NCBI RefSeq assembly: GCF_963853765.1
Contig: NC_088855.1
Coordinates: forward strand, 48,670,001-48,734,000
Length of the DNA stretch: 64,000 bases
Reading direction: 5' to 3'
Source of the DNA: Magallana gigas
Lineage: Eukaryota
Positions 1 through 64,000 of this stretch are shown piece by piece. The translations under genes were made by a program, and so were the position numbers. The notes beneath the pieces are model-generated. The model made no database searches, was not told where the DNA came from, and was given only the letters and a program-made list of their open reading frames with translations. The stretch's first letter is position 1. The number at the start of each line of letters is the position of its first letter.

Positions 1-12700: not shown

Positions 12701-15561
12701 TCACAACTTTAGTCATACAGTGATATATAACTTGTTCTAGGTTCGCGGAGTGCCTGATTTCCATTCTGTTTATAAGTCTGGCATTCTTGTGGATTTTCCG
12801 AGATCCTCCCAATATCAAAGGTTGGGGAGATTTCTTTCCAAAAAGGTGAGTTCTTTTGCTCTATAATGTCATGAAATGATTATATTAAAACAGAACCGTA
12901 TACAGAATATATATATAGAATGTGTACAGATGTATGTGTCAGGAATGTTTCTAGAGGGCTGGGTGGTCATTTAAATTTTTTAAAAAAATTTAATCTCCTC
13001 TAAAAGAAAAGCTTGGTATAAAGATTGAAAAAATATTCCAATTTCAGATCTAAAATAATTAGGCCTATTTTTATACTAAACAGTAGTTAATGACTAAAGA
13101 AATCATATCTAAAATTTTAGATATACATGTATAACTATAATTTTTTTAAAATAAAGGTAGTGATGGTTAATTTGTGGATCACTCAGCATCCTTAAATATA
13201 TTTATCCTTTGAGATCAGCTATTCAGTTTAAACTTCGTTTGTTGGATATCGTATATGGGGTCAGTTTATGTCGTTACGGTATTTTACGTTGCAGATATGT
13301 GAGTGATTCCACACCAGTAATGATGATTGCTGTATTGTTGTTCGTTCTCCCTGCTAAAGTACCAGCAATATTTTGCGCAAGAAAAACAGGTATAGTATAT
13401 TAATCCTTTTATGTAAAGTAAAATGTTCGATGCCGCGCGAACTCTTCTTAACTTGGCTACATAAGTATAAAAAAAACAAAATTAGAAAAAAAAACAACCC
13501 GAAAACGTTCACTTAAATTGTCGTTTAATATTGGATATTAGTGGTTTCGATCTGAAATAATGATGAATAATCCATTGTTCTACGACTGAATACGCTCCTC
13601 TCTCCATTACCCTGGCTTGGACCTAAATATTCTAAAGGCCTCTACAATTAAATATTTTTACATATCCATTCTCTATACAACTATCGTACTTTTTGCTACA
13701 GATGGGGATCGCTACACACCTTTGCTTACCTGGGAGAAAACGGCCGAGAAAGTCCCGTGGGGAGTGATCGTCCTGCTTGGGGGTGGGTTCGCTCTCGCTC
13801 AGGCCAGTGGGGTATGATATAGATCTCTGAAATGTTAGCAAACTCATATTCAAATTCAACATCGAAGACCAATTTTGATACAGAAACATTATAACGAGAC
13901 ATTTTGAGATGGTTTTTTTAAAAAGTTTATGTTAGATGATAAAAGATAACTTTGGATCCGCTCATCTAGTAACATTGGAATAATCCTGACAATTCTATGA
14001 ATATCGGATTTGATACAAATATTGTTTAATCATTATATAAATCAGGTTGTTGGAATACTTGTAGCAAGGCGTTGTTATACATATAAACAAACATGTATGG
14101 TACACTAGAAATATACACACAAATAAGCATTAAGTGCCTGAAGAGTGTTGGTATGTGTTTGCTTATTCTATAATATATTCTATATATAAACATTGGCATT
14201 ACATTTTCCGTGAACTTGCTCTGCACATATCGATATTACGCTACAAGCACAAGTATCCGAGTAACCGATATACAATACCTAATTTCAACCTTTGTAGTGT
14301 CATTGAAAAAAGGAAATTCAATATAAAAAATTAATGATAGGTATAGAGAGAACAAGTGAACAATATACAATATACATACTTATTCGTAGTTATCTCTCTT
14401 GAAACATTCTCATTTCGTTGTAACGCAAAAGTCAATTCTAAGACATGGATTATTGTATATTTTCTTTCAATTAATCTAGCATTAAAATCTTGAATAGACA
14501 GGTGATTTAGAAAGAGATATATATTTTACCCTGTGATTCAGGTTATGCTTCAATCATTTTAATCAGTCAACTTTTTTCAGCATTGTTAATTTCCCGGTAA
14601 TTGTGACGCTTCTATAAAGTAGTTTCTATTTAGCAAATACGCCAGCTCATTTTGTCCTGTTACTGTAGCGTTCTGGCCTGTCAAAATGGTTTGGAGACAG
14701 CCTTGAGTTCTTCGCCAGTTACAATCCATTCGTGATGTGCTTGGTGGTTAGTTTGGTGGTTGCATCCGTCACAGAAGTCACTAGCAACACAGCAACAGCA
14801 ACGTTATTGATGCCAATATTGCAAGAATTGGTATTTATAATACATATTATATCAATATAAAATACCGGCGAAAGAAAAATCATCTTTTTTTTAAATAAAT
14901 ATTAAAAATATCAATATCAATGTAAAAGCCTTCCTCAATATACTTGATATACAGTCGATCGCCGCTGGAATGAACCCTATCTACCTGATGATGGCGGCCG
15001 CGGTGGCGTGCTCGTTTGCCTTTATGTTGCCCGTGGCAACCCCTCCAAGTGCCATTGTGTTTGCCCATGGATATCTTTCCATTCCCGACATGGTATGTAA
15101 TTAAATCATAACTTGATAGAATTATGTTACCGCAACAAGTTACATGTATATCAACTCCAACGTAAGAATTAAATAATTTAGTTGTTCTTAGGAATATGAA
15201 CATATTCAGAATATGAACATATACAGAAAATCAATATATTTAAAACAAAATGTCTACAAAATTCAGAAGTTTAAAAATGTCCCAATAGTTTAAAGTTCGA
15301 GTAGAGGCTTACCATTTTGTAACTGTTGGTGTTAAGTCTATGAACTATCTCTCGGATTTTTTTCAGGCCTCAGCAGGACTTGCCATGAACGTCATTGCTG
15401 TGTTCATCTTGACAGTCGGAATAAACACTTGGGGGAACCTGCTTTTTAACTTTGCCACCATTCCTGTGATTTTCCAAGAAATACTGAAAAACCAAACGCT
15501 GATTGGTCCAGTGATTGAACCAATAGAATCCATGTTTAATGTATCCAAACCTCTCGTGTGA
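6751..15561 (+). CDS. SLC13-family Na+/di-tricarboxylate (or sulfate) cotransporter, paralog A; 14 exons, ~632 aa: join(6751..6873,7466..7615,8542..8657,8759..8886,9141..9312,9779..9937,10191..10340,10472..10567,12741..12845,13295..13389,13702..13811,14669..14830,14955..15092,15367..15561)
   Basis: All introns are GT-AG with consistent phase, and exons sum to 1899 nt (open frame). Family motifs: [110 protein letters not shown]. The specific SLC13A member cannot be assigned without a phylogeny. Confidence 0.95.
8199..8495 (+). repeat. Degenerate ~39-bp tandem repeat (~8 copies) at the 3' end of SLC13-A intron 2
   Basis: Unit approx. catggtgtatctgtacatgatatggttgatgatatacac; starts at 8199, 8239 and 8278. 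Confidence 0.85.
10960..11959 (+). mobile_element. Helitron-like non-autonomous element carrying degenerate ~170-bp satellite monomers, in SLC13-A intron 8
   Basis: Subterminal inverted repeats gctcacctgagc (10964-10975) / gctcaggtgagc (11924-11935), a 5' cgtcgtcc tract, internal repeats gttcaaatc(a/c)tga(t/a)cccc, and a 3' end ...catcttgtt. The architecture matches described bivalve satellite-bearing Helitron-like elements. Confidence 0.8.
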
Positions 15562-16391
15562 TTGGTCGTCCGATTTTCTGAGAGTGAAGATGAACTCAAG
15601 GATGTACATAGCACTGTATTAACTACTGCTTCCATTACAGAGGGAAATTCAGGGACAATATCGTTTGCTCAAGCATTGGAGTTTGTGTGTTATTTGGTCA
15701 ACCTGTAGATGTGTCTGTTACTATGGCAACCACATATTCGAATAATGTATGATCGGTCGTACAATTAAAACCCTTATTTTAATTCCAATGACATGTCTCG
15801 TTTTTTGAGACATGCTTTAAAAATTTAAAAAAAATATTGTGTGGCAATTATCATATCAGCTATATTATATTTGATATTCACACGGGTTTTTAAGTTGGCT
15901 GGAATCCTACTACTTCAGCTATTAATGATATGATGATATCAATGATTGTTTTACTGAAATTACTTGTAGCGACATACACACGCCTGTCTGATAACCACAT
16001 TGTCGGTGAGATAATTGGAGCATCATTTAATGATGAATTTTACAAGTATCAAATTTACAATGTAACTACAGTTTAAGTTCCTTGTAATTTTAGAATGATT
16101 TATAAAAATCTGAATTACTAGCTACGTACAGTGATGAGAATTTACACAGAACAACGATTTTTATGTTTGAAATAGTATTATAGCAACTTTTACTTTATCA
16201 ATGACTGTACTGCCCACTTTTACCCAAGAACATAAAACCGCATTTTTGTCTCAGTATCATAAAAATTAAAGGCGATGGTTTCTAAAATTTGTTTGTGATT
16301 TTTAAAGCAGAGCTGATTCAATATTCAGTAACTGATATAAATTGTATTTAAACATCCACAGTATGGAATAATCCTGAAATATACTCCTCGC

Positions 16392-16916
16392 GGCATGGTC
16401 ACGATTTTGGTCAAAAATTATTTTTGCGATTTTAATGTTTACAATGCTGTAGTAATGTTTTTTAAACAGGCAACCAAAATTTGAGTGTCATTTGATGAAT
16501 TATAAGCGAGTTACAGAGCCTAAAATTCTTCGCTATGTACATAAAGCTTTTGTTTACAATTTAAATGTTGAAGTGGAAATTCCAATTTTAGACCTAAAAT
16601 GAATGTGTTAAACGTTAGAAACTGTTTCTTATGCTTAAATGAATCAGAGAATAGACAAATCAGCTTGAAAAAGATAAAAATTTTTAGTGGTATATTAATT
16701 GAACCTACGTTTAAAAAAACAGGGCACGAGCCTTGTTTACAAGACAAAGAACTGTGAGCCCTGGATCTTGCTTATACTCTACGACTGACCCTCATATTTT
16801 ATTTGATTATTAGAAGTGCATTCCTAAAGCATTGTAAATACTAAAATCTAAAAAAAAAAAATCCAAAAAATAAAATAAAATAGAAATTGACGAAAATCGT
16901 GACCATGCCACTTTAA
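16392..16916. mobile_element. Kolobok-like MITE
   Basis: TIRs ggcatggtcacgattttggtcaa / ttgacgaaaatcgtgaccatgcc. The right end reads ...cact|TTAA; the left TTAA is not preserved. Confidence 0.7.
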
Positions 16917-19900
16917 AAAACAGAGAGCATGGACGGACGAAAAACTTTAGGCACTTCCGTCTAGATCTGTGTATTTTCTTTAATTTCCGAATACTTTCAA
17001 TGATTTAAAATTCATCGTCATAACATACTGTTTGATATACATGTATGTAAACAACAAATTAAGTTGAGGTTTGTTCAACAAAGGATGACTGTACTTAGCG
17101 CCGGGTTTTGGGCCCTTTTCGGTCGCTTCTGTTGCGTTTATTTCGTAACCTAATATCACTTTTGTTAAACTTTCTAGAGTCTAGTCAATTTCCAACATGA
17201 ATTAAGATTTTAGACTATAATACAATGATCTCATTTTGTTTTTCTCCTTACAATTTTCGAAAAAAGAAAATTTTCTTTCGCTTATCTGCCCTTGGTCGAA
17301 CATAAGATTGCCATCAATATGCATGAGAAGTGGAGCTGACATTATCATAATTGTACTAATATTAGACTAGCATGAATTACAATGCCATGTATAAACATTA
17401 ATGTGATCACTCTTTCACCATAACCCTGTTTATTCTATATGGTACAAGTATACTATTTACTATGGTTTCAACAATTAGACCACGACCATGTAAGTACAGA
17501 AGACTTTAAATCAATGCTCGAGAACGTGTTCAAAAACATTGTCCTAGTTAGTATACAACACGCTACATTACAGGTCCCGTGATAGAATTTTGTATTCACA
17601 AACTTACCTGAGGTGAGTAATCACGTGGTGAATTATAATATTCAACATGCATCAACCCTAATTGGTTACAACAGAAAAAGCGGAAGTAAAAAAAACAACA
17701 ACAAAACAGTGTTTTCTCATTTAAACCATGAGCGCATGTTTGTCTATTAATCTCTCGTTGACATAACTTTGATAATGCAAATATACAACTACTGTTAAAC
17801 GGAGAACAATAGACAAACATGCGCTGACTATGTATGAAGTCAGTATAAAAGGGGGCGTCCTCATTATCCTATGGAGATTCAAGAAATCGTGATAACCCCC
17901 GCCTATGAAAACAAATTCCTTATATTATGCGAGTACTTAATTCCGCGATCCTGCTGTTTTGTATCAAATCGCGAGAATACCAGAATATAATCGCAAAAGC
18001 GGAATATTTAGGCAAATATTTATCCATATTTCATATAGCTCCCGACTCTCAGAAAATGATGGCGAGGTTTTAAAATCTACGAGGGGTGCTCTTCGCGATT
18101 TTGCGCGGAAATAAATTTCTCGCAACATACTTTTATTTAATACAATTACGTAAAGTTGCAGTTTAAATGTTGACCATTTCTACAATTGAAAGAAAAAATC
18201 TTTTAAAAGTTTATTTTCTCGCAAATATCGCATGTCCTTAAGTGCAGTCATTCTTTAGAAGTTTTAACTTTGAGTTTCGGAGTTTGGAATTTTTGATTTG
18301 CGTATTTTTGACGCTTCAAGTGCTCACCGTCTTGTCCGACGTTATAGATCAAAATCGCTGAAATTCAGTGTATGAATGTACTTTGCTTTCCAATCTCATT
18401 CTTTTTATTAGCATAAACTTTGAAGTGCGCTTTACATTTCATGTGATTTTATACATAAATAGATCAATAGTAAAGATTAACTACTATATACATGTACCCT
18501 AAAATTTAAACAAATCGTACTATGTAAATTTCTTTTTTAATTTTTTGGATTATATATTTTTTATCAAAATATGTTTACTTTTCACCAGTTCGAAGAGCCA
18601 TTTTAAATTAATTTCTTTTATGAATTGTTTCAAAATAATCAAGAATTTAAAAAAATACTCTGCTATATTTATATGTTGGTCTTTGTTTTAATTGATGCGA
18701 GTTGATACATTCAGTTGCAAGTTTGTAACAAATTGTTAGGTTTTTTTTTCATTTTTGTTATCATATAATAACTTGACAACATTTTATCTATTTTGATTTT
18801 TAGGCTTCATATCTTTTATAAGGCGAAAGGCCAAGACGGGATATTGAATGACAAAAATATATGTGTGATTTTTACGGTGGTTTTGTTTGAATTTATTTTC
18901 GTGAATTATAGTACATCACGTCTAGAAATGCATGAACAATTAAAAAATACGTTATTAAGTCATCTGTGATATTGCAATACACGTGCGTTTTCTTTCTACG
19001 TTTATATTTGGGTTTTCCATGAAATCATTCATTTGAGGCTTATAAAACATAAAAAGTCACATAAATCTGTCAGTCCAATATTTTTCTTACCTGTGTTTAA
19101 TCTAGGTAAAGGACGTAAAGTGCGACTACTGATACAAGTAAACCATTGATAATGAGACTTAAATATATCTACCAACTTTCTTTACAAAATAATCGCAAAT
19201 CACCAGTAATTATCGCATGTTAAGGTTTCGAAGTATTGTTCCATTTTTTCGTGTAGGGTACTGAAATAACGGGACAATGTGTAATTTACCATGTTTTATA
19301 TACATGTACTTAATGTATGTTATATTTTAATTGACATATAATTTGTACTCTCAGTACATATTTTCAGTATACATGTACTTACATTTGTGCGAATATGTGC
19401 CAATTTACATACAAAATTTATATAGGCTTATGATTATTATATGCTTAAAGTTCGAAGCATTAATATTTTTGCTTAATAATTTTATATTGCAGAAGTAATA
19501 TTTACCGAAGCATACATTTATTTGAAACAGGAATTTTTGAATTATGATAACTTAAATTTGAAAAAAATGTCCTGCAAATATCTGATTAATGCAAAGGCAT
19601 ACTTTCATTTTAACATACATTCATATGATGGAAATGGCACTACAGATGAAAGAGCATTTTTCTGCTTTAAAATGTAAAATGCAACCTCTCCTAGAACACG
19701 AAATCAAATCAAATTGGTAAATGGTTCCACCTCGATATCTCAATCTTGCTTGTGTACTTCTTGTTTAAAATATCCTACATGTCAAATATGTCGTTATGAT
19801 ACGAAATATGCTGTTCTGCTATTGGAGCGTGTATCAATTATTTATTGATGCAGAAATCAAAGGATGTCCTCTTGTAAGGATATTTTATAATGGAATATAT

Positions 19901-20117
19901 ATATCGCATTTACGATAAACAGCTAATTTTGCCTTCACAATTTTTTAAATCAAAAGGTGTCGGTACACACCTTTAACCTAAAAGCGCCGACAACTAGATA
20001 AATATCACAACTTAAAGTACCACAGCAATTAGGATATGGAAATGAACATCGATTCTAGTGACAAAAATGACAGATGAATATCAACATCCATTAGAAATCT
20101 GTGCGGTCACGCTCCGC

Positions 20118-20139
20118 TTAAGGGGTCATTAAGGGGTCA
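20118..20139 (+). promoter_or_regulatory. Candidate nuclear-receptor DR5 element (GGGTCA-ttaag-GGGTCA) upstream of SLC13-B
   Basis: (ttaaggggtca)2, 55-76 nt before the ATG at 20194, with an extra CGGTCA at 20104-20109. Function is inferred only. Confidence 0.4.
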
Positions 20140-20193
20140 CTGATTGCATGTCTATTAAATGTATCATGAGCTCAACAGACGAGACGGATTGAA

Positions 20194-23100
20194 ATGTCGA
20201 GGAGAAACTGTTTACGCGTCCTGAAAAATCTTCTGGCTATACGCACGCTGTTTTTGGTGCCAATCGCTTTCCTTGCTCCACTGAAAATCTTGGAGGACGG
20301 CGAACCAGTAAGTTAACATTTTTATGGTAAAAAACTAATCACTTCAAAGGAAAAAAAAACCTTGTATGTATTTGTGAAAAGAAGATAATGTCAATTTACC
20401 TATGAACAATTAGGATTTTTTTTTGCAGGAGTGTGCAACATTGTTTTGCACACAGTGTGCTGTAATGACATTTAAAACCATAAGACGATTAATGTTTTTA
20501 AGAGTAAATGGCCACTTGCCGTTTTTATTTTTCTCATAACGAAAAATATGCCTATAGTAAGGCGAGGGAATATCTTTTTTAATTTTGAGAAAAAAAATAT
20601 AAAACTAGGTGCCTGTGAAAATTGCATAGGATTCGCTGTTGACAGCGTCTTAACTGTACTGATATGCTCTATATGATCAATAATCTTTCATGGATTATTG
20701 CTGAAAATATCATCTTACTCTTTCCTTCTCTAATTACTCTTTCCTTTAATTCGTAAGGAAATACAGGTACTCCGACTTTATTCCTATCCACACAACAAAA
20801 CCGCTATAGAAACTTCCTTTTAACTCCAAAACGTGTGTGGGGTAGATATTTGTCTGGGTAATAAATTTCATCTGAAAAAGAAAACAACTTAACAAGATAT
20901 GATGCGTTAAACAGAACACACAAAAATATTAACAGTATGAGTATAAGGAGCCATATTAACATTTTACCTTTTCTTTAGGGTTAGTCAATATTTTTGAAGT
21001 TATCTATAGAAAGAAGAAGAAAAGAAATTCGAATTTTTTTTACAGGTGATAAGGTTTTACCTGTGCAGCAAACTCGTCAAATGCACACAGGGGAGTAAAT
21101 AATATTATTTTGTCACAAAATCTAGGTCGCCTTCGTAAACCTTCTTTGATAACGTCTCGATAAAACCTTGAAATTTACCATCCCAAAGCAAGGTTTATTT
21201 CAAAATATTTACCTGGTAGCTCTGGGGTAACCCTTCTTCATACTAGTACATTGCTCTTTGTCTCAGTAATATCACGAAATCACACTTCAAATTTGGACAA
21301 TTCAACGTTGTTGCGAGTTTGAAATAGCTACATGTATAAGTTTGCAAAACAATATTTCAAAAGTTTGTACTGGTCATAAAACCAATTCATTAGCTTAAAG
21401 AATAATGATACACTCCTAGGAAGAGCATTACCTAGTCTTCACTGTCTCAAATGATTCAAACCCTGACTCTGGTGTACATAAACTTTTCACATTGACGAAA
21501 ACATTATAACGTTGTTTCGCATGATACATCCGGGTTAGTTGGGGTCTAACAAAATCCAGAAAACGACGTACCAAACAAAAGAGGGATATTTGTCAAATGA
21601 ACACATACTTTTTGAATACTATAACGGTTGCTGTTTTATTTAATTTGCAGGAGTCGCGATGCGCCTATGTGCTGGTGGTGATGGCCATTTTATGGCTGAC
21701 GGAGGCCCTTCCTATCCCCGTCACGGCACTAATGCCGGTGTTCCTCATGCCCATGCTTGGGTTGCTGCCGGGACCGACGATCTGCGCCGCTTACGTCAAT
21801 GTGAGTGTCCTCCCTCTCCACGCATTGGTTATTTGTTTTTATCAATTCATTAAAGGATCTAACTTGGAAATCACCGATATATACCTAAGATTACAAGAAG
21901 TCCTCAATTTCGGAATAGATAATTAGCTGTAGGCTATAGTTGCTCAGATTTATTTTTGGCTTTTACTTCTGCATGCATTTGTACTTTTAAGAACGAAACA
22001 CATACGAATGTGTCATTGTATTTTGATTTGATAAAGCGCAGATGTATAATGATGTCAGTATCCTATATAGGGGTCCTATCTCATGCGTATATAAGGATCT
22101 TTATTAATTGATAAAAAGAAATACTCCTACAATCATTGTTCTTTTGATTTTCTTTGGTTTTGGTAAAAATACTTTTTGACCAAGATGCATATAAAAAATA
22201 GGCTACAAGTCCCCATTCCTTTGCCAGAAGCTTACTTACTGGTGAAGCAATACTTTTTTTTTTAATCCAAGATATTCACAAACAAATACAGCTGTGAGAA
22301 TCGATGACAGCCTTAATCCGCGGGCAAAGACAACTAAACACGACCGTTTAAACTAGATTTTTCACAAGGTTACGAACATTTAATTAACCATATGTGTGCA
22401 ATCAACAAACACTGGCGTTTAATCATTGGGTGAGATTTTAGTTCATGTAACGATTTCACAGCTATAAGTCGTAATATGACTTAGCATTCACAGTATTTGA
22501 TTACAAATAGAAATGCGACCATGATCTTCACCCAATAACGTTAGATCGCGCTCATCGCACCGTTTTTATCGTGTGTTGATTGTACTAAACATTGATTGTA
22601 CTAAAATGATCTTGAGTTTCTTAAATCAAAGTTACAAATCAAAAAGTACCAAGGTACTACTTACATTGCTATTTCTGTATATTGTAGGATAATTTGCTAT
22701 TCCTCATACTGTACGACACCTTGCTAATCCTGTGTATAAAGAAATCTTACTATTCCTGTATATTGTAGGATATCTTGCTATTCCTGAATATTGTAGGATA
22801 ATTTGCTTTTTCTGAATATTGTAGGATACCTTGCTATTCCTGTAAATTGAAAGATGCCTTGCTAATCCTGTATATTGTACGATACCCTGCTAATCCTGTA
22901 TATTGTAGGACGCCTTGTTGTTCATGTATATTGTAGGGCGACTTGCTAATCCTGTATATTGTAGGAAGCCTTGCTATTCATGTATATTGTAGGACGTCTT
23001 GCTAATCCTGTGTATTGTAGGAAGCCTTGCTAGTGTTTAATACCTTGTTACTCTTGCTTATTGTAGGGAACCTCCATGTTTATGTGTCTATATTTGTACG

Positions 23101-26100
23101 TTGTTATTTCTGTATATTGTAGGACACCTCCATGTATAATGTTTCTATATTTGTACTTTGCTATTTCTGTATATTGTAGGACACCTCCACGTATAATGTT
23201 TCTATATTTGTACTTTGCTATTTCTGTATATTGTAGGACACCTCCACGTATATTGTTTCTATATTTGTACTTTGCTATTTCTGTATATTGTAGGACACCT
23301 CCACGTATAATGTGTCTATATTTGTACGTTGTTATTCCTGTATATTGTAGGACACCTCCACGTATAATGTTTCTATATTTGTACTTTGCTATTTCTGTAT
23401 ATTGTAGGACACCTCCACGTATAATGTGTCTATATTTGTACGTTGTTATTCCTGTATATTGTAGGACACCTCCACGTATATTGTGTCTATATTTGTACTT
23501 TGCTATTTCTGTATATTGTAGGACACCTCCACGTATATTGTGTCTATATTTGTACTTTGCTATTTCTGTATATTGTAGGACACCTCCACGTATAATGTTT
23601 CTATATTTGTACTTTGCTATTTCTGTATATTGTAGGACACCTCCACGTATAATGTGTCTATATTTGTACGTTGTTATTCCTGTATATTGTAGGACACCTC
23701 CACGTATATTGTGTCTATATTTGTACGTTGTTATTCCTGTATATTGTAGGACACCTCCATGTATAATGTTTCTATATTTGTACTTTGCTATTCCTGTATA
23801 TTGTAGGACACCTCCACGTATATTGTGTCTATATTTGTACGTTGTTATTCCTGTATATTGTAGGACACCTCCACGTATATTGTGTCTATATTTGTACGTT
23901 GTTATTCCTGTATATTGTAGGACACCTCCACGTATATTGTGTCTATATTTGTACGTTGTTATTCCTGTATATTGTAGGACACCTCCACGTATAATGTGTC
24001 TATATTTGTACTTTGCTATTCCTGTATATTGTAGGACACCTCCACGTATATTGTGTCTATATTTGTACGTTGTTATTCCTGTATATTGTAGGACACCTCC
24101 ACGTATATTGTGTCTATATGTGTACGTTGTTATTCCTGTATATTGTAGGACACCTCCATGTATAATGTTTCTATATCTGTACGTTGTTATTCCTGTATAT
24201 TGTAGGACACCTCCATGTATAATGTGTCTATATTTGTACGTTGTTATTCCTGTATATTGTAGGACACCTCCACGTATATTGTGTCTATATTTGTACGTTG
24301 TTATTCCTGTATATTGTAGGACACCTCCACGTATATTGTGTCTATATTTGTACGTTGTTATTCCTGTATATTGTAGGACACCTCCACGTATATTGTGTCT
24401 ATATTTGTACGTTGTTATTCCTGTATATTGTAGGACACCTCCACGTATATTGTGTCTATATTTGTACGTTGTTATTCCTGTATATTGTAGGACACCTCCA
24501 CGTATATTGTGTCTATATTTGTACTTTGCTATTTCTGTATATTGTAGGACACCTCCACGTATAATGTTTCTATATTTGTACTTTGCTATTTCTGTATATT
24601 GTAGGACACCTCCACGTATAATGTGTCTATATTTGTACGTTGTTATTCCTGTATATTGTAGGACACCTCCACGTATATTGTGTCTATATTTGTACGTTGT
24701 TATTCCTGTATATTGTAGGACACCTCCACGTATATTGTGTCTATATTTGTACGTTGTTATTCCTGTATATTGTAGGACACCTCCATGTATAATGTTTCTA
24801 TATTTGTACTTTGCTATTCCTGTATATTGTAGGACACCTCCACGTATATTGTGTCTATATTTGTACGTTGTTATTCCTGTATATTGTAGGACACCTCCAC
24901 GTATATTGTGTCTATATTTGTACGTTGTTATTCCTGTATATTGTAGGACACCTCCACGTATATTGTGTCTATATTTGTACGTTGTTATTCCTGTATATTG
25001 TAGGACACCTCCACGTATAATGTGTCTATATTTGTACTTTGCTATTCCTGTATATTGTAGGACACCTCCACGTATATTGTGTCTATATTTGTACGTTGTT
25101 ATTCCTGTATATTGTAGGACACCTCCACGTATATTGTGTCTATATGTGTACGTTGTTATTCCTGTATATTGTAGGACACCTCCATGTATAATGTGTCTAT
25201 ATCTGTACGTTGTTATTCCTGTATATTGTAGGACACCTCCATGTATAATGTGTCTATATTTGTACGTTGTTATTCCTGTATATTGTAGGACACCTCCACG
25301 TATATTGTGTCTATATTTGTACGTTGTTATTCCTGTATATTGTAGGACACCTCCACGTATATTGTGTCTATATTTGTACGTTGTTATTCCTGTATATTGT
25401 AGGACACCTCCACGTATATTGTGTCTATATTTGTACGTTGTTATTCCTGTATATTGTAGGACACCTCCACGTATATTGTGTCTATATTTGTACGTTGTTA
25501 TTCCTGTATATTGTAGGACACCTCCACGTATATTGTGTCTATATTTGTACGTTGTTATTCCTGTATATTGTAGGACACCTCCACGTATATTGTGTCTATA
25601 TTTGTACGTTGTTATTCCTGTATATTGTAGGACACCTCCATGTATAATGTTTCTATATCTGTACGTTGTTATTCCTGTATATTGTAGGACACCTCCACGT
25701 ATATTGTGTCTATATTTGTACGTTGTTATTCCTGTATATTGTAGGACACCTCCATGTATAATGTTTCTATATCTGTACGTTGTTATTCCTGTATATTGTA
25801 GGACACCTCCACGTATATTGTGTCTATATTTGTACGTTGTTATTCCTGTATATTGTAGGACACCTCCACGTATATTGTGTCTATATTTGTACGTTGTTAT
25901 TCCTGTATATTGTAGGACACCTCCATGTATAATGTTTCTATATCTGTACGTTGTTATTCCTGTATATTGTAGGACACCTCCACGTATATTGTGTCTATAT
26001 TTGTACGTTGTTATTCCTGTATATTGTAGGACACCTCCACGTATATTGTGTCTATATCTGTACGTTGTTATTCCTGTATATTGTAGGACACCTCCACGTA

Positions 26101-29100
26101 TATTGTGTCTATATTTGTACGTTGTTATTCCTGTATATTGTAGGACACCTCCATGTATAATGTTTCTATATCTGTACGTTGTTATTCCTGTATATTGTAG
26201 GACACCTCCACGTATATTGTGTCTATATTTGTACGTTGTTATTCCTGTATATTGTAGGACACCTCCACGTATATTGTGTCTATATTTGTACGTTGTTATT
26301 CCTGTATATTGTAGGACACCTCCATGTATATTGTGTCTATATTTGTACGTTGTTATTCCTGTATATTGTAGGACACCTCCATGTATAATGTGTCTATATT
26401 TGTACTTTGCTATTTCTGTATATTGTAGGACACCTCCACGTATATTGTGTCTATATCTGTACGTTGTTATTCCTGTATATTGTAGGACACCTCCACGTAT
26501 ATTGTGTCTATATTTGTACGTTGTTATTCCTGTATATTGTAGGACACCTCCATGTATAATGTTTCTATATCTGTACGTTGTTATTCCTGTATATTGTAGG
26601 ACACCTCCACGTATATTGTGTCTATATTTGTACGTTGTTATTCCTGTATATTGTAGGACACCTCCACGTATATTGTGTCTATATTTGTACGTTGTTATTC
26701 CTGTATATTGTAGGACACCTCCATGTATATTGTGTCTATATTTGTACGTTGTTATTCCTGTATATTGTAGGACACCTCCATGTATAATGTGTCTATATTT
26801 GTACTTTGCTATTTCTGTATATTGTAGGACACCTCCACGTATATTGTGTCTATATCTGTACGTTGTTATTCCTGTATATTGTAGGACACCTCCACGTATA
26901 TTGTGTCTATATTTGTACGTTGTTATTCCTGTATATTGTAGGACACCTCCATGTATAATGTTTCTATATCTGTACGTTGTTATTCCTGTATATTGTAGGA
27001 CACCTCCATGTATAATGTTTCTATATCTGTACGTTGTTATTCCTGTATATTGTAGGACACCTCCATGCTGTTCCTAGGTGGCCTGATTGTGGCTGTGGCG
27101 GTGGAGGAAGTCAATCTCCACAAACGAATCGCCATCGGAATCCTTTCCCTGGTGGGGTCACAGCCTAACCTGTGAGGAAAATTACACAAAATCATATATC
27201 ATAAAACGGCATATACATAAACTAGCAGAATATAATGATGCATAATAAAAACGCGACAAAATGTCTTTTATACACAGTATGGTTCTATTACCAAGGAAAG
27301 CAATCAACAAAATAGACATCCTTACCCTCCAAATTTATAATAAATGTATTCGTATATTTCTGTTTTATGAAAATAAACCCATTCGTTCCAAAAATGTTCT
27401 TTGTCAGCACTTCTTTTCAAAATGCGGCGTCTGATAATTAGATCTGTTTTCAGTCTGATGCTGGGACTGATGTTACCCACGTGGTTCCTGTCAATGTGGA
27501 TCAGCAACACCGCCGCCACGTCCATGATGGTTCCCATTATTACAGCGGTGGCTTCCCAGATGTCGGAGCTGGAGCCCAACAAGATATCCCGTACGGTTTG
27601 TTGTAGTCTTACATGTAACGCTGAAATGATTGCTCTAGCAGTAATAATCAGAGACAGTCTCTCCTTGAACAGAGAACGGCGGTGTGAGAAACAATGGTTT
27701 TGACGACGTTGAAGACTCCGTTAGTAATGCAGATACCGATGTATCAATGACGAATGGCAATGCTGGCATGGAACAAGAAGATGAACCAAAAGATGAAAAA
27801 GAGAAGTATGAAGAATACACCTGATGAATATACTTTCTTTGTTACAAGTTCTATTTTCTTTGCGTTTTAGATAAGATTTATTGAATCCAATTAGGGCCCC
27901 TGGTGGCAGATAAGTACATGTGCATATTTTATGAAAATCACAATTGTATATACACCAATGTTTACATTTGCAGAAAACAAAGAGAAGAATCTATAAAGAA
28001 GATGAGCAAAGGTTTTGCTTTGTGTGTTGCCTATGCAGCCAATATTGGAGGCGTAGCGACGCTCACTGGCACACCTCCTAATCTCATCTTGCAGGGACAG
28101 GCCAACGAGTAAGTAAAACTAGTAAGTTAAATAACAGATATAATTTTGTTTACCATAACCTAACCCTTGCATTTATCATCACTTTTTGGTTTTTTTTTTT
28201 TACAGATTATACTCCAGATTATCTGAAGCGGACAGTGGGATCACGTTTGCGAAATGGATGGGATTTGGTTTGCCGCTTTCAATCATTGTCCTTTTGTTAT
28301 CCTGGATCTGGCTCCAGATCATGTTTTTAGGATTTTCGTAAGACTTAAAGAGTATTAATAATCACACCTGATTTATATATGAAATAAAATATAAACCAAA
28401 TCTTAGTGTAGTAAACTCCAACACAATTTCCTATTGAACCTTTTCCTTTACTCCCATGCAGGTGTTTCAAAAAGCAGAACCCTAAAGAAAGGAAAGCAAT
28501 TAAACTAGTGATTGAGGGAGAAAAGAAGAAACTTGGAGGAATCACGTTTGTGCATTCATAGCGATCTACCTTAGAACCATTTTAACAAGACCTTGGACTT
28601 TCGATAGGACGTATAAACTGTCTATTTCTTGCGTCAAAACAAGTTGAAAATGACACTTGTTTGAAGCGAAATTTGCACCAATTGCGTAATCTTAGCTCAA
28701 AAGCCAGAATAATCTTTTTTTCAATGAGCCTAGGCCCAGTGGCCAGCAATGATATAGACAAGTCTTCGTCACATTTCTGTGTGACACAACTGCCATAAGT
28801 CCAAGCTCCTGTTAAGATGGTTCTAATTTACTAAAGACTGTATTTTCAAACAATAATCTTTTATCTTAACATATCATCCATGTATTTTTGCAGATTTGGA
28901 GAGATCGTGGTAATGTTAGTTTTTGGAACACTGGCATTATTGTGGATCTTTCGCGACATTCCGGGATTTGGAGGATGGAAGGTCTTATTTAGAGAAAACT
29001 CTAATGAGTGAGTTTTGTGTTACAATTCTACAGATAAGATTTCGATATCCTAAAGGCAGATTTTAAATGTCCCTTCACATTCGTTTAGACCCTTTGTCAA

Positions 29101-30802
29101 AGACTCCACTTCAGCCATGTTGGTAGCAGTGTCTCTGTTCTTTTTACCGGCCAAACTTCCAAGGGTCTTCTGCTGGAACAAATATGACGGTAACCATTTC
29201 ACTATATAATTGCATTGTTCTGGTATTTGACGGTCTAGTTATATGTACATGGAAAATAAGATTAAATGTCAGTCGATGAAGATTTTCAATTGATACCAAA
29301 CAATGTCGCTGCTAGATGTACATGTAACTCATTGATCGTTAAATACAACTACATGTATCTTTCAAGATGTCACACAATGACGCATTGATTTTGATCAATC
29401 ATACGAGAGGAGATTTGGTATTTTTCAATCTTTCCGTTATTTCAGTAATGGTTTATTTTAGAGATCTTTCTTCAAGTTTCAGAAAGCAGTAACAAACCAA
29501 AGTACCACCCGATTCTAACGTGGAAGAACACAGTTCTTAGAATTCCTTGGGGCGTCATTATTCTCCTCGGTGGAGGGTTTGCACTGGCTTCGGCAACATC
29601 CGTTAGTATATTTGTATCTTAAGAGGACTGGATGGCCGTTGCCATTTTGGTGCCATATTAATGTCCTTTAGAAGAAGGACTCTGTATTATGATATACGAA
29701 AAGAGTCCAAATGAAAAGCTAAAATCATTGGTTTTTTCTTCAATAAATAACAGTTTATGGTTGAAAATCTCATTTTTGAAATAATTTTAAGTAGACCTGA
29801 TGAATGATTTGTTTACCACCCAGCCATCTTAAAATTTAAACAGTAAAATTGTCAACTACAAACAGTTGTCACTAAGTTGCCTATGCATCTGGTTTTATTT
29901 AGGCCTCTGGTTTGTCAAAGAAGGTTGGTTGCAGTCTTCGTATTCTGGACAGCTTTGAACCCTGGGTAATGAACTTGATTCTATCTTTGGTCATCGCTGG
30001 CGCCACAGAAATCACCAGTAACAGCGCCACCGCCACCATACTGATGCCCATCATGGCTGAACTGGTAATGATACAGTGCTTGCAGTGATAGGCTGATTTC
30101 CGAGTATAAATGGGATTTTTATTGGGAGACTTGAAAAAGTTTTTTCTTTTCCTCCAGGCTATTAACACTGGATCTCATCCATTATATTTGATGATAACTG
30201 CAGCAGTTGCGTGCTCATTTGCATTCATGCTTCCAGTTGCTACTCCCCCAAATGCTATCGTATTTTCCACTGGGTACATCAAGATTCCAGACATGGTAAA
30301 CACATTACAATATTTATTACGTTTTATATGAAAATACCATCTCCTATATTTTATAGTAATCGTATACACTCAACCTATTCATTTTAATTAATTAATTAAA
30401 GTCTTATTTTTCAAAATGACACGATATTGTTGAAATGTTCAATTTTGACCTTCCGTTAATCTTCAGGCCTTAGCTGGGCTCGTGATGAATGTGTTGGCAG
30501 TACTGGTTCTTAATCTAGGAATAAACACCTGGGGGAGTGCTCTGTTTGATTTGGACACGGTGCCGTTAATCTTTGGAAACTCCACCAGTAGTGCATGCGA
30601 TCCCGTCACAGCCACAATGGCTGCTTTTCAGGCCAACTTCACGACAGCATATGCTCAAAGTACTACCTCGCAAGCCGTCAGTAGCTTCACGACGTCATCC
30701 ACTGTCATTGCTCAGACACTTGTGAACATTACGTCAGAGGCCATTGGTATGACCACAACTACGCAGAGCTTGCCAAGCGGGTTTGTCATGCCGGCGGGAT
30801 AA
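20194..30802 (+). CDS. SLC13-family cotransporter, paralog B; 14 exons, ~656 aa: join(20194..20307,21651..21800,27056..27171,27454..27590,27673..27805,27974..28108,28206..28337,28462..28545,28894..29007,29089..29189,29483..29601,29903..30064,30158..30295,30467..30802)
   Basis: GT-AG introns at the same positions as paralog A, and exons sum to 1971 nt. Motifs: [100 protein letters not shown]. Confidence 0.95.
22666..23030 (+). repeat. Diverged 28-bp tandem array (~13 copies), ttgcta(t/a)tcctgtatattgtag|gaNNcc
   Basis: Unit starts at 22943, 22971 and 22999 (28-bp period). It is the acceptor-containing half of the 57-bp unit. Confidence 0.9.
23076..27067 (+). repeat. 57-bp minisatellite, ~70 copies, built from the SLC13-B exon-3 splice acceptor plus the first ~12 exon nt
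   Basis: Consensus gacacctcca(c/t)gtat(at/aa)tgt(g/t)tctatat(t/c)tgtac(gttgt/tttgc)tatt(c/t)ctgtatattgtag. The last copy runs directly into exon 3 (tgtag|GACACCTCCATGCTG at 27056). Confidence 0.98.
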
Positions 30803-32657
30803 CTATCCAAATGTTTATTCATTATCATTGTTTATCAAAATTGACATTGCCTTTCAATATTTGCAGGTTATTTTTTCTTTTATAGAGCAGCAATTTTGGC
30901 GCTGATGTTATACCTGAAACAAAAATGACCACATGTGTTGTCAAAATATAATTGTGAAGTTGTGCTCTCATTACTGATTGGGTTTCTTTATTGGCTCCTT
31001 TCGTGTCACTTGATTTTATGGACACTGGTCATTCCATATTCACTGTTGTGGGCATCATACAAGATGATGAATAGCATATATATATATTGAATTTGCTTTT
31101 TTAGTGTTTGTATGTATGAATGTTGTAGTGAACAGCATAATTGTTATTTTCCTTTAAATTATCAATGTATATTAACGTTCATTCTCTTAACATTCTAATG
31201 GATAAACAGTTCAGCAATTCGCATCTTGGTATCAATTTAAATGATTTCTCAAATAAACTTATCTGCCCTGAGAGTTTCTTTGAGGTATACCTGCATGAGT
31301 CATTCCCCTTCTGAAGTTTGTATTAAAGTCTCAATGTGTCAAGCTTATTTTCTACAGTCGAATCAATACACATGATTTTATGGTTTAATTCTGTACAATT
31401 CATTGCTATGAATAAATTTTTAAAAAAATAATCTTTCGAACTCCAAAAATTTACATCTTTCACCACCTTTGAAAATAAGGCACACTGTTTTACTCAGGAA
31501 GATTAAACACCTCATTATATATAACAATTATTCCATTTCAAACCTAAATAATCCTTGTCTAGATCATGCACATTACAATGATAAATTGACAATGATAAAT
31601 GTATTGGAAAAATAAAATCATCGGCTTAAGATGTTTTTTTTTTTAAAGAAAAACATTCTCATTTAAACGACAGAGGATTTTCTAAAACATCAACATTTTC
31701 TAAAACAAAACTGTTTACCCCAGTCGAACGCTAATGACCTGAATTGTGAATACTAGTCGTTCCATGGGTAGATATTACATGTATAAAATTAGAACCTCCC
31801 CAATAGGATTTTTTTTACATTTCTAAATGATTGCGCAAAGATAACTTTTCATCAAGATTTTGAACAGCTCAAATACATTAACATTTTATTATTTTTCATT
31901 AAACAAAATATTTTATAACGCTTATGCGATTTTTCTGTGTTCAGCGGTCAAGTACGGAGTAAAGGACAGGGTTAGACCCCATTCACACCATCAATGACAC
32001 TTATTTGAGAATGAAATAGTCGCGAACAGATCTTTAACCACTATAGTAGAAGATACAACCTATCATATAGACCTTCGAGCTTTACTAGACTTGATTACGA
32101 CCCGACCAAAATTATCATTCTATAATTCCTTAGATAAAAGAAGAAGACTTAGCTTGCTTTCGTATCGTGGAGTATAGATTTTATTCCTTACTGTCACAAC
32201 ACTAGTCTACAAATCAAATGAAACATATCGTCTTATACATCTCATTAATGACGCAAATTACGTATTGTGCGCAAGCGGGGTTTTATATACGATATAAAAT
32301 AACGTTAAAATGTCAATAACTTAATATTTTATTGAACAATTGGAAAAAAGGATAAAAATATATATAAAAACTTAATATACATATTTTTGTTGTTGCAATT
32401 GTTATCATTAATAAGGAATCATTCTTTAAATATCATGAGGTAATCAAGAGTGTAATTTGCGTCATCAATTCTATCATAAAGCCTTTCGGGCTAATCATAG
32501 TAATTATTATACTACAAGAATGGTTCCATGCTGAATAAAGAAATCATGAATAAGAAGAACAAAGAAAACGACAATAAACTTTATTTTTATAATTATATCA
32601 CACCGCTAGTAGATGATGTATGAAGTTTCCGTATTCCTTTCTTCACGACTTCCAGTA

Positions 32658-35600
32658 CTATCCAGTATTTCCGGACAAATGAAGTCGTGGACATAAAACT
32701 GCATCCTCTTCGTTACTTCCGGTTAAAGTATTGCTAGTTTTAAGAAGGCCGAAAGCATAGTCGCCGTCCCTCCATACCGCTCTCTCCGGAGCGTCAAGCG
32801 CGTGTTTCTACAAAACCGTTATATAAAGACATATCAAATAAAGAATCATGTTGGAAAATCGACAAATAGGCTACGTCATGATAACGTTGAAAAAGTCTAA
32901 ATAAAGAACACATTGAAAACATTTGCATTTTGGTTGCGTTTTTTATATACTTTGACTCCGTGAAATTTTTTTTTTATAATAAATATAAACTATTTCCTAC
33001 ACACTGTTCTAAATTAGTCAAAACCATATACATGTAAATCTACACCTCATTAAAATTGTTTATTTATGAATTTTCATTTTTAGCATAATTTTCCGCTCAC
33101 CAAAATAAACCTGACAGCTGCGTCCTCGTCTATGTGGTTCATAGTTAGTCGGCATTTATAAGTCACAAGGGCAAACGGCTGGAAAAGCAAGAGTGTTTGT
33201 TGTCCGTTCATGTGGTCATTTCATTTTATTAAAATCACTAACCAGAACAATAAGTACACTTTCTTCAAGATTATGCAAAATATTTTCAAAAGGTTTGAAC
33301 CATTTCTGAATAAAATTCAAAAATCAGTGAGTAAATTTGCTATTAAAAGTAACACCGAGACAATTTCGATTCAAATCATTTTCTTAAAGTTTGAATTATC
33401 CTGAATAAAATTCAGTAAATAAATATAAATCAGTGAATATATTTGCTACTAAAACTTACACCGAAACAATTTCAATTTAGCTTAAAATAATTATGTTATT
33501 AAGGAATTTACTACAAACATTCTATTTTGCTCTCTGGGAAAACATTCTTACATTGCATGTACATGGATATTATTGGTTTTAAATATCCTACATTGCTATG
33601 AGCATAAGTATCATAGCTATAGCTTTTTGTTATTATCATGATTATATTATTGTTTTTAATGTTTATGCCCCATGAGGGCCCTTGATTGTGAATTTGCGTA
33701 ATTAGCAAATATATACATATTCCCGTAAACTTACTAGAAAGGTCAACTGTTACTATACAGACATATACATGTATATACATATAACAATATATCTACAACG
33801 TTATTGCAAACGTTTATGATTAAAATACCAAATTGTATATTAATCATCAATTGTATATTATCTGAATTGTAATTTTCATTTCATACAACATATGCCTATT
33901 TTAGTTTGTCCATTAAAACAATTTACCAACATGTCACGGCAATCATTGGAAAAACAAGAATGAATGTTGAAGATGTTAAGGAAGGTCTTCATTAAAAAAT
34001 CCCCATTAATAAACAATTCAGATAATGCCATTTAGTTTAGATAACTGAAAATGTCAGCAACGATCCTTGTTGGGTTTTCTTAAATTTCATCTAACAAATT
34101 CATGGAAGAACGATATCTTGACACAGAGTTGAAAGGAGACTGCAAACCCTCAACCTTAACGTTAAATATCTTCAGAATCTGAAGGTCCTTGTCATGAAAA
34201 ACATCGAACCATTAATTAGTTGGATCTATTTGACCATTTTAACCGATTCTTATATCCAGATACCTCTGCTAATGGCATCTTATTATATGGCGTTATCACG
34301 TGACGTCTTATACATCCCTCTACTATGGCCTTCAATTTCTCTACGTCATCCTTTCTGGCACATGGATGGTACAACATGACAACAGCACCATGCTGGAAGT
34401 TAGAAAAGAATCAAACATCTGTAACTGGGTTTGAAGGCTTGCATCTTTTCATGGATTATCAAAAAGGAGAGATGAAAATGTGGTTACCTTAACGATAACG
34501 CATCACAATAAATTACAATTCGAAGGTATAATTACGTATATGTTACCTCCAATGAATGCACCCATCTTTGTGGAGGGAGGTAAAGATATTCTCCATAAAC
34601 AGGCCAGAGAGGCCGATGTCGACCGCTGTTAAATGACAGACCAATGTCATTATCAATGGATAGTTATATAATATTATTTTATCTAACGTAAGTGAAATAA
34701 GCAGGTGACAACAGGCAACATATTTGAGCGAACAAGAACAGATGTTTTCAAGAATGGAAACAAACCGTCACGATACAGAGCCATTTGATAACAAATTCTA
34801 TAAAACAATTTCAATATTGATTTAGAGATAACTTTTACCACTGGTGAATTATTTGTTCAAATAATAACTAATACTAATCAGTACAATTGTATGACTATAA
34901 TTATCAAAGCAACTTTAGATTTGGAAATACTGTGTAGTTTCTAAAGTAATTATTATTTTTAAAAAATATGAATACGTACTAGCTTCTCTGTCAAATTTTA
35001 AACCGTATCTTAGATGAGGTTAACAAAGTGTACATAAATAATTAAAGAGTACTTTAAAGAAAGAGGTGTAAATATGAACCGCTTAATTGTTCTCTTCGAT
35101 AAGGAAAGGTAGCGATCATTGTTTATCATTAATTAAAGGCGATCATTGTATATCATTTCTTAAAGGCTAAAAAAAGTAGCATTGTAAAATGTCCACAATG
35201 GTCTTCCTCTGTATGATCCGCTATCCGAAGTATTTCATTGCTTAAATTTTGATTAGTGAAGACATGAAAATATTAGATTCAAAGATTACCAGGTTAACAA
35301 AAATTAAGTACATGTAACGAATGGATTCACCAATCAATAGATCAACTGACAGATACATTACACTTTATACATTGACTGCGCATCAAATCATCAGCCTGAG
35401 GAAAATGTTGTCCTCGAACAAATAGGTCACAATTTTTGTACGGTAAATTGAAAAAAAAAATCTGAAATACTGGGAGTAGTATCATAAAGATTTTTAATTG
35501 TTATAGGTAAATTTGAACCATTTAATATACTAATGTGTTGCAAAAAGAAGTCTTACCTTAAAGGTATTGTATCTTGGTATGTTATTGTCTCATTCATGCA

Positions 35601-36820
35601 GACATGTATAGGCTGAAAAACGGAATATATCATCAGAAACCAGCATGATTTCATGTAATGGGAAGGTGACGTAATTCCGTACAAATCGATTGGTGCTATA
35701 TCACGATATACATGTATTTGCCAGTACCCATGATCAAGAACTGTGTCGTATAATAGGGATTGTTTTATTTATTTATGAATGCATTTATATGATCATTTAT
35801 TAAAGAATTACTATAAATTTTGTTATCAACTGTAGGAAAACTCTCACCATGTCCTCGTGGTCTGTGCAGTAGGGTCTTGCTTTTGTTGCCTGAAATGTTT
35901 GCAGAAAATAAGTATACTAGCAGCTAATAGGTGGAGTCAAATTGGCTTATTTATGAAGAAAGTTCCTACGCCTATTATCACCCATATAAACCAGCAACCC
36001 CGTACGCAGGGCTTATGTTTCAGAGTCACGATCTAATAGCTACTGATCACAAGCTCACACAAGGGCGGGGTATGGACCTACCGGAGCTATGGGTACGACA
36101 AGTCTGGAGGTACAGCTGTAGAGGGAGGGATCTTTTAAATTCCAGTCCACGTGAAGGTGGTTCTAGGGAGATACAATCAATATAAAGTTACAGAAAATTA
36201 AAATTGATCTGAAATTAAATTATTTTGAAATCGGTTATTTGCATTATTATTTTCACTACTTTATTTTGCAAAGGTTGCATCATTCTAGAAGGATGTCAAT
36301 CGAAAACATGTTAAGTCAATTTGTAACCTAATGCAGTGGTAATACTTATGTCTTTTACTAATTAACAATTTTTAATTGTCAATGACTAATTAGTCATGGA
36401 CTCATTGACAATTAAAAATTGTTAATTAGTAAAAGACACTTCACATAAATTAATAAACGATAATGTTTCCTTTATTTTTTATCCGATAAATGTACCATGC
36501 ATGTCAATTTAGATTCTATGAGACACTTTTAAACATAAAACATGCTTTGTAAATAAACAAAGCAATATTGTATATAACAAGTGTCATGCATTAGAGATTT
36601 CTTCTATAAATATAACCCGGTTAGTGGGTCCTACCTTTCCGTTATCACAGAGATCGTCCGGGACTCCCATCCTGATTCCTCCATGCCTTGAGTCGTGGCT
36701 GTGGATCCCGGAATGACCACTTTCTCTGAGAGTCAGGTCCACGCTGTTCAACCAGGCGTGTAACAGAGGAAAGCACGAGAACACGATATACAATACTGCG
36801 TACAGCTTCTGTCCCATCAT
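32658..36820 (-). CDS. Secreted DUF3105-domain (TP53I13-like) protein; 8 coding exons, ~266 aa: complement join(36635..36820,36082..36162,35848..35889,35557..35612,34547..34625,34264..34392,33101..33178,32658..32807)
   Basis: Hand-spliced GT-AG exons stay in phase. The product is a signal peptide ([22 protein letters not shown]) followed by ...LCDNGKNHLHVDW...[46 protein letters not shown]...[11 protein letters not shown]...[13 protein letters not shown]...HALDAPE...DGDYAFGLL...LCP. This matches the DUF3105/TP53I13 pattern as I recall it; no search was run. Confidence 0.85.
33309..33478. repeat. Imperfect ~93-bp direct duplication in a DUF3105-gene intron
   Basis: tgaataaaattca...aaatcagtga(g/a)ta...atttgcta(t/c)taaaa...acaccga(g/a)acaatttc occurs twice. 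Confidence 0.7.
36349..36438. repeat. Perfect 37-bp inverted repeat with a 16-nt spacer (hairpin/cruciform)
   Basis: tgtcttttactaattaacaatttttaattgtcaatga (36349-36385) is the exact reverse complement of 36402-36438. Confidence 0.95.
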
Positions 36821-38398
36821 GTTGTAAATAGATACTGTCACCAAAAGCCAATGCACTCTGTTAAATAGTTAAACGAGAAAATACACATTATAAATATTAC
36901 AGTGACCTGAAATTAAAACAAAACATTTAAATGTCCCGATCTGCGAGTCTTCCAATAAGGTAACTTATTGATCTTATATTGGTTTAGATATACTACACCT
37001 GATTGGATATTGATTTTATCCAATTAGTGTTTATGTTTCGAATATACGAAACAAAAAAGAAGATAGAAAAACCCTCCGCCCAAAGAAATAAAAAAAAATG
37101 CCCTACCGTTCTAACGCTTTTTGTATCTGCAAGTTTCAGGTCCATATGGTGGCCATGTTGTCGTTTGCTACACTGATGACAACGTAAAAGGAAGATATAA
37201 TCGATTGAATTGCCGCACTCTGCACACTTGACGCATCTGTCAGCTAATTATCGAATTGCAAAGATTGTCCATGAAATGGCATCATACACGGCGCGAGCTA
37301 CCGTATGGTAATTGGAACACGCGGGAAATAGAGAATAGGATGCTGATGAGACAAAATTCAATTACGTTCAAAGACAAAGGATACACATCATAGGTCTCTT
37401 TCCAGAGAATAAATCAGTAAGAGGATACGGATATGGTCTGATTTAAAGGAAGCACTAAATGTTGACATTTTTTAATGCAAGAGCAGTTTTAAAACTGCTG
37501 CACTGTGTTTCAGTTTTCTTTTTTCTTTAACTCCCACTTTGCAAATTTTACAATTGGAAACTTAGTTAAAAATACTGTAAACACGATTTATAGAATATGA
37601 ATGTGATGGGGTTTTATTCATTGTTTGGTAACCCTCTCCCTATTCCTTTTCATTTTATCCCTAATCAGGTATTGAGATTTTTATTGGCTATTTGCTTTAG
37701 TGACTAACTTTGATCTTAGAGCGATAGGGCTTGCCATTACTGTTCAATGTCAAATCAAAATCTCTATGCTTTTGCAAAGGACATATAGAACATGCACCCA
37801 AGAAAATGGCAAGGGTCGTCCAAGCTGAAATAATTAAGAAATTATTTGGGACCACACAATCATCTCGTTGTAAGCAGTACCTATTTATATCCGAGCTCGT
37901 TATACCCGGAGGCCACTGTAGTTAAGAATGTAGGGAAGTGGATGAGATTAAGTACTAGTACATTTTTTGACTGAGTTGTCCAGGTGCAACATACTTCTCT
38001 CATTCCATCCGCAATGTTTACTTGTAAATGAATATTTTTATTTTAGAATGAATATAAAAGATATACAGATACTTAAAACACACACATCATTTATTTATCA
38101 AGATCAATCCAATCTTCATGACAATCTTAACACTTACAAACATTATTGGTGATTGGAGAGGTTTTATCTTCATGCTCAACCAGATATTCAGTCCATTTCG
38201 AGACCAACATCTGTATGCAGATATGATTGTCTTTGTGGCAGATAAGTTACAGTTAATTATTTTCAAGGACATTGGGCAAATGTTGAAAACAGGAATCATA
38301 AGTGAAATTAAAGGTATTATTATCAAACAAATGCTAAATGACTACGAGCAAGCAAGAAAATGTCAATATTGCTAAAATAACAAATATCAATTGTTGTG

Positions 38399-40693
38399 CT
38401 AGATTTTCCTCTTCGGGATTTTGAATATTTTTACAGTATTTTTCTCTACTTTGGACAAGGTCATATGCTGTTGGGTGACCAAAACTCGATCCCCGCCCGG
38501 ACTGACGCACAGCTTGTGGGGGTTGGAAATGCCGTCAATTATAATGGCTCCGATTATCTGTCCCTCAGTGGACATTTCCAAAACGTTGTGAGACCGATTC
38601 CCCGCCACAAAGAGACGCGTCCCATGAACAGCGACCCCTCGTGGTCCTTTTAGGTGGTGATACCTGATTTCCCATCGCTTTTCTCCCTTCAGTGTCAGTG
38701 ATAGTACCGACTTCTTGTACCTATCTGTAACAAACAGGTTGCTGCCGTCTTTGTCAACTGTGATGTAATCAGGAAAAAAAAATAAGTCCTGTCCAAACTG
38801 ATCTTGTGTGAATACCTTCAGTTCTCGTCCGTCGCGAGACATGATTTTAACAGATGGCGGTGAAGTATAGCACGAAATGGCAAAAAGATCTTGTGTGCAC
38901 CCGATTCCAAAACATTTCGCCCCAGTTTGAAATCCCCCAACGATTGTGAACTCGGTATCTTTGACTGAAAAGAGTAAAACCTTTTTCTCTTTTGGGAGAG
39001 TGACGGCCACATCGGTTCCACTACAACTGGCGATGTCGTAAGGTCTCACTGAGAGGACTTTCTCAGTTATCCACTTGTACTGATGATCAAAGAGCTTCAG
39101 CTTTCTGTGAACTTGGTCGACAAGGACTATTCGACCATTTCCTATAAACACGGCTCCCGTCAGAGAGCAGTTCTCTCGGTCGTTTGGTGTTTGTCCACGA
39201 AAGGTGCTATCAAGAGTAGCAAGGCGAACACTTGGAGGTCTCGGTTTCCAAGTACTTGGGGTTGATACATGCACACCTTTCTGTAGTGTGGAGATTGAAG
39301 TACTTGATACTGGGGTAGATACATGCCCGATTTTCTTTTGAGTAGAGATAGCTGTACTCGAGATTGGAGGCAATACAGAATTCTTAAAATCTTTTAGCTC
39401 TTCAAAAGGGTTTTCATTTTGCTTCATATCATCCTCCTTCTCAATTGTTGGATGATGGTGGTCTTCTGAATCTTCTCTTACCTCAGTTATTAAAACAGTG
39501 TCGGCTCGTACGGCATAAGAAGGCGGAATAAGAATGCTCTGTCTAGTCACGGCAAAGCTCCCCAGTTCCTTCAACTGGTTTAATAATGATGGAAGGTTTT
39601 TGTCTGGTTTGAAATCGACGTTGACATCTTTTAGGTTGTTTGAAATGTTCCTCAACGATTTTTCGCTTAAGCGAGTCTCTTTCTTTATTTTGGCGATGCA
39701 CGACAACAAGTCGTTTTCCGTGCCATGTTTCATAGCGTTTTTTAAAAGTGCGCTGGAGTTTCGTGTTGTACTAATGATACCTTGGCACGTCTCTTTCTCT
39801 GACTCCAAGATTTCCATTTCTGTTGTTTTCAGTTCTTCCAATTCTTCTAGTATGCGAGTCTCTTGAGCATCCAAAACATCGTTAATTTGCTTTCTGATGT
39901 TAGCTATTTGATTCTTCACATGTTTGGCCGTGTCTTCAAGTGCATCTACGCAGTGTTTGCGGTTATCCATGATTCGGACCGACCAGTCTGTCTGATGCTT
40001 CAAATTTTCAATAAGTGTGTTGGTTTCCTCTTTGCATGCGGTAGCTGCCTCGTGGCATGTTTTTACACTTGAGCAATGTCTGTGGCTAGCTGTTACACAT
40101 GTATCGCACAAAACCACTCCATGGTCGTCACAATAAAAATCAAGAAACCTTCCTTCGTGATCTGGACACAGAGCGTGAATCGAGGTACTCTTGAAGGGTA
40201 GATGTTTGATGTTTTCTATTTCAAAGGAATGATGAGACTGGGTAAACTTCATACTGCTGTGGACTTGATTGCATTCCTCGCACAAGGATTCGTCGCAATC
40301 GTCACACCAATAGCGGGCGAGGGACTTCCGATTCCGGTGAAGACACGTGTCGCATCGCCTGTCTTCTGCGCGTAACTTTGCAGCATTAAGTAATCCATTT
40401 AGAAAATTGTTGGCTGGTAATACATTCGCCCATGATTCGGTTGGGACGTGCCCTGGACCCTCATTAGTGCGTTTACAAACGGGACAAGTAAACGATTTAG
40501 GCGGTCTTTGGTCATTCGTACTCTGAAGAATGTGTTCTGAAATGCAGTCATGACAGAACGAATGGAGGCAAGAGAGTGTGCGCGGGTCGCTGAAATCCTC
40601 AGAACATATCGGGCACACTAGGAACTCCTCAGCAATGTCGCTGAGATCGGCGATACTCCCTGCCAGACTTCTGTGGGTCAAACGAGAAGTCAT
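38399..40693 (-). CDS. TRIM-family E3 ubiquitin ligase (RING, B-box1, B-box2, coiled coil, NHL/beta-propeller; TRIM2/3/56/71-like), 764 aa, single coding exon
   Basis: 764-aa ORF with C3HC4 RING (CPICSEDF...SCLHSFCHDC...CPVC), B-box1 (CDTC...CDDCDESLCEECNQVH), B-box2 (CPDH...YCDDHGVVLCDTCVTASHRHC), a heptad-rich helix and NHL-like repeats (PDYITVDKDGSNLFVTD; GPRGVAVHG; PHKLCVSPGG). A 5'UTR intron is inferred: donor at 40797/40796, TAGCAG acceptor just before the ATG. Confidence 0.95.
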   Translation of the reverse strand: MTSRLTHRSLAGSIADLSDIAEEFLVCPICSEDFSDPRTLSCLHSFCHDCISEHILQSTNDQRPPKSFTCPVCKRTNEGPGHVPTESWANVLPANNFLNGLLNAAKLRAEDRRCDTCLHRNRKSLARYWCDDCDESLCEECNQVHSSMKFTQSHHSFEIENIKHLPFKSTSIHALCPDHEGRFLDFYCDDHGVVLCDTCVTASHRHCSSVKTCHEAATACKEETNTLIENLKHQTDWSVRIMDNRKHCVDALEDTAKHVKNQIANIRKQINDVLDAQETRILEELEELKTTEMEILESEKETCQGIISTTRNSSALLKNAMKHGTENDLLSCIAKIKKETRLSEKSLRNISNNLKDVNVDFKPDKNLPSLLNQLKELGSFAVTRQSILIPPSYAVRADTVLITEVREDSEDHHHPTIEKEDDMKQNENPFEELKDFKNSVLPPISSTAISTQKKIGHVSTPVSSTSISTLQKGVHVSTPSTWKPRPPSVRLATLDSTFRGQTPNDRENCSLTGAVFIGNGRIVLVDQVHRKLKLFDHQYKWITEKVLSVRPYDIASCSGTDVAVTLPKEKKVLLFSVKDTEFTIVGGFQTGAKCFGIGCTQDLFAISCYTSPPSVKIMSRDGRELKVFTQDQFGQDLFFFPDYITVDKDGSNLFVTDRYKKSVLSLTLKGEKRWEIRYHHLKGPRGVAVHGTRLFVAGNRSHNVLEMSTEGQIIGAIIIDGISNPHKLCVSPGGDRVLVTQQHMTLSKVEKNTVKIFKIPKRKI

Positions 40694-42159
40694 CTGCTAA
40701 ACAGAGTAGACTCACAGAAAACAGGCAAGGAAGCGAGTGAAATCTTTATCATGGAATAAAATATGTATACAAATTTAAGAATACATTAAAACTTTACCTT
40801 TCGAATGAAGTAAGTTTTTACTGCTAGTTTCTCGTTGTTTTTCCATTGCTATGTCGAAATCAAGAGGACAACTGTAGGATAAGAGCTGTAAATTTCGACA
40901 CGTTGACAATGGACTCGCCTGTCTGCAACGTTGCGTTTTACCGAGCTCGTTTCTGTTTATCTATGTAATTTCTTTTTTCTTTTAAACAGACATAGATATT
41001 CACCTCATTGCTTTTTGATAACGTTCATTATGAAATTTTTAAGTAACATTAGTTAACTAACAAAATGGTAAGTAAAAAAAATCAACTTTAACTATCAATA
41101 CATTATGCTAAATTTTTCTCTTTTTATAATCATAATTAATAAATTTTATTAATTTGGGGGTTTTCTGTACATGAATCAATTACAGATTAAATCAATAATA
41201 CATGATTTTTAGAAATTGTTCTATAATGAATGGTTCTTTTTATCAAGTATCAATAACACAAATTAATTTGTTTTAAAATCGTAAGAAAGATGTGACCGAG
41301 AACATTATCTTTAAGTAGGTTTTGTTTGTGAACGCAAATTGAAAGAAAACGTTCAATGACTTGTCGCATAAATTTACTTTAGATAAACAAAAGAATTCTT
41401 AACTCTGGAAATCGTTATATGCAATCTATGCTTATACAAGCAACTTTATTAAAGTTTTGAATAACCGTCTCGGATCCTTTAAAATATAATAGAGGATCAC
41501 ACTAAATGCTATTGACCTTGATTTTAGTGTAATTATAAAACAAATAAAATTTCTGGTTCCATTTTTATCCAGATTTTGACCTTCACAGCTGGAACCCTCG
41601 ATATTCCTAAGTGCATCTTAATGATTTCAATTTAAAAACATCTGGGTCCCGAACAATCCCAAATCATTTTACAGTTGTGTGTATCCGGAGTTTCCCGAAC
41701 GCTAGATAAAAATCACCATCTAATGAGAAAAGAGCTCAATGAGAGGGAGAGCAGAGACGTCACTTGACCAAATTATCACGTTACATATGCATAAATTTCA
41801 TGATCAATGTAAGGGATATATTTTCAATAGTTGATATATATATAACGAACAATATGAATTCAATAACAGGTGGAAATTGTTCAGCAATATGTCGATATGC
41901 GGCATGGCATATTTTCTGTAGACTGTTTTCAACTACATTTGTATATTTTTTTTTGGTTTTACCGAAGAAAACTATTATGACCAAATTACCTGATCAAGTC
42001 CTTGTTGCATATTTTGCACAGATTTGGTAAACAACAGATAATAAAATAAACTAAATAATATAAGATACCACGGACCGGTTTCTTTTCTGCGCTTGGGCAA
42101 CGAGGTACGTCATATAAATTAAGGTTGTTTGGACTGTGTTAGATGGCACGTGAAGGAAA

Positions 42160-42590
42160 CCAGTACAGTGGACGGTCCAGTGATATATGACATTTAATGA
42201 GGACTAGGGACCAGTATCAGATGGCTTTAGTAGGGGTCAATACTTGGTACCAAAACCAAAACCAGATGATGCTCGATGAGGATCAGTGCTAAAGACCAGT
42301 ACCAGACGACACGTAATAGGACCAATACAATGGACGTCCAGAACCAGACGACAAGTGATGGGGATCAGAAATAGGGATCAGTATCAGATGGCTGTTGTTG
42401 GGGTCACTACTAGGGACCAAAACCAGATGATGCGTGGTGAGGATCAGTACTAAAGATCACTACCAGATGGCACGTAATGGGACCAATAATATTAGGGACC
42501 AGTATATCAGATGCTTGTGTAGGGACCAGCAATACAGTGTATAGACCAGGATCATATGACTGGGACTGATACCATTGCCTGGCATTATAG
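42160..42590. repeat. Degenerate tandem array of gggaccagtatcagatgg-type subunits with a ~165-bp higher-order duplication
   Basis: Block tagggaccagtatcagatggc...gaggatcagtgctaaagaccagtaccagacgacacgtaataggaccaata (~42207-42327) recurs at ~42372-42488. Confidence 0.8.
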
Positions 42591-43330
42591 ATATCACGTG
42601 ACATTACTAGTAATTGCTCTTCCTTTCTATCTTTCTTCCTGGTTATCTATTTTATCATTGAATCAAACCACAGACAGGACCCTATCCATCTGTGGTTGAC
42701 AGGATGCTTTGTTATATCCCTGGATTACAACTCTTCACTAAAACATATTAAAAACGAACAATGAACAAAGCGTTGTTTTACATAATAATCAAGAGCCTCT
42801 CAGAGAAAATACCTGAAGTGTTTGACGCATTCTATAAAGAAACACTTCCGATGCACTGTATTTCTTGTTTTCATAAAAGTGAGATTAAAGAATAATACAG
42901 AAGTATTTATTGTTAAAGACTAAAGAACGGATCATCCAACCTTTGTTGTTGTAGTTTTGTTTTTTATTTTTATTTCATTTTCATAAAGGTCTGACTGTGA
43001 ATGCACGGTCTTCTTTTACATGTAGTGAGCTGTAATAGTTAACGTCCGAAAACACCAGAGACAGTACGTACACCCGGAAGGGGGAGGCTAAAGGTTACTC
43101 TTACCGCCATATAATCTTTGGAATGTCCGTGAATTGAAATAGATCTCTGAAGTGGCGGGAACGAAGTGACTTTCCCACTATATCGAGTCATTAACGTCAT
43201 TTAAATGTTAAAGTCCTGTCCTAGTTTACCCCAGTAAGGCTCTTGTTTATCGTTTTATACATATTAATATACTTCCTTCTCCAAGTCAGTGATTAGACGT
43301 TCTTCGAAGCGAAGAGCCAAAAGGATTGAC

Positions 43331-46300
43331 ATGTCGACGGCGAGGTATAGCGATTCGTTCTGGGTAAGACGATTTTTCATGTTTTTCCTCTTTAAGAATA
43401 GCATTTAAAAAATCATTTATATTACATAATAGGCTTGTGATTGCAGAGAGTCGTTGACAGGTTGAAGTACATTGAATAGATCTTATTAAGAGACACACGA
43501 CTGGTATTAAAAGTACTGTGTCAGTTGAGGATAGCACGGAACGAACTTCCCGGCTATAATTTATTATAATTATAGTCATCATAAAAAAATTCATAAAATC
43601 CGTGTCCTGGATAAATAATAAACTCATTGTACGAAATTGTTTGCGACCACTCAAGATTGAGTTACACAGTTTTCATATTAATTCTTTTGTGTTGTAAATG
43701 TCACATGATAGGACTCGGACATCAACGGTTCCCGGGGGTACGACGAACTGAAGGCCAGGATTAGGGAGGGGAGAAAGCTCTCCAACGAAATAGAAAACTA
43801 CTTCAGACAGAGGTAAACAGTGAACCCTATCCACAGGTGTCTGTGTCACTATCCATTCATTCCCGTCTGTGACAAAGCGGCGGTGTCTGATTTCGCTGCC
43901 CTAACTCTGACTGTTTTCACTTTGTTTACCTCAAATATATCGCCAAACAAGAAAGTTCATCGCTGTTCTTTACCACGAAAGGACGGTGTGGTTTATATCA
44001 TATATCCGTTGAATAACGTTTACAGTATTTCGAGTTTATTTAATACGTAAAGATTTGATAATAATCATATGTATTATATATATCTTTGTTACGAAAGAAA
44101 TTCTTTATCATTGATCGGTTTCGATCTTTAATCAATGATTTATCTAAGTTTGGAGTTATCGACTTGCACCAAGGCAGTAATAATTCGATTTTGTTTTCCA
44201 CGTACTGAGAACCATTTTCTCTCAGGCTCGACAATTGCCTAGATCTTTAAGCGGTGCTGGTACTTTTCCAGCGATTGTTTTTAGTTGTGTTTTCCCGCAT
44301 CCTTGTTTGGCCATTTGTTATCAAGTGTGATCATTTCCTTTTACGGCGTCAATAAAATTTCCCAAAAATAAATAAATGAACAAAAATTAAAATTGTAAGC
44401 GTTGCAAATTATCGTGACGTATAGGGGCAACAATAGATAGTTTATTGTTTGTGTGTAGGATATCTTTATATTTTAAAATGATGTTTATATTTATTATTTG
44501 CACAGGGCGAAAATTGAGAGAGATTACGCTAAAGACTTGCAAAAGCTAGTGGACAATTGTAAACATAAGAATGAATTAGGGTAAGATTAAGATATTCAAT
44601 TTTTGTTAAAATTTACATGCAATATTTCCGAAGTGTATAAAGTCAATGGTAAACATTTCAAAACTTTTCTGGAATTTGACAAATGCATAGATAATAAGAG
44701 ATCTAATTAGAATAGTCACTTTATGATAAGGCAGTCTTACAGTGTGTTGTAATTCTTTATATTGAGTAATTTGACCAATTTTTGAAACAGTCGGTTTAAC
44801 CTTCAAAGTAATAGTTTATCTTTAAAAAAAATAATTAAAAAATCTGGTTTCATAAAGGAACAATTTTTTTCTGAAATGGCTAAAACTGGGTTAAGTACTG
44901 TATCAGAAAGAAATTTTTATTAATCGTCATTGGCATAGGGATACGATGAAATGATGCGTAATTGTTGAATTGGACACAACCGTGTGTTACAGATCTCTGG
45001 AGAAAGCGTGGAGGGATGTGAAGACGGACACATCAAGAATCGCCCAGACCCACGATACAGCGGGGGCAGACTTTGATAAACTGGCCCAAGAAATGTCTTC
45101 TTTTACCGATGAACAAAAGCGTCAATCGAAAGCTGTAAGCCACATTCCTCCCTCAGTACACACAGCTCTTAAAACTAACAAATTAAAATGAAACGTATAT
45201 GTGATACCTAAATATTAATGTCATGGCTGCTGCCAGTCCAAAATAGAAGATAAAACAGAAAAAATTGTTTATGCAAGTAAATTCCCGTTTTCCTGAATAC
45301 ATGCACACTAATTCGTGTTTTATTTTTTAGGCGGAAGATGCAGTTCAGAAACTTCACAGCAACTTAAAATCATCATACAGCAAATTTACAAGTGTAAGTA
45401 TCTTTGCTGTTGCAAATCTCAGGACTCAAAGAGCAAATTTTTTATTTATGTTCAATTATTTAGTTCAAAAGAAAACTGGGAATTTCAAAATTCTTATAAA
45501 ATTTAACTATCTCAGTCTTTCTGTCATTTCTGAAATACGTATGTTAAAACTTCGTAAGTGCAATGAATGAAAGACTAGTATTTATAATATGACATAAAAA
45601 CATTGAATATACATCGATTCTCTGATTCCAATGTTATTTTTTTTTATTTCATAGCAAGAAAAGACCTTCCACCAGAAAGGTGAAACCCACGACGAATTAC
45701 TAAACTCAATCAAATTCATGGAAAACACTCGCAATACCGTAGTACCCAAGGAACTAGAAAAGGTTTGTTTATCTTAGTATGGATATTTTTCTATGTTTCT
45801 AGGGAACAAAATGTGGCAGTGTCATGTACAAATGTATATGTACTATAGATATAAATCGCGTCTTCACTTCTTGTTTTCCGCCTTTTTGATTGGAAAACGG
45901 AAGCTTTATATATCAGCTTGCTGTCTGTTTTAAAAATTGAAATGATTAAGAGACGAAAGCTTTCTAAAGGTGGTCAGGAAACTTAACAACGTTGGCTCGT
46001 TCCTTCGTCTGGAAATATTTGTATGACTTGTGTCTGATAAGGGTCATAATGTTATGACAACATTTCTTCATGTATTAATCTTTCACCAAACTCCGGGAAA
46101 GGTCATAGATTCACTCACAAATCAACATGTTCTAGAATCTCTCACGATATACGATCTCTACACTCGTTTCCCGTTCTAACAGCCTGGGAGTGATTGTTGT
46201 AACCTTTGTAATTAACAATAACGAATTTTTGACAAGTGTTGAATTCCAAACACCAATGTTTAGAGCAGGTAGTTGAGTTTGATTTCGGAAACTGCAGAAA

Positions 46301-49300
46301 ACTTGTTGTGGACATTATAGCCAACATCCTCGTCTTTAACACCATTTCTTTTCTTTTTTGTTATTAGCTGCGAGTAAAAGAGTCCAAAACAAAAGACGAT
46401 CTTGAGAAAAACGGTCAGTTATTTCCATAGGTTTCTTTTAAAAACATCCAAAACATCATCAGGTTTTAATCTTTTTATTAAATTGTGAGAAAAGCAACTA
46501 ATACATCAGATTTAAATGCTATTGTTGAAAGAGGTAACACATAAGAACTTTTTTAATTCCAGAAAATTCCTACAAAAATCTCCACGAGGAGGTCACCAAA
46601 AGTAAAGCAGCATATGAAAGCGAGATGACCAAAATGTGCGAGGTACTCAATAAAACTACCGGTTCTATGATCAGACTTTCCCTACCAAAGACTGGCTAAA
46701 TCATTAGTCTTTCCCCACCACCAGTGACTATTTTGTTCCCTTACAGCTCTCGCTATATGAAAATTTAATTGGATTATATTTTTTCACTTTATTTTGGCTT
46801 ATTATGGGCATTTCTAAGCTTGTTGATATATGCTTTTAATTTGAACGTGTATGTTATCCTTTGCCCTCCCTTAGCTTATTCTTTGCCCTCCCGAAACGGC
46901 GCCATTTCATTCGTGTAATGCGGCTTACCGCAACTTACATCCTACATTGCAATACGGTATACAGGGAAATATTCGTTCCCGTTTTATTTTCACCCCTTAA
47001 ATTTCGCCCTCTTTGTCAACAAGCAAATTTAAGACTGAGCTAGTTCTATTTCTTAAATCATTTTTTTAACACAATTGTGTCTGGCAAATTCAAGACGGAA
47101 CGAAATCGTTTGCAAGTGTAATAAGGAGAAATTAACATGGAGCGAAAATAACCATGCATACAGTGCTGTACCCGCTAACGCTAGTTTGGTTCTAAAGTGT
47201 TTACAAAATCAATATTTTATCATGCATGTTATTAAATTTTAGATCGTCACAAAACAGAAAATCGCGTCATCAGATTATTATCATAATGTAATGTACTTAA
47301 AGTTAAGTAGCACACATCTAAGTCAATACATGCATCAGGAAGTTTACTTTCCCAGAAAAGATCGATATTATAATCATTGTACATGTGATTTTAGATACAT
47401 GTTGTACTATCAGATAAAAACAAAGTAAAGAAATGATTAGTTTTTTTGTTGACCCTCGAAAGCAAATTATAGAAAAAAAATTAGATAAATAAGAGAATGT
47501 TTTATATAACAAGACCGGAAAGAGGAGGTGGAAAATACTTGCTATGAAAGGGGGAAGAATTGGCAAACAGGAAGTCTTTTCCAGAGGAATGGCTTTAAAT
47601 TGTGTCTTGGACTTCTCCAAGAAAAGTTTATTTATACATTCAGCCTTCACCGGGCTCACTACACCTGTTAACATTGGAACATACTGATTACAGTTGAATG
47701 GACACGTTATTACTTTAGTGCACAAATCCATCTCGCTTTCATTTACAGTTGTTCCAGACTTTGGACGAAAAACGAATAGACCACACAAGAGACAATTTAT
47801 GGAAATGCACAAACTTGGAATCCCGGATATGTGTGGAGCAAGACGAGGTTGGCTTCTTTCTTCCATTTTTTTATTTTTCGTTTTATATAATTTTCAGGGT
47901 ACATTCACAAAAAACAAAAAACAATATTTATTTTTTGCATTAGCGTTCTTGCATAACAGAAAGTCGCTCCCACACAATCTGCAATATTCAACATCAATCA
48001 TATCTGATAACTTCTGAAGTTTTCATTTGACAGGCAGCTTGTCATATTTGCTCAAGAGCACATTACCATTATACCTGTATACGCAATAAGAACCTTATCA
48101 AGTATTGATTACCCTACCATACACTTTAAACTTTCAAGTTGCTTGTTTATTAGGCAAAAGTTCTGCGTCAAATAGTAAAATAAACTTTATTCGCCTTTAT
48201 TCGAGGAGGACTAACTTCTATTTGCCAACATTACGCGTTTATAAATTTGCAAAGTTACTGTAAACCAACTTTTATTATCGTGTGAGAAATATCCGCGAGA
48301 TTCGCGAGGGTCTCGTCGTCACAAATATTTCTAACCGCAAACCAGTCTTTGTCATGCGATTTTTAAACACACGGGTCTAGATAAGGCTTGGTCACGAACT
48401 ATAGTCGTCGCGAATCAGTTTATCGGTTGTATATCGCGAAAAAAGTCGTCGCGAATAACAGTTGGTTTACAGTAACTGTTCATACCAACAAAATTGAACT
48501 TAATTGGTTTTTGTATAAATGCACATTAAAAACGTCTAAAATACTCATTTACATGTTTGGCGATTTTCCTTGACCTTGCATAGATTCATTTACATTATAT
48601 TATTAAGTCACTTGTCCAATTCTTTCTTCTTCTTTTTTTAACATAATTCTTTTACCTACATATATTAGTTTTCTTGTATATGTGTGTTCCTTTTATTAAC
48701 TTTTTACAGTTCTTTCACCTGGATTTACTTTCGTTTTTCTTGTTTTGCGGTTTTTTGTGGGGTATTTTTGTGGGTTTTCTATTTGTCTTCAACGTTTGTT
48801 TGATACAATTATTCATTTACAGTATGCTGAGAAGATGCGGCAGAATATAGAGCCATGTGATATAGATGGAGATATACAACTCTATATCAAATATCATAAA
48901 ACAGGCTCAGAAAAACCGCGTAAGTATCGGAAAAGTCCGGTGAAGGGCAAATCAATCGTCAAGTATAGCATAAGTAGAATTACATTCATGTATTAAATGG
49001 GTCATTTATGTACTTTGCAAGCTACTTCAAGGTCGCCTAAGCCGTTAGGAAAGGGTCGATAGTTAGTGTTTTTGGTTCATAGCATACATGTACCAATGTA
49101 ACCAGGAAGTAACCAGGAAGTACAAGCGTTCATAGGTGACACATACATAAACTCAAGTCAAATGTTAAAACTAAAATTGATAACTTCGTAACAAAACTAT
49201 ACAGGTTGAACTGTACTTTGGGTTATCGACGTGGATTATCCTCTATAGACTTTAGTAAGATTGGGTTCTATGGGAGGTGTTGATTTTGTCCCGATACAGC

Positions 49301-49439
49301 ACGTAATCTTATATCTCAAATAAAGTCTTGTGATTTGATATTTGCAGCTAACGTGGCCTATAAGCCGTGCCGTGGAAGGGCCCTCAAAGTCCAAGTAGAC
49401 AAGGGAGATCACCTATACTCGGAGGTCACGCTACACTGA
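43331..49439 (+). CDS. PSTPIP1/2-like F-BAR protein without SH3; 11 coding exons, ~311 aa: join(43331..43363,43712..43812,44506..44580,44993..45134,45331..45393,45655..45762,46368..46413,46563..46642,47749..47847,48823..48919,49348..49439)
   Basis: GT-AG exons in phase (936 nt). MSTARYSDSFWDSDINGSRGYDELKARIREGRKLSNEIENYFRQRAKIERDYAKDL and RIDHTRDNLWKCTNLESRICVEQDEYAEKMRQNIEPCDIDGDIQLYI...KTGSEKP align by eye with the PSTPIP/Cdc15 F-BAR pattern. Confidence 0.88.
46955..47163. mobile_element. Decayed Tc1/mariner-type MITE
   Basis: TA|cggtatacagggaaatattcg ... gcgaaaataaccatgcatacag|tg, degenerate TIRs. Confidence 0.5.
48258..48472. mobile_element. Tc1/mariner-type MITE (215 bp)
   Basis: TA|ctgtaaaccaact ... 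agttggtttacag|TA: perfect TIRs and a TA TSD. Confidence 0.85.
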
Positions 49440-49495
49440 CAGGTAATGATCAACCGTAACTATTCACTGACAGGTAATGATCAACCGAAACTATT
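49434..49495 (+). repeat. 31-bp direct duplication covering the F-BAR stop codon and a downstream splice donor
   Basis: cactgacaggtaatgatcaaccg(t/a)aactatt at 49434 and 49465. Confidence 0.9.
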
Positions 49496-51012
49496 CATCT
49501 AAACGTCGTTTGATTCTAGCATCAAAAGTATCCAAAACAATTTTTCTTATATACAATTCATCTATAAGGTTCACAGAAATATATATATTTTTTTGTATTT
49601 TTCTCTTCAACAGGGACACTGAAGTTACTTTGTAAAAAAGAAACCAGTATTAGTTAAAAATTGATGGAATACAATCTATTTTCTGTATGATGTAGAAAAA
49701 TGAAATTTGGAATATTAGAAGATGTTGAATAGTGACTTGAACATAATGACTTGAGTATTACTTCGTCCATTCTTGTACATCTTTGTGGCAACCCAATTTG
49801 TTCTTTTTTTTAAAGGATCTAATTTTTGTTTAATTGCTTTAAGTTTTTAAAATTCTATCATGCTGCATTATTTCTCTATCATGTGCCATACGACCCTCTG
49901 TGACTTTTAAACATGCATGGTGTTTCACCTACATTTTTCAAAAAGGTCAATCGGGTCTCTTATCATCTGTCAGCAGCCAAAGATCCACTGTACGTGGATG
50001 TAGAGACTGCATTCATTGTAACATAAAGGTTTTTAACTGATTCAAAACACAATAATGAATGTAAAAACACTAGAAAATTCAAAATAAACATGTGTAGTTA
50101 AAAGATTGCCAAGTTCATACATTATTGTATGTTTTTCATTTTTACACTTTTGTAGTAAAATATTAAACATTAGCTTGACTAAATCAACGATATGTACATG
50201 TATATAGCTGTTATTTAATTAATTTTACATATTGGATAATAATGAACATATCCTTGTTTCTGTTACATTTTTCATATGTGGTTGTTTTACATATTGTTCA
50301 TAAATAAATATTTTTTTTATAGTTTACTCTGTTAATTATCAATCATTTAAGCTCTCAATATTAAAATAAATCTGCATTTACATCCATTTTTCAGATAAAT
50401 TTTTGTCTTGAAAGTGAAAACAAAACATGAATACAATTAATATCTTTTTTTTTTTTAAGGGGGGGTGGTTTCTGAATAGACATAATGCTCTTCACCGAAT
50501 TAATTGACTGCACCGTCTTTCATTAAAAAAAATTGAAGTCTTAATTATAGAGGTGCCAACTTGAACTAGGCTTGGACTAGTTTTTTCCTACCTGTAATCT
50601 TTTACTACAGCCAAGAATTTTTAAGAAAGGTAATATTGTTAATACCCCCCCCCCCCCCAAAAAAAAGAGAAAATTTTCTAAACAAAATAACATTTCAATA
50701 TTTGATTAATCTACATTAAACAAATTGATATTATTCATTTGTAAATAGTTAAAAAGATCACAATATAAAAATGAACAAAACATTTTTTATTTTCAATAAA
50801 TTAGCATTTGTTGTATCAACAAAGTAACAAATATTTCATAAAATACTTGTAGTACCTCTCCTTCAATAATGGTACAACATCATCCCCAGTAATGTTTCTC
50901 ATTAAATGGGCGTCTTTTAATACAGATGGTTTCAGTGAGTAATAGTATCGAAAGTTCACTTCCTGTTAATGACCCAGCACTTTAATACTGTCAGTAGCGA
51001 CAGTCGACCTGT

Positions 51013-54000
51013 TTATTCCTCTGTGGTTTTACGGGGAGCAACTTGGATGTGATATTTGGCCAGTTCGTCCTCGGAGATTTCTGTGGGGGCGCCACTCATG
51101 GAATCTCTGCCCTCCACGGTCTTGGGGAAGGCTATGACATCGCGGATACTGTTGGCTCCACAGATCACCGCCAGCATCCTCTCCAGACCTACACATTACA
51201 TTCAGTATCATACATACATGTAGCAACATCCATTCTAATAAGTGGATAATATGATTCACCACATGATCCACATACAATGCCTTCTTTTTTTAATTCTCAT
51301 AGGAAACCAATTAAATGATTGAACAGTACATAAACACATGTATGTGGATCACATTGCAAAATTGCCAGTGTATACAAATACTAGTAATGTAGTTTCACAG
51401 AAATCTGGGAATATAGTTCATATGAGACTATTTAAATGCAATGCACTAAGAAAAATCATCAGTTCATGCAAATATATTCACTGGCATCCTTACTGCAGTT
51501 ATGATATGGACGTGCACTTATTGATTTCCCCATAATTTCACATTATCGAGAATATCAACATTTTATAATTTTTTTTTACCAATATGCCATTTTCAAATTA
51601 ATATCTACAAAAACATGGACACTTACCTAGTGCTATACCTCCATGGGGAGGGCAGCCATAACTCAGAGCATCAATCAGATGTTGTAACTGTCCTGCATCC
51701 TCCTACAACATGTAAAATTATTCCACTATTGGGCAAACAAATTAGAAAGTTATAAACCTTTGAAACTACACTTATTAATTAAATTTTTGGATTTTATCTA
51801 TTAAATACAAAACTCATCATACATTTCGATGTATTTCTGTATCTAAAATGAAATATCATAAAGCTTTTTGTGACAAATATGAAATACATTTACTACTTCA
51901 AAGCAGTCATAGTTAATTTTAATTTCTCAATCTCCATTTTAATAAATTCAATTTTTAAAAAATCCACACAAAGATTTACAATTTGAAACCTCACCTGTAA
52001 GATATTTTCAAAGACATAGCGCTGGGTGTCGGCATCATGTATACGAATGGAGCCGCCGCCAATTTCTGCTCCATTCAGCACCAGGTCATAGTGCTGACTT
52101 CTTATCTAAATAAAATGTAGAATAAAAACGCCCAATGAAGAATTGAAAAAAATGTTCAAAATAATACTAATAACAATATTCAAATAAAAATCAAATATCT
52201 TTTATCTGATTCTGCTCTCAATGATTAAAATTCAGAGAAATGGGGAATTAGACCTAGAAAAAGTACATTGCATATGGTATAAGTGCATGTTTTCAACAAG
52301 CAGAGAGGGAATATTATATAAAATAACCTATTATCAATCAATTATGGAAAGATGCTTGTTGAAGTAAATGAATGTCTGACCTCCAGTGGATCTGTTTTGA
52401 GATATTTTTCATCCTCTGGATGCGGTGCAGTGAATGGATGATGCGCAGATTCTAGTCCCTCTGAAACAAGACAATAAGCTATACTGCAGAATTCATTTCC
52501 ACAACTGATCAGAATATTAAATCTGCATTATATATTGTCTGTGCATAAACTTATTCTTTTCTTAATTATCTATAAAATCAATAAATGGTTTTTAAAATGG
52601 ATCATTTGTGCTTTTGATCAACTTTTAATCACCATTCTTGCATTCAAAATAAAAAATATTTCATGATATTTTTCTATGAACAACAGATATATGAAAATTT
52701 TGTCTTTGAATTTATTGTCATTTTTATTCTCAAAACTGAGTTTATTACATAAAGCCAAGCACATGGGATGCACTTCACTGTGCATATAATCCATGCATGC
52801 ACAGATCATATACATGTACAATGAAGCACAGATCACATACACTGTTTGTACACATACCTCCTGATTCTGCTGGTAAAAACAATGGAAAATCTACTATCCA
52901 CAAAAAGTTAAACTGGTTGTCAGGAATAAATTTCACACCTTGTAAACACAAAATGATACATAAAATGAAAAACTGTGCCTGTATGGTGCATGTATATATA
53001 TTTGGAGAATACATCCTTAATGTGAATAATTCTCAAATGAACATAAAATAAAATGAAAATCTAATTTTCCTAGAATGTATCAGCGAATGCTTGATAAAAT
53101 TGAAGTTTTTTTTTTACAAAATCAATTTTATCAAGAATATGTATAATAAACATATTGCATCTAATAGGCTGTGAAGTTTGATACTTGCACTGATAGGCTG
53201 TGAAGTTTGATACTTGCACTGATAGGCTGTGAAGTTTGATACTTGCATTGATAGGCTGTGAAGTTTGATACTTGCACTGATAGGCTGTGAAGTTTGATAC
53301 TTGCACTGATAGGCTGTGAAGTTTGATACTTGCACTGATAGGCTGTGAAGTTTGATACTTGCACTGATAGGCTGTGAAGTTTGATACTTGCACTGATAGG
53401 CTGTGAAGTTTGATACTAGCATTGATAGGCTGTGAAGTTTGATACTTGCACTGATAGGCTGTGAAGTTTGATACTTGCACTGATAGGCTGTGAAGTTTGA
53501 TACTTGCACTGATAGGCTGTGAAGTTTGATACTAGCACTGATAGGCTGTGAAGTTTGATACTTGCACTGATAGGCTGTGAAGTTTGATACTTGCACTGAT
53601 AGGCTGTGAAGTTTGATACTTGCACTGATAGGCTGTGAAGTTTGATACTTGCACTGATAGGCTGTGAAGTTTGATACTTGCACTGATAGGCTGTGAAGTT
53701 TGATACTTGCACTGATAGGCTGTGAAGTTTGATACTTGCACTGATAGGCTGTGAAGTTTGATACTTGCACTGATAGGCTGTGAAGTTTGATACTTGCACT
53801 GATAGGCTGTGAAGTTTGATACTTGCACTGATAGGCTGTGAAGTTTGATACTTGCACTGATAGGCTGTGAAGTTTGATACTTGCACTGATAGGCTGTGAA
53901 GTTTAATACTTGCACTGATAGGCTGTGAAGTTTGATACTTGCACTGATAGGCTGTGAAGTTTGATACTTGCACTGATAGGCTGTGAAGTTTGATACTTGC

Positions 54001-56552
54001 ACTGATAGGCTGTGAAGTTTGATACTTGCACTGATAGGCTGTGACTTGCACTTGCACTTGCACTTGCACTAATACCTTTTGCCTCTAATAATGATGCTGC
54101 TTTGGTTCGAATCTTTCCACTCACTTCATACTGGATTAAAAAAAATAAAAACTAATCAATATTACAAACAGCACATACTTCATAGAAATTAAAAATCTAA
54201 TCGATCAATCTTACAGGGACGTAACCCTCTCCACAAACAATAATCATCAGATCCCCTTCCTGAACTTTTAACTCTGACGACAGTCTCTGCATGGTGTTGC
54301 TTTTGAATTTGTTAGTGTTGGCTTTGAATTCCCCAGACTTTCCAATTTTTACAAATATGAATTTCTGAAATAAAATTTAATCTGAGTTAAATAATAATGA
54401 TATAATTGTAGAAGGATATAAGACCAATCTAATAACAAGTAAAAAGCTGTCAATGTGACAGCAAACGGGGTTTTTTTTTATGTGAACTGTATCCATAATC
54501 CATGTCAACCCTGAATTGATAAACACTACCTACCGTATCCAGTGAAATGGAGTACCCCATATGCAATATTTTGCCCAAAAATGATTAAGTCCAAAAGCTG
54601 ATTTTTTTCAAAAATTTTCAGAAATCAAAATCCTAGCAATATGCACACCTCTGATATATGTACAATTGATCTGCAAAAGAACAACTTCCTATCTTGAAAA
54701 CTGTAGGAGGAGTTATCCGTACAATGAGGATACCATTTTGGCAGCCGCCCGCCATTTTCACCATTTTAATAACCGGATTTTTCCATTGGAAAACCCGGTT
54801 AAAGATTAGATGTTAGATCCGCTAGAGAATAAGTTTTAATTTTAATTACCTGGTAGATTGAATGATCATATACAGTTCAATATTAGATTATGAATGTATG
54901 TACCTCTTTATTCTTGACAAATCATTTTATTATCGCTTGAAGCTTTCAAAATACAATTACCCCTTGTATAACAAAAGCCTGCAGTTGTAAGTTCCAACCT
55001 GATTTTCATTAACAAAATAAAAATGTATTACCTGGTAATCTTGCTATAAAAATCTGTCTTTCAAAGCCAGATATTAAACTTACAAACTGGAATCATACAT
55101 TTATACATGTACACCACTACAATATATATTTACCTGGTCTATGTGCAAATTCTCTATCTCCTTTCTTGAAAACATCTATAAAAGATACATTAAGGTAATT
55201 TGTATACAGTGTTTGAACCTCTATGATTTATTGTGTAAAATTCTATAAAATACGGTACATATACCACAGTAATTGTCTTTTTATCTTCAAGCTTTTTTTT
55301 TTAAGGTCATGTACAGTATATACAGAAAATAAAATGTGTGAATCACACCTAAAATTATCATCCCTTAATTAGTTTTTTACAAAAGTATATTTGTTTGTCT
55401 ATAACACATATCAATTTGAATTCAACGTAACACCTTCATAATTACAAAAAAAGTAATAGAAAATAAGAGGGTAAAGCCATAATGCATTCCTTTCAATATC
55501 TGATAGTCATTACATGTACTGCTACATGAACATGTACATGTAAGAATTGATATCTTCTCTGTTATAAATGTCTCCTCCCTCCCCCTCTGTACTTACCGAT
55601 CCTTGGGGGACAACCAGGGCCACACAATGGGCCCCCGCCCTCTTCATGTTGTCCTCTATTTTCTGTATTCCACAATCTAACATCAAATCATCCACTGTGT
55701 GAAGCTTAAATAACAAGAATTATATGCACAGATACAGCATGTTTAAAGCATGTTTAATACCTAAAGAACGAATCTACAATCATATAAATAAGCTATTAAA
55801 TAGCTGATTTTACTAATAAAATTTTGATCTTATTCTCATCATGATAAATGGAGTGTCTTGAATTACAATGGTTTTAGTACAGTAAAGGGGCTCAGAGTTA
55901 AAGAAAATCATCTACATCTGTTTTATTTTCATTTGGAATTTAATTTACATTAAAATCATGTCACGATCTGATAAATTGTATGCATTACTGAGTTCATCTG
56001 TAATATTTTTATGTGGACTCGAAAAATGCTCACTGTTAGTCTAAATCAGTCTACCGGGTATATAAACACTAAACAGAGATTAGGAGATTTGGAAAGTATG
56101 CTTAGCTGAATAAGATTCTATATAAATCAATAAAAATTGTAAAAGTTTTAACCCTCCTTATACCTTCATGTTGTATCTAGTGTCTGGTTTGTCGCAGCCA
56201 TATTGTACCATAGCTTCATGATATGTCATGGAGGGGAAGGGTAGAGTTATCTGCTCTTTGAAGCTTGGCCAGCTCTGCAGGATCATGTTTTCTATCAGAT
56301 TCCTGACATCTTCTTGTGTAGTGAATGACAGTTCTATATCAACCTGTAATGTCAACAAAACAAACAATGAAAAAATATCAAATTGAAACTTTCAGGCAAT
56401 TTCTTTCTTTCAAAAAGAATAAGTATGCACATGCATGTACATGTATATTAAAGGGTTTGCATGCATAATGATACAAAGCTCAATCACTCCCCTAAAACAC
56501 TGTGGATGTTTCCCTAGTTAATGAAGGAAAAAACTGGTAAACAATCACATGG

Positions 56553-56626
<74 letters not shown>

Positions 56627-59600
56627 CTGTGTGAATTCAGGTTGTCTATCTGGCTTGCTGCCCTCATCTCTGTAACACTTGGCAATTTGAAAATATCTGT
56701 CCATACCTCCAACCATCAGCAACTGCTTAAACTGACACAATAACCAATCACAGAATAATTACTTACAAACCAAACAAACCATTTGCAAGTACATGTAATG
56801 ATATATTTTTTAAAATCTTGGTTAAAGTGTTGTAAAACAGTATGATTGAGGTGTTTATCTATATTGGACTGATCAAAAAGTTAACCGGAATAAATTTTCT
56901 GACACTGCATCAGACTGATTCCAAAGCTACATCTGAACCTGAAAATTCATATCAAAATATTTCTTCTGTACTTTCAATATGTAATAAATCAACAAGGCCT
57001 ACAGGTCTACTTTATCTTTGCCATAGTAGTCACTTTTAATCTTAATATGTATACCAAACATATTTCTAGACAATGAATTATAATCTAAGAATTTAAACTG
57101 TTTATACTGTATTAATTAATTCATATTAAAAGAAAATAAAAAGCTAAAATTAGTGTAGTTTAAACTTTACAATTCCATCCAGTATCAGGGGCCTTAAATA
57201 TCAGTGAGTTGCAGGCCGTGTTGATTTACATGTATGCATGAACAACAAAGATATCTTGTTTAACTTACTTGGATTGGGAGCACCTATGACTCTGAAGCCA
57301 CATGTAATATTGGATGCTAGATATATTGTAGATAATCATTTGGTTCAACAAATAAATTTTGGTCAAAGTGTTTACCTGCTGAGGACTCTGTGGCAGGGAA
57401 TAAAACCTGCCTGGGTAGTTACTGGGGACAAGGAACTCTCTTGCACCCTGAAATACAAAACAGGTGTTCATTATTCTAAAGACTTCTAGCAAATAGAAAA
57501 ATCAAGTTTAAAAAGTTCTAAACTAAAGGTTAACCATTTTTTTTAATCTTAAAGTGCGAATCTATGATGGAATTAAAAAAAATTTCAAATAATACAGGTC
57601 ACTGACAGTAAAGAAGATAACATCGTTCTAAATGTGCATTACCCCTGGAGTTCTTCTAAATAGTGTTGGTGTGTCCACATCCACAAAACCTGGAAAAGAA
57701 TACCAATCCCAATAAACATTCCATTATCAATCACTCAACAATACATGTACTAGTACTGGCAAAATATGTGATGTATTCTACACTAACCGTAACTATGCAG
57801 AAACTCTCGCATCTTCATGACCATCACAGAACGGAGACGGAGGTTAAACTGCAGCTGTTCACTTCTAAGGTCTAAATACCGATATTTCATCCTTTGCATC
57901 TCATTCGTCTCATCAGCCTGCAAAGAAGAGCTACCATAATCAAAAGCCGGAATAACTTAACATACAATCCTTTACTTTAAAAAATCAAAACCAAGGAAGT
58001 AGAATTTTTCATTGTGATATATTTAAAGAAAATGTTGATTTGAGATTTGCTGGGAATTTGATTTTGTTGATGAGTGTTATAGAAAAATATCTGCTGATAC
58101 ATAGAATCTGTAACACTTTGTGTTTCAAATTTGTTTAATGTGCATATGAAAAAACATTTTAGGAATATTAATCCTGAGTGGTGCATGTAAGTCTTCATAA
58201 ATGAACAAGTCATGTTGTTACTGTAAAATACTTACATTAACATTCAAATTAATTGGAAGCTTCTCCTGACAAAAGTTTAGAACTTTGATGCTCTTTGCCT
58301 GAATTTCTATCTCTCCTGTTTCCATTTCCTATGTACAAACAAAAATTTTTTTTAAAAATCATACCCACACTCTGCCTTTGAATTAACAGTAAGCTAAAAT
58401 TAGGTTTTTTGACTTAATGTGGGTATAACTTTAATGAATCAAATAGCAGAAAAACAACAAAATGCTGTATCAAAATGTATTGCTGATATTAATTTCCAAC
58501 AAATATCATACACATTAAATATACGAGGGTTGTCCCAAAATAGCGTAGACAAGTGGCGTTATTCAGTTATTCGAAGACAAAGGAAGATGAAATTTGTGCC
58601 ACAAAGGGTTCAAGATATTTGCATTCAAATAATGTTTTAAAATTAAATATTGTTTGAGATTAAATTAGTGAAATGAAAGCATGTTAGATCAGAAATTCGA
58701 CATGCGGCGCAATGTCAAAAACAAAAAGTTAAAATCAAAATAATGAAATGAAAATTTGCGAGGAAAAGTACTTTTTGAATGAAAAAATTCAAATAAAACA
58801 TACATTGATATTTGATAATAATTCTATTACCGGTAGTTACTCAGAAAATGTTTTGGCGATAACAAAACTTTTAAATATTATATAGCGCGTTTTGTGACAA
58901 GTTAAAAAGTTAAATCGTAATAAAATGACGATGTCAGCGTGGCGGCGCAGCAGTAACTGATACAATTTTGTAAAAACCGTGAAATAAATCCTAAGCGGCT
59001 TTGGAAGTAAATGAAACTAGAAAACTGACCAGTCAGGAAGGGCCCCGCTATGACAATTAATATAGAGAAGTGAAGAAAACTTTGAATTCCATCCTCTTTA
59101 TATTAACAATGATGAAAAATAAATGCCCGGCATAAGATGTAAAGAACTGCAATATATATAAGGTGGTAAAAAAAAAATATGAAAATTATAAGTAACATCT
59201 GTATTTTTTCAAGATAATTCTTGAATGTCCAAAAACTCTAAATAGTAACCTTGTATCTGCATAAAACAGGGATAACCTCATGTCTTATAAAAAAACTAAA
59301 TTAAATATGTATTTAAAAAAGATTTAAACAGGTGTTTTATAAAATGCAAGCCTTCAGTGACTGCAAATACATTGTATCACCCAGGGTTGACCTCAACTTC
59401 AAAACAAACATCAGTTGCAGACAAAGGTGTTCATTAATCTTCATATGACAGATAGGGATAAGCCTCTAAATTTTTTGCAGCAGGCAAGATAATTAATCCC
59501 AGGGGATTAATTGTTCTGCTCTCTCATCCTTTTCTTCTAAATTTACAATAAGATTTTTTTTTCAGAAATGACAGAATGGGGTTATTATCTGATTACCTGT

Positions 59601-60901
59601 TAAAATTAACAGCATAAAGGCAGAAAGAAATAAAATTAATAATTAAAAAATAAAATAGTGAAAAAGGATATCTTAATATATATCTTGATTTTAGAATTCA
59701 ATAAAATTATCATAAATCATTGTGTACAGTATATTTTAACCAAAAATAAAGTATGAATATTATATATTTTAAATCCATATTTCAAAGAATGTACACAATA
59801 CTACACATCATTCAAAATTGACCTTAACTTCAAAACAAAGATCATTTGCAGACACATGCAGGCAGTGCAGTAATTAATCTCAATGTGACAGATAAAGGTA
59901 AAGCTTAGGATTTTCTTCCTGTGGAAGGTTAATTAATCCCAAAGGACAAATATTGCACAGCCTTCCAAGTATACAATGGTAACATTCTCAGGAGTTATCT
60001 CTCTTTGCCCATTATTATTATGCATAGTTAAGGAATCTACCCCACCACCCCAGCTCCAAACCAGAAGACACAGAGAATCAAACTTAGCATCAAAATATGT
60101 ATTTCTGCCTACTGAACTACCATACCAAATTTGAAATTGATTGGGCAACTATGAAAAAAGTTATTAGAAAAAAACAGAAAATTTGTGGACGGAAGAGTGA
60201 CAGACGGACGGACGGACAGAAGGACGGACGGACAGTGATTACTATAGGGCACCCGCAAATCCTTGCGGGGCCCTAATTAACAAAATCGATTAGAAATGCG
60301 TTTTGTGAATAAGTAGTTAAACAACATTGAAAATATTTGAACAAGTATGATGACAAAAAGTGAAAAAAAGAAACACCGAACGATATCAATGGACGTCAAA
60401 ATGCAGAACGACACAATTCGGTAAGACGGACGTTAGACAACAAGTAATACAGGACAAGTCTGGAGCCGACATATCGTTTGTACTTAGAAAATATTTAAAA
60501 AAAAAAAAAAACAACTAGAAATATTTGTTGAATGTGCACTCAGGGTCATGTTCAAAGATGATATTTTTTCTAAGACATTTTCGGAAATAAAACGTAAATG
60601 TTATCGTAAAACGATGTGGAGGGTTTAGCAACAACGTAAAACTGGAAATTTTCGACGTCGCACATTGCGCCGCCTGACAAAACTGGTTGTTATAATAATT
60701 ATTTATTTTCTCGAGAAATCAATAAAGTACAGATTTGAATTTTTCAGTATTGTTTGCCAAAGGGTCATTGAAGAAAACATAGAAGTCTAATGAAATTGCA
60801 GTGAACAAATGATAAATTATGTGTCCTGTCTACATTATTTTGGGACAACCCTCGTGATATGTTCACAGTACAGTAACAAACAAATATTTTGCATGTGAAA
60901 T

Positions 60902-60933
<32 letters not shown>

Positions 60934-61822
60934 ACCTGATTGATTTCACCATCCTTTCTAGCATGAACAGTTCCCGTAATTTCAACAACAGATTCAAATG
61001 GAAGGTCTTTTAAAACTCCTAGCTATAAAATATCAAATATTTCAGACATCACATTAATTCTAAAATACAGCAGTAAACTGGTAAATGTTATACATATCTA
61101 TTTTTACTTTTATTTTATTGATTAATCATCTTTTTTTATGCATGATCATGCAATTTTTGATTTTTAAATTAAAAATTATAGACATTTTCTGTTAACATTA
61201 ATATAATAAATTCTTTTGTTTTTCAAAGTCTTCTCTTTGTATACATCATAAACAAGCTATTAATTATTTACCATGCTCTCGGGCAGCAGAACTTGTACAG
61301 TTCCTGACCAGTCTCTGACAATCAGAAACATCAGTCTCTTGTATTGCACCCACCCACAGATCTTGACCTCTTCCCCAATGTGTGAGGGACGGAACTCTCC
61401 ACAGCTATGAGACCGCTGGCTGAAGTTATTGACACCTGCAGAGACAGTACAGAAAAAACAATTCAGACACTTAAGTACCAGAGTACATTTTACGTAATAA
61501 TCAATTATTATATAAATCAAATATTTATAAGCAAAATCATAATTGATGTTCAATTAATCATACTTAAGTATGCATGTGGTTCATATTTGAAAGACAACTT
61601 GGCAAGGAATCAATATTGCCGAAAATATATAACGTTAAAATAATAATTTTAAAAATACACACCTTTGGATTCATTTGTAAAATTTCTACTTTGCAAGAAT
61701 ACCGGTGTACATTGTCGCTTTTCATCGCTAATGACCAGAGAATTGCAGAGCCGAACTACTCTTGTTGCTTGTCCTCTCAAAAATAATTTTTGAAGTGATC
61801 TACAGAAACACCGAGTTGACAT
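51013..61822 (-). CDS. DARS2: Mitochondrial aspartyl-tRNA synthetase; 19 exons, ~642 aa: complement join(61663..61822,61272..61435,60936..61022,58236..58328,57788..57917,57643..57689,57376..57447,56627..56731,56164..56343,55597..55704,55134..55175,55032..55043,54215..54364,54076..54130,52858..52938,52381..52460,51995..52105,51627..51702,51013..51188)
   Basis: Mitochondrial-type basic N-terminus. Motifs: RSHSCGE...[151 protein letters not shown]. Exons sum to 1929 nt. The 12-nt exon is the least certain. Confidence 0.96.
53155..54070 (-). repeat. 29-bp minisatellite (30 units) plus (cttgca)4, abutting a DARS2 splice donor
   Basis: Plus-strand unit ctgataggctgtgaagtttgatacttgca, 53161-54030. 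The 6-mer tail 54045-54068 ends 5 nt from the donor at 54075/54074. Confidence 0.97.
54434..54802 (+). mobile_element. Helitron-like non-autonomous element in a DARS2 intron
   Basis: 5' aacaag start with hairpin gctgtca-atg-tgacagc; 3' hairpin accggatttt...aaaacccggtt followed by aa. Confidence 0.6.
56556..56623. repeat. (CT)34 microsatellite
   Basis: Pure dinucleotide run beginning 3 nt inside a DARS2 intron (CAG|GTAAGAGAG...). Confidence 0.97.
58524..60854. mobile_element. 2.3-kb non-autonomous mariner-like element in DARS2 intron 3, with nested insertions
   Basis: 28-bp TIRs cgagggttgtcccaaaata(gc/at)gtagaca, 26/28 identical. TA at left, TG at right. No transposase ORF. Confidence 0.8.
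59940..60280 (+). mobile_element. 3' portion of a Helitron-like element nested in the mariner-like element
   Basis: (gacg/gaca)n tract at ~60200-60234 and terminal hairpin cccgcaa-atcc-ttgcggg (60252-60269) followed by ccctaattaa. Left boundary uncertain. Confidence 0.65.
60903..60932. repeat. (CT)15 microsatellite
   Basis: Pure dinucleotide run directly after a DARS2 donor (CAG|GTTAGAGAG...). Confidence 0.97.
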
Positions 61823-61960
61823 GGTCCCATCGGAGTGTACTGCCTTCACCACAACTGAAAGAGGCAATTCGAGTTAAAAGAATTTGTTCTTACGGGTTTT
61901 TAAAATTTTATTTAGATGATAGCCCAGATTCAATGAAAAGAGTATTGACGTAAATAATTG
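61823..61960. promoter_or_regulatory. Probable bidirectional promoter between DARS2 (-) and RMND1 (+)
   Basis: DARS2 ATG at 61822. A plus-strand donor GTGAGT at 61960 could end a non-coding first exon of RMND1 that splices to the acceptor at 62996. Confidence 0.5.
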
Positions 61961-63032
61961 TGAGTGAATTTTGTTCTTATATAGGCTAAATATATTCATG
62001 GATTTAGGGAGAAAAAATATTTTACGATTTTTTCGGAAGCGTCTTGACCCCTTTTGTAGTCGTAATTTAGTTCACTTTTTAAAGATCCTACTTGAGTTTT
62101 CATGCATGTTGAGAAGTTTCATCAGAGTATGTTCACCTCTGTAACATTTCTGATAATTGCGCAGTGACATCATCAGATTTTTATTCCAACGGCAAAGGTA
62201 ATTAAAAATTGTTAGTTCACACAAACTTGCAACATTTGTAGCCTAAATATTTTGGTGATTTATCATTAGGCAGATAAGCATGATAAGAAGATTGAAATTC
62301 AATGTTAACCGTTTGGATTTGGATTTTGAGATGATAATTTTAAGAAAAGGGTTACTGAAAATTTCTATAGGTATTTATTTTTATTATGATTGCAATAATT
62401 TTTTAGCAAATTAACTCTCGTAGAAAAGATGTTCAAAAGGTGGTGATCATTTCTAAACAGTCAACACTGACAATAGGCCTAATCAAGTCAGATGATAAAG
62501 GTCAATTCACTTTTTAAAAAAAAATTATTTCTATTCTAATTGTAAAAATTTTTTTTTGCAAAGTAACCTTCATTGAATATATGTTCAAAAGGTCTTGATC
62601 ATTTCTAAACACTACCACGATCAGGACAATGAAGGTCTTTTAACCCTGTTAACTTTTTACAATTGAAATAAAAATGAAATGATTTTCTTTATCTCAAGAA
62701 AAACTATAAACAAAGCTAAGTCTGGTTAAAAGCTTGCTACTTAATGTATTTCAGAGAATGAAATGATTAGATGGATTAAACACATCTGTATAAAATGTAC
62801 AGTATGATACTGTAATAAATCAAGGGTTACATGTGACATCTTTTACTATTCTAGAGGAAACTGACCCTATGATGAATCTTGACATACTAACTTCTATAAT
62901 GCTGTCTATGCAGATTTCAAATTTGGAAGTGCGTTCGAATTCAAAAATACATCTGTATGTGATTTTATGAAAGAAATGGGTTTTTTTTTGTTTCAGAGAT
63001 GGAATTTGGCTGAGAATCATTGCAAATTCACA

Positions 63033-63815
63033 ATGTTGCTACCAAAACTGTTCAGTCGGTTTTCCTCTTATATGCTGAACACCACAAGAAAACAGAGAAA
63101 CACATCTGTTCTGTTAACTCAGTGTTTATACAAATATGGTTCATTTACAACAGTGAATTCATTCAGCAGTCAAGTTACTGCAGCCGGAAAAAGAAATGTA
63201 TACATATTCTCCCAAAGAACATTTCATGATTCCTCAAAAGTTTTAAAATTATTAGGAACCACACGGCCCTTAAATCCGCCTGGTAAAGTCAGGAGAAATA
63301 GAAGAAGGTCTGGCTCACAGGTACGATCCTTGTTATAGACTTGTACCTAAAGCCAAAAAGTCCATTGGCTGGATACTAATTTTATTAACTATAGACCTTC
63401 CTAAAGACTCAATTTTGTTTATCTTATACATACTCCTATATATAATATCTTATATCTTTTATTTATATTGGACAATTTTATATATATAGAGTGGGGTCAA
63501 ACTGCAAGTAACAGCATATCAAACATCAAAGGAGGACTTTGATTTTGACCTGTTGGAGCGGAATTTGGAAAGTCAGAATCTTTATAAGGTTTCTGACATC
63601 CCACCAGGTTATTTTCTTGTGTTTTTTTTTCATTCATATTTTATTGTTTTTTCTTAATTTTTTTTTATTGTTTTCCATTCCTATATTACAATCATTCCAC
63701 TAATGTCTTTGATACTGTAACTATCTTTCTTTGTTTGGACAGATATGGAGGATGTTTTACATTGCACACCAATTTATCCTGTAGAGGAGCATCAGAAAGA
63801 AATATTTTTCACTAA
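63033..63815 (+). CDS. RMND1: RMND1-like mitochondrial translation factor, 5' part only (gene runs off the window): join(63033..63320,63490..63607,63743..63815,...)
   Basis: Basic Ser/Thr-rich presequence (MLLPKLFSRFSSYMLNTTRKQR...), then LQVTAYQTSKEDFDFDLLERNLESQNLYKVSDIPPDMEDVLH...KEIFF, resembling the start of the RMND1/DUF155 domain (TAFATADEY...IFFFREG). Splice sites are in phase, with an acceptor at 62995-62996 before the ATG exon. Confidence 0.75.
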
Positions 63816-64000
63816 GTAATGAATGAAATTTTACAAAGTGAAAAAAGAATCCATCTAATGTTGTCTAACACTAATTGTGAAATTAAAAGTGCATGTATAA
63901 TATAATTATAAGAGTAAGTTGTTTACCTAAAATGTTAACTTTATAAACATTACAAGTACATTGTTAAAATTCATTTATTGGTCTTTTTCTACTTTTTACT

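What the first reader, a model, noticed from the sequence alone, without database searches (positions are those of the whole stretch)
23076..27067. A 4-kb VNTR made of ~70 copies of a splice acceptor, each ending in an in-frame stop
Seen: the 57-bp unit is 45 nt of intron 3' end (...ttcctgtatattgtAG) plus the first ~12 nt of SLC13-B exon 3 (GACACCTCCA(T/C)G, codons D-T-S-M/T). The last copy is the real acceptor (27056). Paralog A exon 3 also starts D-T-S-M, so the unit clearly derives from this junction. Read in the exon frame (phase 0), each unit gives e.g. [18 protein letters not shown], where the stop is the TAG of the next acceptor. Each unit also has a GT after 11 exon nt (CAC|GTATAT or CAT|GTATAA), a potential frameshifting 11-nt microexon. 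Inference: ~70 decoy acceptors compete with the only productive one, and using any of them should give a premature stop and NMD. Array length and unit variants could therefore act as a heritable splicing or expression dial for the transporter, or the intron may be removed stepwise. Known partial parallel: the human ABCA7 intronic VNTR next to a splice site, whose length tracks with exon skipping.
Basis: partly seen in the sequence, partly recalled or inferred. Interest (0 to 1): 0.9.

Follow-up and report, generated by a model that had tools for sequence, protein, structure and literature searches.

The report
Seventy-fold repeated splice acceptor in oyster SLC13
An intron of a Pacific-oyster sodium-carboxylate transporter gene holds 70 tandem copies of its own 3' splice site, but public RNA assemblies show the cell joining exon 2 to the last, real copy, so the array looks like a tolerated, fast-changing minisatellite rather than a shown expression dial.

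Summary
A 57-bp unit is repeated 70.6 times (95% identity) at 23041-27065. There are 71 AG dinucleotides, one per unit; 69 spacings are 57 nt and one is 56. The last AG is the true acceptor of exon 3 (27056) of an intact, expressed SLC13 gene, annotated in Magallana gigas as SLC13 member 5. Sixty-nine of 70 decoys would give an 18-codon tail ending in TAG. The unit is private to this locus.

Assembled RNA from at least 10 public runs joins 21800 directly to 27056. No exon-2-to-decoy or 11-nt-microexon junction turned up. Contigs from three runs start with the last 18-20 intron bases before spliced exons 3-14, which could be intron retention or decoy use. Stepwise removal cannot give the productive mRNA, because no 5' splice site is regenerated.

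The Crassostrea angulata assembly has the same array with only 7 acceptors, so copy number differs tenfold. Saccostrea echinata has a single acceptor.

The closest precedent is the human F7 intron-7 minisatellite, which multiplies a donor site whose copies stay silent. My best reading is a junction-spanning minisatellite whose decoys are largely ignored because only the last acceptor has a real exon behind it. Low-level decoy use hidden by NMD remains untested.

The parts
20194..20307 (+). SLC13-B exon 1 (start codon, 38 codons)
   Evidence: tblastn of the first 38 residues of the full-length transcript protein P0065: 100% identity
21651..21800 (+). SLC13-B exon 2 (150 nt, ends in phase 0; donor GTGAGT at 21801)
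   Evidence: Sequence. Its last 29-30 nt are the overhang of RNA contigs at 27056. Junction seen in 7 more contigs
21801..27055 (+). Intron 2 (5255 nt, about 4.4 kb of it tandem arrays)
22662..23032 (+). Older 28-bp array (13.4 copies, 78% matches). Each unit ends ...TATATTGTAG and the next starts GAYRCCT, so it also carries the acceptor plus about 7 exon-like nt; several AGs are mutated
   Evidence: The same array is in C. angulata
23041..27065 (+). 57-bp array, 70.6 copies: 45 nt of intron 3' end plus the first 12 nt of exon 3. It gives 70 decoy acceptors (exon-like starts at 23067...26999) and the true one
27054..27055 (+). AG of the acceptor actually used
   Evidence: RNA contigs in 10 runs
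27056..27171 (+). SLC13-B exon 3 (116 nt, DTSMLFLGG...; donor GTGAGG)
   Evidence: Match to NaCT residues 85-121, E = 1e-9. Joint 27171>27454 in 3 runs
27454..30802 (+). SLC13-B exons 4-14 (27454-27590, 27673-27805, 27974-28108, 28206-28337, 28462-28545, 28894-29007, 29089-29188, 29476-29601, 29903-30063, 30157-30294, 30466-30802 including the stop)
   Evidence: Joints in RNA contigs. Exons 2-14 give an open 1863-nt reading frame that is 99% identical to P0065
8542..8657 (+). Exon 3 of the upstream paralog A, with a single acceptor and the same D-T-S-M start

Best explanation
This is a locus-private minisatellite that spans a splice junction. A 57-bp segment covering the last 45 nt of intron 2 and the first 12 nt of exon 3 of an oyster SLC13 (NaCT/NaDC-like) transporter gene was duplicated in tandem, then amplified by unequal exchange or slippage to about 70 copies in this genome. 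An older 28-bp array of the same junction lies upstream, so this is a second round. Each unit holds only one AG, so the AG-free zone before the true acceptor is 55 nt. Its branch site and pyrimidine tract must therefore lie inside the last unit, and all 70 decoys carry the same intronic signals. The spliceosome still uses the last copy. The inferred reason is that only this copy has real exon sequence behind it and a good donor 116 nt downstream (exon definition). The decoys are followed only by a weak GTATAT/GTATAA 11 nt away, or by the real donor 173 nt to 4.1 kb away. On this reading the array is a tolerated, rapidly changing intron expansion. Its cost is at most slower or leakier removal of intron 2.
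For: Shown: array anatomy and uniqueness in the genome. Higher-order blocks of unit variants, typical of unequal exchange (self-identity peaks at lags 7 and 18). The gene is intact, with exons 2-14 open over 1863 nt, and annotated as M. gigas SLC13 member 5. The productive junction 21800|27056 is in contigs of 3 RNA runs from 3 studies and 7 further runs. No decoy-junction or microexon ORF appeared among short ORFs matching the N-terminus. Ancestral state: Saccostrea echinata has one acceptor and no array. C. angulata has the same 28-bp array but only 7 copies of the 57-mer acceptor, and its exon 3 is unchanged at the protein level. Precedent: in human F7 intron 7 a 37-bp VNTR spans the exon-intron boundary, and its identical pseudo donor sites are functional but silent (PMC1557585). 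Inferred, not shown: exon definition as the reason the last copy wins (established knowledge: Berget's exon-definition model; Reed and Maniatis 1986 on duplicated splice sites and adjacent exon sequence; AG scanning from the branch point, Smith et al.).
Against: RNA contigs from three runs (L035, L036, L037) run from spliced exons 3-14 back into the last 18-20 nt of the array instead of exon 2. Some transcripts therefore keep array sequence in front of exon 3, which fits decoy use as well as intron retention. Assembled contigs drop rare isoforms, and NMD would remove decoy products, so steady-state assemblies are blind to moderate decoy use. The one raw-read run had no depth on exon 3. This gene's real donors include weak ones (CAC|GTTTGT, GAA|GTATGA), so the unit's GTATAT is not clearly unusable. 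All 7 variable unit positions lie outside the 23-nt acceptor core. This is roughly 2% by chance, but the test was post hoc and homogenisation could also cause it.
Confidence: 0.68

Rival explanations
1. One reading: decoy acceptors are used at a meaningful rate, the products carry a premature TAG and are removed by NMD, and heritable copy number therefore sets transporter output.
For: All decoys share the full intronic signal set with the true site (one AG per unit). 69 of 70 give an in-frame TAG. Copy number differs tenfold between sister taxa. Contigs from three RNA runs keep array sequence before exon 3. NCBI's C. angulata annotation contains a 121-aa model that splices exon 2 to a decoy in the older 28-bp array, though its evidence base is unknown.
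Against: No exon-2-to-decoy junction was seen in any assembled RNA. 10 runs give the productive junction, 7 of them as unbranched contigs. Full-length transcripts are abundant in public assemblies. The mirror-image F7 case shows that identical pseudo-sites can stay fully silent (PMC1557585).
Confidence: 0.2
2. Assembly artefact: the array is real but its length here is inflated, or the C. angulata length is collapsed, so the tenfold difference is technical.
For: Copy number here rests on a single assembly. I could not lay DNA reads on the full array because the tool refuses long repeats. Array depth in RNA runs does not give a copy number.
Against: Spacing is 57 nt for 69 of 70 intervals, with 16 unit variants ordered in blocks, which is not what a mis-assembled collapse or expansion usually gives. 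The same unit sits at the same place, with collinear flanks, in an independent assembly.
Confidence: 0.07
3. The array has another role unrelated to acceptor choice, such as an intronic regulatory or protein-binding platform on the T-rich RNA or DNA.
For: The array is 44% T on the sense strand. An unrelated 64-bp x 10 array sits at the same place in the C. virginica ortholog, and short repeats lie before exon 3 of paralog A, so arrays recur next to this acceptor.
Against: There is no sequence conservation between the arrays. Saccostrea has none. Oyster genomes are generally rich in tandem repeats (PMC7492417), so recurrence may be chance.
Confidence: 0.05

Closest known systems
Human F7 intron 7 (IVS7) 37-bp VNTR spanning the exon 7 / intron 7 boundary (Borensztajn et al. 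2006, PMC1557585)
   Same: A minisatellite whose terminal unit spans a splice junction, so the authentic site sits beside several sequence-identical pseudo-sites. The pseudo-sites are competent but normally silent, and the exon-adjacent copy is the one used.
   Different: F7 multiplies the donor (5' site), and only several copies are described. Here the acceptor (branch site, pyrimidine tract and AG) is multiplied about 70 times, in a mollusc. The 5'-to-3' scanning proposed for F7 would favour the wrong, upstream copies here, so another rule must apply, probably exon definition.
Human ABCA7 intronic VNTR (De Roeck et al. 2018, PMC5954066)
   Same: An intronic VNTR close to a splice site, proposed to affect splicing through its length.
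   Different: I found that paper only as a search hit and read its title and abstract start. A length-to-splicing association is reported there. No such association has been tested here.
Recursive splice sites / ratchet points
   Same: Internal acceptors inside a long intron.
   Different: Recursive sites need AG|GT so that a donor is regenerated. Here the join reads AAT|GAC, and the only GT lies 11 nt later, so each use would add 11 nt and shift the frame.
Helentron-borne satellite-like arrays of the Pacific oyster (PMC7492417)
   Same: Short tandem arrays scattered in oyster euchromatin, including in genes.
   Different: Those are dispersed families carried by mobile elements. This unit occurs at one locus only and derives from the host gene's own junction.

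Membership tests
Junction-spanning minisatellite that multiplies a splice site (F7 IVS7 type) | Head-to-tail array of a 10-100 bp unit | tested here: met
   Period 57, 70.6 copies, 95% matches
Junction-spanning minisatellite that multiplies a splice site (F7 IVS7 type) | The terminal unit spans the exon-intron boundary, so pseudo-sites are identical to the authentic site | tested here: met
   The 23-nt core across the AG is identical in 70 copies including the true one. The unit carries 12 exon nt
Junction-spanning minisatellite that multiplies a splice site (F7 IVS7 type) | Pseudo-sites silent in normal transcripts; the exon-adjacent site is used | tested here: inconclusive
   10 runs show the true junction and none shows a decoy junction. 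These are assembled contigs at steady state, and contigs from three runs keep array sequence before exon 3
Junction-spanning minisatellite that multiplies a splice site (F7 IVS7 type) | Copy-number variation between individuals or taxa | tested here: met
   71 acceptors here against 7 in the C. angulata assembly. Variation within the species was not tested
SLC13 / DASS sodium-coupled carboxylate-sulfate transporters (host gene) | Na_sulph_symp (PF00939) fold along the whole protein and an intact reading frame | tested here: met
   PF00939 exon hits. Exon 3 aligns to NaCT/NaDC3 structures. 620 open codons for exons 2-14, including both SNT-type motifs. 99% identical to P0065, in whose 90% cluster the annotated M. 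gigas SLC13A5-like protein lies
Recursive splice site | AG immediately followed by GT, so that a donor is regenerated after the first step | tested here: not met
   The unit reads TAG|GACACC. The first GT is at +12
Dispersed Helentron-associated satellite-like repeat | Copies at many loci in the genome | tested here: not met
   One candidate locus genome-wide. 70 of 70 pattern hits lie in this array
VNTR acting as a splicing or expression QTL (ABCA7 type) | Array length correlates with isoform ratio or expression | not testable with these tools
   This needs genotyped individuals with matched RNA

The most novel reading that the evidence does not exclude
The array is a heritable rheostat. Each extra copy of the complete acceptor diverts a fraction of exon-2 donors into a dead-end, NMD-targeted product. 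The 7-copy and 71-copy alleles would then differ materially in SLC13 transporter output, and selection acts on copy number.
Probability: 0.15. Interest if true: 0.8.

Novelty: new variant of a known kind. Interest (0 to 1): 0.5.

Why it matters
This is a natural cis-competition experiment on a scale nobody would build. Seventy acceptors have identical branch site, pyrimidine tract and AG, and differ only in what lies downstream of exon position +12. The gene still makes correct mRNA, which argues that downstream exon context decides 3' splice-site choice in this animal, not the intronic signals or the order of transcription. It is the acceptor-side counterpart of the F7 donor minisatellite that was used to study 5' site choice. 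With alleles or taxa of 7 and 71 copies and tagging exonic SNPs, the cost of decoy sites, NMD coupling and intron-removal kinetics can be tested directly in oysters. For genome annotation it is a warning: the C. angulata gene model was truncated at a decoy.

Tried and rejected
As the tool advised, I laid the last 10 units plus the rest of the gene instead. Joints from exon 2 therefore appear only as loose ends, and 33 weaker loose ends were not listed.
2. The raw-read run X24 had no depth on exon 3, so it gives no quantitative junction counts.
3. Depth over the array in RNA runs (up to 83 against exon depths of about 110-430 in X19) is not evidence of decoy use. Seventy collapsed copies lift pre-mRNA-level coverage over the assembler's threshold.
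4. A scan of JGI metagenome contigs with a pattern matching both the true and the decoy exon-2 junctions found nothing at all, so it is uninformative.
5. The search for short ORFs with an exon-2-plus-decoy tail was negative. Short fragments can be hidden as members of the 101-member cluster, of which only 15 were listed.
6. The idea that the 28-bp unit derives from the first 20 nt of exon 3 (GACACCT..TGCTNTTCCT; reading D-T-L-L-F-L against D-T-S-M-L-F-L) is only suggestive. Two individual units scored at p of about 0.005-0.01, but the consensus did not (p of about 0.19). The Saccostrea intron end offers an alternative source.
7. The idea that the C. virginica 64-bp array also copies its acceptor, or is homologous to the 57-mer, is rejected. 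Alignments score no better than shuffles.
8. The 1333-codon ORF through the array is rejected as a gene. It is open only because 57 = 19 x 3, it lies in an intron that is spliced out, and it is not in the exon frame.
9. The look-up of encoding contigs found no record for the M. gigas reference protein, so no second M. gigas assembly could be compared.
10. The search of earlier findings returned nothing.
Full report
WHAT IS THERE

The window is G000:C3:48670001-48734000 of a 564-Mb, 29-contig genome. Public runs that hold this stretch are labelled as one oyster species or as "oyster metagenome". The gene's protein is 99% identical to P0065, whose 90% cluster holds the M. gigas protein annotated as SLC13 member 5 isoform X1 (XP_011425736). 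The window holds no N.

TRF reports a 57-bp array at 23041-27065 with 70.6 copies, 95% matches and no indels. Directly upstream, at 22662-23032, lies an older 28-bp array with 13.4 copies and 78% matches. The motif TGTAG|G recurs 71 times; 69 spacings are 57 nt and one is 56. The region contains exactly 71 AG dinucleotides, one per unit.

There are 16 unit variants, differing at only 7 positions. They are arranged in higher-order blocks, for example a block of about 15-18 units that occurs twice and a 7-unit block that occurs twice. This is the pattern expected from unequal exchange.

A whole-genome DNA search finds one locus only. The 23-nt core across the acceptor, CTGTATATTGTAG|GACACCTCCA, has 70 exact hits. 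All lie in this array, and none lies elsewhere even with 3 mismatches. The array is therefore not one of the dispersed, Helentron-borne satellite-like repeats described for this oyster (PMC7492417).

THE GENE

Two SLC13 paralogs lie head to tail in the window, and a third ends just upstream. For paralog B, RNA contigs define these exons:
- exon 3 at 27056-27171;
- exons 4-14 up to the stop at 30800-30802;
- exon 2 at 21651-21800, ending in phase 0 with donor GTGAGT;
- exon 1 at 20194-20307.

Exons 2-14 give an open 1863-nt frame with both SNT-type motifs. Exon 3 aligns to residues 85-121 of human NaCT. Paralog A exon 3 (8542-8657) and the orthologs in C. virginica and Saccostrea echinata all begin D-T-S-M. 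The exon part of the repeat unit is therefore the copy, not the source.

These hold. Read in the exon frame, 69 of 70 decoys give 18 codons and then the TAG of the next acceptor. The exception is the first, degenerate 56-nt unit. Every decoy has a GT 11 nt downstream, and including such an 11-nt piece would shift the frame into an early stop.

One further point follows from the one-AG-per-unit rule. The AG-free zone before the true acceptor is 55 nt long. Its branch site and pyrimidine tract must therefore lie inside the last unit, so all decoys carry the same intronic signals. This is inference from the sequence plus the established AG-scanning rule.

WHAT THE RNA SAYS

I laid the last ten units plus the rest of the gene, as the tool advised.

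In three RNA runs from three studies, contigs stop matching at 27056. Their overhang there is the last 29-30 nt of exon 2. One 2245-nt contig carries 209 nt upstream of exon 3. All downstream introns are joined at GT..AG, apart from a few joints whose reported ends differ and which are described under "Things noticed in passing".

Seven more runs each give an unbranched 2.2-2.6-kb contig reading ...CTTACGTCAAT|GACACCTCCATGCTG. The 90% cluster of the full-length protein has 101 members, mostly such RNA contigs. The productive junction is therefore the dominant form in at least 10 runs.

A search for short ORFs sharing the N-terminus found no product with a decoy tail or a microexon tail. Fragments may be hidden inside the large cluster, so this negative is not conclusive.

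Two 568-residue cluster members start at the M of DTSM. Their contigs, from three runs, begin with the last 18-20 nt of the array, followed by spliced exons 3-14. The 18-nt start is exactly where a 31-mer first becomes unique. Some transcripts therefore keep array sequence in front of exon 3. Late removal or retention of this 5.3-kb intron explains that, and so does decoy use. The data cannot separate the two.

The raw-read run had no depth on exon 3. Depth over the array in the RNA assemblies is uninterpretable, because 70 copies collapse onto a few contigs.

STEPWISE REMOVAL

After splicing to a decoy, the join reads AAT|GAC, so no donor is regenerated. The only nearby GT lies 11 nt further on. 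Any decoy use therefore leaves at least 11 extra nt in the mRNA. Stepwise removal cannot produce the mRNA that is observed.

COMPARATIVE EVIDENCE

NCBI's C. angulata annotation holds a 121-residue "Na(+)/dicarboxylate cotransporter 3-like" protein. It consists of exons 1-2 joined to a decoy acceptor in the older 28-bp array, with tail [11 protein letters not shown]..., at L038 position 12386. A 936-residue model spans the neighbouring paralog and the rest of this gene. The junction arrays evidently confused the annotation. Whether RNA supported that junction is unknown. In the window genome the corresponding AG is mutated to AC.

The C. angulata locus is collinear with the window. It has the same 28-bp array but only 7 acceptors of the 57-bp type (6.5 copies), and its exon 3 encodes the same 38 residues. 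That is a tenfold difference in copy number between sister taxa, provided neither assembly is wrong.

The C. virginica ortholog has an unrelated 64-bp x 10.1 array ending 17 nt before exon 3. It shows no significant similarity to its own junction or to the 57-mer. Saccostrea echinata has a single acceptor...ctattgtttctgtag|GACACGTC, and no array.

The history is therefore: a single acceptor, then a 28-bp junction array in the gigas/angulata lineage, then a 57-bp junction array that expanded strongly in this genome.

MECHANISM

Best reading (about 0.68): a junction-spanning minisatellite whose decoys are largely ignored. Only the last acceptor is followed by real exon sequence and a good donor 116 nt away. 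The nearest decoys would define exons of 173, 230 and 287 nt or more, each carrying a stop. The other decoys have only a weak GTATAT/GTATAA 11 nt away. That exon definition is the deciding factor is inference from established splicing biology. It was not tested here.

COMPARISON WITH WHAT IS KNOWN

The closest precedent is the human F7 intron-7 37-bp VNTR. Its first unit spans the exon-intron boundary, and its identical pseudo donor sites are functional but silent (PMC1557585). The present case is the acceptor-side mirror image, at about 70 copies and in a mollusc. A literature search for an acceptor-side example found none, which is weak evidence of absence.

It does not meet the definition of a recursive splice site or of a dispersed oyster satellite-like repeat. 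The ABCA7-type link between array length and splicing is untested.

VERDICT

This is a new variant of a known kind. It is moderately interesting as a natural 70-fold test of 3' splice-site choice, and as a tractable system if array length turns out to matter.

THINGS NOTICED IN PASSING

Several things unrelated to the array came up.

- A TRIM-like RING/B-box ORF lies at 38399-40693 on the minus strand.
- A second array, 29 bp x 30.7 copies, lies at 53155-54044.
- A repeat at about 28552-28699 in intron 8 reaches very high depth in all four runs laid and has no Rfam match.
- Some RNA contigs carry minor variant joints in exons 5-7. One is 27802>27974, with the letters AAA between its two sides, beside the main 27805>27974. 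Another, in a single run, is 28103>28216 with 18 other letters between.

Noticed in passing
window 38399-40693 (-): An uninterrupted 764-codon ORF with RING (zf-RING_UBOX, C3HC4) and B-box zinc-finger domains. It looks like a single-exon TRIM-like E3 ligase gene.
   Followed up: partly
window 53155-54044: A second young minisatellite: 29-bp unit, 30.7 copies, 98% matches. Its gene context was not examined.
   Followed up: no
window 28552-28699 (intron 8 of SLC13-B): A short stretch with contig depth in the thousands in three RNA runs and many raw reads with loose ends on both sides. It is probably a dispersed, transcribed repeat. No Rfam match at E <= 0.01.
   Followed up: partly
window 8221-8473 (intron 2 of paralog A): Degenerate tandem repeats (periods 36-97, about 2 copies each) lie 70-320 nt upstream of paralog A exon 3. 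They are unrelated in sequence to the 57-mer.
   Followed up: no
L039 4372-5018 (C. virginica ortholog, intron 2): An unrelated 64-bp x 10.1 array (92% matches) ends 17 nt before exon 3. Tandem arrays recur next to this acceptor in different oysters.
   Followed up: partly
L038 10001-12490 and 1-16674 (C. angulata): The annotation has a 121-residue model ending at a decoy acceptor of the 28-bp array, and a 936-residue model that seems to fuse the upstream paralog with the rest of this gene. These are likely annotation errors caused by the junction arrays.
   Followed up: partly
window 27802/27805>27974 and 28103>28216: Some RNA contigs show variant joints. In two runs a contig joins 27802 to 27974 with AAA between the two sides, beside the main 27805>27974. 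In one run 28103>28216 has 18 other letters between. These could be alternative splicing or allelic differences.
   Followed up: no
G000:C3:48668508-48668657, just upstream of the window: A further SLC13 C-terminal exon hit lies 1.3 kb before the window start, so the tandem SLC13 cluster has at least three members. More SLC13 loci lie at C3 33.07, 44.8 and 45.2 Mb and on C5.
   Followed up: no
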